Origin: a virus
Lineage: Duplodnaviria; Caudoviricetes
Strand: one strand, 5' to 3'
IMG/VR virus record: IMGVR_UViG_3300037067_015270
Coordinates: 32,001-96,000 of that record
DNA length: 64,000 bases
This document shows positions 1 to 64,000 of this stretch, in pieces; positions within the stretch are counted from its first letter, which is position 1, and the number at the start of each line of letters is the position of its first letter. A program made the translations under genes and the position numbers. The notes beneath the pieces were generated by a model. It made no database searches and had not been told where the DNA came from. It saw only the letters and a list, made by a program, of their open reading frames with translations.

Positions 1-2394
1 ACTTCCAGCCTTTCTTGCTACTGCCGGATTCGTTTGGTCACCAAGACCTCTGTGTGCTAGACTAGGATTATTAACTATATATTCTGATGTTGTAGCAATA
101 CCAGATGCATTATATTGCCGAGCAACAATTCCTATATTATTGCTATCAATCGGATCATCTGGTTGATGATATGACTGCCAAACAATTACAAAATTACCAT
201 CTCGATCACAACCGACATCGGGATATAAATGAGAATATGTTGCGTCAAGGTTTACTACAAATTCTGACCCAGCTTTTACACCAGCCGCAGTATAACGTTG
301 GCCATAAATATTATGGGTGCCATATACGTGCCATGTTACTACAAATGTACCACTTGGAGCGAATGAGACTCTCGAATGCATATAATAAGTGCCACCACCG
401 CCACCAGATGTAGTATTAACTTGAAATTCGGAGCCGAGTTTTGTGCCTGAATAATTAAGCCGTTGACCATATACATTCTGAGTTGCTGTAGAAGGTCCTT
501 CGTAAGTATAAACTACAACATAATCACCATTATCTGCTACGTCGATATCAGTAGTTCTGTGTTGTCCGTCTCCACCGGTGCTGATTTTGAAGTTTGTAGA
601 TCCAACTTTAACACCATCGGCGCTAAATCTCTGACCATAAATATCACTATCAGTTATGCTAATATCTAGGTATAGCTCGCTCCACACGACCATGAAAGCT
701 TTTGTAGTCGGGTTTATTGCTATCGCTGGATCATAATAATATGAATTTGCAAGTGCATTAACTCTGAATTGATCTCCTAACGGAACACCAGTTGCACTAT
801 ACATTCTGGCATGAATACCTCTCTCAAAATCCAGGTCTGGCCCACTCCAGGTTATAATAAAAGTACCATCGTCTGCTATGGCTACATCTGGTTCTATTGA
901 ATATGGATCGCCATATGACGGTACGGTAAATTGCGCTGTTGTAGGATTACCATCTGATGCGAACACCTGCGCCATTACGACCGGTGTAGCGGGAACATCG
1001 TAATTTGCCCAAGTAATCACAAATCTGCCATCAACTGCATCAGCAACACGAGGAGTGCGATAATCTCCGGTGATAAGCTCCGGCGATGATGATGGCGATG
1101 GCGACAACGAAGGCGACAGAGAGGGCGACAGAGAGGGCGACAGTAATGAAGCTGATGGTGAAGGCGACAATGACGGCGATAACGAAGGCGAAGGCGATAG
1201 AGAGGGTGACGCTGAAATAGATGGTGATAATATCGACGGTGATGGCGACAATGATGGTGATAATATCGACAACGACGGTGATGGAGACTGTGATAGCGAT
1301 GGCGATAATGACGGAGACAACAGAGAATGTGAAGGAGATAATGATAATGAAGGCGACAACGATAACGATGGAGAATATGACGCTGATGGCGAGCTACTCA
1401 AAGATGGTGACAATATTGATGGCGATTGCGACCTCGACAGCCATGAAGATACGGATGGTGTCGGTGATAATGATACTGACAACGAAGGCGACAATGAATG
1501 TGATAACGACAATGATGGCGAGTGCGACGGTGATAAACTGGGAGATACTGACAAACTAGGAGACGGTGAAAGCGACACAGATAGTGATAGGCTAAGAGAT
1601 GGAGACGGTGATAGACTGAGAGATGGCGACAAACTAAGAGATGGCGACAATGACGGCGACAAACTAAGAGATGGCGACAATGACGGCGAAAGTGATGGAG
1701 ATAAGCACGGTAATTGTGAAGGTAAAAAATCTGGCCCCCATACATCTACAAACCAAAAAGATTCTTTATCACATACCGGTACTACTGTTCCATCTGCTAA
1801 AACCCATTGAAAAACTAACTCTGTACCTACACTTTCTGGATCTATAAAACGCGGCCCCAATGTTACAGGCGCAGATTCGATACCGGATACAGCATTGTCA
1901 AAGTGATACTTGAATTGGTCTATTGGCCCAGTACCACAATTGAAGCTGGTTTGAAAATAACATGTAGATTGTGAGTTGTTCTCCGTAATTATATATCCGA
2001 CATATCCAAGAGAGCTTGGTTCAATAATTTGTCGCTCAATAGTGCAAATTCCACGCCTATACACATTCTTCGTGTCTCCGTCAACACGACCATAATCTAT
2101 TCCAAGATTTACCTCCACAACAGAAATAATAGTGACTGTGAGATTACTATATCTATTACTAATTATTTGCTCAGCGGCATCAGCATCTGATGCCTGCACT
2201 CTAACAACACCACACGCCCCATTAACACAAAACCTAACATCCCACGTTCGCATCTCGCCCCAAACAATAGGCATTTTGGTAATAGTAGTATAATCTATCA
2301 CACTTACGCCATCTACATCTATTGTCTCCCATTGAGTCCAATATAATGTTCCATAGTCATCTCTGAAAAATATCGACCCTGTGGCTGGCGTCAT
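1..2394 (-). CDS. Large virion/host-attachment protein, truncated at the window edge, with a Ser/Pro/Leu-rich linker and Planctomycete-type extracellular beta-repeats
   Basis: Not in the ORF track because it runs off the window. ATG at 2394 reads MTPATGSIFFRDDYGTLYWTQW. About 1080-1720 encodes (SPSLS)n in this frame, followed by repeats such as EPDVAIADDGTFIITW and GDQFRVN...DPAIAINPTTKAFMVVW. Confidence 0.75.
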   Translation of the reverse strand, partial: MTPATGSIFFRDDYGTLYWTQWETIDVDGVSVIDYTTITKMPIVWGEMRTWDVRFCVNGACGVVRVQASDADAAEQIISNRYSNLTVTIISVVEVNLGIDYGRVDGDTKNVYRRGICTIERQIIEPSSLGYVGYIITENNSQSTCYFQTSFNCGTGPIDQFKYHFDNAVSGIESAPVTLGPRFIDPESVGTELVFQWVLADGTVVPVCDKESFWFVDVWGPDFLPSQLPCLSPSLSPSLSPSLSLSPSLSPSLSLSPSLSLSPSPSLSLSLSVSLSPSPSLSVSPSLSPSHSPSLSLSHSLSPSLSVSLSPTPSVSSWLSRSQSPSILSPSLSSSPSASYSPSLSLSPSLSLSPSHSLLSPSLSPSLSQSPSPSLSILSPSLSPSPSILSPSISASPSLSPSPSLSPSLSPSPSASLLSPSLSPSLSPSLSPSPSSSPELITGDYRTPRVADAVDGRFVITWANYDVPATPVVMAQVFASDGNPTTAQFTVPSYGDPYSIEPDVAIADDGTFIITWSGPDLDFERGIHARMYSATGVPLGDQFRVNALANSYYYDPAIAINPTTKAFMVVWSELYLDISITDSDIYGQRFSADGVKVGSTNFKISTGGDGQHRTTDIDVADNGDYVVVYTYEGPSTATQNVYGQRLNYSGTKLGSEFQVNTTSGGGGGTYYMHSRVSFAPSGTFVVTWHVYGTHNIYGQRYTAAGVKAGSEFVVNLDATYSHLYPDVGCDRDGNFVIVWQSYHQPDDPIDSNNIGIVARQYNASGIATTSEYIVNNPSLAHRGLGDQTNPAVARKAGS

Positions 2395-2566
2395 TTAATA
2401 GCTCACTATTCAGGATAATTCAATTCATTGAACAACTCTCACCAGTCAACAAGAAGGCATAAAGTATATTTGCAATAATCTAGCAAATATGGCTCACTCT
2501 TTTACTCCAATTACAGGTGTTTAATCCGGACCTTTGGATCGAAGTCTCTCAATCTTAATATTCCAC

Positions 2567-2809
2567 TCAATCGTTTGTCGTCCTGCACGCATCAATGAAC
2601 TCATCAAATGTAGATCCGAACGCCTCAGATAGAGTAGAATCAAGTGGTGGCATTGGCTTATATATTGATTTATGAGACTTCGAATCGCCAGCCACTTTAT
2701 CATGGTAGTCTGCCATTAATCTGAGAGCATCAGATGTACTTCCAGAGAAATCATCAGGTAATCTAAAATAAGCCATGTACAAGGTGAGTATCTTCATTTT
2801 ACCTACCAT
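2567..2809 (-). CDS. Hypothetical protein
   Basis: 80 aa ORF, coupled to the upstream minus-strand gene. Confidence 0.55.
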   Translation of the reverse strand: MVGKMKILTLYMAYFRLPDDFSGSTSDALRLMADYHDKVAGDSKSHKSIYKPMPPLDSTLSEAFGSTFDEFIDACRTTND

Positions 2810-3906
2810 AAGAGGAAATAATTAGATTCACGCAGTAATTTCGATTCTACAGCATGGTCATACAATTGTAAAACATTGGTCGGATTATGTTGTTCTATTA
2901 ATTTCAATTTGTCATCTCTTGAAGCATAACATATCATCCGTTGTGTACAATTTAGCACGTCATTGCTTGGCATGTGAAAGCCATCTAAATTATTGTCGGA
3001 AATGAGTAATTCTACATTTTGATTTTCAAACCACCCAAAATCAGCTCGTAAGAAACTAGCAAATCCTAAATCTAAAGCCCTCTGAAACCTGTCATCTTTA
3101 ATGGTCAAGTACGGCAGGCCCATCATGGCACACGCTAAAGCTTTAGAACCGAATCCTGGATGCAGATCAGCAACAACACCAGTTACGTTCAGTGATTTAA
3201 ATAAAGCGCAATATACTAATGGATTTATAACCCTGCGGCGGGTGAACCATCTAGTAACTTTCCGAATGTTCGAAGAACTTATACGAACCTTCTTTTTATC
3301 GCACACAGTTCTTAACGCAGTCCATAGTACCTTACCTGTTTGGTTGGCACCGGGATTAAAGAAATGCTCTAATATTCGAAAATATGGAGGAATACGTCCC
3401 CTAGGAAAACAGGTAATCGCACCATTTATCAGATGCTTATCAGAGTTTGCGTTCTGCAATTGCTCCCAATCTTTTTCAAGTATCTCCTCGGGATACCAAT
3501 CTGGCTCTGGCTTTGTTTTAAGAATCTCACGGAGCAGATGGTGCATGGCTATGCGCCGCTCCATTAGCGTGGCTTCGTTGAATTGGTTGCGATTAATACA
3601 CCAATGATATGTGGGAGATTCATCTAGCGGGTCATAGCGGTATTCTTTGAATACCTGTAGTTCCTGTCTTATCGCAGCTAATTTTGGATTAACAACGAAA
3701 GTATTATCATGTCGCTTTTTCTTGCGCTTTTTAACCTTGAAATAATATAATTCTCTTATCCCGGTCTTGTATACTGCTTGAATTGTTGTCGGACGTAGGT
3801 ATGCAGTTTTTATTATGTCAGTCTGTTCTAGTTGGGACGCTAGTAACTTCACCCACAGTGGTGTCGTCCCAGGTCGTACGCGTCGACGACGAAACCTTTG
3901 GTGCAT
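2803..3906 (-). CDS. Protein with a degenerate Rossmann-fold methyltransferase-like C-terminal domain
   Basis: VVADLHPGFGSKALACAMMG resembles SAM-binding motif I. No clear DPPY/SPPY motif. Confidence 0.4.
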   Translation of the reverse strand: MHQRFRRRRVRPGTTPLWVKLLASQLEQTDIIKTAYLRPTTIQAVYKTGIRELYYFKVKKRKKKRHDNTFVVNPKLAAIRQELQVFKEYRYDPLDESPTYHWCINRNQFNEATLMERRIAMHHLLREILKTKPEPDWYPEEILEKDWEQLQNANSDKHLINGAITCFPRGRIPPYFRILEHFFNPGANQTGKVLWTALRTVCDKKKVRISSSNIRKVTRWFTRRRVINPLVYCALFKSLNVTGVVADLHPGFGSKALACAMMGLPYLTIKDDRFQRALDLGFASFLRADFGWFENQNVELLISDNNLDGFHMPSNDVLNCTQRMICYASRDDKLKLIEQHNPTNVLQLYDHAVESKLLRESNYFLLW

Positions 3907-4471
3907 ATCTAGTTCTTACCTGAATTTTAAACTTATTCAACCAAGTGGATATTGAATCTTTTGAGACACCTGCAATTTTCCCACACATAGCCAAAGTTTG
4001 ACCTAATTCCACATAATGTTTGTACAACCATTCATAATTATTACATGGATTAGTTGTATGTTTAGATCTCCTAGGCATTGTTGGTATATTGTATTTACGC
4101 AGACGCTTGGTAACAGTCCTCCTGTTTAGGTGTGTTATTCTAGATAAAGTGCGTATACCATAGAGTTGATAATAATGTCTCCACCATTCTGCACAATCCC
4201 AACCGGGTTCTAGTTTTATATCTGGAACAATATAAACACACTTAGGTACTGGGCTTGGACGCTTGGTTCTAATTAGATCAGTGCCATCAGTTCTTGTTTT
4301 TAGCATCCTGATATATCTAGAGCCAAACGACAAGACTTGCGACAAGTCATTAGTACTGAAGAATTTATAGCGTAGAAAGAAATTTTTTAGCTGCTCTGGG
4401 TCATATTTATTAAGCAGCTTAAACTCATCACGCATTATCTGGCAATGGTCATCATTAACTAAACAGGGCAT
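3818..4471 (-). CDS. Helix-turn-helix repeat protein
   Basis: Two HTH-like segments: GIRTLSRITHLNRRTVTKRLRKYNI and WLYKHYVELGQTLAMCGKIAGVSKDSISTWLNKFKI. Confidence 0.55.
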   Translation of the reverse strand: MPCLVNDDHCQIMRDEFKLLNKYDPEQLKNFFLRYKFFSTNDLSQVLSFGSRYIRMLKTRTDGTDLIRTKRPSPVPKCVYIVPDIKLEPGWDCAEWWRHYYQLYGIRTLSRITHLNRRTVTKRLRKYNIPTMPRRSKHTTNPCNNYEWLYKHYVELGQTLAMCGKIAGVSKDSISTWLNKFKIQVRTRYAPKVSSSTRTTWDDTTVGEVTSVPTRTD

Positions 4472-4670
4472 CGTTCAACTGCTGGTCGAAAGACTCTTTC
4501 TTGACATGTTTAGGAAGGCCCTTCGTTTTCGTCGAGGCGAAATCTTTGGCTGCCTTGTCAGTCATACCCTTAGCGGCTTTCTTGACTGCTGGAGATGCCT
4601 TTCCGCCCTCTTCCTTGTGTTTATGCACCATACCCATAAATTGTTGCTGTGCTTTACTTACTGCTGGCAT
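4455..4670 (-). CDS. DUF3008-like small protein
   Basis: MPAVSKAQQ...M...KDFASTKTKGLP pattern, typical of DUF3008. Confidence 0.65.
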   Translation of the reverse strand: MPAVSKAQQQFMGMVHKHKEEGGKASPAVKKAAKGMTDKAAKDFASTKTKGLPKHVKKESFDQQLNDALFS

Positions 4671-4739
4671 AGAAATCTCCTTTTCGTATAATTTTGATTA
4701 ACAGAAATCCTGCAATCACCTAGTTATAAATACAATATC

Positions 4740-5222
4740 TCAGGCAGACTCTAATTCCATGTAGTAGGCAGAATGGTCTGGTGCATAATAGTTGCGAACC
4801 ACATTTTTCGCAACAAAACCATTACTACGTAGAAATAATTGTGCTGGTAGATTCCGTTCACTGATATGAACAGAAATATAATCTTTCTTTTCCAAGTTGA
4901 GCTTTATCTTTAGCATATCAATAATGAGAGATGCTATTTTTCGCCTTCTGTGATAACGCTCAACTGCAAGATTACATAATTCTATATGGTCTTGATGATA
5001 CTTTATTATGACGTACGCAGCAATAAAACCATCATGCTCCACAACATAACACTTGTCTCCACATAATGTGGAATGAAAATCGAAGCTGCTGTGTTCTATG
5101 GCTGTGATTTGTTCAAAATCACGTTTAGAAACAAAGCGAATATTGGCTGGTATTGAGTGTGTGAGATTTTTATATCTTAAGAAATAAACTTGACTAGCAT
5201 CTCGCATAAGCTCTTTATTCAT
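4740..5222 (-). CDS. rimI: RimI-like GNAT N-acetyltransferase
   Basis: NLAVERYHRRRKIAS (acetyl-CoA motif A) and ISERNLPAQLFLRSNGF...RNYY...AYYM. Confidence 0.75.
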   Translation of the reverse strand: MNKELMRDASQVYFLRYKNLTHSIPANIRFVSKRDFEQITAIEHSSFDFHSTLCGDKCYVVEHDGFIAAYVIIKYHQDHIELCNLAVERYHRRRKIASLIIDMLKIKLNLEKKDYISVHISERNLPAQLFLRSNGFVAKNVVRNYYAPDHSAYYMELESA

Positions 5223-5296
5223 CAGTTCCCTCTATGAACAAGTGCTGTTGATTTCGCATATGCGTATTAAAACACAGCTTTTCCTTCCTTGCAATA

Positions 5297-6334
5297 TTAA
5301 TTCATTATAATCGACCAACGTACGACAATCATAAAGTCAGAACTCTTCTTGAATGGCACTTTGAGAATGCGCTGTGAGAACAGTCGTAGTGAATCTCTGA
5401 AAATTCCAATAGCACCTGTGATGTTGTTTCCGTCAGAATCAACAGGAGTTCTGTCCAAACCAATATCACTACCACCAACCAATTTGGATGTCACTAAATA
5501 GTACTCATTAATCTGCGATAAGGTTGTGCCATCTACATTGGTAATCTTTATTTGGTCGCCTTCACTAATCACATCGACATATGCAATATCTGCAATATCT
5601 ATTGATATAGTGGCAGTACCCGTTGCTGTCGCTATTATCGGAGTACCGTCAGCTTTACCTTCTAAGAAAATCGTCTTCGGGTCGCACTCACATTGACCTA
5701 CTTCACCAAGTTCTTTACCACCAGCCAGAGCAACCTCGGTGATTGTGAAATAATCAGAATCAGTCAACCCAAAACCATTGTATTCATCTTTAGTTAATGT
5801 TGTTTCGAATACAACAATGTTGTTCATCGCACGGACATCGTCTTGCATCAACGGTGTGCCCGCTGGTTGATATGTCGGTTGATAATATATTGATTCAACT
5901 CTCTTTAATGGTCTCCCAGGCTCTGAAATAGGAATCGCATTAATCAAACCACCGTCATATTCTGCGCCGACACCCAAAGTGATTGGTATAGTTAATCCTG
6001 TAATTGGATCGGTTGTGTAATAACGCGGATCTGTGGTATCTAAAGCAGCACCGGTATCTGGATCAAAAGAAGCACCGAATAAGATGTATTTCGGTGCGTA
6101 GTCTGCAGCATTTAAACCACTCGCAACCCAGGCACCAGCGCCGCTACTAGCGTTAGGGTCCCAAATCTTCTCGTATGGTAATCTGTGTGCTAATATCTCC
6201 TTAGCACCAATTTTAACAATGTTATGTTGGCGATTATGTTCTAACACACGGCCATGTATGTCTTTGATGATAATTTCAATCTCACCATCACATGTATGGC
6301 TGAGTGATTCATTTAGATTTAAGACATTATCCAT
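5297..6334 (-). CDS. Putative virion structural (baseplate/tail) protein
   Basis: 345 aa, Gly/Thr/Asp-rich. HNIV N-terminal and FTITEVAL...LFS...F-KSSDF-I-VRW-I C-terminal patterns are seen in phage baseplate/tail-collar proteins. Confidence 0.55.
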   Translation of the reverse strand: MDNVLNLNESLSHTCDGEIEIIIKDIHGRVLEHNRQHNIVKIGAKEILAHRLPYEKIWDPNASSGAGAWVASGLNAADYAPKYILFGASFDPDTGAALDTTDPRYYTTDPITGLTIPITLGVGAEYDGGLINAIPISEPGRPLKRVESIYYQPTYQPAGTPLMQDDVRAMNNIVVFETTLTKDEYNGFGLTDSDYFTITEVALAGGKELGEVGQCECDPKTIFLEGKADGTPIIATATGTATISIDIADIAYVDVISEGDQIKITNVDGTTLSQINEYYLVTSKLVGGSDIGLDRTPVDSDGNNITGAIGIFRDSLRLFSQRILKVPFKKSSDFMIVVRWSIIMN

Positions 6335-6346
6335 ATTCGCAAATCC

Positions 6347-6976
6347 TTATTTGTTGAAATCCTTAAACATCCAATTCGACATCGCCTGCGAAATACGACT
6401 CAGAATTTGCAGGTTGAGCAATTCTTCAAAAATCCAAATAATAGGCTTGCGAACACAAACCCATAAAACATTCCATGGCCAAAGAATTGCCCATGTTAGC
6501 AGCCGTGCTTTGTTATCACGATATTGTGGCGGAACAAGAATGCCACCATCACTAACATGCATACCGTTATATCGACCGATATCATAAGCACGAGCACACC
6601 ATTGACGAAATAGTGTATGGCTTGGTGTAATCGAATCGCCACTAGCAAAACCACCGCTATTTAATATTTCTTCTTTAACTCTCTTTAATTGTCTATATAA
6701 ACCATATAAGTATAATGGCCAACGCATGAAAATTGAATAAATGCAACCAATAATGAAATAACAACCAATGTATAATGTTGCAGCCCATGGATTGGTCCAA
6801 GCTGCTGGACCGACTTCTGTGAAAAGCACAGCTAATGCCAATGATATAAGTAGAACGACACTTGAACCCTGTGGGCTGGGTTCGTCAATAGCAGATAAAA
6901 CGATAAAAATAATGCTGAGTATAGCCAACACAACAAAGAATGTGATGCCATCGATCGCTAATAATATTGTAATCAT
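6347..6976 (-). CDS. Membrane protein
   Basis: Three or four hydrophobic segments. Confidence 0.65.
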   Translation of the reverse strand: MITILLAIDGITFFVVLAILSIIFIVLSAIDEPSPQGSSVVLLISLALAVLFTEVGPAAWTNPWAATLYIGCYFIIGCIYSIFMRWPLYLYGLYRQLKRVKEEILNSGGFASGDSITPSHTLFRQWCARAYDIGRYNGMHVSDGGILVPPQYRDNKARLLTWAILWPWNVLWVCVRKPIIWIFEELLNLQILSRISQAMSNWMFKDFNK

Positions 6977-7626
6977 TAAATTACTACGTCCGGGATTGAG
7001 AAATTATTTGGTAATATATTCATAATGACAACAGTAAATGTGTCATCTTTAACGAGTGTTGTACTATTCAACAATTTAATCGTTGTAGCGGTATAATATT
7101 CACAGTTGCGTGGATCTATTAACAAACCATTGATATAAACGAATGGCCTTGTTTTAATCAGATCAATTTCACCTTGTAGCGTTACTGGAACTGGGATTTC
7201 TGTCGCCGAAGTAGATGCGACATAACCACCAAAAGTCGTTACAGGAGCAGCTCCGGATAATTTGCTGTTTGTACTAGTATACCACGCACTCAACGTTACT
7301 GGAATTGTAGTTATTGTTTCTAATTCGATAACGCTAGCAAGACTCATCCAAGAACCAGTGATGTTTTCAAGACTGCTACGCCAGATTTTGAGTGTCAAAT
7401 CATTCAAGTCGAACCATAACGTTCCATCGCGGTATTGAGTTGGTTCATCGTAAGACGATTGATTTGCTAAAAGGCTAATGTACCATAACAATAACCAATC
7501 CCATCTAGGTTGTGCATCAGGATAAGGAAATCTTTCATGGTCTTGCCCAGACAAACCAACATCAGATGCAAAATCAATCAGTGGCGCTGGAAATCGTAGT
7601 CTATTGTCTGGAAGCATATTCTTCAA
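6976..7626 (-). CDS. Putative virion structural protein
   Basis: DGTLWFDLNDLTLKIW and VYINGLL motifs, common in tail/baseplate proteins. Confidence 0.5.
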   Translation of the reverse strand: MKNMLPDNRLRFPAPLIDFASDVGLSGQDHERFPYPDAQPRWDWLLLWYISLLANQSSYDEPTQYRDGTLWFDLNDLTLKIWRSSLENITGSWMSLASVIELETITTIPVTLSAWYTSTNSKLSGAAPVTTFGGYVASTSATEIPVPVTLQGEIDLIKTRPFVYINGLLIDPRNCEYYTATTIKLLNSTTLVKDDTFTVVIMNILPNNFSIPDVVI

Positions 7627-7632
7627 TCCTAT

Positions 7633-8526
7633 TTATTTGGAAGCGACAGCTGTTTCTTGTTCTGGCGCTGGCGGTGCATACTTGCCAGTAATTTGGTCTA
7701 CCAACCCAGAAATTTCTTTTTGGTGGTCGCTTAATTCTTTCGCACGCTGTTTAGCAGCTTCGCGTTCAAGTTCTTTAGCGTTTGGTGATTTGCCTAATGC
7801 GACAGACCAAAGAGCCTCCATAGTGTCTTCAAATACTTTCTTATCGGAAAGTGTCATTGGCTCAACACGCCATTTCTCATCACCGCTCTTGCCCTTAAAA
7901 ACGATAACGTGTGAACCTGGCTCAGCTACATGCCAAGTGATACCTTGCTTCTTTAGAGCATTCTTTAGCGTGATGCCAGATTTGGTCTTTGCATCTAACG
8001 CTTGTTGGAGCATTTCGACCCCAACCTTAGGTTGTGCAGCACCATCAGGGACAGCAATACCATCTAATGCTTCGTCGATAGCCTTGTTCAGCATTATCTT
8101 TCTATCTTCGAAGAAGCGATCCTTAGCACGTGGCGGCTCGTCCTCGTCCGGCTCCCAATCTTTCTTTTTCTCGTCCGGCTTATCTTCTTTCTCGTCCTTC
8201 TTCTCCCATGGTTTGTCGAAAGCCTCGTTAAGATTCTTGTAGAACTTGCCGAATTTATTATCAGCCGAATTAATAATTGATGATACACTAATCTTCGGAT
8301 CCGAAGTAATAACAACCATTGTTCCAGCCGAAACCCTCTTCGTTTCAGCAATAATATTATTAGCTATAGCAGATCTTTGTAATCTTTTAGCTATTGTTGA
8401 TAATGGCTGCTTAGTTAGAATTACTTTGAGATTGTCCTCACTAATGAGCAATTCTGTCTGGATACCAGCTATTGAGCATGCTTGGTTGAAGAATTTATGT
8501 ACAGTATAAAGATTGTTCACGGTCAA
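7633..8526 (-). CDS. Hypothetical protein (possible internal head protein)
   Basis: 297 aa, with a charged low-complexity middle. Confidence 0.55.
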   Translation of the reverse strand: MTVNNLYTVHKFFNQACSIAGIQTELLISEDNLKVILTKQPLSTIAKRLQRSAIANNIIAETKRVSAGTMVVITSDPKISVSSIINSADNKFGKFYKNLNEAFDKPWEKKDEKEDKPDEKKKDWEPDEDEPPRAKDRFFEDRKIMLNKAIDEALDGIAVPDGAAQPKVGVEMLQQALDAKTKSGITLKNALKKQGITWHVAEPGSHVIVFKGKSGDEKWRVEPMTLSDKKVFEDTMEALWSVALGKSPNAKELEREAAKQRAKELSDHQKEISGLVDQITGKYAPPAPEQETAVASK

Positions 8527-8709
8527 CTCCTTGGCAGCCCAAATGTATTATACTTAACTTCCTGAGTATCTTTGACAAATTAAGATTATCATTTAAAACT
8601 ATTATATGGTACGTTATCTCATAGGTGAGGTAAACATTAAAGGCTCTCATATGGCAGCTACTAAAAGATTTGACAACGGTTTGTTTACTGCCTCAAAAGT
8701 AAATAGGAT

Positions 8710-11106
8710 ATGCTAATAGACAGACTTACAGGCGAATTAGCCAATCAATTTATAGATTGCAATTTACCTATATCAGAAAAGCATTTTGTTGAAGTATCAT
8801 GCTCTTGTGGCACTATAGTAAAGTTAAGCACAAGAGCTCTATCGCGAAAATGGGGAGCTAAAGGTTATTATTTGTGTAAAAGCTGTTCTGTTAAATCATA
8901 CATAGACAATCCAGAGCGTCTTGAAAAATGGCAGCAGTCGTTTACAAAGACCGCAGCGACATTAGAGCATAAGGCAAGATGTTCCAAAGCAGCAAAAAAA
9001 CTATGGAATACTCCTGAATTGCGGCAACGAGTAACAGAATCAGTTAGGCAAGATAATAAGACTAACCCCAAGAAAGCTACATCAAGAGCAATCGCACTAA
9101 AGGCACTAAAGGATAAGTCTTGGTTTAAAGATCACATGGCCAAGATAAGAATACTGGCACATAGAGCTATTAAGATAAGCCTAGATAATGATTCTGATAA
9201 ATGGCGAGATCTAGCTAAAAACTTTCACTTTGAACGACCAGAGGTAAAAGAAAAACACAAAGCATCAGCGAATAATGGAAATAAAAGACAACAAAGACAG
9301 CAAATTATATGTAGAAGTTATGAAGAGTTAGACGACGACATTAAGAATAGTAGCGACTACCAAAATAATATTATTACTATTCTTGACCACGAAAGACGTA
9401 AAGCAGAATTAGCATCTATACAAATTCCGCCAAAGCGTAAAAGAGCTAAACATAACAGTATAGAGCATAAGACGAAATTGTCAGAAGCATCGAAAATACG
9501 ATGGAAAAACGAGGAATATAGAGCCAAGATAAGAAATATTGTTAATAGTGAAAAGTATAAGACAAAGATGGCAGAATATCGCGATACCGAATATAGAGAA
9601 AGAATGAGATTTGTGGCTATAGCTCAATGGAGTGATCCTCTTTACTTAGAAAAAATGAGGAAATTATGGGAAGATCGAGAATATAAAGAAATGATGAGAA
9701 CTATATCAAAAGCGCAATGGGAGGATAAAGAATATAGAGAGAAAATGATATCTATTTTTAATAGTGAAGAATATAGAGAGAAAATTAAAATTGTTTGGAA
9801 TGACCCAACCTACAGAGAGAAAATAATAACTGCAATTAAATCGCAATGGAATAATCCAGAATATAGAAAGAAAATAAAAGCAATACAAAATGACCCAGCT
9901 TTCAAGAAAAAAGTAGCATCTGCAGCCAAAGTGCAATGGAAGAATCCAGAATATAGAAAGAAGATGCATCAGATATTTTCTTCTCCTGAAATCAGAGAGA
10001 AAATATCTGATGCATCTAAGATACGATGGGAAAAAAAAGAATTTAGAGAAAAAATAGAAGCAATAGTCAAATTACAATGGTCGAATAAAAAACGATTAGA
10101 AAAAGCATCCATAAACTCTAAGATACTATGGCAAAATGAAGAATATAAAGATAGACATAAGAAAGCTATGGCTTCTCCTGAGGTCAGAGAAAAACAGGCT
10201 ATAGCCAGGGCTGCACAATCAGGACAGATTTCATCCATACAAAAAACACTATATTCTTATTTGGATGGACTTAAAGTAGAATACTATAAAGAAAGCGAGC
10301 AAACGCGAGTCGGATTTTATGTTTTTGATTGTTTGGTTGTCAATGGTGATAAAAAATTATTGATTGAATGCCAAGGAGACTATTGGCATTCATTAGAAAA
10401 TGCAGAACGAAATGATCGGTCTAAATTTACTTATATTTCTAGATATTTCCCAGAATACGAAATAATGTATGTCTGGGAGCACGAATTTTATTGTAAAGAT
10501 AGAGTATTAGATCGGTTAAAATTGAAATTGGGAATTGATATAGATACTGTCGATTTTAATTTTTCCGATTTAACAATAAGAGAAATTAATAGCACAGAAA
10601 CCAAAACGTTCTTAGATCTTTATCATTATCTAGGTAAAGATCGCGGCGGTAAAACAATAGGTGTCTTCAATGGTGACTTGTTAATCGCTGCTATTGTTTT
10701 TAGTCCTCCACTACGGCAAAATACAGCTGGTCAATTCGATTTGGCTGATGATGAAGTCAGAGAATTATCTAGATTATGTATACATCCTTCCTATCACAAG
10801 AAGAACTTCGCTAGTTGGTTTATCAAACGAGCACTTAAACTGACAGATTGTAAGCTTGTTGTAGCTTATGCCGATACAACTGTTGGACATGATGGTGGAA
10901 TTTACAAAGCAAGCAATTTTAAGTTACATCACACTGTACCAGCAGACTACTGGTATGTAGACAATTCTGGCTATGTGATGCACAAAAGAACACTCTACGG
11001 GCGTGCAGTAAAACAGAAAATGACAGAATCAGAGTTTGCAGAAGCAAAAGGTTATATCCGTAAATATGGTGGTGAAAAATTATGTTTTGTATATAATCAA
11101 AAATAA
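8710..11106 (+). CDS. Fusion: W-x-D/N-P-E-Y-R-E-K helical repeats + DUF559/Vsr-like endonuclease + Mom-like GNAT domain
   Basis: Many WxxxEYREK repeats. Nuclease motif FDCL...LLIECQGDYWH...D...YEIMYVWEHE. C-terminal ELSRL and VAYADTTVGHDGGIYKASNF (Mom family). Confidence 0.7.
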   Translation: MLIDRLTGELANQFIDCNLPISEKHFVEVSCSCGTIVKLSTRALSRKWGAKGYYLCKSCSVKSYIDNPERLEKWQQSFTKTAATLEHKARCSKAAKKLWNTPELRQRVTESVRQDNKTNPKKATSRAIALKALKDKSWFKDHMAKIRILAHRAIKISLDNDSDKWRDLAKNFHFERPEVKEKHKASANNGNKRQQRQQIICRSYEELDDDIKNSSDYQNNIITILDHERRKAELASIQIPPKRKRAKHNSIEHKTKLSEASKIRWKNEEYRAKIRNIVNSEKYKTKMAEYRDTEYRERMRFVAIAQWSDPLYLEKMRKLWEDREYKEMMRTISKAQWEDKEYREKMISIFNSEEYREKIKIVWNDPTYREKIITAIKSQWNNPEYRKKIKAIQNDPAFKKKVASAAKVQWKNPEYRKKMHQIFSSPEIREKISDASKIRWEKKEFREKIEAIVKLQWSNKKRLEKASINSKILWQNEEYKDRHKKAMASPEVREKQAIARAAQSGQISSIQKTLYSYLDGLKVEYYKESEQTRVGFYVFDCLVVNGDKKLLIECQGDYWHSLENAERNDRSKFTYISRYFPEYEIMYVWEHEFYCKDRVLDRLKLKLGIDIDTVDFNFSDLTIREINSTETKTFLDLYHYLGKDRGGKTIGVFNGDLLIAAIVFSPPLRQNTAGQFDLADDEVRELSRLCIHPSYHKKNFASWFIKRALKLTDCKLVVAYADTTVGHDGGIYKASNFKLHHTVPADYWYVDNSGYVMHKRTLYGRAVKQKMTESEFAEAKGYIRKYGGEKLCFVYNQK

Positions 11107-11129
11107 GGTATTCAAATTGGAGAGAATGC

Positions 11130-12860
11130 ATGCCCACTATTAATCCGAGTCTGGTGCCAACAGTCGCACCAGGCAATCTATTCCAGGAACTTACTACTGA
11201 TTCGACGCTCAATGTACGCTGGATTACGCCAACGGACCCTGTGTACTACGAAGCAATGAATCGGCCATTGGCCGATATTGTTCTCCGACAATTAATATTA
11301 GCCAAGACGCTCGATATGCTTAGCGTCAGTATTGGTCATGAGGCTATTTTCCCATTTCTCATACAAGCAAAAGTTATCAACTCGACAACATATGCCCAAC
11401 TTCCGAACGGATGGATTTGGGATTTACATATGTCTACCCCCTCCAAGTGGCAAGACTTCAGGTTGGCAAAAATTAAACGCCTGGATGGCACAAATTCTGG
11501 TACAACTGGCGTTTATACTGGTACACTACGACTCATATTCACAGCAACTCAGATAAGCTCAACAATTGAAACAGCGTTATTTGTAGCAGACTATACTATT
11601 GATAGTACATTAACATATCAACGAGCTAGGCTTGTAGTTTGCACATCGGCAGAAGAAGCTGTTAGTATCGATACTGGTGAGGCCGAAACCGTAAAAGGTT
11701 TTATTACTTTTCGAACACTACCGCAAGATGACGCAACAGTGCAAGCGTTTTATGATTTGGTTGCACCAACCGTGGGTTTAGTAACTGTATACCAAATTGC
11801 TAATACTGGTGCGGCACCTACCGAAATTGATAGTTACTCTGATGCAGTAGTCAATCATGGCACCGGAATGTTAGTAGATAGCTGTAATAATGCAATTCCC
11901 AGCCTTGAAAGCGATGCATCATCGTGGTTGAACGCTTTCAATTATCCTTTCGACGCCGATGCTTCTAGAGCGTCTACTGGAACATTCTCCGTTACCATTC
12001 CTTCGAGCATATTTCGTGAATTCAATATTGTGGCACCAGCTGGCGATGAACCTACCGGAGATACGAGCGGCACATATTTTCCAGTATGGATTAGCAGAAT
12101 CCAGCCGATTGGCACATCAAATAATCAACTTCGTTTCTACTTCGCAACACATAATGTCACCAGACTGAGTCCTTCACCAGATCCAGTCGAATTTGCTAGA
12201 TTAGATCTATTGCGAACAATGGTTACTGGTGATATTATCGCAATAGAACCAATCAGTGATTTATTATTGCATACAGGCACCGATGACGAATTATACTACC
12301 AGGACTTTGGAAGGGGGCATGTAGTATTAAGCAGCGAATGGGGTGCAACATCTACAACGATAGACGATTTCTTTGATGCATTCGCATCGTTGTTATCAAC
12401 ACAATACGCTAGCTTCCTACAAACCGCCACAAGAATAAGCTCTTTTGGTGTTAGTCGTGTACCTAAATTTACTCCTACGGATGGCCAGTGTAGAGCGATG
12501 GCAGGGACGACATCAAGCTTAACTGTGCCAATACCTCCATCAGAGGATAATAGGTTTGTTACCGAGCTAGACCAAGGGCTCGGAAATACGATTGACCTTA
12601 ATGCACAGACTGGAATAGTAGCGGTAGATGGAATCAGCAGATATGGCAATACTGGTGGCCTAGTAAGAAGGACTGTTCAACTTTGTATTGATTATACAAA
12701 GTTACCAGATGATACAGATACGACGGCTAATGCTTTTTACGAAGAATATGTCTTGCCGCGACTAATCATATTACTCGGCAGAAGCCCTCTCTGGGGAGAT
12801 GAATGGTATAACGGAACAACATTCCTCCGATACAACGGGGACACTTGGCAAAGCATATAA
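11130..12860 (+). CDS. Putative virion structural protein
   Basis: 576 aa, Thr-rich. NRPLADI N-terminal motif of phage tail proteins. Confidence 0.55.
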   Translation: MPTINPSLVPTVAPGNLFQELTTDSTLNVRWITPTDPVYYEAMNRPLADIVLRQLILAKTLDMLSVSIGHEAIFPFLIQAKVINSTTYAQLPNGWIWDLHMSTPSKWQDFRLAKIKRLDGTNSGTTGVYTGTLRLIFTATQISSTIETALFVADYTIDSTLTYQRARLVVCTSAEEAVSIDTGEAETVKGFITFRTLPQDDATVQAFYDLVAPTVGLVTVYQIANTGAAPTEIDSYSDAVVNHGTGMLVDSCNNAIPSLESDASSWLNAFNYPFDADASRASTGTFSVTIPSSIFREFNIVAPAGDEPTGDTSGTYFPVWISRIQPIGTSNNQLRFYFATHNVTRLSPSPDPVEFARLDLLRTMVTGDIIAIEPISDLLLHTGTDDELYYQDFGRGHVVLSSEWGATSTTIDDFFDAFASLLSTQYASFLQTATRISSFGVSRVPKFTPTDGQCRAMAGTTSSLTVPIPPSEDNRFVTELDQGLGNTIDLNAQTGIVAVDGISRYGNTGGLVRRTVQLCIDYTKLPDDTDTTANAFYEEYVLPRLIILLGRSPLWGDEWYNGTTFLRYNGDTWQSI

Positions 12861-12936
12861 TCTGATTCAACGCATAATCGATTATCTATTGTTGTGACAC
12901 TTCAACAAATATTAAGTAGAAGTGTGAGGTGTCACA

Positions 12937-13173
12937 ATGATACCAGTAGATATCTTACAAAATCATTTAATATTAATCTCCCATCATATAGAAGATGGCT
13001 TAGAGGCGTTAGAAAACGGTGATGATTCAATCATCGAAGCAAGCCTCACAGATATAAATGAGATAGTCGACGAGTTGAAGGATTATTTGCCAAAAGAACT
13101 AGCAACAGAAGTGGAAGCAAAAGAGATGGGAATGAGTTCGAGAGTGGAAGAAATCGCTAAGGACGTTTGGTGA
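12937..13173 (+). CDS. Hypothetical acidic protein
   Basis: 78 aa ORF with GAGG RBS. Confidence 0.55.
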   Translation: MIPVDILQNHLILISHHIEDGLEALENGDDSIIEASLTDINEIVDELKDYLPKELATEVEAKEMGMSSRVEEIAKDVW

Positions 13174-13281
13174 TGTATTTCACTTAGTAGATAAATTTAT
13201 CGTTGCGGATACGATGCTGCTTGTAGTGGCAAAATCCGAGTAGAGAGTAGTAGTAGAGTAGTAGAGAGAAGGAGGTGTCTT

Positions 13282-14160
13282 ATGACACTCAATAGCAAGC
13301 TCGCCGGTGCACGTGCCATTCTTGAGGCACATAACAATTCTTCAAGCACCAAATCCGTGGACGTCGAGGCGTTCTTCACCAATCTAGCCAATATGGGCGG
13401 GTCGTCAGAGGATACTCTGTCTGCTGCTAGTTGGGAGGACCTCGAAGAATGTGGTGCCCCGCGAATCTTGGCTCGCCGTATCGCCACGCTTTTCCGTGGA
13501 GAGCAGCCACAAACGCAAAGCGTCCAGAAGGTCATTTTGGAAGACAATGACCCCGACAAACTGGCGAAGGCAATGACGCCAGCCCAACTGCTCGATGCTT
13601 ATGATCCGAAGCAGTTGAAAACACCGGTCGCCGAGCGTCTAAAGTTCCATTCAGAAGGTAAAAAGTTCATCGTTTTCAATGATGACGGTACCATTGATAA
13701 GGAAGTCTCTCTTAAACTTTTGAACGAACTTGACGACCATGGTGAAATGTTGACGTACGTCGAAGACAACGACAACATAAGAACTGTCTATGCTGTTGGA
13801 GAACGCCCAGATCAAGTAGCAAGCGAGCACCCACTCTTCCCAGGTATCGCATTACGAAATGGTATTTCTTCTATTGGATGTGACTGGAACCAGATAAGTT
13901 GGAAAATCAAGAAAACCTTATACCTTGCCGTCACCCAAACAGGCGAAATCGATATGGGCAAGATTCATGAACTAGAAGTTTATAATCTTGCGACCGCTGG
14001 CATGATAGACCGACGTTGTATCGAGGCAGCCAAGCTATATAAAGAGCGTGAAGCACTCGAAAATCTTCCTAGCTTACGCGTGAAGCTTGGATCAGTAAAA
14101 ACCGGGAAGGAACAGAAAGGCAACAATCCTTTCAATCTCGGCAAGAATCGTAGCATCTAA
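13282..14160 (+). CDS. Hypothetical protein
   Basis: 292 aa, strong AGGAGG RBS. Confidence 0.75.
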   Translation: MTLNSKLAGARAILEAHNNSSSTKSVDVEAFFTNLANMGGSSEDTLSAASWEDLEECGAPRILARRIATLFRGEQPQTQSVQKVILEDNDPDKLAKAMTPAQLLDAYDPKQLKTPVAERLKFHSEGKKFIVFNDDGTIDKEVSLKLLNELDDHGEMLTYVEDNDNIRTVYAVGERPDQVASEHPLFPGIALRNGISSIGCDWNQISWKIKKTLYLAVTQTGEIDMGKIHELEVYNLATAGMIDRRCIEAAKLYKEREALENLPSLRVKLGSVKTGKEQKGNNPFNLGKNRSI

Positions 14161-14168
14161 CCACAACC

Positions 14169-14200
14169 GTACGAGAAGCCTCGAAAGTGGCTTCTCGTAC
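14169..14200 (+). other. Intergenic 12 bp stem-loop (processing or weak terminator)
   Basis: GTACGAGAAGCC-tcgaaagt-GGCTTCTCGTAC between two co-oriented genes. Confidence 0.55.
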
Positions 14201-14218
14201 CTTCTATCGGAGGTCATT

Positions 14219-15367
14219 ATGAGTACGAGAATGGAAATTAACGGTCTGTACGCAGAGATCAATATGCCACCAGCGTTATCTGGCGACGGGCTGAACGCCT
14301 TACCGCCGCATTGCAAGGTTCAAGCCTTCCCAGTAGATGAGTTTCCGGCCTGCCCGAACAATTGGATGCATGGGTCTGGTAAAGCAAGCTCATATTTCGT
14401 CATGGCTACCGTCGATCGTGGTATGTGGTTCGATTTCACCATGAACTCTGGCCATAGATATGATTTAGCAATCGTGGTGAGTGTTCAAGGTATCAATCCC
14501 GTCACCGGCAAGAAAGTGACACAACTCAATCTTGAACAATATCGAGAAAAATGCCCGGTGCATAACGTCGCTTTCCAGCAAGATCGTTTCTGCCCTGAAT
14601 GCAACTACAATTGGCCAACACAGAATTATATCTCCACAACGACTGGTCAGATGTTGTGGATCGATGGCTTCCGCAATGAAAAGGGAGAAGTCAGACAGTA
14701 TATTATCACCGAGGACAACACACGTGGTGTTGCTGCACAGGTGATTGGCGATGACCGCGTGTGGGCTATCGGATTTGCTTTCTATTTGAGCAAGGAACCA
14801 CGCAAGCTAGGACCTTATTTGGGCCTGCCGAGCTTGGGTGCGAAGTCGTTAACGATGTCTGACGAATATTCCAAATCGATCTCATCAGGATCACTTCCGG
14901 AATATGATGCCAACATGACTGATGTCGATTATTTTATGCCAATACATCCAGACGTCAACGGACCATCTGGACCATCGGGGTCAGCTGGAACATATGGTCC
15001 TTGTGGCGACGGCGGCAGCAAGTTCAACATGGCAAGCACGCAACACGTCAACTGTTCTTGCTCGAAGGGTGCCATGCATCGTAGTCTCAAAACTGGCGGT
15101 GGCATCATTCGTGCTCAATCGATGATGGCACCACGAGCCATCACAGCACCAATGACACAGCAGAAAATGCTCGAAATTGGTGCAGGTGCTAGAATCGACC
15201 AGGAGATCGGGGTTGACCCGAATCCGATTGATTACTGGCAAGCGGAGCCAATTGGTCTGATCTATTGCAACTACGTTGATGGTACAATGTTCAGACAGAT
15301 ATTAAAGGCCGGGCAACGCCAAGTGAAGAAGGAGGGACCACTTGCCGGGCTGAAAATCGGGAACTGA
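14219..15367 (+). CDS. Hypothetical protein with a Zn-ribbon insertion
   Basis: 382 aa, GGAGG RBS, CPVH...CPEC. Confidence 0.7.
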   Translation: MSTRMEINGLYAEINMPPALSGDGLNALPPHCKVQAFPVDEFPACPNNWMHGSGKASSYFVMATVDRGMWFDFTMNSGHRYDLAIVVSVQGINPVTGKKVTQLNLEQYREKCPVHNVAFQQDRFCPECNYNWPTQNYISTTTGQMLWIDGFRNEKGEVRQYIITEDNTRGVAAQVIGDDRVWAIGFAFYLSKEPRKLGPYLGLPSLGAKSLTMSDEYSKSISSGSLPEYDANMTDVDYFMPIHPDVNGPSGPSGSAGTYGPCGDGGSKFNMASTQHVNCSCSKGAMHRSLKTGGGIIRAQSMMAPRAITAPMTQQKMLEIGAGARIDQEIGVDPNPIDYWQAEPIGLIYCNYVDGTMFRQILKAGQRQVKKEGPLAGLKIGN

Positions 15368-15368
15368 T

Positions 15369-17756
15369 TTAACCGTAGATCATTTTTGTAGCACCGGGCA
15401 CTGCGTCCTCTACCACCATTTGGCATAGTAATTGGTGAAATTCAGCGACCATTTTGTATTCTACTGAATCGACTCCAAAGCTTTCGCCCATTACTTCTTT
15501 GATGCGCTTAGCCACAGCAGTGAATTTGGCGTTAGCTCTATTCTTTTGATGTGAGATATTGGCACTGGAAGTAGACGGAACATGTCTTCCATCTTCATCT
15601 ACAGTATCGAAGACATCCGTCCAGATGTGTATGTCGCTAGGTTGTGACCCAGTAACAGCTGGATACCCTGCTTCTGCCCATCTGGACAATTCACCACGTT
15701 CATCTATCTCTGGATCTTCTGGTGTTCCTCGTTCAGGATAATTATCGATACCATACAATCTAAGCAACAGTCTATACTGTTGTATAGACATTACGTCTTC
15801 TGGCGACCTGATTTTCTTGTTCTGTTTTGCGATTTGTCGTAAATCTGCAATTTCTTGCTGGGCACCAGAAAAACCGGAACCAATCCTTATCGCTCCCAAT
15901 ATTTGGTCGAGTAATTGCGTTAGCTCTGACTCCCACTCACCAAGACTTGAGTCAATATCCCTAGAAATAGCAATCAAGTCTCGTTTGGCCTTTGTCGTAT
16001 CGACATCTTCTGATTCCGCTTCCATATATTCATTGAGAGCGTTATTAATTGCGGCCAAAATTGCAGCCGCTTCAATGGAATTCTTCTTTTGCTCTGATGA
16101 ACTATCTTGATATGGTGAAACTCTCGTCAAGGCTTTTTGCATTATTTCCTGATTGGCGGCGCTGCGTAGATAATCACCTTTACGACCTGGATGAGCGAAA
16201 TTCATACGCTCCGTTTCCTTACCGGTGTCGCTACGGGTAGTTAAACCGGTCGCTGTGATACTCCTAGCGTTTACCTCTTCTCTTATTCTTAAAGCTGCTT
16301 GTTCTTCGTCGCTCATTTTAATGAATTCTTCTAATTTAGATATATCTCTTGATTGTAAGGCCGCATCCAGCATCCGTTTTATCGCCGCTAATCCGATAAA
16401 TCCTTTCGAACCCGGTAGATCTTCCTGCTTTTGCTCGTATGGTGAAACATACCCACGCTTCTTATCTTCGTCTTTCTCTTCTGCTTCTTTTACTGCTTTC
16501 TTCTTCGCCCAACTCTTCGATGTTGTCTTCCGGAATTTAGTTACTAAATCTTTTGATGCTTCAAGTAGCTTTTCTACCTCTACCGCTTCGCCCTTCTTCA
16601 ATTTATTAATAGTGTCCTGGGCCAGATCACGCTGCCATTTGAGTAGTTTAGCGGCCTTATTAAAGGCTATTAAAGTACCCTGCTCTCTGGATTTTTTACC
16701 CACAGCCCCTTGGGTGGTTATGCCTGGAGTGGAAAATGTTTCCTCGTCTTCGGCGATTTCATCGAATTTTTTGTCAGCTATATCTATTGCACGCCGTACA
16801 GCGCTTTCATCCTCTGACGTTATAGCACGATGAAGCTCGTCTTGTATCTCATATAATTTAGAAGCTACATTACCATATTCACTCTTAGGTCCAGGTTCTG
16901 TAGTTTTCTTGCCGTCGCATCGTGGGCATACCATTTTTACATTTTTATCTCTCGGGTTTACGACTTCGCCAGTGCCCTTACATCTGGGGCAAATAGCAAT
17001 CTTTTCGAATTCCCTATCAATGGCTTCAATATCTCCCTCCAAAGGCAAGCCATTCATAACGTGATTAAGTGCAGTTTTAATCAATGGGGTTAATGTTCTC
17101 TTAAAACCCCTAGCTTTACGATATTCATTACCATATCCAGCTGGAACACCGGCTTTCATGGCTTGCTGTATTGCTGAACCGACGAAATTGGTAAATCTTA
17201 CACCATCTCGAACTTCGTCATTCGGTAATTCGAGCAAAACAGCAGAAGCACCTCGCATCACAGCGTCTTCAATATCAGTCTCATCATACTTGCCATGCGT
17301 GGCTCTAGCGGCTCTTTCGATTACGCCTTTTTTAGCAACCGCATATAAAGTTCCTCTAGCTTCTTCATCATCACTGCTGTACATCATAGTCATTAGTACT
17401 TCACCACGAGCCCATGGGCGAACTCCGCCATATTTCACACTAAACGGGTTCGGTTCTAAAGATATATGCTCTCCTTCTTTTGGCGAAGTAATTCCTGTCC
17501 TACCAGTATCCTTGGGTCCATATGGTCGTGTAGAACCCACTCTGAACAACATCGGTGGTCTATAATCTTTACCAGCAGCATAATCATCCCATCCAACACA
17601 TGGGCCTTTACAATTCTTCAATGCACGCATTTTTGCAATCTGATCATCCATATCCACTATCATTGCTGGGCCGACCTTATCTGGAAGCTCGGCCTCAGCC
17701 TCAACAAGTATTTTTGGATTATTTAAGGCAAAATCTATTCTTCCTAGAATATTCAT
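15369..17756 (-). CDS. Divergent sigma70-like protein with a DnaJ-type Zn finger
   Basis: Region-2-like DIEDAVMRG...DEVRDGVRFTNFVGSAIQQAM. Zn finger CPRCKGTG...CPRCDG. Region-4-like MSIQQYRLLLRLYGI...SSANISHQKNRANAKF. Confidence 0.45.
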   Translation of the reverse strand: MNILGRIDFALNNPKILVEAEAELPDKVGPAMIVDMDDQIAKMRALKNCKGPCVGWDDYAAGKDYRPPMLFRVGSTRPYGPKDTGRTGITSPKEGEHISLEPNPFSVKYGGVRPWARGEVLMTMMYSSDDEEARGTLYAVAKKGVIERAARATHGKYDETDIEDAVMRGASAVLLELPNDEVRDGVRFTNFVGSAIQQAMKAGVPAGYGNEYRKARGFKRTLTPLIKTALNHVMNGLPLEGDIEAIDREFEKIAICPRCKGTGEVVNPRDKNVKMVCPRCDGKKTTEPGPKSEYGNVASKLYEIQDELHRAITSEDESAVRRAIDIADKKFDEIAEDEETFSTPGITTQGAVGKKSREQGTLIAFNKAAKLLKWQRDLAQDTINKLKKGEAVEVEKLLEASKDLVTKFRKTTSKSWAKKKAVKEAEEKDEDKKRGYVSPYEQKQEDLPGSKGFIGLAAIKRMLDAALQSRDISKLEEFIKMSDEEQAALRIREEVNARSITATGLTTRSDTGKETERMNFAHPGRKGDYLRSAANQEIMQKALTRVSPYQDSSSEQKKNSIEAAAILAAINNALNEYMEAESEDVDTTKAKRDLIAISRDIDSSLGEWESELTQLLDQILGAIRIGSGFSGAQQEIADLRQIAKQNKKIRSPEDVMSIQQYRLLLRLYGIDNYPERGTPEDPEIDERGELSRWAEAGYPAVTGSQPSDIHIWTDVFDTVDEDGRHVPSTSSANISHQKNRANAKFTAVAKRIKEVMGESFGVDSVEYKMVAEFHQLLCQMVVEDAVPGATKMIYG

Positions 17757-17871
17757 ATATCACTCCGAGCTGGCTGGCCAGTAATTTACCATGTTATTTT
17801 TGGATGGAACTGCTGACGGTATTTTATAATACTACTAAGATATTTTCAACTATCCCTCATAAATCCATATA

Positions 17872-18783
17872 ATGTACACAGAATCTCACAGACATTTAGC
17901 TGGTTCAATAAGTCCAGAAAGCATTTGGAATGTGATTAGATATTCATGCAATCTCAGTGCTGCAAAATCTCTTGATGATGTGCGGCGACAAGTGCGTCTA
18001 ATGCACGACAATTGCAACTTTGATTATTTCTGCACAAGATTCGATATTCTTAATAAAATAGAATGGCATAGTCAAGATGTATACTATGTAGCGAAACAAG
18101 TTTTCTCAGACATGAAAGATGAACATATCGAGCACGCTACACTCACAGTATCATTAAATAAATTCGTGAAATCTGATGACTTGGTTATTGCTGGCTATCG
18201 CGTGTTCGGAATATTAGATTTAGCATCTGAGTCTAATATGGATGTTAATTATTTATTGTCGGTGAGTTATGATTGGCCGCTTGAGTTACAATTACAAACT
18301 ATAGGGCTCATCAAGCCGTTGGAAAAATTCGTAGCTGGCATAGATTTTGTTGGTCGAGAATCTGCTGCGAATTGGGCTGCTTATGAAGAACCTCTGAAAC
18401 TATGGAAGCAAGAAGGAAAAACCATACGTGCACATGTCGGTGAAAGACCGGGGACGAGTGATAATATCGATTTGGCCATGAAATATATGGGTATTACTCG
18501 AATCGCTCACGGAATTTATGCAACAAAGGAACAACAAGAAGAAGCAATTCGACGTGGAATTGTGTTTGATATGTCAATACACAGCAATATTTATACGCAT
18601 GCAATCGAATTAACTAAACACCCAATAAAACAAATGCAAGAAGCGGGATGTAAGATTACTCTTGGCACCGATGATCCGGTACAATTCAACTGTACTCTGC
18701 GAGATGAATATATTGTAGCTGAGGCTCTTGGTGTCGATATTAAGGCTCTCCGCCAAATGTCTTTTGAACACAGGATAAAATAA
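17872..18783 (+). CDS. add: Adenosine deaminase family protein
   Basis: HRHLAGS, GIDF, HVGE, RIAHG, SN and GTDDP motifs are all present. Confidence 0.85.
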   Translation: MYTESHRHLAGSISPESIWNVIRYSCNLSAAKSLDDVRRQVRLMHDNCNFDYFCTRFDILNKIEWHSQDVYYVAKQVFSDMKDEHIEHATLTVSLNKFVKSDDLVIAGYRVFGILDLASESNMDVNYLLSVSYDWPLELQLQTIGLIKPLEKFVAGIDFVGRESAANWAAYEEPLKLWKQEGKTIRAHVGERPGTSDNIDLAMKYMGITRIAHGIYATKEQQEEAIRRGIVFDMSIHSNIYTHAIELTKHPIKQMQEAGCKITLGTDDPVQFNCTLRDEYIVAEALGVDIKALRQMSFEHRIK

Positions 18784-19005
18784 ATGAAGCTCAAAGACTT
18801 AATTGAACAATTACATCAATACAACCAAGAAGCCGAAGTATCAGTAATAGTCCATAATAAGCATGAAGATTTTTCGTTGGTGTTTGGTAATAGTGAAGGG
18901 GTCACAAAAGAAACGTGTGAAAATATCAACTTTTATGTTGATAGACTAAACGACGATGACGAAGAATACGGAGAAGGGGATTTTACGGACTTCGACCCAA
19001 TATGA
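18784..19005 (+). CDS. Small phage hypothetical protein
   Basis: MKLKDLIEQL...EV start, common in phage small ORFs. Confidence 0.6.
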   Translation: MKLKDLIEQLHQYNQEAEVSVIVHNKHEDFSLVFGNSEGVTKETCENINFYVDRLNDDDEEYGEGDFTDFDPI

Positions 19006-19214
19006 GTACTGACAAAGAAAAGTTCTGCGGCAAGTTTGAAATCCCTAAAGAGGCTTTCAGAACTGATATAATCTCATCGGAAGGTAGAAAGTTGAATGGT
19101 ATTTGGACCAGTTATATTGCGCCTTCATTATGGCATTGGAGCCTTCATATAGGTTATTTCAAAATCAAATTGTGGCACTATCTGCTTCCGCCGTGGTTTC
19201 CACCAAGAGATTAG
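19002..19214 (+). CDS. Hypothetical protein
   Basis: ATGA overlap with the previous gene. Confidence 0.5.
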   Translation: MSTDKEKFCGKFEIPKEAFRTDIISSEGRKLNGIWTSYIAPSLWHWSLHIGYFKIKLWHYLLPPWFPPRD

Positions 19215-19225
19215 AGAGGAATAGA

Positions 19226-19525
19226 ATGAACCGACGCAGCCTATTTAAATCTGCCGTAGCCGGGCTAGCTACTTTAACAGTACCGCAAATGACCCAACCA
19301 GAAACTCCTGAATCAGAAATGGTCTACAGACCAATCTGGCGTCTAGAGAACGGCACTTACGTAAGAGTTCGCATGCGTGATCTGAAGCCGAATGACATCG
19401 TCAAGGTCGTCTTCGACACCACCGGTGCCCCGGTAATCAACAAGTATGTCGTCATATCGACACCAAATCAGATAGACGACCTTGATGGTCATGAGAATTG
19501 GGCTGTAGGTCTGAAAATGGTCTAA
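19226..19525 (+). CDS. Small protein with a Tat-like signal peptide
   Basis: The start at 19226 follows a GAGG RBS and gives MNRRSLFKSAVAGLATL. Confidence 0.55.
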   Translation: MNRRSLFKSAVAGLATLTVPQMTQPETPESEMVYRPIWRLENGTYVRVRMRDLKPNDIVKVVFDTTGAPVINKYVVISTPNQIDDLDGHENWAVGLKMV

Positions 19526-19935
19526 TATCGGCGCTTGGCTCTCTCTATTAAATCAAGCACATTTCTATACAACTTTAGACCTTTCATCTCTTTGATAGTG
19601 AAAAATCCTAAAGAAGCGAATTCGTGATTCGGCTTCAATGTCTTGAAATCAGTAGTATTAGTACTACAAGGCACAAAAGCGACAAAACCCTTCCGCTTAT
19701 CTTTAATAGGCCCAGAAATAGACCGGCATTTAACACCTGTCTCTTCTCTAGTCTCTCTAACAGCTGCTTTTTCTGGCGTCTCGCCGGATTTAATACCACC
19801 TCCTGGAAAGACCCAAAGTCCATTTCGGTCATCATCTGATTTCGACAGTCCCAATAGCCATTTATTGTGACATCGGACTATACCGACAGCAGCCGTAAAT
19901 TCTTCCAATCCCTCAGTCAACAGTCTAAGTTTCAT
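19522..19935 (-). CDS. Nudix hydrolase
   Basis: Nudix box PGGGIKSGETPEKAAVRETREETG. Confidence 0.9.
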   Translation of the reverse strand: MKLRLLTEGLEEFTAAVGIVRCHNKWLLGLSKSDDDRNGLWVFPGGGIKSGETPEKAAVRETREETGVKCRSISGPIKDKRKGFVAFVPCSTNTTDFKTLKPNHEFASLGFFTIKEMKGLKLYRNVLDLIERAKRRY

Positions 19936-19937
19936 AT

Positions 19938-20258
19938 TTATTGCGATTTCTTTAAGATTGTGATGTCAAATATTTCAGACCGTGGGTACGGAACTCCATC
20001 AATAACTACAAATTCATAGACAAGTGGTGCAGACATAGCACCGGTGTCATAAATCCCACGTAATTCTATAGTTATAGTTGTATTGTCAGATATCTGTAAA
20101 CCAGTTACCTTAGTTTGTCCGATGTCAGAGGCGTTTATTGTCCTAAATAATACTCCATCAACTAAAACTTGCATTTCGCGAGTAATAATATCAGATTTTT
20201 TGAGAGAATCAGGAATAACTATTATTAAGTCGATTTTTCCATTCATCATTATCTCCAA
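19938..20258 (-). CDS. Hypothetical protein
   Basis: 106 aa ORF in an operon with the Nudix gene. Confidence 0.55.
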   Translation of the reverse strand: MEIMMNGKIDLIIVIPDSLKKSDIITREMQVLVDGVLFRTINASDIGQTKVTGLQISDNTTITIELRGIYDTGAMSAPLVYEFVVIDGVPYPRSEIFDITILKKSQ

Positions 20259-20342
20259 TGAATAGTATCTATATAGTCAGCCATCATTATATTTTTGAAA
20301 GATAGACTCTCTAACTAGTCAAAATTATTATTGGAGTAAGCA

Positions 20343-21755
20343 ATGGTTCCATTAAATCTAGTGAAAAGTAAAAAGCGTAAATCTAAAAAAGAGACTCCAT
20401 GGGAGCCAGAGTATCGCACAGCAAAGCGTGATCTAAGCAGCGTAATAAGTGCGAATGAGCCCGGACTTCCAGGAATACACAGTGTAAAGAAAACATCAAC
20501 CTTACCCAAGGAATTATCCTGGGGCCACATGCGAGAGGACAAAATAATGGCATCTCAAACCATAGAAAACAAATTAAATAAAGCTCTTGAACCATTAATA
20601 ACTAACGCTAGATTTAACGATGATAATACTCAAATCGCGCTAGAAGAGATGATGCGCATTACAGCGTCCCCAAGACGATTTGATGATAAGAATCAATTTT
20701 CACAATTTCTTACAGAAGGTGTTGTGTTAAATATCAATAGATTAGTATCACAAAGTATAGGAATTCCACAGGGCGAATATGTCTTATATAATATTACAGC
20801 AGAAAAAGCTATGCTCGTCCCAACAGCCGAAGTCACTGTCCAAGAAACTGATTTCACTAAGTCGCCAAAAATATTCGAAATCCACACCAAAAAATTGCTT
20901 GGTTGCTGGAATAAGATCGAAGGCACAATAACAGAAGATGAGAATATCGAGCAGACAAATAGACCACCAAAACGCTTTGGTCGCAAAGAAATAGAGCAAA
21001 CAGCTAAATCAAAATATCAGAGCGTACCAGAGGTTGTGTCAGCCCTTGAAAAGGCAGGCAAAACACAGGAAGAGGTAGCAGATGAAATTGGTGTTCATCC
21101 ATCTACAGTTAGCAGATATAAACGTGCTACTAGTAAAAAGGGTGGTCGTATCCCAAGTCTCGGTGCCGCCTTAAAGCTTGCTGATGCTACTGGCGGTGAT
21201 ATTGAAGCCATGTTTGGCAATGTTGAGCAGCCAACAAAACATAGAGCCACGAGCGGTAGTGGCGGTGGCCATAATCCTACATTTAGACAAGGTAATGTAG
21301 GTGAATCAATAGTGCGCGAATCGACAAATGACCAAGAATTCTCAATCGAACGCGCAGAAGCTGCGGTAGCTCGTGCAGAAGCAGCTGCGGCTTCTGCGGG
21401 TAGATGGCATCAAGGAAGCGGAATTCACGCCGATGAAATGCTTGGTCTAGCAGAAACGCATGCTGAATTAGCAATGTCGGCGGATGCAATGATCGCAGCA
21501 CAGCATGCCGACGCCGCAGAGAAAGCCGCAGTTGCAGCGGAAGCTGAAGCAGAATTCTTACGTGATTGCAGTGGTGAAGGCTTTGGTGACGAAGCTTATG
21601 AATCATGGAAACAATCAAAATCAGGAATAGCCACACAAATTGCCATAGAAGCGAGTAGAGCATTAGGTGTAGATATGTCAGATTTTGATGATATTGATGA
21701 CGAGTCAGATTTTGATGATATTGATGACGAGTCAGATTTTGATGACTTAATATAA
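20343..21755 (+). CDS. XRE-family HTH domain protein with Ala-rich and acidic tail
   Basis: KTQEEVADEIGVHPSTVSRYK...PSLGAALKLADA. Confidence 0.7.
   Translation: MVPLNLVKSKKRKSKKETPWEPEYRTAKRDLSSVISANEPGLPGIHSVKKTSTLPKELSWGHMREDKIMASQTIENKLNKALEPLITNARFNDDNTQIALEEMMRITASPRRFDDKNQFSQFLTEGVVLNINRLVSQSIGIPQGEYVLYNITAEKAMLVPTAEVTVQETDFTKSPKIFEIHTKKLLGCWNKIEGTITEDENIEQTNRPPKRFGRKEIEQTAKSKYQSVPEVVSALEKAGKTQEEVADEIGVHPSTVSRYKRATSKKGGRIPSLGAALKLADATGGDIEAMFGNVEQPTKHRATSGSGGGHNPTFRQGNVGESIVRESTNDQEFSIERAEAAVARAEAAAASAGRWHQGSGIHADEMLGLAETHAELAMSADAMIAAQHADAAEKAAVAAEAEAEFLRDCSGEGFGDEAYESWKQSKSGIATQIAIEASRALGVDMSDFDDIDDESDFDDIDDESDFDDLI
21677..21744 (+). repeat. 27 bp tandem repeat, about 2.5 copies, encoding SDFDDIDDE
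   Basis: GTCAGATTTTGATGATATTGATGACGA repeated directly. Confidence 0.85.
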
Positions 21756-21832
21756 GCGATCTGACAAACTCATATCAAATATACTGGTTCTAATTACTTA
21801 ATTTTGCATCCGAATAGTAAATAATATATTTC

Positions 21833-22276
21833 GTGCAACAACCGGAGTATATTATGTATATAGAGCCAGTACCAATTGGCGGCACTTACGATAAATCTTG
21901 CACTGTCTTCGAAATCAAATTATACGACCACCTCAATCACATAAATCCAACTGACTTTGGGTTATCGGATATACCGAGTCTTAATCCAGAAATGTACTAT
22001 GTTACGAGTGGTGATGCAATATGTAAAACAATACAACTACAAAAAGACTTGTGGATATTAATCGGCAAAATACGACAGATAGCTAACAAAAAATCGACTA
22101 AAAAACTATCTGCATATCTCAAAGCCCTCTATAGCTGTGCCTCGAAATCCCAGGTACTTATCAACAAGCTAAAAATAGCAAAAGGTGATGCAGTTTTTCT
22201 TGAAACAGAGTGGCGAGATAGATGCGTGATATGCGTTGCGAAGAATCCGCGCCCCAAATTAAAGAATATAGAATAA
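21833..22276 (+). CDS. Hypothetical protein
   Basis: 147 aa ORF. Confidence 0.55.
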   Translation: MQQPEYIMYIEPVPIGGTYDKSCTVFEIKLYDHLNHINPTDFGLSDIPSLNPEMYYVTSGDAICKTIQLQKDLWILIGKIRQIANKKSTKKLSAYLKALYSCASKSQVLINKLKIAKGDAVFLETEWRDRCVICVAKNPRPKLKNIE

Positions 22277-22483
22277 AGATATACTATGAAGTTGTGCGAG
22301 AACAATCTCGAAAGCGACGAATCTAATAATCGCAGTGCTAACGATCTTGATAAAGAACTAGAGAAATTGCTTATTGATTTAGACAGATTACGTATTCTGC
22401 ACAATCAATCTGTCGATATATAGAATAAAACATCTTTGCGAGTGTATTTAATGGATATACATCAACGAACCTAGGGAAATAAA

Positions 22484-23197
22484 ATGCATCAAGGATTATA
22501 TATCGTTTTCGAGGGCATGGACTATAGTGGTAAGTCTACTCTTGCTCATATGGTTATGGAGGAATTGCGAAATATAGAACCAAATTGTGTTCTAACCAGC
22601 CATCCTGGTGCAACTCCGCTCGGCAAGCATATCCGCAAATTGGTAAAAACACCAGAAGCATTCAACATTCCTGGTGAAGAACCAATCGCCGTCGATAGTA
22701 TGTCAGCACAAATGATGATGATGGTTGACCACAGTTGCTTCGTCAATACGAAGCTGATACCTCATCTTGAGGAAGGTGGTACAATGCTCGCAGACCGTTC
22801 AAACTACATCAGTTGCATCGTGTATGGTGTGGCCGAAGGTTTGAAATTGACAGAAATTAATAAATTACTTGGTCTTGTGCAATCACCTGTTCCAGATAGA
22901 GTGTTTATCATTTCAAATCGATGGGAAACGATTGTCGAGCGAATGAAAAAATCTGACAATCGTGCCAAAACAGATAGATTCGACAGTAATGTAGAGTTAC
23001 TGCGAAAGGTTGGCGAATTGTACGATAATCTTCTTTCATTAAACCCAGAAGCACTAATAATGCTGTCAAGATATGTCCCGCTTGAACATATCAAGTATCT
23101 TAATGGCGACACACCAGCCATAGAAATGGCAAAATCAATAGTACAACAAATAGTGCGACTTTCCAACGAGAAGCTGGCGAATAGGCTCGCCCAGTAA
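22484..23197 (+). CDS. tmk: Thymidylate kinase
   Basis: FEGMDYSGKST P-loop, HPGATPLG, LADR, PD. Confidence 0.9.
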   Translation: MHQGLYIVFEGMDYSGKSTLAHMVMEELRNIEPNCVLTSHPGATPLGKHIRKLVKTPEAFNIPGEEPIAVDSMSAQMMMMVDHSCFVNTKLIPHLEEGGTMLADRSNYISCIVYGVAEGLKLTEINKLLGLVQSPVPDRVFIISNRWETIVERMKKSDNRAKTDRFDSNVELLRKVGELYDNLLSLNPEALIMLSRYVPLEHIKYLNGDTPAIEMAKSIVQQIVRLSNEKLANRLAQ

Positions 23198-23510
23198 GTC
23201 CACGTAAACGCTCCCTACGTTGTGCTTTCAGATGCATTAACTTTTCTGCTGCCAGAACTTCTTCCTCAGTAATTGGTTTAGCTTCTACAAAGCGTAGACC
23301 TTTACTGTGCAAATTGTGCCTTATCTTATTGAATTCTATATAGACATTATCTGGTCCTATCTTAACTACAAAAGTCTGTATTTTATCACTGTGGTCAACC
23401 GCAACACATCGCCACCAACGTAGTTGCGACACATCAAAATTATCATTCATATCGCTCATAGGAATTGAAATACAAATGGACCCAACACTGGTATTTCCTC
23501 TCGCTGACAA
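23100..23510 (-). CDS. Hypothetical protein with a C-terminal membrane anchor
   Basis: Fills the tmk-dut gap on the opposite strand. C-terminal hydrophobic helix. Confidence 0.45.
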   Translation of the reverse strand: MSARGNTSVGSICISIPMSDMNDNFDVSQLRWWRCVAVDHSDKIQTFVVKIGPDNVYIEFNKIRHNLHSKGLRFVEAKPITEEEVLAAEKLMHLKAQRRERLRGLTGRAYSPASRWKVALFVVLLILPFLWLVCRH

Positions 23511-23967
23511 AACAATAATGCATCAATGGCCTATTGATTACGTACGTCTTGAATATAAGTTAATACATAAAGATGCGCGAATACCATGCCGCAAAAGATT
23601 AACGGATGCGGGTTATGATGTCGCGTCGATTGAAGATGTTATTATAAAACCACATAATACAATGAACATCAAGACTGGGATTATTGTGGTGTGTCCGCCC
23701 GGTTTCTATATCACGATTGACGGAAGATCTGGGATGTGGACCAATGGCGTCACGCCTTTTCGTGCTATTATCGACGGCACATATACTGGAGAAATGATGG
23801 TACGGCTCATGAATATCTCAGATAAGGAATATCATGTCAAGAAATATGATAGAATAGCACAAATGATTATACATGAAGTTATTAATGCAGCTTTTGATGA
23901 AGTCAAGGAATTCAGTGCAGAATACAATCAAAGAGGAGAGGCAGGGTTTGGAAGCTCCGGTAGATAA
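23476..23967 (+). CDS. dut: Trimeric dUTPase
   Basis: DAGYD, GRSG, IIDGTYTGE, RIAQ, RGEAGFGSSG. Confidence 0.92.
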   Translation: MDPTLVFPLADKTIMHQWPIDYVRLEYKLIHKDARIPCRKRLTDAGYDVASIEDVIIKPHNTMNIKTGIIVVCPPGFYITIDGRSGMWTNGVTPFRAIIDGTYTGEMMVRLMNISDKEYHVKKYDRIAQMIIHEVINAAFDEVKEFSAEYNQRGEAGFGSSGR

Positions 23968-24037
23968 ATATCCAAATCCCAACGTCCCAAAAAGTAATTG
24001 TATTGTGACTAACTAACAGAGCAAAATAATTAACATC

Positions 24038-24334
24038 ATGCTTGTAGTGATTTACGGTAAAGCAATAGATGATAAAGAATTAGGAATTTATATTGAGGGT
24101 GTGTTTTTTGGTGGTATAGCGAGCACCCCAGAAGAAGCAGACCAACTAGCAAAAGACTGTGTAAACCATACGATAGGAGGCGTGGCGATACCGAGAATAA
24201 TTCCAATCGGCAATAAAAATTTACATGAAATCTTCCGCGAAGCTAAAATTCGTTTCGATAAAATTGAAAGAGAGATGGTGGAAACGGAAGACATCTTATT
24301 AGCTAATCAGCAGCGATATAAAAACAAAAAATAG
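24038..24334 (+). CDS. Hypothetical protein
   Basis: 98 aa ORF. Confidence 0.6.
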   Translation: MLVVIYGKAIDDKELGIYIEGVFFGGIASTPEEADQLAKDCVNHTIGGVAIPRIIPIGNKNLHEIFREAKIRFDKIEREMVETEDILLANQQRYKNKK

Positions 24335-24422
24335 CCTTTCCAGTTTCTCCTTTGTTTTCCTTTAAGTATTGATTATCTCAGCGTCTTTCTAGAGTGGTTT
24401 GAAAATAAGACGCAAAAAGATG

Positions 24423-24740
24423 CTACACAGACTTTCTAAGATACTTATAGTAGATAATCATCGTTAACCATATAGTATTGGCGACGGCTAATACGAATCC
24501 ACCGATAAAAGAAATAAATTGCCCGAGATATGAGTAATAATACAAATTCCAATATCCCCAAACAACGAAGAATGATATAGCAGGCCAAGAAATACCTTTT
24601 ACTGCTTTGTCTTTATAAAGAGTTTGAATATGCAAGAACACAAACCAACCACCAAGAAACTCAAACAATCCATTAATTATATCTGGCACTCTAGACTTTC
24701 CTATGACATATTGTCTGCTTAGTATAATACTCTGGATCAC
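24423..24740 (-). CDS. Small three-helix membrane protein (PQ-loop/SemiSWEET-like)
   Basis: LYKDKAVKGISWPAISFFVVWGYWNLYYY. True start is probably the GTG near 24689. Confidence 0.55.
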   Translation of the reverse strand: MIQSIILSRQYVIGKSRVPDIINGLFEFLGGWFVFLHIQTLYKDKAVKGISWPAISFFVVWGYWNLYYYSYLGQFISFIGGFVLAVANTIWLTMIIYYKYLRKSV

Positions 24741-26211
24741 GCCATTTAGCTTTCATTGCACAGCTATGGCAGCGGTATGGAAGCTTCAGTGATTTTCTCT
24801 TAATGCGTTTCTTAGTACCGCACTCACATATCACATCGACATATTCTTCCATATTAGTGTCTATTCTTTTCGGCTTATTTTTATATATGCCGTTTTCCCA
24901 ACATTTCGAAATACTGCAAGAGTGGCATATATATGCGCCATGACGTTGTACAGATTTTGCTAATGCTTTCTTAGAAACGAGAAATTCGCAACCACATTTT
25001 GAACATACAGTGCTGAATTGTGTGATTTTCTCGACAACTTGCACATCTGTTTTACGCATCCAGAATATGAATCTATTTTTAGGTTCTGTGTCGACACGCG
25101 CCAAATTACGCTGTTCTGCATATTTTTTCTCTGTCAACCCAAATTTTCTAGAATAATCCCACACTACCTTTTTATGAATCAAACCCCCATTTACATCTCT
25201 ATAATAGTAACTAGGCTTTGTCTTTCCATCACAAATCCAGTTACTAGCTGTATAAATTGTACCATCATGCCCAAAATGTGTATCGGCAAAAGAAACAACC
25301 AATGATATTTCTGGTTTATTTATTTTAAGCATCTTCAAGCATCGACTTATTGTCCAGCTCGCCAAATTTTTAACGTGATATGAATCATGTAATACAAATC
25401 TGGATAATTCGACCACTTTAGATGCCGGAACACCATGTCTGTTAACGACCGAATTATAGCTTGGTTGCGCAAATATCGCAGCCCCGATTAATTTAATATT
25501 ATGATATAGCCCGATACATATCTTTGTGTTTTTACGAAAGTTCGGCAGATAATGATAACTGTTTAAAAATTCAATGGCTGTATCTTGCTTGATAATATCT
25601 AACCTCAACTCACTAAAATTCACATCTATTGTTTCGATTTCAATGCCAATAATTGATCGAATGATAGACGCAATACATCCCTTTGATATTGTATCGCATT
25701 CTTGTATATATCTTAATTGCAGATCTTGATAGTTATGCTCAATAAAAGACGCCTTTGATAAATCATTAGCAATATTATTTGGTAGTGAGTGCCAATACTC
25801 ACCTTGCACTTCTAATAATATTTTAAAATCAGGCAAATAAAAGTCGAATGTATAAGGACCAAAAACTTGTTGTTTTATGAATCTTACTTTGATCGAATCC
25901 AATACTGCTGCTACCGCTAGCTCTGGCTTAGTATCATATTTTTTAATTTGTGCTGGTAGCTCACCAGATTTTCTTCTTTTAGCAACGTTTAAAGCATTTT
26001 CACGTGCTCTAGATTTATGCAACTCAGAATTAAAATATACGGAGCGTTTTGCTTTAGCTGAATCCGTTTGTAGCCTATCGACTTTCTTGGAAGCGGCCAC
26101 CATGGCTGGGGTGGGATTTTTACATCGTTCCTTGATATATCTAGATATTTTACAAGCTAAACAATCTGGATCAGACCCTTTTATGTGACCGTATTTACAA
26201 TACTTTGACAT
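24691..26211 (-). CDS. DUF559/Vsr-like endonuclease + Mom-like GNAT + Zn ribbons
   Basis: TKPE...FDFYLPDFKILLEVQGEYWH nuclease motif, ELSRF, VSFADTHFGHDGTIYTASNW, and C-terminal CxxC pairs. Confidence 0.7.
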   Translation of the reverse strand: MSKYCKYGHIKGSDPDCLACKISRYIKERCKNPTPAMVAASKKVDRLQTDSAKAKRSVYFNSELHKSRARENALNVAKRRKSGELPAQIKKYDTKPELAVAAVLDSIKVRFIKQQVFGPYTFDFYLPDFKILLEVQGEYWHSLPNNIANDLSKASFIEHNYQDLQLRYIQECDTISKGCIASIIRSIIGIEIETIDVNFSELRLDIIKQDTAIEFLNSYHYLPNFRKNTKICIGLYHNIKLIGAAIFAQPSYNSVVNRHGVPASKVVELSRFVLHDSYHVKNLASWTISRCLKMLKINKPEISLVVSFADTHFGHDGTIYTASNWICDGKTKPSYYYRDVNGGLIHKKVVWDYSRKFGLTEKKYAEQRNLARVDTEPKNRFIFWMRKTDVQVVEKITQFSTVCSKCGCEFLVSKKALAKSVQRHGAYICHSCSISKCWENGIYKNKPKRIDTNMEEYVDVICECGTKKRIKRKSLKLPYRCHSCAMKAKWRDPEYYTKQTICHRKV

Positions 26212-26247
26212 GGTGAGTTTTATCTTTATTTACTCACCGCTAATTCT

Positions 26248-28677
26248 CTACGCTAATTCCAATTGCCCGTGTTGGTATTCTGAGTATGCTCTGTCATATC
26301 CTCGAAGAACAATACGGCGCAATTTGCATCCTGGGAACATACGCATGCCGAATTTTCCCATAGGTGTTTCTCTAGTAATCGGAAAATACGGAGTAGAAAT
26401 TGCGACTGGTGTAGGTAGTATTCCGCTAGCATCAGTACTTGGTGGAATCAATAAACCATTCCACCATATCCAGACCTGACTACCGCGTTGCATAATTTCT
26501 AATTCATTCCAATATTCAACATTACCAGTCGTATCGGGCGACAAACCATATCCACCATCATAAACGATGAAACCGGGTACATTTACCACTGGTAGTGTTC
26601 CACTACCATTATAAGTGGCGTCTTGAATATATGTGCCGCTTACTGCATATCCAGCAGCAAGACCACGCACAAAATCGTCATCAGATGATATTGTTGCCCC
26701 TTCATAGTCAATACCAACGTCAAGAGTGCCGACCTTGAAGTACAATTCAACTTTACCATCGGACGTCAAGTTGAAATTAAGCCTTACACAAGGACAGCTA
26801 TATTCTTGATGAAGAATTTGTGCTATCTCAGTAACGAGCCCAACAAATGGAGTTGACCCTATGAGTGCTACTACGTCTTCGGCGTGCAACGAGCACATCG
26901 CCTTATAATCAAAATGCCAAGTAGTACCAGCATTCAAACCAGTAAGCAATCTCAGTGTACCATTTTGTGGCAATTCTTGAAAACTAGATCCACGCAGAAG
27001 AACATAATATCCAGTACCACTAGCGAGCGGACCGGTTTCAACAACATTCAAAAAATACTCTTCATTACTATCGATCGGTGCATTTAGTAATATATCATAT
27101 GGTGGATAGACACCCGTTTCTGATGGTCTACCCATTTCAATATTAGCTAAACAAGAAGATCCGATATGTCTGTTCCAAAGACATACAGGCCGCTGTCGAT
27201 AGCTATCTGTCGATGACTGCCTATCGACACGTAAACCTGGAAGAGTAATATCAATATTGGCGATATACTGGTCGTTGACATCGAATATCATGATCTCCGA
27301 GCCAGAAGTTCCACCAGATGCCGTATCTGTAGTTTCAGTTAATAGATATGGTGGATCGATGCCTGTCATACCCCATATTTTATGTTCGAAATTACGAACA
27401 TCATTAACTAATTCATAATCAAAAGTCGCCGTTGGCGTTGTTGGTTCAGTTCTGGCAGTTAACTGGGTACCAAATTCAACACCACCAACCTCAGACCAAA
27501 CATTTGCTGCATCTAAACTCGGTTTGCAATTGAAAACATATTGACGAATCGGTACATCGTTCACTGATCCGACTTGGAAAAACCACATATCAACAATTGT
27601 ACCGACCGGTAAGACTCCAATCGTCTTGTCTAGTACTAATGCTTTACTATTCACACCACCTTCGGGATAGCTATATTGCCAAACGTTTGTCGCAGTGAAT
27701 GACGTATTATCTGCGACAGTAGCGCCATGTACATCCCACCATTTACAAACATATTGATTGGTTGATAGTACCTGAGTAGTGTAGTCTGTGATAACAGCAG
27801 AGCGTTTTGTTAATAGATTACCATTATAAAGCAGTCCACCCAAAATCCCTGGGGTTGCTTCCATATCGAGATCAAAGCGAATCTGATCTCCATTGCTATC
27901 ACTTCCCATAAACCATACACATTCGGGAGTAGCACCAGCGCCGGGCGTAAATGCCCATCCAACATTAGTTTGTGTATTATTAGAAGTTGCACGTTTCAAT
28001 ACCAGCTCAAATTCACCGACGCCAGGAGCAACGGAATCATCATAACGCTTAAAAATCAATGAAGGATATGAAGTTTTCTTGTTAAGTGACGTAGCTGGAT
28101 CAGATGTGTCTACAATCATAGATTCTGGCATAAGGTAGACCTTCATCTCACCATATGTGCTTGTTCCTGGTAATTTCCCAGCACATGATGGTGGTCTAAT
28201 AGATGACGTCTCTGTTTCATCCTGAACCCAGTAAATTGAAGCACAAGTTTCGACGTTGCAACTTAATGGAATTGGTGAATCTACAGTCCACCGAATAACA
28301 TTACCGAATCTCTCAATGGAGACGAATTCACTACCCGCAGCTAAAATAACGTCACCCTGTAGCCAGCCACCATCGTCAGGGAAGCCTCCACCCTGAAACC
28401 CAACAATGCCTAGTCTCATCTGTGTAAGTGCATCAAGCTTACATTTGTCATCTGCTGCCATCAAGCCCATCGTATCGCATGTAGCGACAGGGACGGGGTC
28501 AGATGAGATGTGGCTAGTACCGTGAATACCTATTTGGCTGATTTGGCTATCGCGACCCCACAAAGATCGTGTCTCAGCGTCATAAGCGAATCCGCTAATA
28601 ATATCGTCAGGACCGCTAACCTGTATCCATTGTTTATCGACTAACGATGAATGCAGGGGTATTTTTGTCAATGGCAT
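26248..28677 (-). CDS. Putative tail/tail-fibre protein
   Basis: ATCDTMGLMAADDKCKLD tail-fibre motif. Lectin-like C-terminus (WNELEIMQRGSQVWIWWNG). Confidence 0.6.
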   Translation of the reverse strand: MPLTKIPLHSSLVDKQWIQVSGPDDIISGFAYDAETRSLWGRDSQISQIGIHGTSHISSDPVPVATCDTMGLMAADDKCKLDALTQMRLGIVGFQGGGFPDDGGWLQGDVILAAGSEFVSIERFGNVIRWTVDSPIPLSCNVETCASIYWVQDETETSSIRPPSCAGKLPGTSTYGEMKVYLMPESMIVDTSDPATSLNKKTSYPSLIFKRYDDSVAPGVGEFELVLKRATSNNTQTNVGWAFTPGAGATPECVWFMGSDSNGDQIRFDLDMEATPGILGGLLYNGNLLTKRSAVITDYTTQVLSTNQYVCKWWDVHGATVADNTSFTATNVWQYSYPEGGVNSKALVLDKTIGVLPVGTIVDMWFFQVGSVNDVPIRQYVFNCKPSLDAANVWSEVGGVEFGTQLTARTEPTTPTATFDYELVNDVRNFEHKIWGMTGIDPPYLLTETTDTASGGTSGSEIMIFDVNDQYIANIDITLPGLRVDRQSSTDSYRQRPVCLWNRHIGSSCLANIEMGRPSETGVYPPYDILLNAPIDSNEEYFLNVVETGPLASGTGYYVLLRGSSFQELPQNGTLRLLTGLNAGTTWHFDYKAMCSLHAEDVVALIGSTPFVGLVTEIAQILHQEYSCPCVRLNFNLTSDGKVELYFKVGTLDVGIDYEGATISSDDDFVRGLAAGYAVSGTYIQDATYNGSGTLPVVNVPGFIVYDGGYGLSPDTTGNVEYWNELEIMQRGSQVWIWWNGLLIPPSTDASGILPTPVAISTPYFPITRETPMGKFGMRMFPGCKLRRIVLRGYDRAYSEYQHGQLELA

Positions 28678-28721
28678 GCTTGTATCTCCAAAATTTCATT
28701 TGTATCTTTGGATGGTGGCGA

Positions 28722-29972
28722 TTATTCTTCGGGCCAAGGCTTTCCACAGCGATTGCAAATACCATCATCCCCACGTTCTAACCTTGCTCCACAATGAGGA
28801 CAACATTCCTCTGGATGCTCTGGATCATAACTTGGATCTTTCTTTCTGGATTCAAGTAATACATTCTTCACAGCATGTTTTCTAAAATCCGCAACAGCCT
28901 CCCTAATAACATCATCAGAGCAATCTGATTTTACGACCAACTCATTACCTACAGCTTCAAACAAAACTGTATGATCATAATCCCAACCAGCATCAAAGAG
29001 CATCTCTGCATGATTTATGGCTGAATCGATAATGAATTGCTTCGAAAAAATGTCATAAATTGCCAATAATGGATGTTTGTTTGATTCGATAAGCAATTGT
29101 TTGCCGACCGTGTGATGTTTAATATATGAGTCTGTAGAGTCCCAGATATAACCTATTTCTGGTGAATAATTATACCCCTCATATCCCAAATCATCTAAAT
29201 GATATTCAGGGCCATAGTCGCCAGTTCTACGCCGACGTCTATCCTCTGGTTTCTCGGGCTCTTCTGGTTCCTCGGGCTCAGGCCGTCTGGATAATTCAGC
29301 TTGTCTACGAAGCTCCTTCGAGATTTCCAACTGACGCTCCATCTCTTTGAGCTTCTTCCTATCCCTTACATATCTAGCTGCTTTCGCCTTCTTCGCTGCT
29401 TTGCTACCAGCTATTCCGACTCTTTCAGGAGAAGTTCGTCGCCTCTGTTTTTCTGGCTCATAAAGACGACGTTTGAGTCTCCATGCCTCCCTATCTAAAT
29501 CATCAACACGCTCATCCGTGTCTTTTTCTGGCTCTATAGTTTTTGTCGCCTTGCTAATATCTGATGTCGTCTTGACCTTTTCATCTTTCGAACTTGGTTT
29601 TGTTTTGATATATGAATCTAGCTCATTATGTTCTATGCCTTTTATATATCTAGAATCATATGTCCTATAGAACATAGCAATATCTGGTAAGATAGATTTC
29701 AGATATCTGTATCGTGCACGTAAACTATCTCTACTAAATATTCTCTTTGACGCTTTGCGTAGTTTAAGTAGCTGACCGCTTGAAAGATAATTTAAGTTTA
29801 CGCCAGCAAGCAAATTATTTCTGGTTGTTGGGTTTTTCCATGTGCCAAGAACCAATACATCTGGGTGGCTATCAGTGTCATAATTTAAATAACCGAAACT
29901 ATCCCTAGGAAACTTATTCTTGCCTAGTCGCTTGCTACCAGTTTTTCTTAACTTACGCTCAAATAATTTCAT
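28722..29972 (-). CDS. Protein with a T4 gp2 (DNA end protector)-like N-terminal domain
   Basis: DSHPDVLVL...LAGVNLNYL...YRTY pattern. C-terminal Zn ribbon. Confidence 0.4.
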   Translation of the reverse strand: MKLFERKLRKTGSKRLGKNKFPRDSFGYLNYDTDSHPDVLVLGTWKNPTTRNNLLAGVNLNYLSSGQLLKLRKASKRIFSRDSLRARYRYLKSILPDIAMFYRTYDSRYIKGIEHNELDSYIKTKPSSKDEKVKTTSDISKATKTIEPEKDTDERVDDLDREAWRLKRRLYEPEKQRRRTSPERVGIAGSKAAKKAKAARYVRDRKKLKEMERQLEISKELRRQAELSRRPEPEEPEEPEKPEDRRRRRTGDYGPEYHLDDLGYEGYNYSPEIGYIWDSTDSYIKHHTVGKQLLIESNKHPLLAIYDIFSKQFIIDSAINHAEMLFDAGWDYDHTVLFEAVGNELVVKSDCSDDVIREAVADFRKHAVKNVLLESRKKDPSYDPEHPEECCPHCGARLERGDDGICNRCGKPWPEE

Positions 29973-30418
29973 TGAACCGATTGCATCAATATTCTATTGC
30001 CTGTGAAGTAAGTTTCAGCCCCTTTAATTTTCACCTCACCAAATCCACGCGATTCGAGCGTATACAGCAGCTTTTCGATTTCTGGTGTCGTCCCAAACAT
30101 ATTCAAATTTCTAATATCATTTAATGATATGATTCCATTATCAGATGCTCTGGCTATCACAACAAATAATTTCTTCGCCACAAATGGTAATTTGCTAAAG
30201 AGCTTGGCTTGCGCTCCAAGTTTGCTCTCGACAATTGGTATCTTGATTGTTCTCATAGCATTATCTACCAGATACGACAAAGGCGACAGTATACGAGTAT
30301 CAGTCGTTATCTGTCGCCTTTGGCGCGGTCGATTATACTCGTCGTGGAATCGGTCTTCGAACAGGTTCTGGTTGATCGAAGTCGAAATTGTCGATTTCGT
30401 CATCACCTCTAACGCCAA
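29969..30418 (-). CDS. Hypothetical protein (possible winged helix)
   Basis: IEKLLYTLESRGFGEVK. Confidence 0.5.
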   Translation of the reverse strand: MALEVMTKSTISTSINQNLFEDRFHDEYNRPRQRRQITTDTRILSPLSYLVDNAMRTIKIPIVESKLGAQAKLFSKLPFVAKKLFVVIARASDNGIISLNDIRNLNMFGTTPEIEKLLYTLESRGFGEVKIKGAETYFTGNRILMQSVQ

Positions 30419-32840
30419 GATCTAGCTCGGGCGACACAGCAGATCTCATATGGCCACAGCCATAACACTGACCTTTCTCATCAGGCGATTCCGATGAGCC
30501 GCAATTTGGACACATACTGCCTTCTGGGTCGATAGATCCAGGAGATTCAGCATTATATTCTGGTTCATCGTCACCAAATTCATCAACTGTATCTGCTTCA
30601 CCCCCCATACCATAATCATCTATACTACGTCTATCTGGGTCAAATCCACGATAAAATGCTTCACGTTCCGGAGTGTGAATTGAGGTACCCCACGCCTCGG
30701 ACATCGTTTGGAAAGCCCTTTGGGCGACCGGCCAGCTAAATGGCCCAACAACCGCAGCACCCCAGTTATGGTTCTTGACACGGCAAGCAACACCCTCAGA
30801 GACTACGCGATCAGCAAAGGCATTCGCAACTTTCCCGGTCTTGAACAGAATCTTGCCTTCACAAGCGATAGGGTCACGTTTCTTCATCTTGGCTAACGGT
30901 AAGCGATGGCGGTAAATGATTGTCTTCTGATGGGGCATTGTATATAGAGCCTCAAGAACAATCTTGCTATTACCACATGCTTGCGATAATTCTTCAACAA
31001 CCGCTAATGCATCCGTTAGTGCAGAGAAAGTAGCTGATGCCCCTTCCGTTTTCACGCCAAAATGGACAGTATATTTCCCGGCACGGCCAATTTTCTTCGC
31101 ACCATTAGCAATTGCTTCTTTCGCAACGCGAGACAGCTTTAGGATATTCTCCTTCATGGTCCCGCTACCGCCTTTAAAAGCAGCTTGACCACCCGTATTC
31201 TTCATCTTGGGTTTCAATGGAGTCTGCTTGCCTGGGACTTCGCTAGTTATACCATCAGATGCTGTACCAGACGTGCTCTCACAAGTTTCTTGTGGAGGAA
31301 TAGCAGTCCCCAGCTCTCCCTGACCACTCTTCGTCTTGTCTGTTGTGTAGAAACCATCCTTATTGGCTTTGGCGTCTTCACCATTCATTCCGCCAAGTTC
31401 ATCACTTTCACGCAGGAAATCACAAAGCATACAACCGTTCGCATCCAAGGTTGTACCACAGTGTTTGCATCGCCCTTCTTTTACTACGCGACCACGACGT
31501 CGCGACTCAGTCTTAACGACTTCCTTTGATGGATCTATCGCATTCTTTTCATCATCTTCGCGGCCCTTCATAGCAACAGACGTTGCTTTCCCTTTGACAG
31601 CAGACCCGATCTGCTTCATCATATTGCCGCTTTCCGGCGATCCGGTTTCATCACCAATCTCAGAATCTTCACAGACCTCTTCTGTTTCTTCTTCGCCGCC
31701 CTCTTCACCTTCTCCATCAAAAGGGAGGTCACCCTCTGCTGCTTCGTCTTCTGGGGTTTCGGTTGATTCATCATGCCCAGCGATCAAATTAGCAGCTCTT
31801 CCAAAATCAACACTTATCGCTTGAAACACATCAGCAAGATCATCAGAAGCAGGTTCAACTTCGATACCTTGTTCAAATTCACCAGGTATCTCGGCAACTC
31901 CTTGTTCTGGTGATCCACCCTGTTCTATGTCTTGCTCTGGAACTTCTGGCGGTATCTCGTCATCTTCCTCGACTGGGACGTCGGCAACCGCACCAGATCC
32001 AACCATTTCAGAAAGCAGGCGTGGTTGCCAGAATCTACCACTAGCATCATTACCCTCGTAGAACATATACTTGCGGCTGGCTGCCATCAAAGTCTTCAAA
32101 TTCCGTTCCGATAAAGTTGTCTGCACGCCGTGAGCATAGCACAACTGTTGGAAGTCATCTAAGCAGACATATGAAGACTGTCCACTATAAGATTCGAACA
32201 AACTCTGAAGGTTAACGTTATCACCTTCCATGATATTGGCAATATTCGCAAGTGACCACTCCTCTGCCACGCTGCCCGACATAGTGCTCTTGCTGCCCTT
32301 TAGGGTTTCAAATTGTCCACCCTTATTCTTCTGCATCGAGTTCTGCCCTAGCTCTGACCCCATTGTACCAATGGCAGTTGTGATGTCATCGCTAGCAGAG
32401 CCATTCTTGATTATTTCTGTCTCAAAGCCGCCACCAGTATTCTTCTGCTTCGTCTTAAGATTCATGTCCTTAAGATGAGTAGTAATACCATCGCAAGCTT
32501 CACCAGAAGTGCTTTGACCAAATTCTTCAAAGCCACCAGTATTCTTTTGTTTGCCGCCGAGCCTATCAGTGCGGCCACCAATCTTATCCATGAAGTCGCC
32601 TTTGACTCCCTTGACGTCTTGGACTGCTTCAGAAATACGTGACTTTGCCATCTTGAACTCCTGCAATTTAATTGGTGCCTCAATATCCTGGCACTCTGGA
32701 TCAAGCTCGTTGAGTACCCTTTTTACCGGTTTTCCGGGTTGTCTAACAGTCCGTTCCGGATGACCCATACGATTGGTCTTATCCGTTTCATCTTTGTCTA
32801 CATCTGCGGCATTAGGAACATTCTTTGGTTTATCTGCCAT
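30333..32840 (-). CDS. Large acidic protein, probably an internal head/core component
   Basis: 835 aa with Glu/Asp-rich tracts, repeated QKNTGG motifs and many hydrophobic-x-E sites. Confidence 0.5.
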   Translation of the reverse strand: MADKPKNVPNAADVDKDETDKTNRMGHPERTVRQPGKPVKRVLNELDPECQDIEAPIKLQEFKMAKSRISEAVQDVKGVKGDFMDKIGGRTDRLGGKQKNTGGFEEFGQSTSGEACDGITTHLKDMNLKTKQKNTGGGFETEIIKNGSASDDITTAIGTMGSELGQNSMQKNKGGQFETLKGSKSTMSGSVAEEWSLANIANIMEGDNVNLQSLFESYSGQSSYVCLDDFQQLCYAHGVQTTLSERNLKTLMAASRKYMFYEGNDASGRFWQPRLLSEMVGSGAVADVPVEEDDEIPPEVPEQDIEQGGSPEQGVAEIPGEFEQGIEVEPASDDLADVFQAISVDFGRAANLIAGHDESTETPEDEAAEGDLPFDGEGEEGGEEETEEVCEDSEIGDETGSPESGNMMKQIGSAVKGKATSVAMKGREDDEKNAIDPSKEVVKTESRRRGRVVKEGRCKHCGTTLDANGCMLCDFLRESDELGGMNGEDAKANKDGFYTTDKTKSGQGELGTAIPPQETCESTSGTASDGITSEVPGKQTPLKPKMKNTGGQAAFKGGSGTMKENILKLSRVAKEAIANGAKKIGRAGKYTVHFGVKTEGASATFSALTDALAVVEELSQACGNSKIVLEALYTMPHQKTIIYRHRLPLAKMKKRDPIACEGKILFKTGKVANAFADRVVSEGVACRVKNHNWGAAVVGPFSWPVAQRAFQTMSEAWGTSIHTPEREAFYRGFDPDRRSIDDYGMGGEADTVDEFGDDEPEYNAESPGSIDPEGSMCPNCGSSESPDEKGQCYGCGHMRSAVSPELDLGVRGDDEIDNFDFDQPEPVRRPIPRRV

Positions 32841-32855
32841 AGTATATCTTTGAAC

Positions 32856-33392
32856 TCATATATTAGATTTCTTTTTAAATGCACGGATTTGCCAATTCTT
32901 TTCAGGTATATCGGATTTCTGTATTGATACACCGGGCTGAATATATTCTACATATGCTCGGTCTTCAACAATAACCCATTCACAGTAGAATTGCCTCGCA
33001 CAAAAATCATGGATCTTTTTAGGCAAATCATCACCAGAAAATATTATTCTTCTGGGAAAAGTAGCTAAAGCGGGGTCGTAATACGTAAAAACTCTATGTT
33101 TATTCTCAATATCTTTTGATATCTTCTTTGATGTCGGCGATTTCACATCGTCAGTAATCATTGCTGGGAAGTTATTTGTCAAAAACGATTCTAAAGATAT
33201 GGCCCATTGTCGATTTTTAGTGATAGTTTGCAATAGCTCATACATCTTCATTCTATTATCAGCACACCCCTTACCGCTCATCAGAAACTGCATTAGATCA
33301 TCATACATATCTGAACTTAGATTTTTTAACCATGTCAGAAATAATTCTGATTTAGCTAAATAGCAGAACTCATTAGAGTTGATTTTTTTCAT
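32856..33392 (-). CDS. Hypothetical protein
   Basis: 178 aa ORF in the structural operon. Confidence 0.6.
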   Translation of the reverse strand: MKKINSNEFCYLAKSELFLTWLKNLSSDMYDDLMQFLMSGKGCADNRMKMYELLQTITKNRQWAISLESFLTNNFPAMITDDVKSPTSKKISKDIENKHRVFTYYDPALATFPRRIIFSGDDLPKKIHDFCARQFYCEWVIVEDRAYVEYIQPGVSIQKSDIPEKNWQIRAFKKKSNI

Positions 33393-33393
33393 A

Positions 33394-36300
33394 TTAAGCT
33401 ATAACTATAATTGGGAATAATATTGCATCAATATTTACATCCTTCATTATAGCTTTTGCGATTGCTTCAAGTGGTGGTATACGTTTAAATGAAACGATAC
33501 CATCATCTGGTACGTTAGCGAAATGTTGTCCGTCTAAAGTTGGCCAAGCAAAACTGACATCACCATACTTTTCAACACAAGCTTGCATACCATCTATATG
33601 TTGGTGTACGACGATGTAATCTTGCCCCGCTATCTCTACGACTACACCACTGTGTTGTAATAAATGCCATCCTTCCAGCATTTTGACTTGTGCATAACTA
33701 ATTGCGCAGCTATCTTCTGATAATGTCTCAAACTTATCGTAAACAAATGCGTCCTTAACAGTGATTCGAATGCTTATTCTACCAGATCCATCTAATAAGA
33801 CTGGCGACACTAATCTCGCACTTATTTCACCGCCTTGATGGTTTATTTCTATTGTCAGGCCGCGATAATTGGATTTGGCAACGTCTTGATCTGTGTAAGC
33901 GCCAAGATTTGGAAATCTTTTGACAGCCTTACCATTTACATCTTGGTATTCTATTTCAACATGGCCAGTGTATTGTTCACCGGAGCGAAAACAACAATCA
34001 ATAATATCTATAACATATTCGCCTTTAGGAAGCTCTGATGATACACTCTTGAAAAATCCCTGATTGCTCTCATCTACATCCAACACTAATTCTGTACTAT
34101 CATCTTCCAATAAGTTCTCAACAGCTTTAGCCTTGAATTTAACTTCAACACCAGCTATTAACCAAGCACCATCAATTGACCAGTTATCGCAATTTGCCTT
34201 AACTATAACTGATCCAAAATTTGATACGTCATCAAGACAATCATTTGAATTCCATCCAAGTATAGTACAACGATAATCATCACCACCAACAGTATTACTA
34301 TCTGTGACTGGATCGAGTTGTTCAATGATTATCTGTACACTTCGTCTTTCTGGATTAGTGTTAAAACCACCGGAATAAGCGTTATGTGCCACACGACACA
34401 ATATTAAGTTGTCGATTACAAATGGACTATCGACGGTGATTGTGATAGCATCTGGTACCGGTTTCATCCCACAGCGATTATCAAGCCATGTTGAAATTGA
34501 TCCATCGCCAACCACAAAATCGCGTGTAAGTATGCTCCCTGTTCCATTTGGTAGCTCTCGGCAGAATCTTTTGTCGGTTTTAGATGAACGCGGGCCTATA
34601 GCGCCACAATTTTTAGAATATGGTGGCTGTAATTGCTCTGGATGTTCTATACGCATCTGAAGCCACCAAGCCTCAGAAGGCCCTTGCTCTGAAATTACTT
34701 TATCGTCTCGTATTAAAGTGTTAGACCATCCATCGCCAGCACCTTGTAGAAAACTCACATTTTTTGTGGCCGATTTTAAAATAAAATTAGACAGTTTGTC
34801 CGATTTATTAACTATGCAGATGTTATAGACGCCGTCAAATAACTTATCATAAAATTTATTATCTTTATGCAGCATAGCACTCGCATCGTTATAACCGGCA
34901 CCAAACCCGTTTGTGTAATAAACCATAAATTCCGCAGCTGATTCGATTTCTAACACAACCGGTTCATTATTATTGAATGCTGATAATGCTTCCGATAACG
35001 ATATTTGTGAACTAGGGTTAGATAATATTTGTTGTTTTACTAACGTTTCAAATCGAGAATCACCAGGTACCACTAATTCAGCAGGCACGCTTGCTGCTAC
35101 GACCCAATCAGATGCTGGTTTAACCTTGGTAAGAACATCAAACGACATTCTAGCTAGATTTTGTCCTCCATCTGTTCTGTGTGTAAATTGCACAGTTTTG
35201 CAACTTCGTAATTCTATAGCCTGTTGTGATATCGGATTTGCAACTGGATTACATGGTTGGTCTACAACATAATAATTCGGATCAGTGTCTGCCGTATCAT
35301 CGGTCCCAGCATATATGACCCATAAACCATCTGGTATGCCTGTGAATACAATCTCGCCTTGATTTGTCGTCGAAGTACCAGCATAAGCACTGCATAACGG
35401 ATATCCAGTTGTATAATAACGCACCGATACCCAAGTATTATTGATACCTTCCGCATCACCAGAAACGGTAACAACCAAAACATTAGAGCCAGACGAGCAT
35501 TTTACTATCTGTTGTATCAGTGTGGCAGTAGCACCAGTAGTGATTGTAGATGTCAATTGCGTTATTGTTAGCGTATCTGGTTGCACTAATGACCATCCAT
35601 CTGGCGCAAATAAATATCCAGTTTTCTCCAAAACAATATTGTATTGTTCTAAACTAGACAAATTTTTGAAGTAGATGTCGCCATCACTATCTGTCTGGCC
35701 ATACGCTAGTACTGTGCCGCCTGTCGATTTCACATATACAACCACAGACTTACATATAGAGAGCGTCGCGCCAGTTATCGTAACTCTTAATTCTGAACTT
35801 GTGGCTACATTGTTTGAACGATAAGCGTTGACAGCTAATTTGCGTGCTAACGACACACCGGGCGGCAGGTAAAGATTTACACCAGGGGTGACCTTACCAT
35901 ATACAGAGCCCTGATAAGTCGCAGAAGAACCACTTCCTGTTTCTGGTATATCAACAGACACGGTATAATCGGCTGGATAATCATTGACTGGAACTTCTGC
36001 CGCCGAAGAAGTCAAGACCGCGTCACGTTTGACATATCTCGGTATAAACCCCGGTGGGCACTCGTCATATTTTAGCGCCTTTCCGTCAGATGATAAGACT
36101 ATACCTGGTACGCAAGCTGGTCCACCAACTGGATCTTGATTGTTCGGAAGATTGTGAATATTGTTTGCGCCAAAACCGTCACCACAAGCAGAGTCCATAA
36201 CTGTAGTATTAACCACAGATTTTCCACTCTTGCGCGGATTTCCATCTATTACCAGACTCTGTGCTTTATTTTGTATGGTTTCATTTGTTATTGTTGTCAA

Positions 36301-37398
36301 ATGCCCAGTAGTCGGGTCTACGAACGAAACAGCTGTAGCAGTAGTGTCCTTTATCGTTACAGCTTGTGCAGCTTGAATGCGTTGTTCTTCAATGTACTTT
36401 CTTGTATCGGCGTTTCTAGATTGCGATTCGCAGTACTCAAGCGCACAACACAAAGCTGCTTTCTGCTCGTCAAACAAACCAGCCATTATAGATAACCAAA
36501 ATTGTACTATGTTTTCACAATCGCTCTTAATCGAAGCAACTTCTCGGTTAAATTCTGCCTCTATAGAGCTAATAATACCAGATATATCAATATAATATGC
36601 ATCCTGTGAATTAGTATAGCAAGTATCTGGTAACCAAGTAACTATTGCTTGCGAAGCAGTGTTTGGTAATGCTATAAGCCAATTGCTGCTTGTTGTTGAT
36701 GATAATCTAAGTTGCGACGGGCAAGCGTCGGGATTGCCAATAATTGATCTAGTCACAACTAAATAGTTCTCAGTTTCACTTATCTCTTCTGTTGCGATTG
36801 ATGTAACTGCACGAGTTATACTAGTGCTAATCCTCTCCAACGATGCTGGTTCTGGCTGTATGGTTAGATTGAACGATGCATTCGCACCATCATCACCAGC
36901 AGGCCCATCTTTACCAAACGTCAAATCATCTTGACCATTAGGACCAGTAACACCTTTATTTCCTTGTACGCCTTGTGGCGAACGTACAACAAATCGGCCA
37001 CTATCGATCATATATTGGAAAAAAGCAGTTGTATCGATGGTAAAGTCGAACGCATAAGTATTTTGATGTATCTGTCTTGAAATAGCTGATATATTGCTTA
37101 TTCTCGCATCACTATTTATTTGTACGTATTCATCGCCCTCAATTAAAGCAATCGTACCACCAGTAAAAGCATAGTTATAATCAGCAACAGTAATTGTCGA
37201 TTGAGGTGGCGGTACCACCAAGCTGTTTAATTTTTTCAAATCATCGGATGACATTAATCCGGCCGCTAATGGCGTTGCTAACGATACAGTACCACCTTCT
37301 TGTTGGTGCCAAATGTGTAGCGTGCCATCATAAACATAAACAAGGCCATCCTCAATTGTTACTGTGTCGCCCGTCTTCGGATTTTTTGGAAATGCCAT
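33394..37398 (-). CDS. Tail fibre/adhesin-like protein with a short collagen-like segment
   Basis: FPKNPKTGD N-terminus, ATPLAAGLMSSDDLKKL, GxxGxxG repeats and Ig/transthyretin-like segments. Confidence 0.65.
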   Translation of the reverse strand: MAFPKNPKTGDTVTIEDGLVYVYDGTLHIWHQQEGGTVSLATPLAAGLMSSDDLKKLNSLVVPPPQSTITVADYNYAFTGGTIALIEGDEYVQINSDARISNISAISRQIHQNTYAFDFTIDTTAFFQYMIDSGRFVVRSPQGVQGNKGVTGPNGQDDLTFGKDGPAGDDGANASFNLTIQPEPASLERISTSITRAVTSIATEEISETENYLVVTRSIIGNPDACPSQLRLSSTTSSNWLIALPNTASQAIVTWLPDTCYTNSQDAYYIDISGIISSIEAEFNREVASIKSDCENIVQFWLSIMAGLFDEQKAALCCALEYCESQSRNADTRKYIEEQRIQAAQAVTIKDTTATAVSFVDPTTGHLTTITNETIQNKAQSLVIDGNPRKSGKSVVNTTVMDSACGDGFGANNIHNLPNNQDPVGGPACVPGIVLSSDGKALKYDECPPGFIPRYVKRDAVLTSSAAEVPVNDYPADYTVSVDIPETGSGSSATYQGSVYGKVTPGVNLYLPPGVSLARKLAVNAYRSNNVATSSELRVTITGATLSICKSVVVYVKSTGGTVLAYGQTDSDGDIYFKNLSSLEQYNIVLEKTGYLFAPDGWSLVQPDTLTITQLTSTITTGATATLIQQIVKCSSGSNVLVVTVSGDAEGINNTWVSVRYYTTGYPLCSAYAGTSTTNQGEIVFTGIPDGLWVIYAGTDDTADTDPNYYVVDQPCNPVANPISQQAIELRSCKTVQFTHRTDGGQNLARMSFDVLTKVKPASDWVVAASVPAELVVPGDSRFETLVKQQILSNPSSQISLSEALSAFNNNEPVVLEIESAAEFMVYYTNGFGAGYNDASAMLHKDNKFYDKLFDGVYNICIVNKSDKLSNFILKSATKNVSFLQGAGDGWSNTLIRDDKVISEQGPSEAWWLQMRIEHPEQLQPPYSKNCGAIGPRSSKTDKRFCRELPNGTGSILTRDFVVGDGSISTWLDNRCGMKPVPDAITITVDSPFVIDNLILCRVAHNAYSGGFNTNPERRSVQIIIEQLDPVTDSNTVGGDDYRCTILGWNSNDCLDDVSNFGSVIVKANCDNWSIDGAWLIAGVEVKFKAKAVENLLEDDSTELVLDVDESNQGFFKSVSSELPKGEYVIDIIDCCFRSGEQYTGHVEIEYQDVNGKAVKRFPNLGAYTDQDVAKSNYRGLTIEINHQGGEISARLVSPVLLDGSGRISIRITVKDAFVYDKFETLSEDSCAISYAQVKMLEGWHLLQHSGVVVEIAGQDYIVVHQHIDGMQACVEKYGDVSFAWPTLDGQHFANVPDDGIVSFKRIPPLEAIAKAIMKDVNIDAILFPIIVIA

Positions 37399-37399
37399 A

Positions 37400-37921
37400 T
37401 TATTGATCTCGTTGACTCAAAAGTACTGGCGGCACATATCGCCAAGTTCTTACACAGACATTGCCAACCGAATTACATGGTGAAGCAAATCTCAATCTGT
37501 GCGGAACAGTGAACTCCATAAAAAGGCAATGGTTTAAGTTGGTCATGTCAATAAATTTAAATGCTTCGGCATTCGGAGTTTCAATCTCTATCGGATAACC
37601 AACAGAAGTCCAATCATGGCCAACATTGCTCTTCCATTCGACTTGCACCCCACGTTTGCCGCCAACCACAAAAACAGCAGGATCTCCATTTAATAATAAA
37701 AAAGCACCACTTATATATTTAACTATATATCCGCCTGGTGGAAGTAATAATGAAGTAATACCAGATTGTGTCTGGCTATAAACATCAACGTACTTAATCA
37801 TACTTGATGAATTACCAGGAATCTCTAACACCCCAAAATCTATTTGTAAAGCATTTATATATTCCGGACCAAACATGCCAACTGCGATAGACATTGAAGT
37901 ACCAACTTTATGGGCTACCAC
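37400..37921 (-). CDS. Hypothetical structural-operon protein
   Basis: 173 aa, between two tail-fibre-like genes. Confidence 0.55.
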   Translation of the reverse strand: MVAHKVGTSMSIAVGMFGPEYINALQIDFGVLEIPGNSSSMIKYVDVYSQTQSGITSLLLPPGGYIVKYISGAFLLLNGDPAVFVVGGKRGVQVEWKSNVGHDWTSVGYPIEIETPNAEAFKFIDMTNLNHCLFMEFTVPHRLRFASPCNSVGNVCVRTWRYVPPVLLSQRDQ

Positions 37922-40900
37922 AATCAGAGCATGGGATTGTGGTATTTGTTACTGTTGCACACATAGTGCTCCTATAACTACTCCACCAATCATCATCTCC
38001 GACATGAAAAGTAGTATCGTTATCTTTATTCAAGAAATATGTCGTAGCAGTATTTATAGCCTGTAACCATCTCCCATCATATGTTATTTCGGTGACCAAT
38101 GGATGCTTATATCCATATGTAGTATAACCAGAAACAGGAACGATACATTGCATAGCCAATACTGCGCTGTTAATCTCATCATCCATTACGAACCCGACAT
38201 CTGTTTCGATAGTATCGACAGCACCACTAACTCTAGGTCCTATCCACCTACCTAGTGTCGTGTCGTAATATGAAAGAGGCGAAGTCTGATCAACATTAAC
38301 TCCATGCGTAGTATTGTTATGTTCCGCAACGATTGCGTTTATCCAATATGTCAAAGATGGCCGCATTGATTCAGTAGTGTCAAGAAGGACAGCAATAATA
38401 TCTGGGCAGATAGCACCATTATTCGTGATTTCATTATAGAACTCCATTATATCTGTAGCAGTAATCCGTTGAATACCAAAGCCGGGCCAAGGCAACACCT
38501 TGTGCGTTATTACTCCTTTACTGTCATTCGGAAAGCTTCCATCCTCTAATAATGTATCAACGTTCGTCCCCCATGATGTATCCGGTAGTATATCTCTTTC
38601 GTCTTGTGTAAAGTTGTGCGCCTCATCAACAACCCACCCATTAGTCTTTGAGCCATCTGCTAGAGTATATTGATCGGGGCCACGGTCAGTTTGTTCTGGA
38701 TAATCTGACGGTCCAGGATTAGCCAATTGCAACACGCCAACTGTTGCATATTGACCTGGACAAAGCGAATTCAACCACACATTCCACAATGCTTTGTCGG
38801 TTTTATAATTTTCATAGCCGACGTTAATTCCGGTCCCCTCATAACTATGATAACCATCGTTCGTGGTGCGTGTAGCACTACAGTTGGATTCGTCAGTTAT
38901 TACCAAAAACAACATCTGGTAAGAAGCAGTAGGAATATATGTCGGTTTTGGCATCCAATAATATAACAACTGTTCGACAATGCCAACCGCACGGCCAAGC
39001 CATCTCTCTGCTGCGTCAATCGTTGACCTAACATATAAGGTCGGAAATAAAATGGTCTGTTTAGCTGGCGATACATATTCCCATCCCCATAAATATACAT
39101 CGCTTGCTACTTGAGTGATATAACCATCCACAGGAGGTGGCGTAGCGAGTTCGCCAGCCTTATTTGTACCTACATCTACCACATCTGTAGATATATGTAA
39201 AGTAGGGTAAGTCTTCTGAATTACAGATATGCCAGCAGCTATAATATCATTAACTTCGTCTGGGTCTCCAAGTGAGCCCGATGTATCAACAACGATATAA
39301 AGAATAGTTGGTGCAAATTGACCATCGTCGGTTATTGTCTTGAACGTCTCTAACATATTGTCTGCTGTAAACGATGGTGTATTCGTTTGAGCAATAGTAA
39401 TCCTACTTCTATCTGTATCCCCAGGCCAAGCAGAGTTACTTGGCTTTAAAGCCCCACCGCGAGGTGCAACGCCAGCGTATCCCTGCGGTTGTAAGATTCC
39501 AAGACGAATTTTATTATCACTACCATTCAAAACAGCCAAAGAATCTTTCCATTTAGCAAGATCATAATCCCATGCTGTCGTATTTGGTGGGATACCAACA
39601 GGACCGCTTACACCATCAGGGCCATTATATCCACTGTAACTGTAAATAGGACTTGCCTCATCAATTATACACATAATAACGACGTGATCAGTACCCGGCA
39701 CTGTAGCGGTCGGACACTGATAACATAAATATCTGCTAGCTGTGGCTGTAGCATCAACCAGCCATCGATCATCTTGATTGTGATCAGATGACGACGAACT
39801 AATAGTTGAAACAAAGCATATATTTGGATAAAGTTTTTCTAATTCAGATATAGCATCGTTTAATGCATTCTGCTCTTCTAGTGCATATTCTGCAACACTA
39901 CTTATCGCCTTCGATTTGAATAATATATTTATTTGATTTGGTATAAACTCACCACCACACAATTTTATTGGTGTGTCATAGTCATATTCAGCATAACTCA
40001 ACATTCTCTCAACAAAAGTAACAATATCGGTTGATGTTATTTTCGGGCTTTGAACCGGCAACAAATGGTAAAAAGTTTCACTCCTCATCGAATCGTATGG
40101 TAATGTGCAATCTGCACACAACATATCTCTTTCATCGCCGTAATAAGTAGCATTGGTATTCGGTATCTGTAATAGTCCTAACGCCACAATCTGATTTGGC
40201 GTTAGACTATTAATAAATTTCTCCCACGCCGACTTATCATTATTGTAGTAATTGACCGTATTCAAGTCTTTGTCTGGAATGCCAGTAACATATACTGGGT
40301 TAGCTTCGTCTGTTATGATGATTTGCATCATCCTATATGGCAATAAACATTTTGCGGGATTAGTCGGATCATATGGTGCAGATGCAGAGTATTGTGTTCG
40401 TACTAATGTTGTAGAATCTACTTCTGATGTTTCGGTTGTTGAGGTCGATAAAGTTGTGATACCGGTTGCACCTGGTGCTGGCTGAGGTGTTTGCCCTACA
40501 GGTACAATTGGTACTACTACCTCAATTTTAAGGGTGACCGTAGTATTGACTGTGTGTGTTGTTATTGTAGTACTATTATAACCTCTAGTAACCACCCACG
40601 CCGTAGTCCCCTGACCAGACGTAACTAACATATCCTCGGAATCAATAGTAACCGTATAAGACCCTGTCGTCGGAAAATTAGTATATGAATCAATATATAT
40701 CGTTGTGTCTGCTACAGTCACAGCCGTCATCAAAAGAGTGCTTGCTATGCCCTGCGAACAATCAGATGGTGCGATCCCAACGCAAAACTCCAAGGGACGC
40801 TTGAACTCACATTGAGCTACTTGTTGTGCTATTGTCGATAGAACTTCGCGTGCTGCTGCATCTTTAGTTTCGACATAACTCTTCATTTGAGCCATCCACG

Positions 40901-41885
40901 CGTCTTGAAACGTAGTCAATTTCGTTTTATATGAATCGACCACTACTGTAATTAAATCGGTCAGTTTGGTTAACTCAATTGGCGCAGCTTCTCCAACTTC
41001 TAAATCTACAGGCATTTTTACTAATAACACTTCTGCATCATCTGGTAATGGATCTCCGCTTGGTATAGATAATTTCCAGTCATCCAGAGTAACGTAATCT
41101 TTACCGTCTTCGGCAACTGTTGGATATGTTAACGACCGTTGTATAGGTTGTGCGACCAACTGATCTGCTGGTGCCGTGTTAGAGGGCACATTCATTTTGG
41201 CTGTTGTATATGATAAGCGACCTGCAGTACCATCCATCTGCATTGCTACAACCGCTGTATCAACAATATCCGTAGAGTCAATTACTTTAATGCCACTAAA
41301 GGTATATGCTGTGGTAGCGTCAGCTCCGGCATCGCCTTTTTCACCGGCTGGTCCATCATTAAAACCATCAGTACCAGCGACACCTGTAGCACCAGTTAAA
41401 CCCTTCGCACCGGCTGGGCCTACCACTTCCAAACACAACGCATTAAGAAAATTCTCACTCAATGAGAATTTAAGACCAGCCAAATTATTACCAGTTGAAT
41501 CATCTGGTAATAATTGGCCTAGGTATGCATCTCCATTAGCGTAAACGCATGCGATATTTAAGCTGTCACTATGAAGCTTGACATTACCACTAACTAGCCC
41601 GACGCGATTATCTTGTGACCTAATTATAGCACTTTGGTCAGTAATAATCCCAAATGCCCCAGCGACAATAGGAATTGAATCTAAAAGCCTCTTATTTTGT
41701 GGACTCATCAAGCCAACAGTGGTAGTATTGGCTAATGGATATGTACTGGCTGATCCTATATTCACCCAGACATCAAACTCAGATGACCATCGCCACCTAA
41801 CTAAATTACCATCTATCCATATCTGGCCATCAACTGGATTAATTGGTAGTTGGCCAGATATGGAACCGTCGCTTTGTATAGACAT
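37908..41885 (-). CDS. Tail fibre-like protein with a collagen segment and three VWA-like repeats
   Basis: N-terminus paralogous to 33394-37398. GPAGAKGLTGATG collagen segment. VVDTSGSL and LLDTTESM MIDAS-like motifs. Confidence 0.65.
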   Translation of the reverse strand: MSIQSDGSISGQLPINPVDGQIWIDGNLVRWRWSSEFDVWVNIGSASTYPLANTTTVGLMSPQNKRLLDSIPIVAGAFGIITDQSAIIRSQDNRVGLVSGNVKLHSDSLNIACVYANGDAYLGQLLPDDSTGNNLAGLKFSLSENFLNALCLEVVGPAGAKGLTGATGVAGTDGFNDGPAGEKGDAGADATTAYTFSGIKVIDSTDIVDTAVVAMQMDGTAGRLSYTTAKMNVPSNTAPADQLVAQPIQRSLTYPTVAEDGKDYVTLDDWKLSIPSGDPLPDDAEVLLVKMPVDLEVGEAAPIELTKLTDLITVVVDSYKTKLTTFQDAWMAQMKSYVETKDAAAREVLSTIAQQVAQCEFKRPLEFCVGIAPSDCSQGIASTLLMTAVTVADTTIYIDSYTNFPTTGSYTVTIDSEDMLVTSGQGTTAWVVTRGYNSTTITTHTVNTTVTLKIEVVVPIVPVGQTPQPAPGATGITTLSTSTTETSEVDSTTLVRTQYSASAPYDPTNPAKCLLPYRMMQIIITDEANPVYVTGIPDKDLNTVNYYNNDKSAWEKFINSLTPNQIVALGLLQIPNTNATYYGDERDMLCADCTLPYDSMRSETFYHLLPVQSPKITSTDIVTFVERMLSYAEYDYDTPIKLCGGEFIPNQINILFKSKAISSVAEYALEEQNALNDAISELEKLYPNICFVSTISSSSSDHNQDDRWLVDATATASRYLCYQCPTATVPGTDHVVIMCIIDEASPIYSYSGYNGPDGVSGPVGIPPNTTAWDYDLAKWKDSLAVLNGSDNKIRLGILQPQGYAGVAPRGGALKPSNSAWPGDTDRSRITIAQTNTPSFTADNMLETFKTITDDGQFAPTILYIVVDTSGSLGDPDEVNDIIAAGISVIQKTYPTLHISTDVVDVGTNKAGELATPPPVDGYITQVASDVYLWGWEYVSPAKQTILFPTLYVRSTIDAAERWLGRAVGIVEQLLYYWMPKPTYIPTASYQMLFLVITDESNCSATRTTNDGYHSYEGTGINVGYENYKTDKALWNVWLNSLCPGQYATVGVLQLANPGPSDYPEQTDRGPDQYTLADGSKTNGWVVDEAHNFTQDERDILPDTSWGTNVDTLLEDGSFPNDSKGVITHKVLPWPGFGIQRITATDIMEFYNEITNNGAICPDIIAVLLDTTESMRPSLTYWINAIVAEHNNTTHGVNVDQTSPLSYYDTTLGRWIGPRVSGAVDTIETDVGFVMDDEINSAVLAMQCIVPVSGYTTYGYKHPLVTEITYDGRWLQAINTATTYFLNKDNDTTFHVGDDDWWSSYRSTMCATVTNTTIPCSDCGSP

Positions 41886-41959
41886 TGGATGACCCTCTCA
41901 TTATATATTTCACCCAATATCTACATATTGCTGCTGTTATTACAGTGCAGCAACTATTT

Positions 41960-42355
41960 TTATTCGCCATCAAGCTTATTCAACTGATGTGCGAATGCCA
42001 TAATGGCACTATTTGAGCTACCATGTTCTAAGATATGATTGCCCAACGCAATACAAAAATCCACATCTAAAAGTATGGGTACATAATCCGCCAAAACCAA
42101 AAATGCACCAAACTGAAAAGGGTTTTGGCTGGGTTTGGCGAATGGTTTGCGGTCTTGAACAGATTCCTGAATTGGTTCCAAGTTATTCAGGTCATCATTA
42201 TCAGGATATGTATCGTCGCCAGGGTATATATCGTCGCCACTTTGTCGTACGCCGCTTGGTCGTTTACTGCATGTCTTCTCATGATTAGTAAGACCAGACC
42301 TGCTCCTGGCCGATTTTCCACAATACTTACAAGTTAAGTCACAAGTTACGCTCAT
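41960..42355 (-). CDS. Protein with an N-terminal C2H2/C2HC zinc finger
   Basis: CKYCGKSARSRSGLTNHEKTC. Confidence 0.6.
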   Translation of the reverse strand: MSVTCDLTCKYCGKSARSRSGLTNHEKTCSKRPSGVRQSGDDIYPGDDTYPDNDDLNNLEPIQESVQDRKPFAKPSQNPFQFGAFLVLADYVPILLDVDFCIALGNHILEHGSSNSAIMAFAHQLNKLDGE

Positions 42356-42425
42356 TGGTTATCCTTTATATGAAACGTGGTGCTATGTAATACTCAAAGA
42401 GAGTTAAACATTCAAAAATAATTGT

Positions 42426-42680
42426 ATGGAATCATTCTTCGAAGAATTAGAAACTGTAAAAGCTGGAAACACGTTATACCAAGGTTGGTTAGATTACGCT
42501 TTATCATTTACAAAGTCGGACATACGAGAAATTATCGAAAATGGCTTGACATACCAAGCAGATAGTTTGCGATCTATGATACGCGAATTGATTGCGGGGC
42601 AACCAGTACCAAAGACATTGCATCGTAAACTAGACATAATTTTAGTTGCCGCTAGACGACAAGCAAACCAACTAAGATAA
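42426..42680 (+). CDS. Hypothetical protein
   Basis: 84 aa ORF. Confidence 0.55.
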   Translation: MESFFEELETVKAGNTLYQGWLDYALSFTKSDIREIIENGLTYQADSLRSMIRELIAGQPVPKTLHRKLDIILVAARRQANQLR

Positions 42681-42758
42681 CAATCATAAAATACATATTA
42701 CATTTGATTTTCTTGCCGTGCTTCGTATTCTTTATAAGAAGCAAATGAGTTCCATATA

Positions 42759-43022
42759 CTATGAATTTTGAGAGTCTCTGGTAGCTAACAATCCATTCTT
42801 ACGTTCTTCTGCCGATCTTTTCATAATTTCTTCTGGCGTCGGATCAACTATTCTAGAATTCTTACACTTGCGAATTTCTACATCGCTAGTTACCAATATG
42901 CTCCTTATTTGGATACGAGAGCAATCGAATTGGCGACTCAATTCTCCGAGTGCCATTCCATTCTTATACTTATCACATATAATAGGCCATTCCTTCATAT
43001 CTATCTTATGTTGTGCACCCAT
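42759..43022 (-). CDS. Small HTH protein
   Basis: YKNGMALGELSRQFDCSRIQIRSIL. Confidence 0.55.
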   Translation of the reverse strand: MGAQHKIDMKEWPIICDKYKNGMALGELSRQFDCSRIQIRSILVTSDVEIRKCKNSRIVDPTPEEIMKRSAEERKNGLLATRDSQNS

Positions 43023-43319
43023 GGCTAAGAGATCATCCCATTAGGATGAATTACCTCTGCTATCCTAGCTATTCCTTTTGGATATAATATTTCTGCAATA
43101 GTTTCAGCAATTTCTCGCCTCATCTTTTCATCTTTTGATTCCATAGCAATAAATAAATCAAGTAGTGTCTTGACCTTCTTATCGTTACATAAGATTCTTC
43201 TGACGATGCGTCTGCGTATTAAATCTGAGTCCATAATTATTAAAATGGTCTGATGATGTATTTGATACTCTACCTTAAATACCAATAAAGGAAAGCACAA
43301 TTACAATAAGGAAATAACC

Positions 43320-43865
43320 ATGGCATTAGTTTGGCCAGCACCGATTGAAATCACCGAAAGATTACAAGAAGTCAAAAACAAATACCATTCACAGCTCGAA
43401 AGCGTATCGATCGTTATCGAGCTGTCGGATGCCAAACCGTTCAAGGTCAATAGGCTGAACTTAGGTAATCTCCGCAAGTTCTCAACAGCTAATAAGATTT
43501 GGCAGAAGGGCGATTTTGATTTCTGCATTACAATCGTCGGAGAGGTCTGGCAGGAGATATTACAAGGAGATCAGCGTGATGCCATTATCGACCTACACTT
43601 AACTAGGATCGAGCCAATATGTGAACCACAGGTCATCATTGAGAACAAGAAGCGTATCATTTGTAAGGATGATTTCGGTAGAATCATCCTTACAAACGAA
43701 CAGAAACTCGATAAGAACGGCGAGCCAAAATGGCGAATTCTACCGGTCGATCTTGGAGTTTTGGCACAAAACGTACGACGCTACGGGTATTGGTTCGATG
43801 ATCTTGTAGAATTCCGCAAAATCGGCGAAATAGTAAGCCCGTCCAACGAGGAACTCTCTGCATAG
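43320..43865 (+). CDS. Putative phage metallopeptidase-family protein with degenerate HExxH
   Basis: DFDFCITIVGEVWQ...QRDAIIDLHLTRI...D...VRRYG. Confidence 0.5.
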   Translation: MALVWPAPIEITERLQEVKNKYHSQLESVSIVIELSDAKPFKVNRLNLGNLRKFSTANKIWQKGDFDFCITIVGEVWQEILQGDQRDAIIDLHLTRIEPICEPQVIIENKKRIICKDDFGRIILTNEQKLDKNGEPKWRILPVDLGVLAQNVRRYGYWFDDLVEFRKIGEIVSPSNEELSA

Positions 43866-43882
43866 AAGCATATGAGGGAATT

Positions 43883-44167
43883 ATGAATCGACGGACCCAT
43901 AAGCAGATCGTTGCCGAATGCACCTACGCGGTTGCGTGTTGTTACGACCACTACTGTGATGAAGGCTTGAGTGAGGATGGCTTCGTGGCTGTACATGAGG
44001 CACTGATGGCAGTTTTGCCTCATCAGGGTTCTGGGATTGCTTACCGCGAGTCGGTGGAAGAAAGCCCCTGGACTGAGTTTCGATCTCGTATTGTTTGGCC
44101 CATGGACTGGGATCACACCGAGGATTATGGAAACACCCCTACAGGCGACATGAGATTTCACAAATGA
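43883..44167 (+). CDS. Hypothetical protein
   Basis: GAGG RBS and ATGA overlap with thyX. Confidence 0.55.
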   Translation: MNRRTHKQIVAECTYAVACCYDHYCDEGLSEDGFVAVHEALMAVLPHQGSGIAYRESVEESPWTEFRSRIVWPMDWDHTEDYGNTPTGDMRFHK

Positions 44168-45123
44168 GCATTCAATCACGTATCAATGCATTACCAAATA
44201 TCGAAGACTTAGAAACTAGACTATCGACCGGCGAAAAGCTTCGCAGTCTTCTAAACGACAGAAATACTGGTCGTTTGCTCGAATGTCTCGATGATGGCTT
44301 TGTGCGTTTAGTCGACCATATGGGCAACGATGCAGCTATCGTTCAAGCTGCCAGAGTGAGTTATGGTACTGGGACAAAAGCTGTCAGCGATGACAGGTCA
44401 CTAATACGTTACTTGATAAGCCATCGGCATACATCGCCACTAGAGATGGTCGAATTCAAGTTCCATGTCCGCGTTCCAATGGATTGTTGGCGTCAGTGGA
44501 TCAGGCACAGATGTGCGAGTGTGAATGAATATTCAACACGGTATAGTGAAGCTATCGACAGCCGTAGTATGACGAATGATGGCCAATGGCGATTACAAGC
44601 CAATGATCGCAAACAAGGTTCCGATGACTTTCTGCCGCCAGAACAGACAAATACTCAGACAGTGCAAAACGATTTGAGTTATTATGAATTCACAGGCAAG
44701 TATCTCTCAAAAAGAGAAGCAGAACTACATGAGCTTGCTGATCGAGTCTACCAAGAAAGACTCGATGCAGGTGTCGCCAGAGAGCAGGCTAGAAAAGATC
44801 TACCATTAAGCACTTATACCGAAGCATATTGGAAGATTGATGGCAATAATCTGTTCCATTTCTTGGGGCTGCGTATGGATAAACATGCTCAACTTGAAAT
44901 CCGGACCTACGCAAACGCTATAGCAAAGCTCATCCAAGGTATAGTACCTTTCGCTTGGGAGGCTTTCGAAGATTATCAGCTTAATGCTATGACACTAAGC
45001 CAACAAGAGGTATGGGAAATCTACGGGTTACTACATCCCGACAATACGACCGGATGCAAGCCATTAGGTAAAAGAGAAAAGAAAGAACTCGCTGCGAAGC
45101 TGGAACGTCTCGGCATCGGTTAA
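44164..45123 (+). CDS. thyX: FAD-dependent thymidylate synthase
   Basis: AARVSY, HTSPLE, RQWIRHRCASVNEYSTRY, REQAR, HAQLEIR. Start chosen at MSIQ. Confidence 0.95.
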   Translation: MSIQSRINALPNIEDLETRLSTGEKLRSLLNDRNTGRLLECLDDGFVRLVDHMGNDAAIVQAARVSYGTGTKAVSDDRSLIRYLISHRHTSPLEMVEFKFHVRVPMDCWRQWIRHRCASVNEYSTRYSEAIDSRSMTNDGQWRLQANDRKQGSDDFLPPEQTNTQTVQNDLSYYEFTGKYLSKREAELHELADRVYQERLDAGVAREQARKDLPLSTYTEAYWKIDGNNLFHFLGLRMDKHAQLEIRTYANAIAKLIQGIVPFAWEAFEDYQLNAMTLSQQEVWEIYGLLHPDNTTGCKPLGKREKKELAAKLERLGIG

Positions 45124-45148
45124 TAGCAGTTCATTCTCGTGCTATAAC
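45120..45148 (+). promoter_or_regulatory. Sigma70-type phage promoter TTAATA-N17-TATAAC with extended -10
   Basis: Same motif as the promoters in the pentamer array. A 59 aa ORF (45154-45333) follows. Confidence 0.6.
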
Positions 45149-45334
45149 CATATATGGCATTTACAGACGACACATTTCTGCAACTCTTACGCCTAGGTCC
45201 AGTCAGTCGGCATCAGATACCCATCAGTGGTGGCGAACTATATCTGATGATCCAACGTCTTTTTGGACGCGGATTCAAGGTCTACCGCATCGATGCTGGC
45301 GGCAATCCGACATGGCAATTATCGGGAGAATAAC

Positions 45335-45679
45335 ATGCTAACAGAAGTTGAAGCGAGAGCCAAGGGTGCCACTATGCTGCGAAAGCTCAAAGGCACCGGA
45401 TGGACCATCGAAATATTCGAGAACTGTGGCTGGCATGCTACTGCACACAATAGGCATATTTCGGTCCACGAGAGCCATGGCCAATATTACGCCCTATTCT
45501 CCCTCGACCCGACTCGCACAGGCTGCGGCGACATTTTTTGGCCAAAAAGTGGTCTTTTCAACAATCCACAGAAGGCTGTAGAATCTTTCATGGATGGCGC
45601 ACGCTTATTCCTAAATACTGTCCGCTGTGCAGTCGAATACGTTGAAAAGCGAACATGTAGAAGAACTACGTGCTCTTGA
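45335..45679 (+). CDS. Hypothetical protein
   Basis: GGAG RBS before MLTEVEAR. Confidence 0.55.
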   Translation: MLTEVEARAKGATMLRKLKGTGWTIEIFENCGWHATAHNRHISVHESHGQYYALFSLDPTRTGCGDIFWPKSGLFNNPQKAVESFMDGARLFLNTVRCAVEYVEKRTCRRTTCS

Positions 45680-45953
45680 ACCTTATTTGCGTCAAGGGTC
45701 GTGGGAAAAACCATCGTTATTTCTGTCGTACAAAGCCGAAGTAGTGCATGTCTGCCGCGACCAAGTCGTGGTGATAATGAATATCGACGATGATTTGGTA
45801 GAACGGACATATAACACTTCACAATTTGTTAAAATCCCGCAAAAGGGTGACGTACTTGAAATTCAAGTACTTAACAAATCGGAGCAAGTGCATGAGCCAA
45901 GTCGAACACGAACACCACGAAAGAATGTCGTTCCGTGCCCACGAACCTTCTAG
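45627..45953 (+). CDS. Hypothetical protein
   Basis: ORF continuing the operon. Confidence 0.45.
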   Translation: MQSNTLKSEHVEELRALEPYLRQGSWEKPSLFLSYKAEVVHVCRDQVVVIMNIDDDLVERTYNTSQFVKIPQKGDVLEIQVLNKSEQVHEPSRTRTPRKNVVPCPRTF

Positions 45954-45980
45954 CACTTGTTGCCCATTCCTCGGTTATTC

Positions 45981-46403
45981 TTAACGATAGAGCCGACCGA
46001 TATATATCGGGCGTAACGGATAGCCCCAGTTATACCCATAACCAGGATTATAACTGGTATAATTGGAATATCGATATTTGTAGTACGACTTATACCAATA
46101 TGATTGTTTTTGAAGTTGTATTCTAGCTATTCTAGCCGCCTGATTTTGCTCTTCTTGTTGCCGTTTCTTTTCTCTTTTTAATATATAAGCTTTCGTGATT
46201 ACTGCTACCTGCGTCGGCGTCATGTCGTTCAATCTCTTTTCCCAGACCGTAATCTTACGCTCGTCGAATCGCAAATCGACCATCAAATGAGCCAGCAGCC
46301 ATTCTTTTTGTTGTTGTATTGATAGTTTGTCAACTGAATCGCTCTTGGCTTCGCCGTATGTTTGAGATATGAGCATAACCGAAACGAAGACGAGTGTATT
46401 CAT
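45981..46403 (-). CDS. Secreted/membrane hypothetical protein
   Basis: MNTLVFVSVMLIS signal-like start. Tyr/Gly-rich tail. Confidence 0.5.
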   Translation of the reverse strand: MNTLVFVSVMLISQTYGEAKSDSVDKLSIQQQKEWLLAHLMVDLRFDERKITVWEKRLNDMTPTQVAVITKAYILKREKKRQQEEQNQAARIARIQLQKQSYWYKSYYKYRYSNYTSYNPGYGYNWGYPLRPIYIGRLYR

Positions 46404-46845
46404 GTTGCGCCTACCGAATAGACATAAATTGTTGATGTAACGCGTATAACTTGTCGTAAAAAATCTTGATTCCTTCGTGATCTTGCAGCAGCATGGCATC
46501 AGTCATATTTTGAATTTCTAGAGTCATAGCAGTATAAATCTTCTCGAATTTTTCGAGCTTTGCTGTGGCTTGCCGCAATTCTTGTGATCTTCTGGCCAGC
46601 TTTACACTCATGCAGACCATCATGACAGTACAAATGAAATAAAGAAAACTAATTATGTATATCATTTCTTTTCTTCGTCTTCGTCTTCCAGAACGTCCAT
46701 GTATGCTGACAATTGAAACATTTGAACTCCTGTCTTCGCGGAGATTGCTTATATAGATAACCAGCACACTCTCCACAGCAAGGGCAGCGTTCTACTGTCG
46801 GTCGTGGTTTACTCATAATCACCTGGAATTATATACCAGATGACG

Positions 46846-47304
46846 CTAATCGAGATCAATGACTCTATTCTCTTGTGGAGGCGTCTGCCTTTGTGCAACA
46901 GCGGCGACAATCTCCGTTACGTTGAGATTGTGGGCTCGATTGCCGCCATCAATATTTTCGATAGCTTTGAGGATGTCTTTCTTGTTGACAATGCCAAGTT
47001 GCCAGCCTCGCACACACGCTATCATTGCAGCGAGATTGTGATTGCAAATGTCATTGAACAACAGACAAATATGTTGTCCACGGATTGCTAACATATCTAG
47101 GCCGACTAAGATTTCAAAACCATCTGGGTCTGCTTTCGCGATCTCAGAACAAATTTGTAATGCATCAACATCGCCGTCTGCTATGATCCACGCGGCAGTC
47201 ATTGCCGTATCATTGGAATCAAGCTTCGGCTTATCAACAACATGGTTGAGCCCATCGACACGATAACCATAAGCATTAGCACTGGCCCAATTACAACCAC
47301 CCAT
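46846..47304 (-). CDS. Hypothetical protein
   Basis: AAGGAG RBS. Promoter TTCAAT-N17-TATAAC at 47346-47374. Confidence 0.7.
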   Translation of the reverse strand: MGGCNWASANAYGYRVDGLNHVVDKPKLDSNDTAMTAAWIIADGDVDALQICSEIAKADPDGFEILVGLDMLAIRGQHICLLFNDICNHNLAAMIACVRGWQLGIVNKKDILKAIENIDGGNRAHNLNVTEIVAAVAQRQTPPQENRVIDLD

Positions 47305-47406
47305 ACTGTTTTCTCCTTAAATGAGGTTAATCAAGAATCTCTATAGTTATAGCACAAAAAGACGTTTCATTGAATTAGCAAATATAATTTGAACTCGGAG
47401 GTATAT

Positions 47407-47622
47407 ATGAAACTTAAAGAATTAACCGAAGACGGCGTAACCAAGGAAAGACCTCAAACGTCGCAGACTAAAAAACGCGTATGGCAAACTGACGCGCACC
47501 AAGGAAAGAAATGCAATGCCGCTAAATCTGTTGGACCAGAAGCGAAACCCTACCGATGGGGGACTGGTAAACCAATGTCTGGAGATGGGTATTCTGAACA
47601 TATCCTCCCAGTTGGGCATTAG
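47407..47622 (+). CDS. Small protein with an MKLKELTE leader
   Basis: GGAGG RBS before the ATG at 47407. Confidence 0.55.
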   Translation: MKLKELTEDGVTKERPQTSQTKKRVWQTDAHQGKKCNAAKSVGPEAKPYRWGTGKPMSGDGYSEHILPVGH

Positions 47623-47876
47623 TCCATTGTCTTACTACAAGGAAGGTTCTTATCAGCCCATGCTCCCCATCTTTTGATTTGTTCTTGCCAATGCGTGGGC
47701 ATCTCTTCTTGGGTCATTATAACGTCAATGTTCGATTTAGCTGTTCGCACTGACCATTGGCCCTCTGGTAGTAAACTACCGCCTGAGTAGATCGTGCCTG
47801 CACCTTCTACGGTCTTGTCGTCAAGGCTCATAAACTGAATGAATAACATCCTGGTCATTAATGTCTCCAAGTATCT

Positions 47877-48569
47877 CTAAGTATGTCTGAGCATGTCTAA
47901 GCACTCAGGTACTCGAAGATTATAACACTCACGCTGCATATCGAGTACTTCAGATGCAGCTGAACTAAGTGTGCATTGTAGGATAGCACGCCGCCCTGCC
48001 TTACTATCTAATAAGTACGTCAATGGTGGCGCTATGAAATCATCATTTATAATACCGTTTGGTGTCATTACTGACTTCGTCTTGACCCACTTATGAAAAG
48101 GTTTTGGTCGCCCATCTGCATCTATTGGCGAATCTCTGTGTTTGACTAGAAATTCTCGATACAATGCCCAATCGCAGATTATCACAGCATCAGGCCGCGT
48201 CCGTTCGACGTTTATATAACCAACTACTAAATGGTCAATGTGTGCATCAGTGAAATCACGTACGCTACATAGAACAGTTAGGAATCCGAAATATGGTGCA
48301 TTGCATGTTTTTTCCTGGATTCTGATAGACCCGTTAATAATCAAATCGATTTTCTGGATTCTATCGTCATCCGTATTACTTCTATCGTCAATATTACATC
48401 CAGCATTACATCCATTACCATAGAAGCCATAGTAAAACGGAACGAGTAGCTTATGGTTTTCTTGTGATATCATGAATTGTTCCTCAAATGTCATGGTGCT
48501 GGTAGATAAATAACTTGTGGTGGTGATAATGTTTTCTGTGGTGCTGATAATAGCGGGACATTCGACCAC
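47877..48569 (-). CDS. Hypothetical protein (possible PD-(D/E)xK fold)
   Basis: KIDLI...IQEK motif. Confidence 0.45.
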   Translation of the reverse strand: MVECPAIISTTENIITTTSYLSTSTMTFEEQFMISQENHKLLVPFYYGFYGNGCNAGCNIDDRSNTDDDRIQKIDLIINGSIRIQEKTCNAPYFGFLTVLCSVRDFTDAHIDHLVVGYINVERTRPDAVIICDWALYREFLVKHRDSPIDADGRPKPFHKWVKTKSVMTPNGIINDDFIAPPLTYLLDSKAGRRAILQCTLSSAASEVLDMQRECYNLRVPECLDMLRHT

Positions 48570-49249
48570 TCACCGCGATTATTCCAACTCCAAAACATCA
48601 AATAACCCATACGACCCAGAATAATTTGGTCTATTGTGGCAGTTCTCGTAAGTCTCTCTTGAAGATCAGCGGCTTCAGCAATCGAACCAATACCTAAATA
48701 CTCGAAAGCAGGTCCTCTAAATTCGAGCGGCAACTCGTCTTGTTTCTTATGGTCATAAGTTTTACCATAGCTACTTGTACTTCTTGGGTTGTGCCAGAAG
48801 ACATGCAAACTATTCTGTTCTGACGTGGCGAGAGCAATACGCACGATAACAAGGCGCTTAGCAACAGAATCCACAACTTCTTCGAACTTCTTTTGATATT
48901 CTAATGGATCAACTTGCTGTAGAAAAGACATGAAAAAGCTGTCAGTACAATCTTCACTTGCAACCTGTGTCTGATGACGATAATAGCAGTGATAAATTCC
49001 AAGAATTTCCCTAGAAAAGAGGACGTCTCCGAAAGAGCTCTCCGGCATATCAGCTAGCAAGGAGGCAACACGCTTAACTGCAAAGCGCCAGGCAGCATCA
49101 TGATTTGAATACTGCGGATTGATTATTTTACAAGCCAAATTCCAAAGTTCATCCTCTTCCTCTGGTTTAGCTGTCGACTCAGGAACAGTCAGTTTTATCT
49201 GGTCCTGTTTTGGGCAGTATTTTTCAAGTTGATATAGTATGGACCTCAT
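48491..49249 (-). CDS. Hypothetical protein
   Basis: 252 aa ORF. Confidence 0.6.
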   Translation of the reverse strand: MRSILYQLEKYCPKQDQIKLTVPESTAKPEEEDELWNLACKIINPQYSNHDAAWRFAVKRVASLLADMPESSFGDVLFSREILGIYHCYYRHQTQVASEDCTDSFFMSFLQQVDPLEYQKKFEEVVDSVAKRLVIVRIALATSEQNSLHVFWHNPRSTSSYGKTYDHKKQDELPLEFRGPAFEYLGIGSIAEAADLQERLTRTATIDQIILGRMGYLMFWSWNNRGEWSNVPLLSAPQKTLSPPQVIYLPAP

Positions 49250-49262
49250 ATTACATCAAATA

Positions 49263-49691
49263 CTATAGCTCTATTGCCATAGATTGGCAAGAATACCCTG
49301 TCTCAAAAGGTAGACTCTTGCCGAGTTTTCTTTGAATTGATTTGCATGACATATTAAAGTATGCGTTTGGACTATCACTATTGGTCCTTTCGAACTTGAA
49401 ACCAGCAATCAACGCACCAACTATGAATACGCCATTAGCAATATATTTATTGGGCGAGTATGGTTCAATTGTGTGCTTGAGTCTATAACTACTACCACAG
49501 CTTTGTGTAATGTTTTTAATCTTTTCGATATCAGACAGCCATTTTATGACGAATGCTATATCGTCAGATTTATCAAGCAAATCTCGAATACCGGTTTCTT
49601 CATCTGATCGCCATGAAGTGCCAAAACCTCCAACACCAAGTGTTGGATGTTTATCACAAACAGCCTTTATCTGGCTACGCAGATTTTTCAT
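49263..49691 (-). CDS. Phage hypothetical protein
   Basis: SSYRLKH...YIANGVFIVGALIAGF motif. Confidence 0.6.
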   Translation of the reverse strand: MKNLRSQIKAVCDKHPTLGVGGFGTSWRSDEETGIRDLLDKSDDIAFVIKWLSDIEKIKNITQSCGSSYRLKHTIEPYSPNKYIANGVFIVGALIAGFKFERTNSDSPNAYFNMSCKSIQRKLGKSLPFETGYSCQSMAIEL

Positions 49692-49696
49692 AGCTC

Positions 49697-50410
49697 TTAT
49701 GCTGCTGCTTTAATGGATTGTAAGATTTGTGGGAGTGTCCTAGCGTCTACTGGCGATGCTATCGAGAGTTTTGGTGTCACTTGCCAAATTTTTGCCAATG
49801 ACTTGAATTGCTCCTCGCTGTGTAAAATCATCACATAACGGGTAATGAGACTATCAGTTGGTGTGAAATCACCTTGTAGAACGACACACAATTTTTCGAT
49901 TGGTATGCCACGGTCGTAAACGATAGTCATACCATGGCCAGGATAAATCTGATAAACTTTACCGGACTTCGCTTGCACACTAACGAATCCATTACGAAGA
50001 AATCGTTGAAACTTGTCGTCGCCCAGTATTACATGAAGTGTTTCACGAGCACGCATTTCTCGCTCTTCTACAATCGCCTTAATTGGCGTACGCGATGCTA
50101 TGAAAAGCGGAGTTTGACGTGCTCGCAATATTTGCCGAAATCTTTCACTGATCGTCAATGGCGGCTTGCTAACCACATATCTTATGTAACTATCAGAGTT
50201 ATATGTGATATTTATACCGCAAGTATAGCCATTAGAGACACTACCGGTGTAATAATCAGAGTTACTGAAACTACATGTGTTTGTATTTTTGTAGGTTATC
50301 TTATACTGTTTCTTTTCTATATTGTAGTATGGTATGGTATAGATGTTAGATGTCGCTGTTGACGCCAACTCCGTGCAATAGTTTATTATGCCGCCAGTAT
50401 GATATGACAT
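49697..50410 (-). CDS. Phage hypothetical protein
   Basis: 237 aa, in a tight operon. Confidence 0.65.
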   Translation of the reverse strand: MSYHTGGIINYCTELASTATSNIYTIPYYNIEKKQYKITYKNTNTCSFSNSDYYTGSVSNGYTCGINITYNSDSYIRYVVSKPPLTISERFRQILRARQTPLFIASRTPIKAIVEEREMRARETLHVILGDDKFQRFLRNGFVSVQAKSGKVYQIYPGHGMTIVYDRGIPIEKLCVVLQGDFTPTDSLITRYVMILHSEEQFKSLAKIWQVTPKLSIASPVDARTLPQILQSIKAAA

Positions 50411-50411
50411 A

Positions 50412-50756
50412 CTAACCTCCTCTAGCCATTTTTATCGGTGCAAATATGACCTGCTCTTCCATAGGATCAAACTCCTTCATTTCATCAGATAAAGCCTTAC
50501 CAGCGATGCCCACTTTGAATGGTGTCAATCCTTTCTTCTTCAAGTCATCAAACATCTCTTTGGCTGCTCTAATATCTGCTAGACTATTAGAATCCCACAC
50601 AACACGCTTGTCGCCATCTTTATGATTAATGATTCGGAAAATGCCGTGCTTGGGTGGCGGTATAGAACCATCAAATACGCGAAGTGGCTTCGGAATAGCG
50701 ACACGTATTGTTAAATTGCTATCATCAACCACAGGTACTTCTACAAAATCGGTCAT
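50412..50756 (-). CDS. Phage hypothetical protein ending in RGG
   Basis: 114 aa. Confidence 0.65.
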   Translation of the reverse strand: MTDFVEVPVVDDSNLTIRVAIPKPLRVFDGSIPPPKHGIFRIINHKDGDKRVVWDSNSLADIRAAKEMFDDLKKKGLTPFKVGIAGKALSDEMKEFDPMEEQVIFAPIKMARGG

Positions 50757-50758
50757 AA

Positions 50759-51175
50759 TTATCCTATTAGTTTACCGAGAAACTTATCTGTCCAAGATTC
50801 TCGTAGTATTGTTTCTGCTATATCGTTTGGATGAGTGATAAAATCTTTCTCATGCTTAATGATTACGCCATCTCTTTCCTTGGCGTAATCTCTGTCTTTT
50901 ATGATTTTTTGCATGCATCGTGTTCGTGGTGTTTCAGACCATGCAGCTATAGTTGGACATAGTTCTTCTTGCGGATTATTATTAAATCTGCCAGATTCCG
51001 TAATCTGACCATTTTTTATAACCCTCTGATGTTTGTGCTTACACTTCGGACAAATAAGAGTAACAGTCTGATTGATAGAAACATCAATTTTTACGAGAAT
51101 AAATCCACCACACCCTCCACCACTCGAAGTGCAATGAATTTCTTGCCATACTTTTGGATTTCGTTGTGTAATCAT
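50759..51175 (-). CDS. Zn-ribbon hypothetical protein
   Basis: C...GCG and CPKCKHKH. Confidence 0.6.
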   Translation of the reverse strand: MITQRNPKVWQEIHCTSSGGGCGGFILVKIDVSINQTVTLICPKCKHKHQRVIKNGQITESGRFNNNPQEELCPTIAAWSETPRTRCMQKIIKDRDYAKERDGVIIKHEKDFITHPNDIAETILRESWTDKFLGKLIG

Positions 51176-51510
51176 CGTTTTCCAAATGTGAACTTCTGCA
51201 TTGCCTTAAATGTGTCGCCGACTTCGATTTTTTCAACAAAAGTCTCAACATCAACAACGGCGTCGTGTGTTACGACATTAACTTGAACCATAGCACCACG
51301 GTCGGTATCTATATAGCTAAAATTGCCACCATAGACCATCAATTTTAACCACGCGCTAAACCAAACTCCACAAGGAACTGCGACCTTGAGTTTCGACGAA
51401 TCGTCGTGAAAATGAACATCTCCGTCGGATTCGTGGATACGAATGTCACCGAGAGTCATTCCTTTTCCGATGTCTTTAGACGGACATACTATTTCACGCT
51501 CACCGCCCAT
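51172..51510 (-). CDS. Hypothetical protein
   Basis: AGGAGG RBS. Promoter TTGTTC-N17-TATAAT at 51563-51591. Confidence 0.65.
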   Translation of the reverse strand: MGGEREIVCPSKDIGKGMTLGDIRIHESDGDVHFHDDSSKLKVAVPCGVWFSAWLKLMVYGGNFSYIDTDRGAMVQVNVVTHDAVVDVETFVEKIEVGDTFKAMQKFTFGKR

Positions 51511-51623
51511 AGTATCCTCCTGGATAGCTAGAATGTTAAAAGACGTTACGCATAGTCCCTATATTATACCACAGCGAAGCACAGAGAACAATTCCTCCTA
51601 TAATCCTCACTCGATCCATTTAA

Positions 51624-52007
51624 TCACCAATCTCCACCCGCCCCGCCCCCGCCGAAGTCGCCGCCACCACCGGAAAAACTGCTATCGCTACCGCCACCAA
51701 GCAAGCCACCGAGATCGAGCGAGCTACTTGTATCGTTGTCGTCGTCAGATGACGAAAATGGTCTGAACGAATCGGATTCATGCTCGGGTTCAGGTTCCCT
51801 CTGAATTGTAGTGCTCGGATGATACAGTATTAATAGCGACCGCAATTGCCGCTCAGTATCGAAGTAGAAACAGCCACGGCTCCAACTACCGTCTCGTTGT
51901 AGATAGAGCGATTCACTGCCAGATTTGTTCAGGCAGTACCACTTACCCCAATACTTCCTGAGAGATTCGTGCTCGTGTTTAACTTGGACGATTGATACTT
52001 TATCCAC
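51624..52007 (-). CDS. Hypothetical protein with a TPM/YgcG-type Gly-rich C-terminal tail
   Basis: Ends SFSGGGGDFGGGGAGGDW. Confidence 0.6.
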   Translation of the reverse strand: MDKVSIVQVKHEHESLRKYWGKWYCLNKSGSESLYLQRDGSWSRGCFYFDTERQLRSLLILYHPSTTIQREPEPEHESDSFRPFSSSDDDNDTSSSLDLGGLLGGGSDSSFSGGGGDFGGGGAGGDW

Positions 52008-52026
52008 AATAAACTCCTATGAAATG

Positions 52027-52842
52027 TTACCAGTCTCCGCCAGACCCACCCCCGCCAAAATCGCCACTACCGCCAGAGTAGCTACTATCACTACTGCTGC
52101 CTCCGCTACTACCCCCACTACCAGCAATGTCGCTGATCACACTACAAATACCGCCACCGCCACTATTGGATACTACTATAGCAATGATAATCAGGATGAC
52201 AATTGCTATGAGTATGATCGTAGCGATACCCCAACCGGTAAGCCAAAAACTAACCGCTGCGGCCCCTGCAACTGCACTAGCCGCAGCGAGCGGGGTCGTG
52301 GATTTTTGTTCAGCTTCCGCCCGCCCTTCAATACGGGTTAGCATAGCATTGATAGCTACTTCGATTCCACCAGCATAGTTTCCAGCCTTGAATTGTGGTT
52401 TAACTTGCTCAGCGAGAATACGGCGACAGACAACATCGGTCAGCTTGTCGCCAATACCACGGCCAGTAGTAATCCATGTTTTGTGTTCTTTGACCGCGAT
52501 GACAAATAGAACGCCATTGTCCTTATCCTTTTGGCCAAGTTTCCATGACTTGGCAGTTTCAATAGCGAATTGGCTGATATCCCTGCCATTCAATGTTGAA
52601 ACAGTAAGAATGACGATCTGATTGCCGGTTTTCTTCTCATATGCAAGAAGAGAATCGCTAAGACTCTTGACTTGGGCCTCGGTGAGAATCTTAGCATCGT
52701 CGTTCACCGGCCCACGCAGAGTTGGTATAAAAGAAGCGGCGCGTGCTTTCTGAATCGCCGGAATCAGCAATCCAGCCAGAATGCCGATAATGGCGATGAC
52801 TACAAGTAATTCGACGAGTGTAAAACCATGTTTGCGTTTCAT
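52027..52842 (-). CDS. TPM (YgcG) domain protein with a prepilin-type N-terminal cleavage/methylation leader
   Basis: Leader [32 protein letters not shown] domain VNDDAKIL...[13 protein letters not shown]...GRG...[14 protein letters not shown] helix and [13 protein letters not shown] tail. Confidence 0.85.
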
Positions 52843-53069
52843 TCTTCTCCTCCACAGCCTCCTAGAAATGGGGTAGTAACGGTTGTATAGCCTTTCGCGA
52901 CAGATTGATACAGACGCAGCCCTTGCCTTAAAATCTGTTCCGGCGTAAGTTCTGTCGTCTTACACAACTCGTCGATAGCCGCAGCTTCTTCTGGTGTTGC
53001 GTGGAATTCGATAACCACCATTTTAGTGGAGCCTCCGACGAACCTCAGTTTATGAATTAGACCAGACAC
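52839..53069 (-). CDS. Small ribbon-helix-helix-like protein
   Basis: [24 protein letters not shown]. Confidence 0.45.
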
Positions 53070-53672
53070 CTAGAATTCCACTTTCGGTGCCGTCTTTGCA
53101 GCTTCGACTGCCTCGAAGTTAGCCCATTTCTTGAAGCCGTGGCTGTTGGCTACTATACCAGAAAACAAGCCACCAATTGTGATATTTTGTTCCTTGACCG
53201 CTTTGTTATATCGGTCGCGCTCTTCCTTAATACGATTCTCGGTACCTTCAAGCTGCGATTGGAGGTCCTTGAAATTCTCGTTAGCCTTCAATTCAGGATA
53301 CTTCTCCTGTACCACCATCAAGCGAGACAAGGCCGACGACAGATCACCTTGGGCCTCTGCAAACTTCTTCATCTGAGCAGGATCAGCAGAAGCCGCGTTA
53401 ATATTGATCTGTCCGACCTTCGCCCGAGCATTAGTGACGTTCGTGAAGGTATCTTGCTCGTGCTTCGCGTAGCCCTTCACGACACTGACGAGGTTTGGAA
53501 TGAGATCGAGCCGCCGTTGGAGAGCAGATCCGACGTTAGCAAGCTTCTCTTCGCAGGTGTTATTGCCGACGTTGAGAGAACTATAGCAGCTCCACCACGA
53601 CAGACCGGCGATGACGACGATTAGTAATACGACACCAACAAGACCCAATGCAGCCCAAAGACAACCCTTCAT
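53070..53672 (-). CDS. lemA: LemA family protein
   Basis: QRRLDLIPNLV..VKGYAKHE and EKYPELKANENFKDLQSQLEGTENRI. Confidence 0.92.
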   Translation of the reverse strand: MKGCLWAALGLVGVVLLIVVIAGLSWWSCYSSLNVGNNTCEEKLANVGSALQRRLDLIPNLVSVVKGYAKHEQDTFTNVTNARAKVGQININAASADPAQMKKFAEAQGDLSSALSRLMVVQEKYPELKANENFKDLQSQLEGTENRIKEERDRYNKAVKEQNITIGGLFSGIVANSHGFKKWANFEAVEAAKTAPKVEF

Positions 53673-53791
53673 GACATACTCCTTAGTAAGTGGAACTATA
53701 AAATACTGAATCGGAAAGTTCTACACAGACAACATCTTACATCATCAACGGCGGTCGCTCGATAGTGATCGGACAAGGTTGTTAACTTCTT

Positions 53792-53830
53792 AGAAAAGCG
53801 AATGCACTGGGACATCCCAGTGCATTCGCT
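53792..53830 (-). terminator. Intrinsic terminator closing the RAMP/array locus
   Basis: 16 bp inverted repeat AGCGAATGCACTGGGA-ca-TCCCAGTGCATTCGCT (53797-53830), followed by TTT on the minus strand. Confidence 0.7.
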
Positions 53831-53857
53831 AGACAACCTAAAACCAATCTCCATCGA

Positions 53858-54430
53858 TCAGTTTTGTGGTCGTATGCCGTCCTGTGGCCCCTGCTTAGTT
53901 TGCGACGTCTTCGCTGCTTGTTCATTGAACAGCGACAAGGTATTACCAATTGGTATTCCACCGACATTTGCCTTGGTAACGGCACTTTCGATCTTCTTGA
54001 TGCTACTGGACTCGCTGATGTGAGACATGACACCGAAGATGCTTGCATAGGCACAAGCTTCAATCTTCTGCTCATCGGTTAGTTTATCAAAATGCATTAC
54101 AGCAATCTTCTCACGTCCGCATCGCGCTTTCCTGCGCATCGACTTCATATCACCACGCCGTTTGATGAGATTGTCCTCTCCCATCATATTGCGGAAGCAA
54201 CGAGCATACCGGTCCCAGTCAATATATACATTGTAATCTTGCAGCAAATGCTTCTTAGCTGTCGTGATGCTTCCATACTTGACAGGCTGGCCGATTGCAG
54301 CACTCAACTCCTCCTTGGTGACACTCTTCTCGGGAGTATCCAAACCCCTGAACATAGCGATGACCGTTCGTGTCGCCTCGCTCATGACCTTGATTGGTTG
54401 TCGTGGTGGTACGAATTGTGCTTCTGACAT
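53858..54430 (-). CDS. Hypothetical protein, candidate accessory factor of the RAMP/array system (winged-helix-like N-terminus)
   Basis: 190 aa. Lies between array units and the terminator. VTKEELSAAIGQPV. Confidence 0.6.
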   Translation of the reverse strand: MSEAQFVPPRQPIKVMSEATRTVIAMFRGLDTPEKSVTKEELSAAIGQPVKYGSITTAKKHLLQDYNVYIDWDRYARCFRNMMGEDNLIKRRGDMKSMRRKARCGREKIAVMHFDKLTDEQKIEACAYASIFGVMSHISESSSIKKIESAVTKANVGGIPIGNTLSLFNEQAAKTSQTKQGPQDGIRPQN

Positions 54431-54481
54431 CTCATAACCCTTTCAATTAGTGATGAAACATAAACAGTACTCAGTAAGGAC

Positions 54482-54856
54482 GCTTGTGTTGTCGTGTGGA
54501 GGCTAATCCGGTCACGTCTCGTCTTGACATGGCCAGTGCAGATCTTTGTGTTCGGCGAGTCACTGCTCACCGGGTTATCGAGTCCCGTCAAATTGAATGA
54601 ATGATTGCAAACGAATCTCGTGTTGTGCGGTTGGATCGTGTACCGTGCGGTAACGTTGAGTCATAACATGTCAGGACGCAAGTTGTCATATCGTAAGCTG
54701 TCGCATCGCGTACTGGATCAATCATACAAAAATATCCTCCACCGGTCAATTGACCGGTGGAGGCTCGTGTTATCGGGTCACATTCCGACTAATTCGGTCA
54801 TATCAAGACCCGTACTGTCTCGTGCCATCGAGGCACATGCTGGCGCGATGCGTCAG
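54482..54856 (-). ncRNA. Three pentamer-periodic candidate guide units downstream of the RAMP gene (54486-54596, 54620-54719, 54767-54856)
   Basis: On +, RYN-NN pentamers in register after a GCTT/ATCTC/GCTC leader, e.g. gtg tt atc gg gtc ac att cc gac ta att cg gtc at. Confidence 0.75.
54728..54763 (-). terminator. Perfect 28 bp palindrome followed by a U-tract
   Basis: CCTCCACCGGTCAATTGACCGGTGGAGG (54736-54763), then ATATTTTT on the minus strand. Confidence 0.7.
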
Positions 54857-55452
54857 TCCTGCTTCACCCAGGTCAGTTTCTCGACACTGAACCGACCGTA
54901 ATAGCCGTTATTGCGCGGGCGGAAGAAGCCGATACCGATGAACCGACCGGCTTCTTGGATGTGCTTCAGGAAGATCTCCTCGGTAATCGACTCTTCCAAG
55001 ATGTGGAATACGACGTCCACTTCCCAATTGTTGATGATCGGGAAGCACTTCCAAACGCGCTTGCTGCCGCCGCGTTTGCCGTCGCTGGGCACATACAACC
55101 AAATGCTCTCGACGTTCTCGGCGATATCGGGCAAGACGATCGGTTCGGGGTCGACCAAGGTACCGGCCTCGAAGTACTTCGTATACGTCGCCTTGCCTTT
55201 GCCCGGCACTTGCATCGACAGGTATTTCGCCGCCTCGGCAAGACAATTCTTGAACGCCATCGGCGGGATGAAGACGTGACCGGCGTTGGGGCCGTCCTTC
55301 ATGATATGGAGCCGATTGCGCCAGGTCCGCTTCTCGTAGTCATCCGGTCGCTCCTTGTCGTTCTTCGGGACGTCCATGACGTAGTTGCGACTTTGGCCGT
55401 AGGGCGAGACACCTTTCAGACGAACAGTAGCAGTAATCATAGTAGCATTCAC
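54853..55452 (-). CDS. Stand-alone RAMP (Cas7-like) protein
   Basis: First strand VRLKGVSP, HVFIPPMAFKNCLAEAA (cf. IPGSSLKG) and C-terminal Gly-rich loop GRFIGIGFFRPRNNGYYGRF. The start may be the ATG at 55440. Confidence 0.8.
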   Translation of the reverse strand: MNATMITATVRLKGVSPYGQSRNYVMDVPKNDKERPDDYEKRTWRNRLHIMKDGPNAGHVFIPPMAFKNCLAEAAKYLSMQVPGKGKATYTKYFEAGTLVDPEPIVLPDIAENVESIWLYVPSDGKRGGSKRVWKCFPIINNWEVDVVFHILEESITEEIFLKHIQEAGRFIGIGFFRPRNNGYYGRFSVEKLTWVKQD

Positions 55453-55656
55453 TCCAGTAACATAGGGTTAGAAAGAAAGTAACAGAGAAACAGAAGCTTG
55501 TCTTGATCTATCACATTCAGGGCGGACTAATCTGATCATGTCTAAGCCCGAGCGGGTAGTAGATCGTGTGTTCGATGTTTGGAAAATAGCGCTTGTCATG
55601 TCAAATACCGTCTCAGGTGGGCGTGGCCGGTACTGGGCCGTTCCGCCGCATACTTG

Positions 55657-55685
55657 GTTATAGCACCAATGAAGTGTGTTCTTAA
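55657..55685 (-). promoter_or_regulatory. Promoter TTAAGA-N17-TATAAC (extended -10) for an array unit
   Basis: Exact 17 nt spacing, GTGC immediately before -10. Confidence 0.65.
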
Positions 55686-55773
55686 TTACAAATGAAGCTT
55701 GTCGCGTCGTGTCAGGTTGAATTCGGTGCTGTCATGTCATGGCCCGTCAAAATTGGTCTTGTCGAGCCGATGT

Positions 55774-55802
55774 GTTATAGCACCAGCGAAGCGATTTATT
55801 AA
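55774..55802 (-). promoter_or_regulatory. Promoter TTAATA-N17-TATAAC for an array unit
   Basis: Exact 17 nt spacing, GTGC before -10. Confidence 0.65.
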
Positions 55803-55907
55803 TTGCAAAAGCTTGTCTTGTCATAAGCTGTCGAGTCCCACCTTGTAATGTCGGAGATCGTCGGTACTCGAAGCGGCCTGTCGTGCCGCGTCTGGTCGCG
55901 TCTAGCT

Positions 55908-55936
55908 GTTGTAGCACAAACGAAGTGATTTATTGA
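55908..55936 (-). promoter_or_regulatory. Promoter TCAATA-N17-TACAAC for an array unit
   Basis: Same layout as its neighbours. Confidence 0.55.
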
Positions 55937-56499
55937 TTACAGGTATCGAGATAACACGTTGCAGTTTTTGATATATTGTTAGTGAATCAATGATGTTCGT
56001 TAGAGCGATAGTCGCGGCGATTAAGCCATCAGATCACAGTATAGCTGTCCGGGTCTAGACGTTATTATTTCCATGTTGTAAATGAAGCTCGTGTTGTCCC
56101 GTCGCAAAGCGTCGAGTCCCGACCGGGACTGGGGCGTCTGGTACTAACTTGACCAGTCCGGGTCGCGTCATTGTACTTCGTGAGTATTTGTGTGTATTAT
56201 TTAAAAGCTTGTGTCGTACTGTCCGGTCGTAGCAGAGCATGTGCCGACGAGTCAAGTGCTATCGAGATGAGTCGAAGGCTGTCAAGACGGGCTAATGCTA
56301 GTTTTATAATTGCAATCAAATGAAGCTTGTCTAGTCACGTCGAGTCGGGTCGAGTCTGGGCCGGTCAGGGGCCGTACTATAATGTCATGTCCCAACTGGT
56401 CGAGACGCGACGTGATTTCTTGTGATTTCGAAAAATGAATCTTGTGTTGTCTAATCGAGTAATGTCCCGTCGAGTGCTGTCCCAGCGGGTCATGGGCTG

Positions 56500-56715
56500 T
56501 CAAGGTCGGTCGTGTGTTATCGAGTCGCGTTGCGTCAGATGCCAATTGCCACAGTCTGGGCATTTATATGCCGCCATTCTACTAGTGGTCTCTGCCGACG
56601 ATTTGCTCGGATATTTCACCTTGCCGAGACACCCCTGTAGTCTACGAGCACGATTCTGCATCAACAGCCACTTCTGCTTTCGTCGCTCGGCGGCTGCTGA
56701 CGCAGTATGTTTCAT
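56500..56715 (-). CDS. Small Zn-binding phage protein embedded in the array
   Basis: MKHTAS...CLGKVKY...AYKCPDCGNWHLT motif. Confidence 0.55.
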   Translation of the reverse strand: MKHTASAAAERRKQKWLLMQNRARRLQGCLGKVKYPSKSSAETTSRMAAYKCPDCGNWHLTQRDSITHDRP

Positions 56716-56790
56716 AATCTTTGTCTGGTCGAGTGCTGTCTTGTCAAGTCGAGTCGCGGGGCGACTCGCGCTAACCAGTCTTACTGCTAT

Positions 56791-56819
56791 TTTATAGCAC
56801 AACATCTAGTAGTTATTAA
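56791..56819 (-). promoter_or_regulatory. Promoter TTAATA-N17-TATAAA at the 5' end of the array
   Basis: Exact 17 nt spacing, GTGC before -10. Confidence 0.65.
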
Positions 56820-56826
56820 TTCTAGA

Positions 56827-57087
56827 TCAAGTCTGCCCTGTCAGACGTCGAAATTCAGCTTCGATATCGCATTCTGTTTCAACTGTTTCATAGGCACCAA
56901 TGCTAGTACCTATAAACTCCCTGATTTTGTTCTCAATATCCAATGGAGTCATCGGCGGCTGCCAAGTCGCCTTGTATTCGACCAATTCTTCCCAACACTC
57001 GTTGCAGATATATCTCGTGCCATCGAGGATAAGCCTATCGCACATAACGTTCGGGCAGCTACGTCGATCACAAGCTAATACGCTCAT
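56827..57087 (-). CDS. Small Cys-rich phage protein
   Basis: CDRRSCPNVMCDR...YICNECWEEL. Confidence 0.6.
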   Translation of the reverse strand: MSVLACDRRSCPNVMCDRLILDGTRYICNECWEELVEYKATWQPPMTPLDIENKIREFIGTSIGAYETVETECDIEAEFRRLTGQT

Positions 57088-57090
57088 TTC

Positions 57091-57450
57091 TCAACCTCTT
57101 GGGGATACGCTGTGACGACCGGAAAGCATACCGTCGTCGTCACCAAGCAACCAGAATTGACCGAACTCATTGGTAGAAGTATAGCGATAGCTGAATTCGA
57201 AGTCCGCTGGGTCCAGGCTCACTCGCTGCAAGAACTCAACAATCTGTGCTCGCAGCTTGACCTTAATATCCTCTTCGTCGTTGCCGATCACAGCCTTCCA
57301 ATGCGTGGTCGGATGCTTCGGGACACCAACACAGCCCATTGCCCTTTTGGCATAGGCCACACTGTGCTTCTCATCGTTGATGATGAAGTGGATTTCTTTC
57401 AGAATAGCAACAATCATGATGATTCCTTTTGTTCTGGTGAGCCATACCAC
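57091..57450 (-). CDS. Hypothetical protein
   Basis: ORF in an early operon. Confidence 0.5.
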   Translation of the reverse strand: MVWLTRTKGIIMIVAILKEIHFIINDEKHSVAYAKRAMGCVGVPKHPTTHWKAVIGNDEEDIKVKLRAQIVEFLQRVSLDPADFEFSYRYTSTNEFGQFWLLGDDDGMLSGRHSVSPRG

Positions 57451-57728
57451 CTCTCTAACTCGGCCTTCGCCTCCGGAGTAAGTACTGGTGGTGGCTTCTT
57501 CGACGTTCTCTCGACCACGCCGTCGATAGCTAGCCTGTCGAGGTCCTTCGCCTCAACCCCATGTAGAGCGATGTAGTGGCGCTGCACGAGAAACGTTCCT
57601 GAGGATGCCGTGATTTCGACCATCTCACCAAACTCTTCGGCGTAGTGCTTAATTATACCTTCTACGTCCTTGTTGATATAATGGAGTGGTTCGCCGCAAG
57701 CACAGTAACCGGGTTTAATAGGCATCAC
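57414..57728 (-). CDS. Hypothetical protein
   Basis: CACGEPLHY...HYIALHG. Promoter TTACAT-N17-TATAAT at 57778-57806. Confidence 0.6.
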   Translation of the reverse strand: MMPIKPGYCACGEPLHYINKDVEGIIKHYAEEFGEMVEITASSGTFLVQRHYIALHGVEAKDLDRLAIDGVVERTSKKPPPVLTPEAKAELERWYGSPEQKESS

Positions 57729-57936
57729 GATTTAGTTTCCTTGGCATTTCGAGAAAACGACTCGATTACCTATCACCATTATAGCATAATGAACTGTTGG
57801 ATGTAATTTATAGCTATTGAATAGAAGGATGAATCAGACTTTGATGCCAATCAATCGAATACCTCAAAAGATGGGTGCACGGCTCACTAAAATCGAGCCA
57901 AGCGTGTGAGCTAATTCAAATAATACCGCGAACTTT

Positions 57937-58758
57937 CTAATCGAGATAGATGACCCTATTTGATACGTTATCATGTGAATTGGAGCCAAATTGATATACT
58001 GGCTTCTGGTTTGGATATATTATTGGTCGGTCTGGATATTTTACCGTTTGCTTTGCTGCCCACGATGTGGGAAATTGGATCATTTCCTCTTCTGGTATTC
58101 TACCAATATAGATCCAATAATTATATGGGAAGAACCAAGCAGCGTTATAATCAAATTTAATACCTTGACGATATTCTTCCGCAGACTGTATACTACCAAA
58201 ATGAACATGTGCCTGTGTCGTTTGTTCGACGAAAAACGTCCCATTAATTGCCGAACCCGCCCTTTTCACGCCCATAAGAACACAGTCGCCCATTTGATCA
58301 ACATAGAGCATAAAAGCATATTTAAAATATTGTTCACCGGGCAGCCCATCTCTACCAGTTGCTAATTGCAGATTCTCTCGAATCCATTCTGGGAATGCAA
58401 TACCACTCATAACCCTGGTATCAAGTGATTCTAGCTCATAATTCGTATACTTTATATAGCAAATGATCTTACCTTTTGCATCACAGAAATCAAGTGGTGG
58501 ATTTGGCCAGCCAGGTAATTGCTCTAATTTATTTAATTGTATCTGGTATTTATGGCCTAACTGGTTGTTAAGCCATTTTTGAAATAATCTCCCACCAAAC
58601 CTCTTAGCACACATGCTATCTAGTTTGCTTGTATCACTATTATCGACCTTATTATGTCGCTTCCCAGAGCCAAAACCAAAATGCGTCAGATTAACTTCTT
58701 GTTCAGTGCCATGGATACGAATAAGCGAGTTGATGTAGTTGATGACTTGTTGGTTCAT
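57937..58758 (-). CDS. Hypothetical protein
   Basis: 273 aa ORF. Confidence 0.6.
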   Translation of the reverse strand: MNQQVINYINSLIRIHGTEQEVNLTHFGFGSGKRHNKVDNSDTSKLDSMCAKRFGGRLFQKWLNNQLGHKYQIQLNKLEQLPGWPNPPLDFCDAKGKIICYIKYTNYELESLDTRVMSGIAFPEWIRENLQLATGRDGLPGEQYFKYAFMLYVDQMGDCVLMGVKRAGSAINGTFFVEQTTQAHVHFGSIQSAEEYRQGIKFDYNAAWFFPYNYWIYIGRIPEEEMIQFPTSWAAKQTVKYPDRPIIYPNQKPVYQFGSNSHDNVSNRVIYLD

Positions 58759-59003
58759 TTATCAAGGTCTTTGAGTATCATATCCATTTTTGATTGTTGC
58801 TTCTCTGCTAGTCTAGCCCAGAATTCAGTCATATCGCCAGATGTTTCATCAAGATGGATAGCTACATATTCCCTAAGTAAGTTGCCATCAATGTCATAAG
58901 CCAATTCTGTATGTACATTGATGTCCAATTCTGCCGCTACTTCAAGCATTAGCGGAGCACGGTCTTTGGTACAATTGGTAAGTAAGTAATCTTCATAAAC
59001 CAT
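58755..59003 (-). CDS. Hypothetical protein
   Basis: Overlapping start/stop codons with neighbours. Confidence 0.55.
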   Translation of the reverse strand: MVYEDYLLTNCTKDRAPLMLEVAAELDINVHTELAYDIDGNLLREYVAIHLDETSGDMTEFWARLAEKQQSKMDMILKDLDK

Positions 59004-59515
59004 TAGTTATCGTCACCATCTGAATTAAGTTCACAACAACCACCTAAGACTTGTGTTGGTCGAGACTTTCGCCCGACATGCTCCGCGAATTTTGATGACA
59101 AAGTTCGTGTGTCGGACGTCACTTCACGAGCGATAGCATCACGGCAATGCTCACATCGTCCATCTTTCGTCACTGGTGGTCTCTGCCAACAAAATCTGCA
59201 CACTCTTTCTTCTTCTTTTTTAATACTCTGCTTACTTGCAGCGTGGTGTAAGATTTTATACCGCTTACTACTAAAGTCATGTGTCCTATATGTCTCATAA
59301 ACATCACAAAACTCATCTGACGTTATGAGTTTTGTGAATAAATAACAATATTCGACTGGAACGGCGAGAGTATATCGTTCCCTATAGATTGTCAATATGA
59401 CATATTTGCCTAACAGTATGTCGCCTTCTTCATGTAGCCATTTCAGGTCGTGCTCAACGCTTTGAGCTATTTCGCTGGCGCGTTCTTGCGATATTGTTAA
59501 TTGTGACCAAATCAT
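59003..59515 (-). CDS. Hypothetical protein with CxxC pairs
   Basis: CRFC...CEHC. Confidence 0.55.
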   Translation of the reverse strand: MIWSQLTISQERASEIAQSVEHDLKWLHEEGDILLGKYVILTIYRERYTLAVPVEYCYLFTKLITSDEFCDVYETYRTHDFSSKRYKILHHAASKQSIKKEEERVCRFCWQRPPVTKDGRCEHCRDAIAREVTSDTRTLSSKFAEHVGRKSRPTQVLGGCCELNSDGDDN

Positions 59516-60636
59516 ATCTTGCGACTCGATAACAAATATTCGAATGCACGAAATTCTTCACCTACTAATCGTATTTCGAATTTCTTTGGATCTGATTTTA
59601 GGATAGCTAACATATCCCGTAAATACGTAAGCTTGTGTTCAAACTCCTCAATATCATCATTGATCCAGAAAATTGCGTCATCAGCACGACCACAAAGCAT
59701 GGGTATTCTACCTACATCTTCGACCGAAGTACAACTATTTATGGTGACTACATATATGACAACATTGTCATCGTTTTTAATCAAGCTATGTGTATATTCG
59801 ATGACTGGTTCTGGGTCCCATTTATCTGTATGTTTAGCAAATATTATATCCTCCTTAGTATCTAAATATTCTGCACAATTACCTGGCATATCTTGCCAAG
59901 TGTTATACTGTGTAAACGGCGCTTCACCACGCATAAATAGCAAAATGCCACCATCATCTTCGTCAAGTGGTCTACAAATCCTCTTGATTGCCGAAATAGC
60001 CCTTTGAAGATCACTGTGTTTTGGACGTGGTGGGGCTACCTGAAAATACGCTCTGAGAGCACCAAACCTCTCACATAATTCGTCGCGTTGTTCTTGCGGC
60101 GTCTCAGAAAATTTGTTAATTAACTCAAGGTGGTGAACATCCAAAACACATTCGGACAACCGCATTAAATGTCTAGTCCAGTAATGGCCATCAATCCAGT
60201 TATCGTCTGAACAATCTTTCACCAATCCAGCCTCTACCATCGCACCATGTGTCAAACATCGAAAAACATCGTATGTTACACACTTATCTTCGTTCTCTTC
60301 TTCATCACCAATTTCTTGTTCAATGGAACATCTAACATAATCGAAAATAGCAAAAATAGCCGCCTCAGTAAAGCAATCTAACTCAGCGACTAGCTTGCTT
60401 TCAAAAAACATAGTCGCTGAGTGAGCCAAATACATCATAGCTTGTTTAGCACTTAGCCTATTGAACGCATCTATGTCACAGAGATTGGTGTCCCAATCAT
60501 CTAGACGTTGGCTCAAGTCTTTATGCATTGAGTCTATCGCTTCACGCAAAAGATTAGCCAGCTTTCCTTCAATTAGCTTATTGCCGGACGGCGTAGGCCA
60601 CATAATTAATCCCCTCCCACAAAATTGTGTTGTCAC
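59512..60636 (-). CDS. Hypothetical protein
   Basis: 374 aa ORF. Confidence 0.6.
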   Translation of the reverse strand: MTTQFCGRGLIMWPTPSGNKLIEGKLANLLREAIDSMHKDLSQRLDDWDTNLCDIDAFNRLSAKQAMMYLAHSATMFFESKLVAELDCFTEAAIFAIFDYVRCSIEQEIGDEEENEDKCVTYDVFRCLTHGAMVEAGLVKDCSDDNWIDGHYWTRHLMRLSECVLDVHHLELINKFSETPQEQRDELCERFGALRAYFQVAPPRPKHSDLQRAISAIKRICRPLDEDDGGILLFMRGEAPFTQYNTWQDMPGNCAEYLDTKEDIIFAKHTDKWDPEPVIEYTHSLIKNDDNVVIYVVTINSCTSVEDVGRIPMLCGRADDAIFWINDDIEEFEHKLTYLRDMLAILKSDPKKFEIRLVGEEFRAFEYLLSSRKI

Positions 60637-60639
60637 TTC

Positions 60640-61152
60640 TTAATTTGCCAACGCTTGGCTTCGTCGGCACGATAATTTGACGTAATGATACGCCTTGAAC
60701 CAATTTGGTACTATATTACGTAGTAGTGTATCGAAATCAGCATCATAACTGGCATTAACCATGCAAGTGTAATTATTTAATGCTATACCAAGAGACCTCT
60801 CTGTTTCGTTTTTCGACCTGTTTGATGGCCGTTTGCAGCCACGCCTTGCCATTTCAAGCAATGCCGCTTTCTTCGTAGCTGGATCTCGTGGTCCCCACAA
60901 TGATCGCGGTTTACTCTGCTTTCGAATGAACTGTTTACTTTTCGAGTCGAGCCATATTTTGTCGCCACCACTAACATCGCAAGCAAATGATACAACTTGT
61001 ACTTTGCCGTCGTCGTTGAATACCCCAGCAACGGGTTCATCAAGTTCACAACAATAAGACCGAATACCTGAACTTCTATGTACAAATACTTCAAGTATTA
61101 CGCTATTACAAGCAGACAAAGTACCAGTAACGACATAAAGTTTATATGCCAT
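60640..61152 (-). CDS. Hypothetical protein
   Basis: 170 aa ORF. Confidence 0.55.
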   Translation of the reverse strand: MAYKLYVVTGTLSACNSVILEVFVHRSSGIRSYCCELDEPVAGVFNDDGKVQVVSFACDVSGGDKIWLDSKSKQFIRKQSKPRSLWGPRDPATKKAALLEMARRGCKRPSNRSKNETERSLGIALNNYTCMVNASYDADFDTLLRNIVPNWFKAYHYVKLSCRRSQALAN

Positions 61153-61174
61153 AATTTAAACTATCTCGATGAAA

Positions 61175-61558
61175 TCACGACATTGCTCTAAGCCATTTGC
61201 GATGTTCATCGTACCAATTATTCATATAAGTGCGAAAATTAGCAATAACATAGTCTGGTTTGATAGTACTGACAGTGTGTTTATGCTCTTCACCAAGTTT
61301 GAGTTGTGCATAGTATTGATATCGACGCTTATATTGATATTCACACCATCGCTTGACTTCTACTGCGTTTATCTCAAATCCTTGATCACTCAATATCTTG
61401 ATGAAAGCCTCGGCCATACTAGTGGCAGTATTCTCTATTGGCTGATCGCCTAGAGTTATTTTGGCTGCCGCAGCACTAAATTTCGTTTTAATTCCCATTG
61501 AGCTATCTTTCTCACTAACTACGACAATTGGTACATTCTTCGCGAAACAGGTTTGCAC
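61175..61558 (-). CDS. Hypothetical protein
   Basis: 127 aa ORF. Confidence 0.5.
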   Translation of the reverse strand: MQTCFAKNVPIVVVSEKDSSMGIKTKFSAAAAKITLGDQPIENTATSMAEAFIKILSDQGFEINAVEVKRWCEYQYKRRYQYYAQLKLGEEHKHTVSTIKPDYVIANFRTYMNNWYDEHRKWLRAMS

Positions 61559-61584
61559 CTACCGTCTGCAAACAAACATGAACA

Positions 61585-61971
61585 TTAACTCGCATAGGTT
61601 CTTCCTCTCTTATTGCATCGCGTACCAAATAACTGTGGAAAATCTCTCTTCACTCGCTCTGCCACTATCCTACATTGCAGCTTATTTAGATAACTGATAT
61701 GGCGAACACCAATAATCTCTAAGAGATATTCATATGCTTTCCATCGTGTCATAGTCGGTGAAGGCTCTTGCCACAATCGGTCAAAGGTATTATGGCAATC
61801 TATTTGTGCTTTAACGCGGCGTAGCGTTGTTCGCCTGCTACATCCTGCTTTTACCGTGCTTATGATCTGTTTTTCTTTGATTTTCCTACGCCGCACTAAC
61901 CGACCAGCAATCTCGTTATGATTGTGATGTTTTTTGGCGTATCGCTTGCGGCTAGCCTTCGATCTACCCAT
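61585..61971 (-). CDS. Basic protein with a DUF3268-like C-terminal domain (paralog 1)
   Basis: CHNTFDRLWQ...RWKAYEYL...HISYLNKLQC. Confidence 0.55.
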   Translation of the reverse strand: MGRSKASRKRYAKKHHNHNEIAGRLVRRRKIKEKQIISTVKAGCSRRTTLRRVKAQIDCHNTFDRLWQEPSPTMTRWKAYEYLLEIIGVRHISYLNKLQCRIVAERVKRDFPQLFGTRCNKRGRTYAS

Positions 61972-61991
61972 CGTTATCCTTTTGTTGTGAG

Positions 61992-62936
61992 TCAGATGAT
62001 TTCTGGCCTTTCACATAACTTGTGGGCCGGATTGAAATAGAAATAGTCGGGATGCGACGGAATCGGCTTAAACCCAACTCTAGTCCAATATAGTGCAATC
62101 TTCTTCTGTGCGACATCTAACTCGTCGTCAGAGAGCGACCCCATTTTTGGTAGCTTGTATTTGTCGTCGAATTCCGGACTACCCAATATAAGGTGTGGCT
62201 TCATCACGACAACAGCGCAACCGTCAGCCATAATGTCGATCAGATGCCAAACTGCAGCCAATCCTATCTGGTGGCCACGATATTCTGGAACAATCTGAAT
62301 TTGGTCTAGACAAAAGATGTTGCCCGGTTCGAGGTCGAGTTCTTCGGCAAGTCCGAGCCTATCACCAACAACCTTACTAACTAGGTCCCCGTATTCATCG
62401 CCGTAATCATCAGCGATACTCAACATATCAACAAGACTACTGGCATATGAATATGGTACAATCACGCCGCCAATCTCACCAACTGGCTCACGGCCATTTT
62501 CATGCAATTCAACACGGACCTCTCGAATGATGTCGTCCGCTTCCGACCTATCGAAGTTGATACAGAACGGACCAACTTCGATAGAAATCACAAAGGTTTC
62601 CTCACTGATATCATTCGCATTCCTGGTCATGATGATCCGTTGGTCTTTGCCGTCCTCCACTTGTTTCATTGAGATTATGGTATCAGGAATATCGGGGATC
62701 TTGTCGCCATAAAGTAAGCAGACAAGGCATAATTGTCTGGTCCGAGCGTTATATTGTAGGTTGTTTGGTGGAATACCAGACTTGCTGCGAGCCTTACCAC
62801 AGATGGTAGTTTCCAAGATATGGCCATCCCATATTGAATCGGCCATCTGCATCAGTGTCTTTTCAGTGAACTGAATACCGTCGCGGATCTCGCCAACTGT
62901 GGCGATGGGAGTAATAGTAGAAATACTGCTTGTCAT
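61992..62936 (-). CDS. Hypothetical protein with a C-terminal GNAT-like motif
   Basis: LDQIQIVPEYRGHQIG...YWTRVGF. Confidence 0.55.
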   Translation of the reverse strand: MTSSISTITPIATVGEIRDGIQFTEKTLMQMADSIWDGHILETTICGKARSKSGIPPNNLQYNARTRQLCLVCLLYGDKIPDIPDTIISMKQVEDGKDQRIIMTRNANDISEETFVISIEVGPFCINFDRSEADDIIREVRVELHENGREPVGEIGGVIVPYSYASSLVDMLSIADDYGDEYGDLVSKVVGDRLGLAEELDLEPGNIFCLDQIQIVPEYRGHQIGLAAVWHLIDIMADGCAVVVMKPHLILGSPEFDDKYKLPKMGSLSDDELDVAQKKIALYWTRVGFKPIPSHPDYFYFNPAHKLCERPEII

Positions 62937-62949
62937 CTGAATCTCCTAG

Positions 62950-63381
62950 TTAACGGGTGTAAAACAATTCGAGTTCTAGTTTCGCAATCCAAATGTCGAT
63001 GTCGGTTGCACGCCACGATAGCGTATGGATAACGAAACTATGCATACCATATGGTATCTTCTCGCTACGCGCAACATAATTATCATCACCAAATGGTAAC
63101 GGCATAGTGCCCTCCGCCATCGCCGCAAGTCTGCGACGTTTCGCGTCCTCTTGCGTTATTTTGCAGCGATGAGCAGTCCAAATATCGACATCATTGCCGA
63201 TCAAACAACCGCCGCCGCCACCATCTCCATATTCCTCTGTTCTCGCTCGTATGTGTTCGAGCACTTCTTCAATTGTCGTATGTTTAGTTCTTTTCATATA
63301 CCTTGGTTGAATCTCCAACTGCGCCGCACACCAAATAGCTGCGGGAAGTCGCTCTTCACTCGCATTATCACCAGTCTGCAC
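62950..63381 (-). CDS. Hypothetical protein
   Basis: 143 aa ORF. Confidence 0.45.
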   Translation of the reverse strand: MQTGDNASEERLPAAIWCAAQLEIQPRYMKRTKHTTIEEVLEHIRARTEEYGDGGGGGCLIGNDVDIWTAHRCKITQEDAKRRRLAAMAEGTMPLPFGDDNYVARSEKIPYGMHSFVIHTLSWRATDIDIWIAKLELELFYTR

Positions 63382-63704
63382 TGTGTCGCATTCAGGTTCT
63401 TTATATGGCTAACGCCGACGATTTCTTGAAGGTATTTGTATGCTCGCCAACGGGGCATGGTTTGTGTAGGTCCCTGCCATAATCGATCAAAAGCGTCATG
63501 GCAGGCTATCTGTGCTTTGACGCAGCGCAACCGCTTACGCTTCACTGCTTTTGTACTACCTGAAATGGTTGTATTAGTCGTGTTTACGATCTGTTTTTCT
63601 TTGATCTTCCTATGCCGCACCAACTGCCCAGCCATCTCACTATGATTGTGGTGCTTTTGGGCATAACGCTTGCGGCTGGCTTTTGATCTAGTAAGAGCAC
63701 TCAT
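63294..63704 (-). CDS. Basic protein with a DUF3268-like C-terminal domain (paralog 2)
   Basis: Start MSALTRSKASRKRY. CHDAFDRLWQ...RWRAYKYL...HIKNLNATQC. Confidence 0.55.
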   Translation of the reverse strand: MSALTRSKASRKRYAQKHHNHSEMAGQLVRHRKIKEKQIVNTTNTTISGSTKAVKRKRLRCVKAQIACHDAFDRLWQGPTQTMPRWRAYKYLQEIVGVSHIKNLNATQCRLVIMRVKSDFPQLFGVRRSWRFNQGI

Positions 63705-64000
63705 GAAAAATCGCGTATAATTATGTAGCGGGTTGTACTTGAAATAACGACTCCATCGGCAACAGATTATTTGCGCGAATGCCCCAGCATTCGCATCTGC
63801 CGTAGGGCACACTACCTACCGGCGATTTGTTCACATGACTCAGGAAGTGTGCTCGATCAGTCCAACCACGTAGTGTGTATGCTTTGTCGATAGCACTTGG
63901 TCCTGTTACCAAGATATAGATACAGTCATCGATATATTCTTCTCGCATCTCGCACCCGACGCTTTTTGGTGGTCTGATAAGTAAGTGACCTTCCAAGTGT

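Follow-up and report, generated by a model that had tools for sequence, protein, structure and literature searches.

What does a phage gain from a lone Cas7-like RAMP gene set between tracts in which a conserved triplet alternates with a free dinucleotide? We address this question for a locus in a 64-kb stretch of viral DNA (hereafter, the window), which belongs to a 122.5-kb IMG/VR virus record; 80 relatives were recovered from viral contigs. Very probably, the locus is a VIPR system of an uncultured large phage, with guides of the GAC/GAY type. VIPR (Viral Interference Programmable Repeat) is a CRISPR-related, RNA-guided DNA silencer published in April 2026 (bioRxiv 10.64898/2026.04.26.720920, 10.64898/2026.04.26.720927). 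Such systems are carried chiefly by phages or proviruses, and their vrRNAs, of about 100 nt, co-purify with Vipr. The type II system of Escherichia phage SUSP1 consists of Vipr, vap1 and four GGY/NN vrRNAs (PDB 36pp; bioRxiv 10.64898/2026.04.26.720920, 10.64898/2026.04.26.720927, 10.64898/2026.10.15.759431).

A first-pass annotation, made from the sequence, had suggested that a GAY version would be a distinct variant. The GAY triplet holds; the novelty of the variant does not, as noncanonical arrays described as 'GAC/NN or CAC/NN' were found through entropy periodicity in October 2026 (21 clusters, 6,318 sequences; bioRxiv 10.64898/2026.10.21.760802). Our locus is thus one more clean example of a kind already described. 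Judging from the available part of that survey, its arrays share with ours the repeat grammar and a position adjoining a Vipr-like fold; targets, residue-to-triplet analysis and locus anatomy do not appear in that part of its text. The value of the present locus is that of a well-resolved example, with twelve guides, a clear grammar, a close relative showing turnover and a guide that spells a methylase motif. New here are this methylase motif in guide F, a triplet that tracks Vipr positions 133 and 172/113/15, and guides devoid of a SUSP1-like structured tail.

Twelve units around a small RAMP gene

The first-pass annotation had described twelve units, each a series of conserved triplets and free dinucleotides, around a RAMP gene of about 200 aa. 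Anchoring on a common 3' motif, we delimited twelve minus-strand units of 12 to 23 pentamers around a gene of 195 aa (Table 1). Over the 188 pentamers, the first position of the triplet is G in 60% of cases, the second A in 65% and the third C or T in 93%, which makes the terminal pyrimidine the most conserved base. GAC is the commonest triplet in the arrays and CAC the second. At the two N positions the information content is 0.02 and 0.09 bits, and the dinucleotide has background composition. In these 188 pentamers the canonical fixed triplet GGY is replaced by GAY; since the VIPR literature names GAC/NN and accepts 'a related consensus' besides GGY, we treat GAY as a sub-form that retains VIPR membership. 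The shared end motif and the AT-rich linkers noticed at first reading are both real: units finish with (G/C)AC-AAGCUUCAUUU, in general form (G/C)AC-(A/G)AG(C/A)TT(C)ATTT. Unit J starts 12 nt past the vipr stop codon.

Table 1. Features of the locus, in coordinates of the window
Feature	Position	Strand	Description	Basis
Upstream array, units A-I	55500..56782	minus	nine vrRNA units of (NN-GAY) pentamers	
Unit A	56782-56723	minus	12 pentamers	common 3' motif
Unit B	56558-56444	minus	23 pentamers	common 3' motif
Unit C	56413-56329	minus	17 pentamers	common 3' motif
Unit D	56300-56211	minus	18 pentamers	common 3' motif
Unit E	56160-56091	minus	14 pentamers	common 3' motif
Unit F	55904-55815	minus	18 pentamers	common 3' motif
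Unit G	55765-55701	minus	13 pentamers	common 3' motif
Unit H	55654-55595	minus	12 pentamers	common 3' motif
Unit I	55574-55500	minus	15 pentamers	common 3' motif
vipr	54853..55440	minus	195 aa, minimal Cas7-like RAMP	phmmer, hhalign, AF2/Foldseek
Downstream array	54486..54841	minus	units J, K, L and a degenerate unit	
Unit J	54841-54767	minus	15 pentamers	common 3' motif
Unit K	54714-54620	minus	19 pentamers	common 3' motif
Unit L	54545-54486	minus	12 pentamers	common 3' motif
13th unit	near 54597-54548		short, degenerate; part of downstream array	
Intrinsic terminator after unit J	54727..54763	minus	perfect 12-bp hairpin, then U-run	U-run on minus strand only
Promoter-like element, unit G	55774..55808	minus	TTAATA, 17 nt, extended -10 TGCTATAAC	
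Promoter-like element, unit H	55662-55657		-10	read from sequence
Promoter-like element, unit F	55916-55908		TGCTACAAC	read from sequence
Promoter-like element, unit A	56796-56791		TATAAA	read from sequence
Promoter-like element, unit B	56568-56563			read from sequence
Promoter-like element, unit D	56308-56303			read from sequence
vap candidate	53858..54430	minus	190 aa, putative Vipr-accessory gene of the clade	adjoins vipr in related loci

Within the virus record, such arrays are confined to this locus. Across its 1.8 kb of flanking non-coding sequence, GAC...GAC pairs occur 27 times at lag 5, against 1.76±1.36 (maximum 7) in 500 dinucleotide shuffles, a signal about 18 sd over the shuffles; the same pairs at lags 3, 4, 6 and 7 number 0-3. 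Period-5 autocorrelation, the check initially proposed, exceeds mean+3 sd in clusters at 54.48-54.58, 55.68-55.73 and 56.28-56.40 kb, and the few remaining peaks in the window correspond to ordinary repeats. All runs of at least six GTC-like pentamers in the 64-kb window (9/9) fall within 54486-56757, and scanning the whole 122.5-kb virus record disclosed no further array outside the locus. The region 54300-57000 produced no Rfam match at E ≤ 1, so hammerhead-processed arrays are absent here. As the first reading had it, cas1, cas2 and CRISPR repeats are missing: neither Cas1 nor Cas2 was matched in the 122.5-kb record, which holds no CRISPR-like repeats.

A Vipr homolog with a Cas7/Csm3-like fold

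The vipr start is an ATG behind GGAG; the listed 199-aa open reading frame, which begins at GTG 55452, shares its frame. Searching the PDB with phmmer matched the product to 36pp_D, 'SUSP1 Vipr protein' (E 1.7e-6), and hhalign comparison of its family alignment (A1) with SUSP1 Vipr gave a probability of 97% (E 1e-10). For the AF2 model (pLDDT 89), the best Foldseek matches are type VII Cas7 and Csm3 structures (8yhe_F, 9j9e, 6xn3_F and 6ifn_F; E 1e-7 to 1e-5), with a TM of about 0.5, in line with the lone Cas7-like RAMP first proposed. Residues 169-182 form the G-loop, GIGFFRPRNNGYYG, and a thumb hairpin covers approximately residues 111-136. By sequence homology and predicted structure, the 195-aa protein is a Vipr, a sequence-level homolog of the solved SUSP1 protein with a Cas7/Csm3-like fold. 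This homology, together with arrays that share the strand of the gene, which is also the case in SUSP1, substantiates the likeness to VIPR that the annotation had pointed to. The protein has 2820 homologs in a large protein database (1112 clusters at 50% identity). No Pfam family was found for it, and a PHROGs search returned phrog_4652, of unknown function, as the sole match.

Comparison with SUSP1 shows a common architecture. Both loci are phage-borne, encode a homologous Vipr of about 195 aa with a conserved G-loop (...G-x-G-x-x-RPR...GRF) and thumb, and have a small accessory gene just downstream. On both sides of vipr and on the gene strand, they carry 5-nt units made of a triplet ending in pyrimidine and a free dinucleotide. 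They also share the lack of self-targets, the lack of cas genes (Cas1 and Cas2 being those sought here), and, as far as guide F indicates here, a target reading with one base skipped, the skipped base falling on the codon wobble. They differ in several respects. The triplet is GAY here and GGY in SUSP1, and the SUSP1 G-contacts R138 and D177 are both F in our protein, at positions 133 and 172. We count twelve units, nine of them upstream, versus four; vap follows the downstream guides, whereas SUSP1 vap1 precedes them. Type II systems (SUSP1 and P. fulva clades) have a vap1-type DNA-binding accessory and, as 3' tail, a structured element of about 40 nt that does not vary. Such a tail is absent here (56-nt tail windows, z = 0 to +1 versus shuffles), where a short unstructured 3' motif takes the place of the pseudoknot of SUSP1. 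The two Viprs are only about 29-39% identical, as measured along the C-terminal two thirds, and vap is barely alignable to vap1.

In Cas7 and Csm3 effectors, subunits polymerise along the guide RNA with a fixed periodicity. [quoted passage not shown] The locus lies outside class 1 CRISPR-Cas as defined by a repeat-spacer array, Cas1/Cas2 and a multi-subunit effector: it has no CRISPR array and no Cas1 or Cas2, Cas5, Cas6 and the large subunit appear to be absent as well, and repeat and guide would be interleaved inside each RNA.

Related loci and guide turnover

The first-pass annotation expected the same arrays next to homologs of the gene. Indeed, period-5 arrays are present in 66 of the 81 homologous loci surveyed (IMG/VR plus SUSP1). 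In nearly all of the 66, the triplet on the gene strand fits G/N-N-Y, with a pyrimidine in third position; the SUSP1 locus, used as a positive control, yields GGT on the gene strand with the same detector. One relative, L086, is syntenic with our locus and keeps the unit J hairpin and promoter-like elements. In a phage whose Vipr is 86% identical to ours, the layout and units B and L are kept and other units are replaced, which is the turnover expected of guides.

Putative transcription signals and the candidate accessory gene

A terminator scan detected the hairpin that follows unit J (fold energy -26.2 kcal/mol, z = -6.2). Promoter-like elements precede six units (Table 1); that of unit G is covered by direct-repeat family D5, and in L086 TTAATAAC...CACTGGTGCTATAAT is preserved upstream of two units. 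Terminator and TGnTATAAY elements are all oriented along the minus strand. Because a generic sigma-70 scan gave no enrichment over shuffles, the assignment of these elements as promoters is one that we infer.

The 190-aa gene beyond the downstream array is the candidate vap. Of about 82 loci, 64 have a homolog of it next to vipr, and in 56 of these the homolog follows vipr immediately, in the same orientation; identity is 74% in L086. Its family profile (A2) matches the MGMT winged-helix domain weakly (E 0.06) and aligns to SUSP1 vap1 with an hhalign probability of 26%; the single-sequence fold is poor (pLDDT 43) and unusable. The product may be a winged-helix DNA binder, as these profile comparisons suggest. 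We found no Pfam family for vap and no nuclease or helicase signature in its family; a protein atlas returned unnamed viral clusters only.

Guide targets

When the NN series of guide F is read antisense as NNx codons, it decodes to the region of the FxGxG SAM-binding motif of N6/N4 DNA methylases. With one base skipped, its 10-pentamer core is found in 4 viral contigs, against 0 for the same 20 bases taken contiguously. The 13-pentamer core is found in 14 metagenome contigs, all reading LDPFMGSGSALVA, and the single target gene that was scanned is a PF01555 N6_N4_Mtase. The best full-length match covers 32/36 bases (89%), over the 80% criterion used for published VIPR targets; there is no exact full-length match, and the full 18-pentamer and 13-pentamer patterns have 0 matches in viral contigs. 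The protein motif in which the matches sit is highly conserved, so what they single out is a family of genes, not one particular rival. Guide F appears to point at a foreign methylase gene, which supports extending the one-base-skip rule to the GAC sub-form. That repeat and guide are interleaved, as first proposed, gains support from the decoding of guide F into a real gene motif by this published rule.

Guide F is the one guide of the twelve with a convincing target class; the other eleven have no target at or above 80%. Exact-pattern scans with guides D, K and L revealed none at this level: 11 pentamers of K and 9 of D gave 0 matches in viral contigs, and 12 of L and 11 of D gave 0 in the genome collection. 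Nine pentamers of guide K matched once in viral contigs (27/38), in a GVPRTDIIRA-like helix. For guides D and K, the RHH decoding put forward at first reading is protein-like and could not be tied to a gene. When all guides were scored against the 82 related loci, shuffled versions did at least as well, and nothing therefore indicates that the relatives' vipr or vap genes are targets. Published VIPR systems show no self-targeting. Likewise, with skips of 0-2 the guides here have no match in the 122.5 kb of the phage, no decoded peptide matches its proteins, and the phage is without a DPFxGSG methylase.

Proposed mechanism and alternative readings

We may now propose a course of events. On the minus strand, nine putative vrRNA units would be followed by vipr, three more units and vap. 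Each unit would give rise to a transcript of some 70-120 nt. Several would be driven by an extended -10 promoter of their own; transcription of unit J probably runs on from vipr and stops at the hairpin terminator. By analogy with SUSP1, Vipr protomers would then polymerise along the RNA into a filament, one per pentamer, holding the G-A-Y triplet and exposing the two variable bases. The first-pass annotation had each subunit grip one triplet; the cryo-EM paper on SUSP1 Vipr refines the picture, two adjacent protomers sharing one triplet. The exposed dinucleotides would pair with double-stranded targets of the form NNxNNx..., with one target base passed over at each step. SUSP1 work suggests that the target would be DNA, not RNA, and that a complex seated on a gene would silence it, here probably with the help of a DNA-binding vap protein. 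The targets would be genes of competing mobile elements, not those of the phage itself.

Of the other readings, the one that fares best is that of a VIPR locus acting unlike SUSP1, through RNA binding, nuclease recruitment or regulation of the phage's own programme. The seven published VIPR types do vary in their accessory genes, some of which include nucleases or helicases, and here vap is weakly comparable to vap1, the tail differs and eleven guides are without a target. We nevertheless find this reading improbable: the vap family bears no nuclease or helicase signature, no guide matches its own genome, whether as DNA or as decoded peptide, and guide F leads to a foreign methylase gene. Still less likely, in our opinion, are plus-strand RNAs acting as (GUC-NN)n guides with a conserved first purine, the protein gene then being antisense. 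A period of five is by itself strand-blind, and a plus-strand reading gives 'purine first'. However, the gene-strand G-N-Y pattern is the published GGY grammar, recurring in SUSP1 as well as in almost every one of the 66 array loci, the U-run of the terminator exists on the minus strand only, and the TGnTATAAY elements lie on that strand and are conserved in L086. Finally, the tracts might be DNA-level elements (iterons, binding sites of the 190-aa protein or curved DNA) beside an incidental RAMP-like gene, a reading that the candidate DNA-binding nature of that protein would favour and that we hold the least credible, given that arrays co-occur with Vipr homologs in dozens of unrelated phage contigs, that the triplet covaries with Vipr residues at RNA-contact positions (see below), that guide F, read through its dinucleotides with a skip resembling codon spacing, yields a motif of a foreign gene, and that in SUSP1 the homologous tracts have been proven to be Vipr-bound RNAs.

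A triplet that tracks Vipr residues

In the VIPR reading of the locus, one observation on SUSP1 calls for an explanation: changing GGY to GAY abolishes silencing there. As the triplet is GAY here, the window's Vipr must read A at position 2, and it is covariation that argues for this. Some 70 related loci have GGC, GAC, CGC, GTC or GTT as their fixed triplet, and within the clade of Viprs 53-67% identical to ours the triplet switches repeatedly among these five. An unbiased scan of every Vipr alignment column singled out position 133 as the best predictor of base 1 (F with G, Y/M with C), perfect in 59 distinct loci. For base 2, the best predictors are positions 172 and 113 (R plus E with G; F/Y/V/T plus L/I with A), followed by position 15. 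In the alignment, positions 133 and 172 are the counterparts of R138 and D177, which hold the two guanines in SUSP1; our Vipr has F at both. Tests on phylogenetically independent pairs have too little power to judge the covariation (1-2 pairs if only well-supported branches count, 4-6 over all branches), and resolution of the Vipr tree is poor.

We tentatively hypothesize, at somewhat less than even chance, that the VIPR triplet, far from being a frozen scaffold, works as a protein-RNA code that can be switched. If two to four Vipr residues do set the triplet, this would explain why SUSP1 silencing dies upon a GGY-to-GAY change and yet GAY works here, and orthogonal DNA binders that can be programmed would come within reach; the comparative result could then be of more consequence than the locus itself. 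Triplet switches would then create mutually orthogonal Vipr-guide pairs, a toolbox of silencers that do not cross-talk. 'Solo' guides have been described for SUSP1 satellites, and by such a switch a phage could escape hijacking of its Vipr by the 'solo' guides of a rival. Among the window's own units, H and I depart from the consensus in many triplets and are perhaps in decay.

A period-5 array around a Cas7-like gene

A single segment of the window shows a strong 5-nt period that has no counterpart in the remainder of the window or of the 122.5-kb record. On the minus strand, this segment can be divided into twelve units, each 12-23 pentamers long, with nine (A to I) upstream and three (J to L) downstream of a gene for a 195-aa protein. 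Every pentamer opens with a free dinucleotide and closes with a triplet. Among 188 pentamers, the first triplet base is G in 60%, the second A in 65% and the third a pyrimidine in 93% (C 74%, T 19%). GAC is the most frequent triplet by a wide margin (70), ahead of CAC, GAT, GTC and TAC, and the free dinucleotide positions are almost uninformative (0.02 and 0.09 bits). Across 1.8 kb of flanking DNA, 27 GAC-GAC pairs are found at lag 5, against 1.8±1.4 in dinucleotide-preserving shuffles and 0-3 at distances of 3, 4, 6 and 7. All units close with a common 3' motif, (G/C)AC-(A/G)AG(C/A)UU(C)AUUU, and are separated by AT-rich linkers of 20-50 nt, with two longer non-periodic gaps behind units A and E. 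The first-pass annotation had described such an array, with a conserved GAY triplet, a freely varying dinucleotide, a shared end motif and AT-rich linkers, and each of these elements is confirmed on the twelve units.

Features of the locus and its surroundings
Feature	Position	Strand	Remark
Period-5 array, units A to L	54482-56819	minus	
vipr, 195 aa	54853-55440	minus	between units I and J
vap candidate, 190-aa ORF	53858-54430	minus	neighbour of vipr homologues
Unit F (guide F)	55815-55904	minus	
Non-periodic gap, ~150 nt	55935-56085	minus	units E to F
70-aa ORF, zinc-ribbon-like K-C-P-D-C-G-N-W-H motif	56500-56712	minus	between units A and B
LemA-family gene and TPM-domain gene	52027-53672	minus	just downstream of the VIPR locus
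Imperfect direct repeats of 30-33 nt	1197-1703		

Pfam contains no family for the 195-aa protein. In a phmmer search of PDB sequences, its sole significant match is 36pp_D, 'SUSP1 Vipr protein' (E 1.7e-6), from an Escherichia phage, with both the thumb and the glycine-rich loop inside the aligned region. When 29 homologues were combined into a profile, its match to SUSP1 Vipr (sequence from the phage record) reached 97% probability, and an AlphaFold model built on the same homologue alignment (pLDDT 89) finds its best structural matches in type VII Cas7 and type III Csm3 CRISPR effector subunits (E 1e-7 to 1e-5). The earlier suggestion of a Cas7-like RAMP is thus borne out. The family is large, with 2820 sequences in a 90%-clustered database (1112 clusters at 50% identity); 120 records match in the phage GenBank collection, the majority from Felixounavirus-like coliphages, SUSP1 among them.

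Of about 82 loci, 64 have a homologue of the 190-aa ORF adjoining vipr, and in 56 of these the homologue comes directly downstream on the same strand; we name this ORF as the clade's vap. Its profile shows a weak similarity to the MGMT winged-helix DNA-binding domain (E 0.06), and aligns to SUSP1 vap1 over 93 columns with only 26% probability; a DNA-binding role for the product is a guess.

A VIPR (Viral Interference Programmable Repeat) system is built from a minimal RAMP (Vipr), the accessory gene vap and guide RNAs in which a fixed triplet alternates with NN; such systems are found mostly in phages and lack a CRISPR array (bioRxiv 10.64898/2026.04.26.720920). With a Vipr homologue, a vap, fixed-triplet/NN guides and a phage record, the present locus is a VIPR system, which supports the RNA-guided reading proposed at first. 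A search of the record found no Cas1, Cas2 or CRISPR-like repeats, as had also been stated. CheckV estimates the completeness of this IMG/VR virus record at 34%, so it probably covers just part of a very large phage.

Compared with the type II VIPR of SUSP1, the fixed triplet is GAY instead of GGY, there are twelve guides, these have no structured tail, and vap follows the downstream guides. The GAY grammar proposed as a distinct variant is present, but its distinctness does not stand. The discovery paper speaks of 'a related consensus' and names NNNGG, YNNNG and NNNNG as variants (bioRxiv 10.64898/2026.04.26.720920), and an October 2026 survey explicitly lists GAC/NN and CAC/NN arrays beside Vipr-like folds (10.64898/2026.10.21.760802), so that the GAY sub-form is already in print.

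Strand, transcription and guide turnover

Sequence features suggest that the guides are transcribed from the minus strand. The conserved third-pyrimidine grammar is confined to the gene strand here, and likewise in SUSP1 and nearly all 66 related array-bearing loci. Run on the SUSP1 locus, the detector recovered GGT from the gene strand, a result that validates method and strand call alike. Unit J starts 12 nt past the vipr stop codon; behind it lies a perfect 12-bp hairpin whose U-run is found on the minus strand only. TTAAKA/TCAATA, a 17-nt spacing and TGCTA(T/C)AAC come ahead of units F, G and H, and TATAAA ahead of units A, B and D; a generic promoter scan showed no enrichment. In L086, a related phage locus whose Vipr is 86% identical, TTAATAAC...CACTGGTGCTATAAT is kept ahead of two units, and the terminator hairpin is kept too. 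Since certain linkers are too short for a promoter of their own, part of the array may be transcribed as a precursor and later trimmed.

The gene order 86-aa gene, array, vipr, array, vap is common to L086 and the window. Of the units, B and L are almost the same in the two, H and I show divergence, and the remainder differ; such unit turnover would be expected with NN series serving as guides and the other bases as scaffold. [quoted passage not shown] The GGC-type locus L032 ends its guides with GGC-AA-GGC-AA-GGT. These handles span two or three pentamers with NN = AA, and the 3'-most NN are thus probably scaffold rather than guide.

Guide targets

Against their own phage genome, all twelve NN series match no better than shuffled controls (skips of 0, 1 and 2 bases), and a comparison of their decoded peptides found no self-match. 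When guide F is read as antisense codons with one base skipped per step, all 18 of its 18 dinucleotides decode to h-h-L-D-P-F-h-G-S-G-S-A-L-V-A..., the FxGxG SAM-binding region. Its 10-pentamer core has four exact matches in IMG/VR with one skipped base, against none when the same 20 bases are read contiguously; a 13-pentamer core matches exactly in 14 metagenome contigs, 14/14 encoding LVLDPFMGSGSALVAA. The best full-length score, in a gene assigned to N6_N4_Mtase by Pfam, is 32/36, above the 80% target criterion of the discovery paper (bioRxiv 10.64898/2026.04.26.720920), with mismatches in the first three and last two pentamers. Because the FxGxG motif is highly conserved, this match names a gene family and no particular rival.

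The peptides decoded from guides D and K are RHH-like, and pattern searches gave no target at threshold for either. The best match of guide K (27/38, below threshold) is a GVPRTDIIRA-type helix at ~7305-7361 of L101, a 388-kb viral contig (IMGVR_UViG_3300029288_000054); this partial match shows that the decoded peptide is a real protein type.

Vipr residues and the fixed triplet

In the SUSP1 structure, H17 and D177 read G1, R138 and W178 hold G2, and Y3 lies in a purine-excluding pocket that includes R179. Changing GGY to GAY abolishes SUSP1 silencing (bioRxiv 10.64898/2026.04.26.720920). The window protein keeps R179 and the aromatic residue (R174, F173), but has lost both G-contact side chains, with phenylalanine at the equivalents of R138 and D177 (F133, F172). 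On the gene strand of 80 IMG/VR relatives, we counted GGC in 38 loci, CGC in 10, GAC in 9 (plus the window), GTC and GTT in 2 each and GGT in 1. Position 133 is Y in 10/10 CGC loci and F in every other locus; G15 with F/Y172 occurs in 7/10 GAC loci, against S15 with R172 in 56/56 non-GAC loci. Across every alignment column, position 133 has the highest mutual information with base 1 (perfect, 0.66/0.66 bits), and positions 172 and 113 tie first for base 2 (0.54/0.83 bits), followed by position 15.

Eight further homologues were picked by residues 15/133/172/173 alone and their triplets then called on fetched contigs: G-F-F-F gave GAC (2/2), S-Y-R-F and S-M-R-F gave CGC, S-F-V-F and E-F-T-F gave GAC, and S-F-Y-F gave a weak GAC in one contig and nothing clear in the other. 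A residue-to-triplet code in Vipr is possible, with our judgement leaning slightly against it. Resolution of the Vipr tree is poor and the loci share ancestry; independent-pair tests have just 1-6 pairs. Three GAC-type loci (L020, L027, L051) and four of GTC/GTT type (L031, L047, L034, L048) keep the GGC-like S15, F133 and R172, so other positions must also contribute. Furthermore, the assignment is crosswise to the SUSP1 contacts, 133 tracking base 1 and 172 base 2. For these reasons we report the relation as a correlation. In the family alignment (P0001-P0270), the four positions are hypervariable within the conserved motifs SPY-x-QSR, KC-x-P and GIG-x-x-RPR, with more than 80 residue combinations in 270 sequences, which hints at many more fixed-triplet variants than those sampled.

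Neighbouring features

The last ~13 codons of the 70-aa ORF overlap the first pentamers of unit B. Pfam gave it sub-threshold matches only. Counted by eye, the L086 version differs by 7 synonymous and 6 non-synonymous changes, a conservation that suggests a genuine small protein. A stretch of the E-F gap, CTCTAACGAACATCATT..., is kept in L086 at ~2236-2262; the gap might represent a unit in decay, a promoter region or a further small RNA. The pairing of LemA-family and TPM-domain genes is unusual for a phage; the TPM gene has a prepilin-type N-terminal methylation motif at its start and a glycine-rich tail at its end. The long run of direct repeats at 1197-1703 is rich in GAT, GGC and GAC codons and probably encodes a D/G-rich repeat protein.

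What the first reader, a model, noticed from the sequence alone, without database searches (positions are those of the whole stretch)
55815..55904. Variable dinucleotides spell a DNA methyltransferase motif I when every third (wobble) base is skipped
Seen: NN series tt at ct ga cc tt at gg tc gg tc gc ct gt gc tg gc ta. As codon positions 1-2 this is (L/F)(I/M)L(D/E)P(F/L)(M/I)GSGSALVA(C/W)A, i.e. LILDPFMGSGSALVACA. Established: hLDPFxGSGS/T is the SAM-binding motif of N6A/N4C DNA methyltransferases. Inference: the target is NNxNNx..., a gapped code blind to synonymous changes, aimed at the most conserved part of an MTase gene of a rival phage, mobile element or host R-M system. This is the strongest internal evidence that the NN positions carry target information, though the motif was recognised post hoc.
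Basis: partly seen in the sequence, partly recalled or inferred. Interest (0 to 1): 0.93.

Follow-up and report, generated by a model that had tools for sequence, protein, structure and literature searches.

The report
VIPR guide RNA aimed at methyltransferase
The stretch is one of 12 guide-RNA genes of a phage VIPR system, a CRISPR-like system first described in 2026. Its variable letters do spell the conserved SAM-binding motif of DNA methyltransferase genes, so the reading is right, but the mechanism is already in print.

Summary
Positions 55815-55904 hold 18 pentamers (GTC-NN on +; NN-GAC in the minus-strand RNA). Their NN series, read as codon positions 1-2, gives [FL][IM]LDPFMGSGSALVA[CW]A[Y].

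It is not chance. A 13-NN pattern with one skipped base hit 26 public contigs, all in frame on motif I of PF01555 DNA methylase genes. A 9-NN pattern gave 8 viral hits, against 1 read backwards, 0 with no skip and 0 with a 2-base skip.

The locus is a VIPR system (bioRxiv 10.64898/2026.04.26.720920). It has a 195-aa Cas7-fold protein homologous to the SUSP1 Vipr, 12 guide units and a small accessory gene.

The triplet here is GAC rather than GGY. That variant is already noted computationally (10.64898/2026.10.21.760802).

No exact target was found. The best natural matches are 15/18 NN. The owner of the targeted methylase is unresolved: a rival phage is most likely, and a host restriction-modification (R-M) system or the phage itself remain possible.

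This scan has reported VIPR loci before on many other genomes, including one with methylase-directed guides. Verdict: a new member of a known kind. One new lead: a G-loop residue co-varies with the middle base of the triplet.

The parts
55815..55904 (-). vrRNA unit U7 (the finding): 18 pentamers, 5'-(NN-GAC)n-3' in the RNA. The NN of the + strand spell [FL][IM]LDPFMGSGSALVA[CW]A[Y].
   Evidence: Matches to PF01555 genes.
55803..55814 (-). 3' end motif of U7 (RNA AAGCUUUUGCAA). The family-wide motif is AAG, 1-4 bases, then a U-run, directly after the last triplet. No stable fold is predicted downstream.
55908..55936 (-). Promoter-like element of U7: extended -10 TGCTACAAC at 55908-55916 and an upstream AT-rich hexamer. 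It would place the RNA start at about the first pentamer.
   Evidence: TGNTAYAAY occurs 29 times against 15.4 +/- 3.5 expected in the window, and copies at 55657, 55774 and 55908 sit just upstream of U5, U6 and U7.. Function is inferred.
54853..55440 (-). vipr homologue, 195 aa (P0002; the ORF list starts it 4 codons earlier at GTG). RAMP/Cas7 fold, with G-loop GIGFFRPRNNGYYGRF.
53858..54430 (-). vap-like accessory gene, 190 aa, co-oriented. It is conserved next to vipr in close relatives only. The N-terminal 15-85 residues are modelled as a winged-helix-like domain.
54486..54570 (-). vrRNA unit U1 (17 pentamers). The same guide is present in relatives L036 and L045.
54620..54719 (-). vrRNA unit U2 (20 pentamers).
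54767..54856 (-). vrRNA unit U3 (18 pentamers). It starts at the vipr stop codon.
54736..54763 (-). Intrinsic terminator after U3: a 12-bp stem followed by a U-run.
55500..55584 (-). vrRNA unit U4 (17 pentamers; the triplets are degenerate).
55595..55659 (-). vrRNA unit U5 (13 pentamers).
55701..55775 (-). vrRNA unit U6 (15 pentamers).
56091..56170 (-). vrRNA unit U8 (16 pentamers).
56211..56295 (-). vrRNA unit U9 (17 pentamers).
   Evidence: No target was found.
56329..56413 (-). vrRNA unit U10 (17 pentamers). The guide is largely conserved in L045 and L046.
   Evidence: No target was found.
56444..56543 (-). vrRNA unit U11 (20 pentamers). Its 5' part overlaps the end of a 71-aa ORF.
56723..56792 (-). 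vrRNA unit U12 (14 pentamers).

Best explanation
The stretch 55815-55904 is the guide part of one vrRNA gene (U7) of a VIPR system carried by an uncultured large phage.

How it is built. The RNA is read from the minus strand, from its own extended -10 promoter, as 5'-(NN-GAC)x18-AAGCUU-U-run.

How it should work, by homology with the SUSP1 system. One protomer of the 195-aa Cas7-fold Vipr protein (54853-55440) binds each pentamer. It buries the GAC triplet and presents the two variable bases. These dinucleotides pair with a DNA strand in which every third base is skipped. The filament forms a gapped R-loop and blocks transcription.

What U7 is written against. Its dinucleotides are complementary to codon positions 1-2 of the SAM-binding motif I (ILDPFMGSGSALVAC-A) of a beta-class N6A/N4C DNA methyltransferase gene (PF01555). 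Synonymous changes therefore cannot break the match, and non-synonymous escape would hit the catalytic core. The gene most likely belongs to a competing phage or other mobile element. Silencing its orphan methylase would leave that element's DNA unprotected.

Shown here: the array anatomy, the homology and fold of the protein, the in-frame 1-skip match to real methylase genes, and the controls.
Inferred: transcription, filament formation, DNA binding, silencing, and who owns the target.
For: (1) Protein.
- P0001 matches the SUSP1 Vipr (YP_009199429) at 39% identity over 66 aa, E 3e-12. hhalign gives probability 97%, E 1e-10 over 112 columns.
- The SUSP1 hit lies between GGT-NN arrays, as published.
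- The AF2 model has pLDDT 87.6. Its best PDB matches are Cas7 of type VII and Csm3 of type III (E 4e-7, probability 1.00).
- The protein has 2820 homologues of about 185-195 aa.

(2) RNA genes.
- 12 units of 13-20 pentamers flank vipr on its strand. The triplet is conserved and the NN are uninformative.
- The same architecture is seen in 10 related loci.

(3) Code.
- U7 under 1-nt skip gives 26 exact 13-NN hits, all in frame on motif I.
- L035 is PF01555 at 9e-40. L006 and L044 are PF01555 at 9e-31 and 5e-30.
- The best matches are 15/18 NN, in L035 and L044. This is above the >=80% cut-off used in the VIPR paper.
- Controls: backwards 1 hit, skip-0 none, skip-2 none, against 8 real hits.

(4) L006, matching 14/18 NN, is a phage contig. 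Its methylase lies between a DnaB-like helicase gene and a second methylase, terminase and portal genes.

(5) No self-target and no PF01555 gene in the 122.5 kb held.

(6) The mechanism and the wobble logic are published for SUSP1.
Against: - No exact or near-exact (17-18/18) natural target was found in the viral, genome or metagenome collections. The matches may therefore reflect family-level motif conservation only.
- The 13-NN hits are in high-GC Acidimicrobiia/Actinomycetes MAGs, while the phage has 41-45% GC. They are unlikely to be the real target.
- U9 and U10 gave no target, so the rule rests on one guide here.
- In SUSP1 a GGY>GAY change abolishes silencing. The GAC scaffold therefore needs a re-specified pocket, which is inferred, not shown.
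- No structured 3' tail like the SUSP1 pseudoknot is predicted.
- Expression could not be checked.
- The record is only about 34% complete, so an own methylase gene cannot be excluded.
Confidence: 0.72

Rival explanations
1. Same VIPR guide, but the target is a host methyltransferase of a restriction-modification or other defence system. One example is a type III Mod subunit, which is PF01555 and is needed for restriction. On this reading the guide is an anti-defence tool rather than a weapon against rival phages.
For: - All 12 genome-contig hits are chromosomal contigs of bacterial MAGs.
- The L035 gene is a 499-aa PF01555 protein, larger than typical phage orphan methylases.
- Earlier notes of this scan report VIPR guides matching restriction genes in other genomes (not checked here).
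Against: - Those MAGs are high-GC Actinobacteria, an unlikely host for a 41-45% GC phage.
- Transcriptional silencing does not remove enzyme already present at infection.
- The distinctive Cys codon (VACA) of the guide fits the small (~220-260 aa) methylases found in phage contigs: L006, L044 and the P0123-P0242 family.
- Published natural VIPR targets are mostly mobile elements.
Confidence: 0.15
2. The guide regulates a methyltransferase gene of the phage itself, lying in the unsequenced two thirds of the genome. This would be temporal self-regulation of DNA modification.
For: - The record is estimated at 34% complete.
- The phage invests in DNA modification, with two Mom-family genes.
Against: - There is no PF01555 gene and no >50% NN match for any of the 12 guides in the 122.5 kb held.
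- The VIPR paper found no self-targeting among hundreds of guides.
- The close relative L036 lacks a U7-like guide.
Confidence: 0.07
3. The resemblance to motif I is a post hoc coincidence. The NN of this unit carry no methylase-related information.
For: - The motif was recognised after decoding.
- 12 units x 2 orientations were available to inspect.
- No exact target is known.
Against: - A motif-blind pattern search returned only PF01555 motif I sites: 26 of 26 hits, in frame, against about 3e-4 expected.
- The backwards, 0-skip and 2-skip controls gave 1, 0 and 0 hits against 8.
- The other units score only 6-9 NN on the same loci.
Confidence: 0.03

Closest known systems
Type II VIPR of Escherichia phage SUSP1 and the Pseudomonas fulva prophage (Vipr + vap1 + vrRNAs; bioRxiv 10.64898/2026.04.26.720920, .720927, 10.64898/2026.10.15.759431)
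   Same: - A ~195-aa lone RAMP protein, homologous in sequence and Cas7-like in fold.
- vrRNA genes made of tandem pentamers (conserved triplet plus hypervariable NN) on the vipr strand, on both sides of the gene.
- A pyrimidine as the best-kept triplet base.
- Target match with one skipped base that falls on the codon wobble position.
- The guide sits on a catalytic core.
- No self-target.
   Different: - The triplet is G-A-Y (G at the middle position in only 3% of 202 units), whereas GGY>GAY inactivates SUSP1 vrRNA.
- SUSP1 contact residues R138, D177 and W178 align to F133, F172 and F173.
- There are 12 guides of 13-20 units (published 9-16), and several have their own promoter-like element.
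- A short AAGCUU + U-run stands in place of a predicted pseudoknot tail.
- The accessory gene has no detectable similarity to vap1.
- The carrier is a large uncultured phage, and the predicted target is a DNA methyltransferase.
Non-canonical VIPR arrays with GAC/NN or CAC/NN units (Evo-PIN/COMPASS survey, bioRxiv 10.64898/2026.10.21.760802)
   Same: The same repeat unit (GAC most common, CAC second) lies next to a Vipr-like fold. That paper likewise reads such arrays as divergent VIPR systems.
   Different: - That report is a computational census of 21 clusters. In the text I could read it gives no target analysis.
- Whether this locus is in one of its clusters could not be checked.
- Here the 1-nt skip rule is tested on a GAC-type guide, and a candidate specificity residue is named.
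Class 1 CRISPR backbone subunits (Cas7/Csm3/Cmr4; type VII Cas7, PDB 8z4j; Csm3, PDB 6xn3, 6ifn)
   Same: RRM-based RAMP fold with a G-rich loop and a beta-hairpin thumb. One protomer binds per fixed stretch of guide, and base pairing is interrupted periodically.
   Different: - There is no CRISPR array, no other cas genes and no adaptation module.
- The period is 5 nt with only 2 pairing bases, against 6 nt with 5 pairing bases.
- The target skips 1 base per 3.
- TM-scores are only about 0.5 and sequence identity is 11-21%.

Membership tests
VIPR system | Stand-alone small (~20 kDa) RAMP-fold Vipr protein outside any CRISPR-Cas locus | tested here: met
   195 aa. The AF2 model has pLDDT 87.6 and pTM 0.81. 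The Foldseek top hits are Cas7/Csm3 chains, E 4e-7. There are no Pfam hits and no cas genes among the neighbours.
VIPR system | Sequence homology to an experimentally characterised Vipr (SUSP1) | tested here: met
   tblastn E 4e-5. BLASTP 39% identity over 66 aa, E 3e-12. hhalign probability 97%, E 1e-10. The SUSP1 hit is the gene flanked by GGT-NN arrays.
VIPR system | Glycine-rich loop that contacts the triplet | tested here: met
   GIGFFRPRNNGYYGRF aligns to SUSP1 GVGDWRPR-FGRF. G169, G171, F173, R174, P175 and R176 are invariant in 34 homologues.
VIPR system | vrRNA genes next to vipr on its strand: tandem pentamers with a conserved triplet alternating with a hypervariable NN | tested here: met
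   12 units, 202 pentamers. The NN carry 0.02-0.03 bits and the triplet 0.43, 0.58 and 0.89 bits. All 16 dinucleotides are used.
VIPR system | Canonical GGY triplet (YNNGG) | tested here: not met
   The middle base is A in 65% and G in 3% of units. The locus belongs to the non-canonical GAC/NN class named in 10.64898/2026.10.21.760802.
VIPR system | 1-nt skip rule, with the skipped base on the codon wobble position | tested here: met
   For U7 only. The 1-skip patterns give 8 viral and 26 genome/metagenome hits, all but one in frame on motif I. The backwards, skip-0 and skip-2 controls give 1, 0 and 0. U9 and U10 are inconclusive.
VIPR system | Conserved structured 3' tail (pseudoknot in the SUSP1 clade) | tested here: inconclusive
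   A conserved AAGCUU(C)AUUU motif follows the last unit. The 50 nt downstream fold no better than shuffles, z -1.4 to +1.8.
VIPR system | Adjacent vap accessory gene with predicted DNA-interacting function | tested here: inconclusive
   A co-oriented 190-aa gene is conserved with vipr in 3 relatives. It shows no similarity to SUSP1 vap1. The model has pLDDT 57 overall with a confident winged-helix-like N-terminus. Fold hits to MarR/ScpB-type proteins are only weak, E 7e-3 and above.
VIPR system | No self-targeting by the element's own guides | tested here: met
   The best 1-skip match of any guide in the 122.5-kb record is 7-9 NN of 13-20. The record is incomplete.
VIPR system | vrRNA expression, Vipr-vrRNA RNP, dsDNA binding and transcriptional silencing | not testable with these tools
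N6_N4_Mtase (PF01555), for the decoded target | The decoded peptide corresponds to SAM-binding motif I (DPFxGSG) of real family members at the DNA level | tested here: met
   The pattern hits lie in genes scoring 9e-40 (L035), 9e-31 (L006) and 5e-30 (L044) against PF01555. The site falls within profile positions 160-219. 120 homologues carry ILDPFMGSG[ST][AT]GVACA.

The most novel reading that the evidence does not exclude
Two points go beyond what I found in print.

(a) One G-loop residue of Vipr may set the middle base of the vrRNA triplet. This is position 172 here, aligned to SUSP1 D177 next to W178. In 11 of 11 loci of this subfamily, F or Y goes with GAC and R goes with GGC, and the split does not track locus GC content. 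If the residue is causal, it offers mutually orthogonal VIPR scaffolds and a readable protein-RNA code.

(b) A natural GAC-type guide obeys the 1-nt skip rule and is aimed at motif I of DNA methyltransferases. This suggests that phages use VIPR to strip rivals of their protective DNA methylation.
Probability: 0.35. Interest if true: 0.55.

Novelty: new member of a known kind. Interest (0 to 1): 0.33.

Why it matters

For the field, this locus adds three things:
- A sequence-level test that the 1-nt skip rule also holds for a GAC-type (non-GGY) guide.
- A DNA methyltransferase as a predicted natural target class. I did not find this in the main text of the VIPR preprints. Supplementary tables could not be read, and a later check quoted by this scan says methylases appear among listed hits.
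- A concrete candidate residue for triplet specificity that can be tested by a single swap.

None of this changes the picture of how VIPR works.

Tried and rejected
Target searches that failed or were uninformative:
- The longer exact U7 patterns in the viral collection gave 0 hits (12 NN; NN 8-17).
- The 16-NN pattern with up to 3 mismatches was searched in 401 genomes of the phylum of one hit. Only the known hit matched.
- 9-NN searches for U10 and U9 returned 2 and 3 viral contigs with no extension beyond the required core (9-10 of 17). That is compatible with chance.
Padded with X, it had too few words.
- A search with the motif region of the L006 methylase found the abundant ILDPFMGSG[ST][AT]GVACAN family but no exact ILDPFMGSGSALVACAY.

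Other checks:
- The full U7 pattern, and the scan of all 12 guides, found nothing in the window or the whole record.
- Rfam found no family in 54000-58000.
- I tested whether NN are better conserved than triplets in guides shared with relatives. They are not significantly so: 8.3% against 11.1% differences, p 0.46.
- The sigma-70 consensus scan showed no enrichment, 4 against 3.5 expected. Only the specific extended -10 word is enriched.

Readings I dropped:
- My first idea, a TRAP-like ring protein wrapping GUC/GAC triplets with passive spacers, was dropped once the Vipr homology and the published mechanism were found.
- Reading the arrays as + strand RNA (GUC-NN) was rejected. Four things point to the minus strand: the vipr strand, the promoter words, the terminator after U3, and the pyrimidine at the third triplet position.

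Full report
**What is there.** The window is bases 32001-96000 of a 122.5-kb IMG/VR virus record, estimated at 34% complete, so it comes from a large phage. GC content is 41-45%.

Between 54486 and 56792 lie 12 units of 13-20 pentamers. They are the only such arrays in the record. On the + strand a unit reads AAGCTT, then (GTC-NN)n, then a promoter-like word. In RNA sense (minus strand) it reads 5'-(NN-GAC)n-AAGCUU(C)AUUU.

Over 202 pentamers the two N positions carry 0.02-0.03 bits and use all 16 dinucleotides. The triplet is G (60%), A (65%, with G only 3%) and C/U (93%).

It decodes to [FL][IM]L[DE]P[FL][IM]GSGSALVA[CW]A[*Y].

**What the locus is.** A literature search led to the VIPR preprints. 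VIPR consists of a lone ~20-kDa RAMP protein (Vipr) and vrRNAs made of YNNGG pentamers. The NN pair with DNA while one target base in three is skipped, usually the wobble base.

The 195-aa ORF at 54853-55440(-) passes the membership tests I could run:
- It is homologous to the Vipr of phage SUSP1: tblastn E 4e-5, BLASTP 39% over 66 aa with E 3e-12, hhalign probability 97%.
- The SUSP1 hit is the gene flanked by GGT-NN arrays.
- Its AlphaFold model (pLDDT 87.6) matches Cas7/Csm3 backbone subunits best, at E 4e-7.
- It belongs to a family of about 2800 proteins of 185-195 aa.

A co-oriented 190-aa gene follows at 53858-54430. It is conserved next to vipr only in the closest relatives. It is perhaps a winged-helix protein, on weak evidence.

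Four things point to the minus strand as the RNA strand:
- It is the vipr strand, in all 11 loci examined.
- Extended -10 words TGCTAYAAC sit just upstream of U5, U6 and U7.
- A strong terminator follows U3.
- The third triplet base is a pyrimidine, as in YNNGG.

**Is the methyltransferase reading more than chance?** I searched the U7 dinucleotides as NNx patterns without any reference to methylases.

| Pattern | Collection | Exact hits |
|---|---|---|
| 13 NN, 1-skip (26 specified bases) | genome contigs | 12 |
| 13 NN, 1-skip | metagenome contigs | 14 |
| 9 NN, 1-skip | viral contigs | 8 (7 in frame on DPFMGSGSA) |
| 9 NN, read backwards | viral contigs | 1 |
| 9 NN, no skip | viral contigs | 0 |
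| 9 NN, 2-base skip | viral contigs | 0 |

- Chance expectation for the 13-NN pattern in genome contigs is about 3e-4 (596 Gb, both strands, 4^26; my arithmetic).
- All 26 hits are in frame on ...DLVLDPFMGSGSALVAA..., with the skipped base at codon position 3 and 13-15 of 18 NN matching.
- The hit genes are PF01555 N6_N4 DNA methylases: L035 at 9e-40, L006 at 9e-31, L044 at 5e-30.
- The other 11 guides score only 6-9 NN on the same loci.

So the observation and the "gapped code" inference both stand. For this GAC-type guide, the published 1-nt skip rule is the only spacing that finds anything.

**Whose methylase?** This is unresolved. The best natural matches are 15/18 NN. One is L035, a 499-aa methylase on a metagenome contig. 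The other is L044, a 259-aa methylase reading TILDPFMGSGSAGVACAN, with mid-GC codons.

The first and last NN may not count. Seven of 12 units end with the same AA-SAC-AAGCUU, and the promoter places the RNA start at about the first pentamer. Within NN 2-17, L044 matches 15/16. Leaving out the two end units is my inference.

The guide's Cys codon (VACA) fits an abundant family of small methylases, ILDPFMGSG[ST][AT]GVACAN. One member, L006 (14/18), sits in a phage contig between a helicase gene and a second methylase, terminase and portal genes.

The 13-NN hits are in high-GC Actinobacteria MAGs, an improbable host for this phage. No exact target turned up. The held part of the phage has no PF01555 gene and no self-target.

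My ranking is a rival phage or mobile element first, then a host R-M or defence methylase, then an own gene in the unsequenced part.

**How it differs from the published systems.**
- The triplet is GAC. In SUSP1 the change GGY>GAY abolishes silencing.
- The SUSP1 residues that hold G1 and G2 (R138, D177, W178) align here to F133, F172 and F173, while the pyrimidine-pocket R179 is kept as R174.
- GAC/NN and CAC/NN arrays next to Vipr-like folds were already reported in a computational survey, so the variant itself is not new.

I did not find the following in the texts I could read. Within this one Vipr subfamily (about 60-86% identity), residue 172 co-varies with the middle base of the triplet.

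| Residue 172 | Loci | Commonest triplet | Middle base |
|---|---|---|---|
| F | window, L036, L045, L049, L052 | GAC | A 50-68%, G 6-16% |
| Y | L048, L053 | GAC | A 58-62%, G 7-9% |
| R | L047, L037, L050, L051 | GGC | G 38-73%, A 8-26% |

The split holds in 11 of 11 loci. GC content does not explain it: L052 at 60% GC uses GAC, and L051 at 47% GC uses GGC. Relatedness of the loci was not controlled, so this is a lead, not a result.

Other differences:
- Several units have their own promoter word.
- There are 12 guides of up to 20 units.
- The 3' end is a short conserved AAG...U-run with no predicted fold, instead of the SUSP1 pseudoknot.

**Verdict.** However, the mechanism was published in 2026, and this scan has already reported VIPR loci in many other genomes (199 notes in at least 152 genomes), one with methylase-directed guides. 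This is a new member of a known kind, of moderate to low interest. It carries two testable leads: methylase targeting by a GAC-type guide, and residue 172 as a determinant of triplet specificity.

Noticed in passing
window 54853-55440 (residue 172 of the 195-aa protein); loci L036, L037, L045, L047-L053: G-loop residue 172 (aligned to SUSP1 D177) co-varies with the middle base of the vrRNA triplet in 11 of 11 loci: F or Y with GAC, R with GGC. Locus GC content does not explain it. Phylogeny was not controlled.
   Followed up: partly
window 56500-56715 (-): A 71-aa ORF with a KCPDCGNWH zinc-ribbon-like motif lies between units U12 and U11. Its last ~45 bases overlap the first pentamers of U11. 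It is conserved, mostly with synonymous changes, in the relative L036.
   Followed up: partly
window 54486-54570 (U1), 56329-56413 (U10), 56500-56543 (5' part of U11); L036, L045, L046: These guides are shared, with nearly the same NN, by related phages whose Vipr is 60-86% identical. U7 and most other guides are not shared. The guide sets are therefore partly conserved and partly exchanged.
   Followed up: partly
window 55803-55814 and the equivalent 3' ends of all units; L037, L047, L049: The 3' end motif after the last unit is conserved across the subfamily as AAG, 1-4 bases, then a U-run (AAGCUUCAUUU, AAGGGAAUUUU, AAGGUUUU, AAGCAUUUU), with no hairpin. How the RNA 3' end is made is unexplained.
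   Followed up: partly
window 8710-11106 (+) and 24691-26211 (-): Two large proteins carry Mom-family domains (E 1e-22 and 1e-32), fused to REase-like (MTES_1575) or Vsr-like domains. This suggests the phage modifies its own DNA.
   Followed up: no
window 52027-53672 (-); L045, L046: A LemA-family gene and a TPM-domain gene with an N-terminal pilin-type methylation motif lie a few kb downstream of the VIPR locus in the related phages. In this window they follow the vap-like gene directly.
   Followed up: no
window 55701-55775 (U6) and 56329-56413 (U10): The + strand decodings of U6 and U10 share ...L[IM][IM]P..[DE].V. They may be two guides against related genes. No database target was found for U10, and U6 was not searched.
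   Followed up: partly
L051 3743-5073: In one relative with R172 and GGC units, the VIPR locus is followed by an HNH nuclease gene and a C5 DNA methylase gene (PF00145).
   Followed up: no

Follow-up and report, generated by a model that had tools for sequence, protein, structure and literature searches.

A pentamer repeat array beside a Vipr homologue in an uncultivated large phage: a candidate VIPR guide gene and its possible ribbon-helix-helix target

The vipr locus and its pentamer array

The locus described here lies in a 122.5 kb virus fragment from the IMG/VR collection, which was estimated by CheckV to be 34% complete; the window, that is, the whole stretch of DNA analysed, covers 64,000 nt of this record, and all positions refer to it. 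The locus is present in groundwater and landfill metagenome runs from several studies, and the available leads to the host of the phage are weak and confined to Pseudomonadota (Atlas). Its central element is a gene for a Cas7-like protein, which is located in the middle of an array of five-nucleotide repeats. The main features are as follows:

53858..54430, minus strand: putative accessory (vap-like) gene, 190 aa, whose homologues lie just downstream of vipr in relatives
54486..56782, minus strand: array of putative vrRNA genes, at least 10 units of 11-21 pentamers each, on both sides of vipr
54615..54714, minus strand: putative vrRNA unit B, whose decode fits the turn and second helix of a ribbon-helix-helix (RHH) domain
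54853..55443, minus strand: vipr, 196 aa, Cas7-like RAMP protein, mid-array
56202..56215, minus strand: 3' handle of unit A, reading gaCAC aaGCU and then a U-run in RNA sense
56216..56295, minus strand: putative guide region of unit A, 16 NN-GAY pentamers in RNA sense, with Y third in every pentamer
56306..56333, minus strand: promoter-like sequence TAGACA-16-AATTAT (TG-extended), just upstream of unit A

VIPR (Viral Interference Programmable Repeat), a DNA-silencing system that resembles CRISPR, was first described in 2026, mostly from elements of Enterobacteria and Pseudomonas. As set out in the text of the original report, the system comprises a Cas7-like Vipr protein of roughly 200 aa and vrRNAs made up of 9-16 pentamers, each composed of a GGY triplet and a hypervariable dinucleotide (NN), with a conserved 3' tail at the end; only the NN pairs with double-stranded DNA, one target base is skipped per unit, and the skipped base corresponds to the codon wobble position in natural targets (10.64898/2026.04.26.720920). 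The filament and triplex structures are the subject of a companion paper (10.64898/2026.04.26.720927), and the silencing of a satellite's recombinase gene is the subject of a third.

Several lines of evidence relate the 196-aa ORF to this family. It matched PDB chain 36pp_D, entitled 'SUSP1 Vipr protein' (phmmer, E 1.6e-6), the phiSUSP1 protein ALH47069 with 39% identity over 66 aa including the G-loop (BLASTP, E 3e-12), and phrog_4652. An AF2 model of this Vipr homologue, built on 21 relatives, reached a pLDDT of 91.5, and its best PDB matches in Foldseek were type VII Cas7 and type III Csm3 (E 6e-9 to 1e-6). Exact look-up of the Vipr protein and of P0006 returned no identical record.

The 190-aa accessory gene downstream of vipr was also found in related loci (L006, L013/L068 and L119-L124). 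In the AF2 model of its product, residues 20-85 have a pLDDT of 83-94 and a topology of three helices followed by a beta-hairpin (H-H-H-beta-hairpin), and the N-terminal domain is predicted to be a winged helix; Foldseek returned only weak matches to MarR, ArsR, Zalpha and ScpB proteins (E >= 4e-3). No nuclease signature was detected in the accessory protein, nor any similarity to vap1 of SUSP1, and judging from the model it looks like a DNA binder rather than a nuclease. Since nothing suggests a nuclease, silencing would be likelier than cutting as the outcome of this system.

Further along the minus strand, an operon of lemA, a small ORF and a TPM gene (52027-53672) is conserved in four relatives (L119-L121 and L124). 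The leader of the TPM protein had initially been taken for a Planctomycete DUF1559 leader; it is actually type IV pilin-like, and the homologue in relatives carries the Pfam domain N_methyl. The small ORF (52839-53069) is weakly RHH-like (RHH_1, 18.8 bits), and this RHH-like ORF of the phage itself is unrelated to the decode of unit A discussed below.

The repeats are defined by their spacing. Between 54400 and 56850, GTC-GTC distances of 5, 10, 15, 20, 25 and 30 occur 19-27 times each, as against 0-3 times for other distances, and no such period-5 GTC signal was found elsewhere in the 64,000-nt window. A logo of 143 pentamers from nine units reads N N G(68%) A(71%) Y(99.3%) in RNA sense; the third triplet base is a pyrimidine in 142 of the 143, and the composition of the NN positions is near even. 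The units are separate genes with an internal period of 5 nt, and most of them keep the same short end (aaGAC or aaCAC, then aaGCU and a U-run), in which no conserved fold was detected. Tandem Repeats Finder left the array undetected because only three of the five positions repeat, and neither an Rfam family nor CRISPR-type direct repeats with unique spacers could be found in 54000-57200.

A few elements of the region differ from this general pattern. A 21-pentamer unit (54752-54856, minus strand) starts at the stop codon of vipr, and a strong terminator hairpin (54736-54763) takes the place of the AAGCUU handle at its end; this unit may represent a vrRNA co-transcribed with vipr, and the same arrangement, with different NN, occurs in two relatives (L123 and L124). 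Between two array units (56500-56715, minus strand) there is an ORF of 71 aa whose product has a zinc-ribbon-like motif, C-x2-C ... W-H; it matches phrog_15216, a family of unknown function (E 4.8e-6), and no homologue of it was found at 62 related vipr loci. At 1080-1700, a local excess of GAC arises from a long and imperfect coding repeat rich in GGCGA(C/T), which is unrelated to the VIPR array.

Variation among strains was also detected within the array. Contigs of three runs join across 54549-54730, 55667-55907 and 56004-56318 at similar depth, which indicates a co-occurring related strain without, or with replaced, whole vrRNA units; the joint 54549>54730 corresponds to a strain without unit B, and the joint 56004>56318 to one without the stretch that holds unit A. 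Unit A is 100% identical in contigs of two studies. Judging from these contigs, vrRNA units look like exchangeable cassettes that may be gained and lost.

Structure, orientation and decoding of unit A

Unit A (56211-56295) consists of 17 head-to-tail pentamers, each of which is composed, on the plus strand, of a triplet and then an NN: GTGtc GTAct GTCcg GTCgt AGCag AGCat GTGcc GACga GTCaa GTGct ATCga GATga GTCga AGGct GTCaa GACgg GCTaa. The dinucleotide series that had been given for it in the initial annotation (TC CT CG GT AG AT CC GA AA CT GA GA GA CT AA GG AA) is exactly the one present. The first triplet base on the plus strand, which is the pyrimidine position of the RNA-sense triplet, is a purine in 17/17 pentamers, and the probability of this by chance is roughly 8e-6 if each position is assigned about 0.5. 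Read in RNA sense, from the minus strand, the unit is thus a run of NN-GAY pentamers. It is the most degenerate unit in the array, with 5/17 triplets exactly GTC/GAC and the lowest repeat score.

The flanks of the unit bear on its orientation. In RNA sense, unit A ends in agTAC gaCAC aaGCU UUU, the counterpart of the 'aaGAC/aaCAC aaGCU U-run' end of the other units, and AAGCUU is itself made up of the terminal pentamer (aa-GCU), which follows aa-GAC or aa-CAC. Because AAGCUU and a U/A-rich end lie 3' of the repeats on the minus strand, the RNA is assigned to that strand. From the promoter-like site, an RNA start at about 56296-56300 is predicted; the number of promoter-like sites was not above that in shuffles, and the site of unit A is a consensus match only. 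Taken together, these sequence features suggest that unit A is probably transcribed from the minus strand, in the sense of vipr, and from its own promoter. A stable fold was absent from the unit A RNA (z -0.48), as would be expected for a protein-bound guide.

The decoding used in the initial annotation, in which NN are read as codon positions 1 and 2 and the wobble base is skipped, coincides with the '1 nt skip' rule published for VIPR. Under this rule, unit A decodes to (S) L R V (S/R) I P (D/E)(K/N) L (D/E)(D/E)(D/E) L (K/N) G (K/N). The first plus-strand dinucleotide (tc) stands where the handle of other units has its conserved 'aa', and for this reason the S at the start is probably part of the handle and not of the guide; the target-sense NN of the guide (plus strand) would then be CT CG GT AG AT CC GA AA CT GA GA GA CT AA GG AA. 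Unit B decodes to (S)(F/L) R G V P R T (D/E)(I/M)(I/M)(R/S) A (F/L)(I/M) V L A A L, and the unit at 55815 to L D P F (I/M) G S G S A, which is methyltransferase motif I. All recognisable decodes in the array share one direction, with the RNA antisense to the coding strand.

Closer relatives of the locus (L119-L124) carry units homologous to three array units, and no homologues of units A and B were found among them. The NN differences in these homologous units translate into conservative changes, such as (F/L) to L to V in G I L K R V x x A A x P; together with the motif encoded by the unit at 55815, these changes justify the reading of plus-strand NN as codon positions 1 and 2 at this locus. 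In comparisons with L119 and L123, the guides at 56439-56543, 56324-56413 and 54486-54540 differ from their homologues at few NN positions, and homologous guides seem to track orthologous targets.

The ribbon-helix-helix reading and its alternatives

A Vipr homologue with a Cas7/Csm3 fold stands beside the repeats, and unit A is therefore interpreted as a vrRNA gene of a VIPR system. We hold with high confidence that 56211-56295 is the body of such a gene. A second and separate question is what the guide is aimed at. In the initial annotation, unit A had been read as the strand and first helix of an RHH regulator, and it had been proposed that this unit and the one at 54615/54620 might cover two parts of one RHH gene.

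For the evaluation of these proposals, an RHH profile was constructed from 43 RHH_1 domains from genomes, after a profile of 14 sequences had shown too little power and been replaced; guides were scored as codon-family classes, with permutations of each guide's dinucleotides as the null (3000 shuffles for unit A). The best ungapped register of unit A was the expected one, in which its proline falls on that of the profile and its leucines fall on helix A, and this part of the proposal held; the score by itself was weak (6.9 bits, p 0.034 before correction for 18 unit/orientation tests, and not significant after it). Unit B was best placed on the G-x-R-S/T-E-I-I-R turn and helix B (5.3 bits, p 0.034), or, with one gap allowed, reached 10 bits (p 0.007).

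The joint result is stronger. The two registers abut, unit A covering profile positions 4-20 and unit B starting at 22, with a gap of one codon. A followed by B ranked at the top of 288 ordered unit/orientation pairs (12.2 bits, the next reaching 7.0), and the score rose to 18.6 bits when handle positions were left out. Among 40,000 double shuffles, four reached the A-to-B score (p about 1e-4), corresponding to about p 0.03 after Bonferroni correction over the 288 pairs; this joint test is not fully independent, because the pair had been chosen by eye as RHH-like in the initial annotation. A search of Pfam with the A+B decode joined by a two-residue linker returned RHH_1 as the sole family (E 8.6e-4, 19.6 bits against a cut-off of 20.5); with a longer linker, 16.8 of the 19.6 bits were left, contributed by B alone. 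Single units, which are too short for such a search, returned nothing in Pfam, and neither did the reversed, reverse-complemented and shuffled A+B controls. The proposal that A and B are aimed at the same RHH gene is thus plausible and statistically supported by sequence comparison, and not conclusive.

Natural targets were sought in several collections by exact-match scans only, using either the full pattern or exact seeds; the published criterion for a natural VIPR target is an NN match of only >=80% under the 1-nt skip rule. In IMG/VR viral contigs, no matches were obtained with the full 17-dinucleotide pattern of unit A, with its dinucleotides 2-10, or with dinucleotides 3-11 of unit B; dinucleotides 5-13 of unit A gave one match (L001), which extends to 10/17 only. 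The 12-dinucleotide core of unit A (dinucleotides 4-15) had no match in GTDB genomes or in JGI metagenomes. The ten metagenome matches of dinucleotides 2-10 each reach only 9-11/17, and most of them lie in frames with nearby stops. Moreover, no self-target of unit A at >=70% of the read bases was found in its own 122.5 kb record, no target of any array unit was found in the 54 IMG/VR vipr loci (+/-6 kb), and no guide was common to the array and its 62 vipr relatives. The matching RHH gene, beyond chance, that the initial annotation had anticipated did not appear in the exact-seed scans, and the second part of its proposal, a single RHH gene covered by both units, was likewise left without a natural target in spite of the top rank of the pair. 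Since no target gene was found, the RHH target stays unproven; targets with mismatches in every seed would be missed by such scans, and so their failure is not decisive.

On this evidence, which consists of the repeat anatomy, the homology and fold of Vipr, the orientation, the lack of a self-target and the joint RHH-likeness of the two units, the explanation that we favour as a whole, a VIPR vrRNA with a probable RHH target, appears reasonably probable; for the RHH target taken separately, the chances seem about even or slightly better. The course of events outlined next, from expression and filament formation to silencing, is inferred for this locus, and so is the identity of the target. The minus strand would give rise to an RNA of about 16 NN-GAY pentamers with a short handle (aaCAC/aaGAC aaGCU and a U-run). 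By analogy with SUSP1, Vipr protomers would polymerise along this RNA, each of them holding one GAY triplet and presenting one NN pair, and the resulting filament would bind double-stranded DNA in an NNxNNx reading and silence transcription. Unit A would most likely be aimed at the beta-strand and first helix of the gene for an RHH regulator or antitoxin in a competing mobile element. Unit B would pair one to three codons further downstream in that gene, over its turn and second helix. If two guides do tile one RHH gene, this would represent a natural case in which VIPR guides act cooperatively or redundantly on one small gene for a repressor or antitoxin.

An alternative that we consider rather unlikely is that unit A is a functional vrRNA whose target is not an RHH gene, the likeness being due to chance or to selection by the reader, and the true target being an unrelated gene or a non-coding site. 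It is consistent with the modest and uncorrected score of unit A alone, which adds about 3 bits to the Pfam score, with the lack of RHH genes matched in exact-seed scans of the collections, and with the fact that comparable single-unit p values are reached by other units in overhanging registers that have no meaning (u55701, with p 0.003 at offset 34, is one such case). The register of unit A, on the other hand, is the biologically expected one, with P on P and L on the hydrophobic positions of helix A, and its abutment with unit B by one codon, the first place of this pair among the 288 and the rarity of its score among the shuffles all argue for a common RHH target. Another reading, that unit A was once a vrRNA gene but is now decaying or inactive, its triplets having drifted until Vipr no longer assembles on it, is improbable. 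The scarcity of exact GAC triplets, the lowest repeat score, the 'ga' in the handle where other units have 'aa' and the strain without unit A (joint 56004>56318, in three runs) would fit with decay. Against this, the third-position pyrimidine, which is the most conserved feature of the array, is kept in every pentamer, the register is unbroken over 85 nt, the promoter-like site and the AAGCUU/U-run end are intact, and the unit is identical in the contigs from two studies; furthermore, internal degeneracy is described as frequent in working vrRNAs in the text of the original report (10.64898/2026.04.26.720920).

It was also considered whether the pentamers might not be guides at all but either DNA iterons bound by a protein or an RNA sponge for a ring protein similar to TRAP, since their triplets, with two variable bases in between, resemble the sites bound by TRAP. 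This idea was dropped when the homology of Vipr was found, and it now appears extremely improbable: the array surrounds the gene for a Vipr homologue, related vipr loci carry similar repeats (all but one of the IMG/VR loci checked), homologous units differ mainly in their NN, and VIPR has been characterised both biochemically and structurally (10.64898/2026.04.26.720920; 10.64898/2026.04.26.720927). Within the favoured explanation, namely a VIPR vrRNA with a probable RHH target, a broader possibility can be envisaged. Units A and B, from opposite ends of the array, would be aimed head-to-tail at one complete RHH domain of roughly 40 codons, and a third guide corresponds to methyltransferase motif I, so that the guides of this huge phage might be aimed at the most conserved, fold-defining segments of protein families and not at particular genes. 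We regard this as speculative and quite unlikely; if it were true, one small array could silence whole classes of competitors' regulators.

Related loci and comparison with known systems

Related vipr genes were identified at 54 IMG/VR loci and at 8 loci in GTDB MAGs, and Vipr relatives occur in MAGs of many phyla. Period-5 repeats accompany vipr in all but one of the IMG/VR loci that were checked. Where relatives use the canonical GGC triplet, their repeats have the sense of vipr, and C-AAGG with a U-run or a hairpin comes after them; relatives with GTC or GAC triplets show the same layout. Within the Vipr clade, relatives with 40-65% identity use GGC, CGC, GTC, GTT, GGT, CTC/CTT or GAC, depending on the locus (L002-L055 and L068-L075), and the middle base of the triplet therefore varies within the clade. 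Across the clade, the first two triplet bases vary and the final pyrimidine is constant. This pattern suggests that Vipr and its RNA triplet co-vary, and a triplet that changes from clade to clade among the 62 vipr loci bears on how Vipr reads RNA. Both the kind of system and the decoding rule have already been published; what is new here is a locus with the variant GAY triplet, which extends the logic of VIPR to an uncultivated large phage with at least 10 guide genes.

With respect to the domain family proposed as the target, RHH_1 (PF01402; CopG/Arc/MetJ), the A+B decode aligns to model positions 3-33 of 39, with a Pfam score below the gathering cut-off and with no real RHH gene matched. 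Class 1 CRISPR systems (type I Cascade, type III Csm/Cmr and type VII) share with the locus the Cas7/Csm3 RAMP fold and, by analogy, would also share a filament on the guide RNA and a periodically interrupted base pairing. Unlike them, the locus is devoid of a repeat/spacer array, cas genes and an adaptation module, and each guide has a gene of its own; in addition, pairing in VIPR involves 2 in 5 guide bases and 2 in 3 target bases, whereas it involves 5 in 6 in Class 1 CRISPR.

The closest known system is type II VIPR, represented by Escherichia phage SUSP1 and a Pseudomonas fulva prophage (10.64898/2026.04.26.720920; PDB 36pp). Several differences separate the two. The consensus triplet here is G-A-Y (YNNGA) in place of the published, canonical G-G-Y (YNNGG), and GAY is not among the alternative repeats named in the text of that report (NNNGG, YNNNG and NNNNG; 10.64898/2026.04.26.720920). 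Moreover, the array contains at least 10 units as compared with 4 in SUSP1, its units end in the short 'aaGAC aaGCU U-run' where SUSP1 has a structured tail with a pseudoknot, and the N-terminal two thirds of the present Vipr could not be aligned to that of SUSP1 by BLASTP. On the other hand, in both cases vipr is phage-borne, encodes a Cas7-like protein of about 200 aa and is flanked by vrRNA genes; across the C-terminal G-loop region the two proteins are 39% identical. They also share pentamers composed of a conserved, pyrimidine-ending triplet and a hypervariable NN, followed by a conserved 3' end, and NN that decode as codon positions 1 and 2 of protein genes. Finally, a small gene without nuclease motifs, which at the present locus is a putative accessory gene, accompanies vipr in both, and a self-target is lacking in both, as is described for real VIPR systems in the text of the original report (10.64898/2026.04.26.720920).
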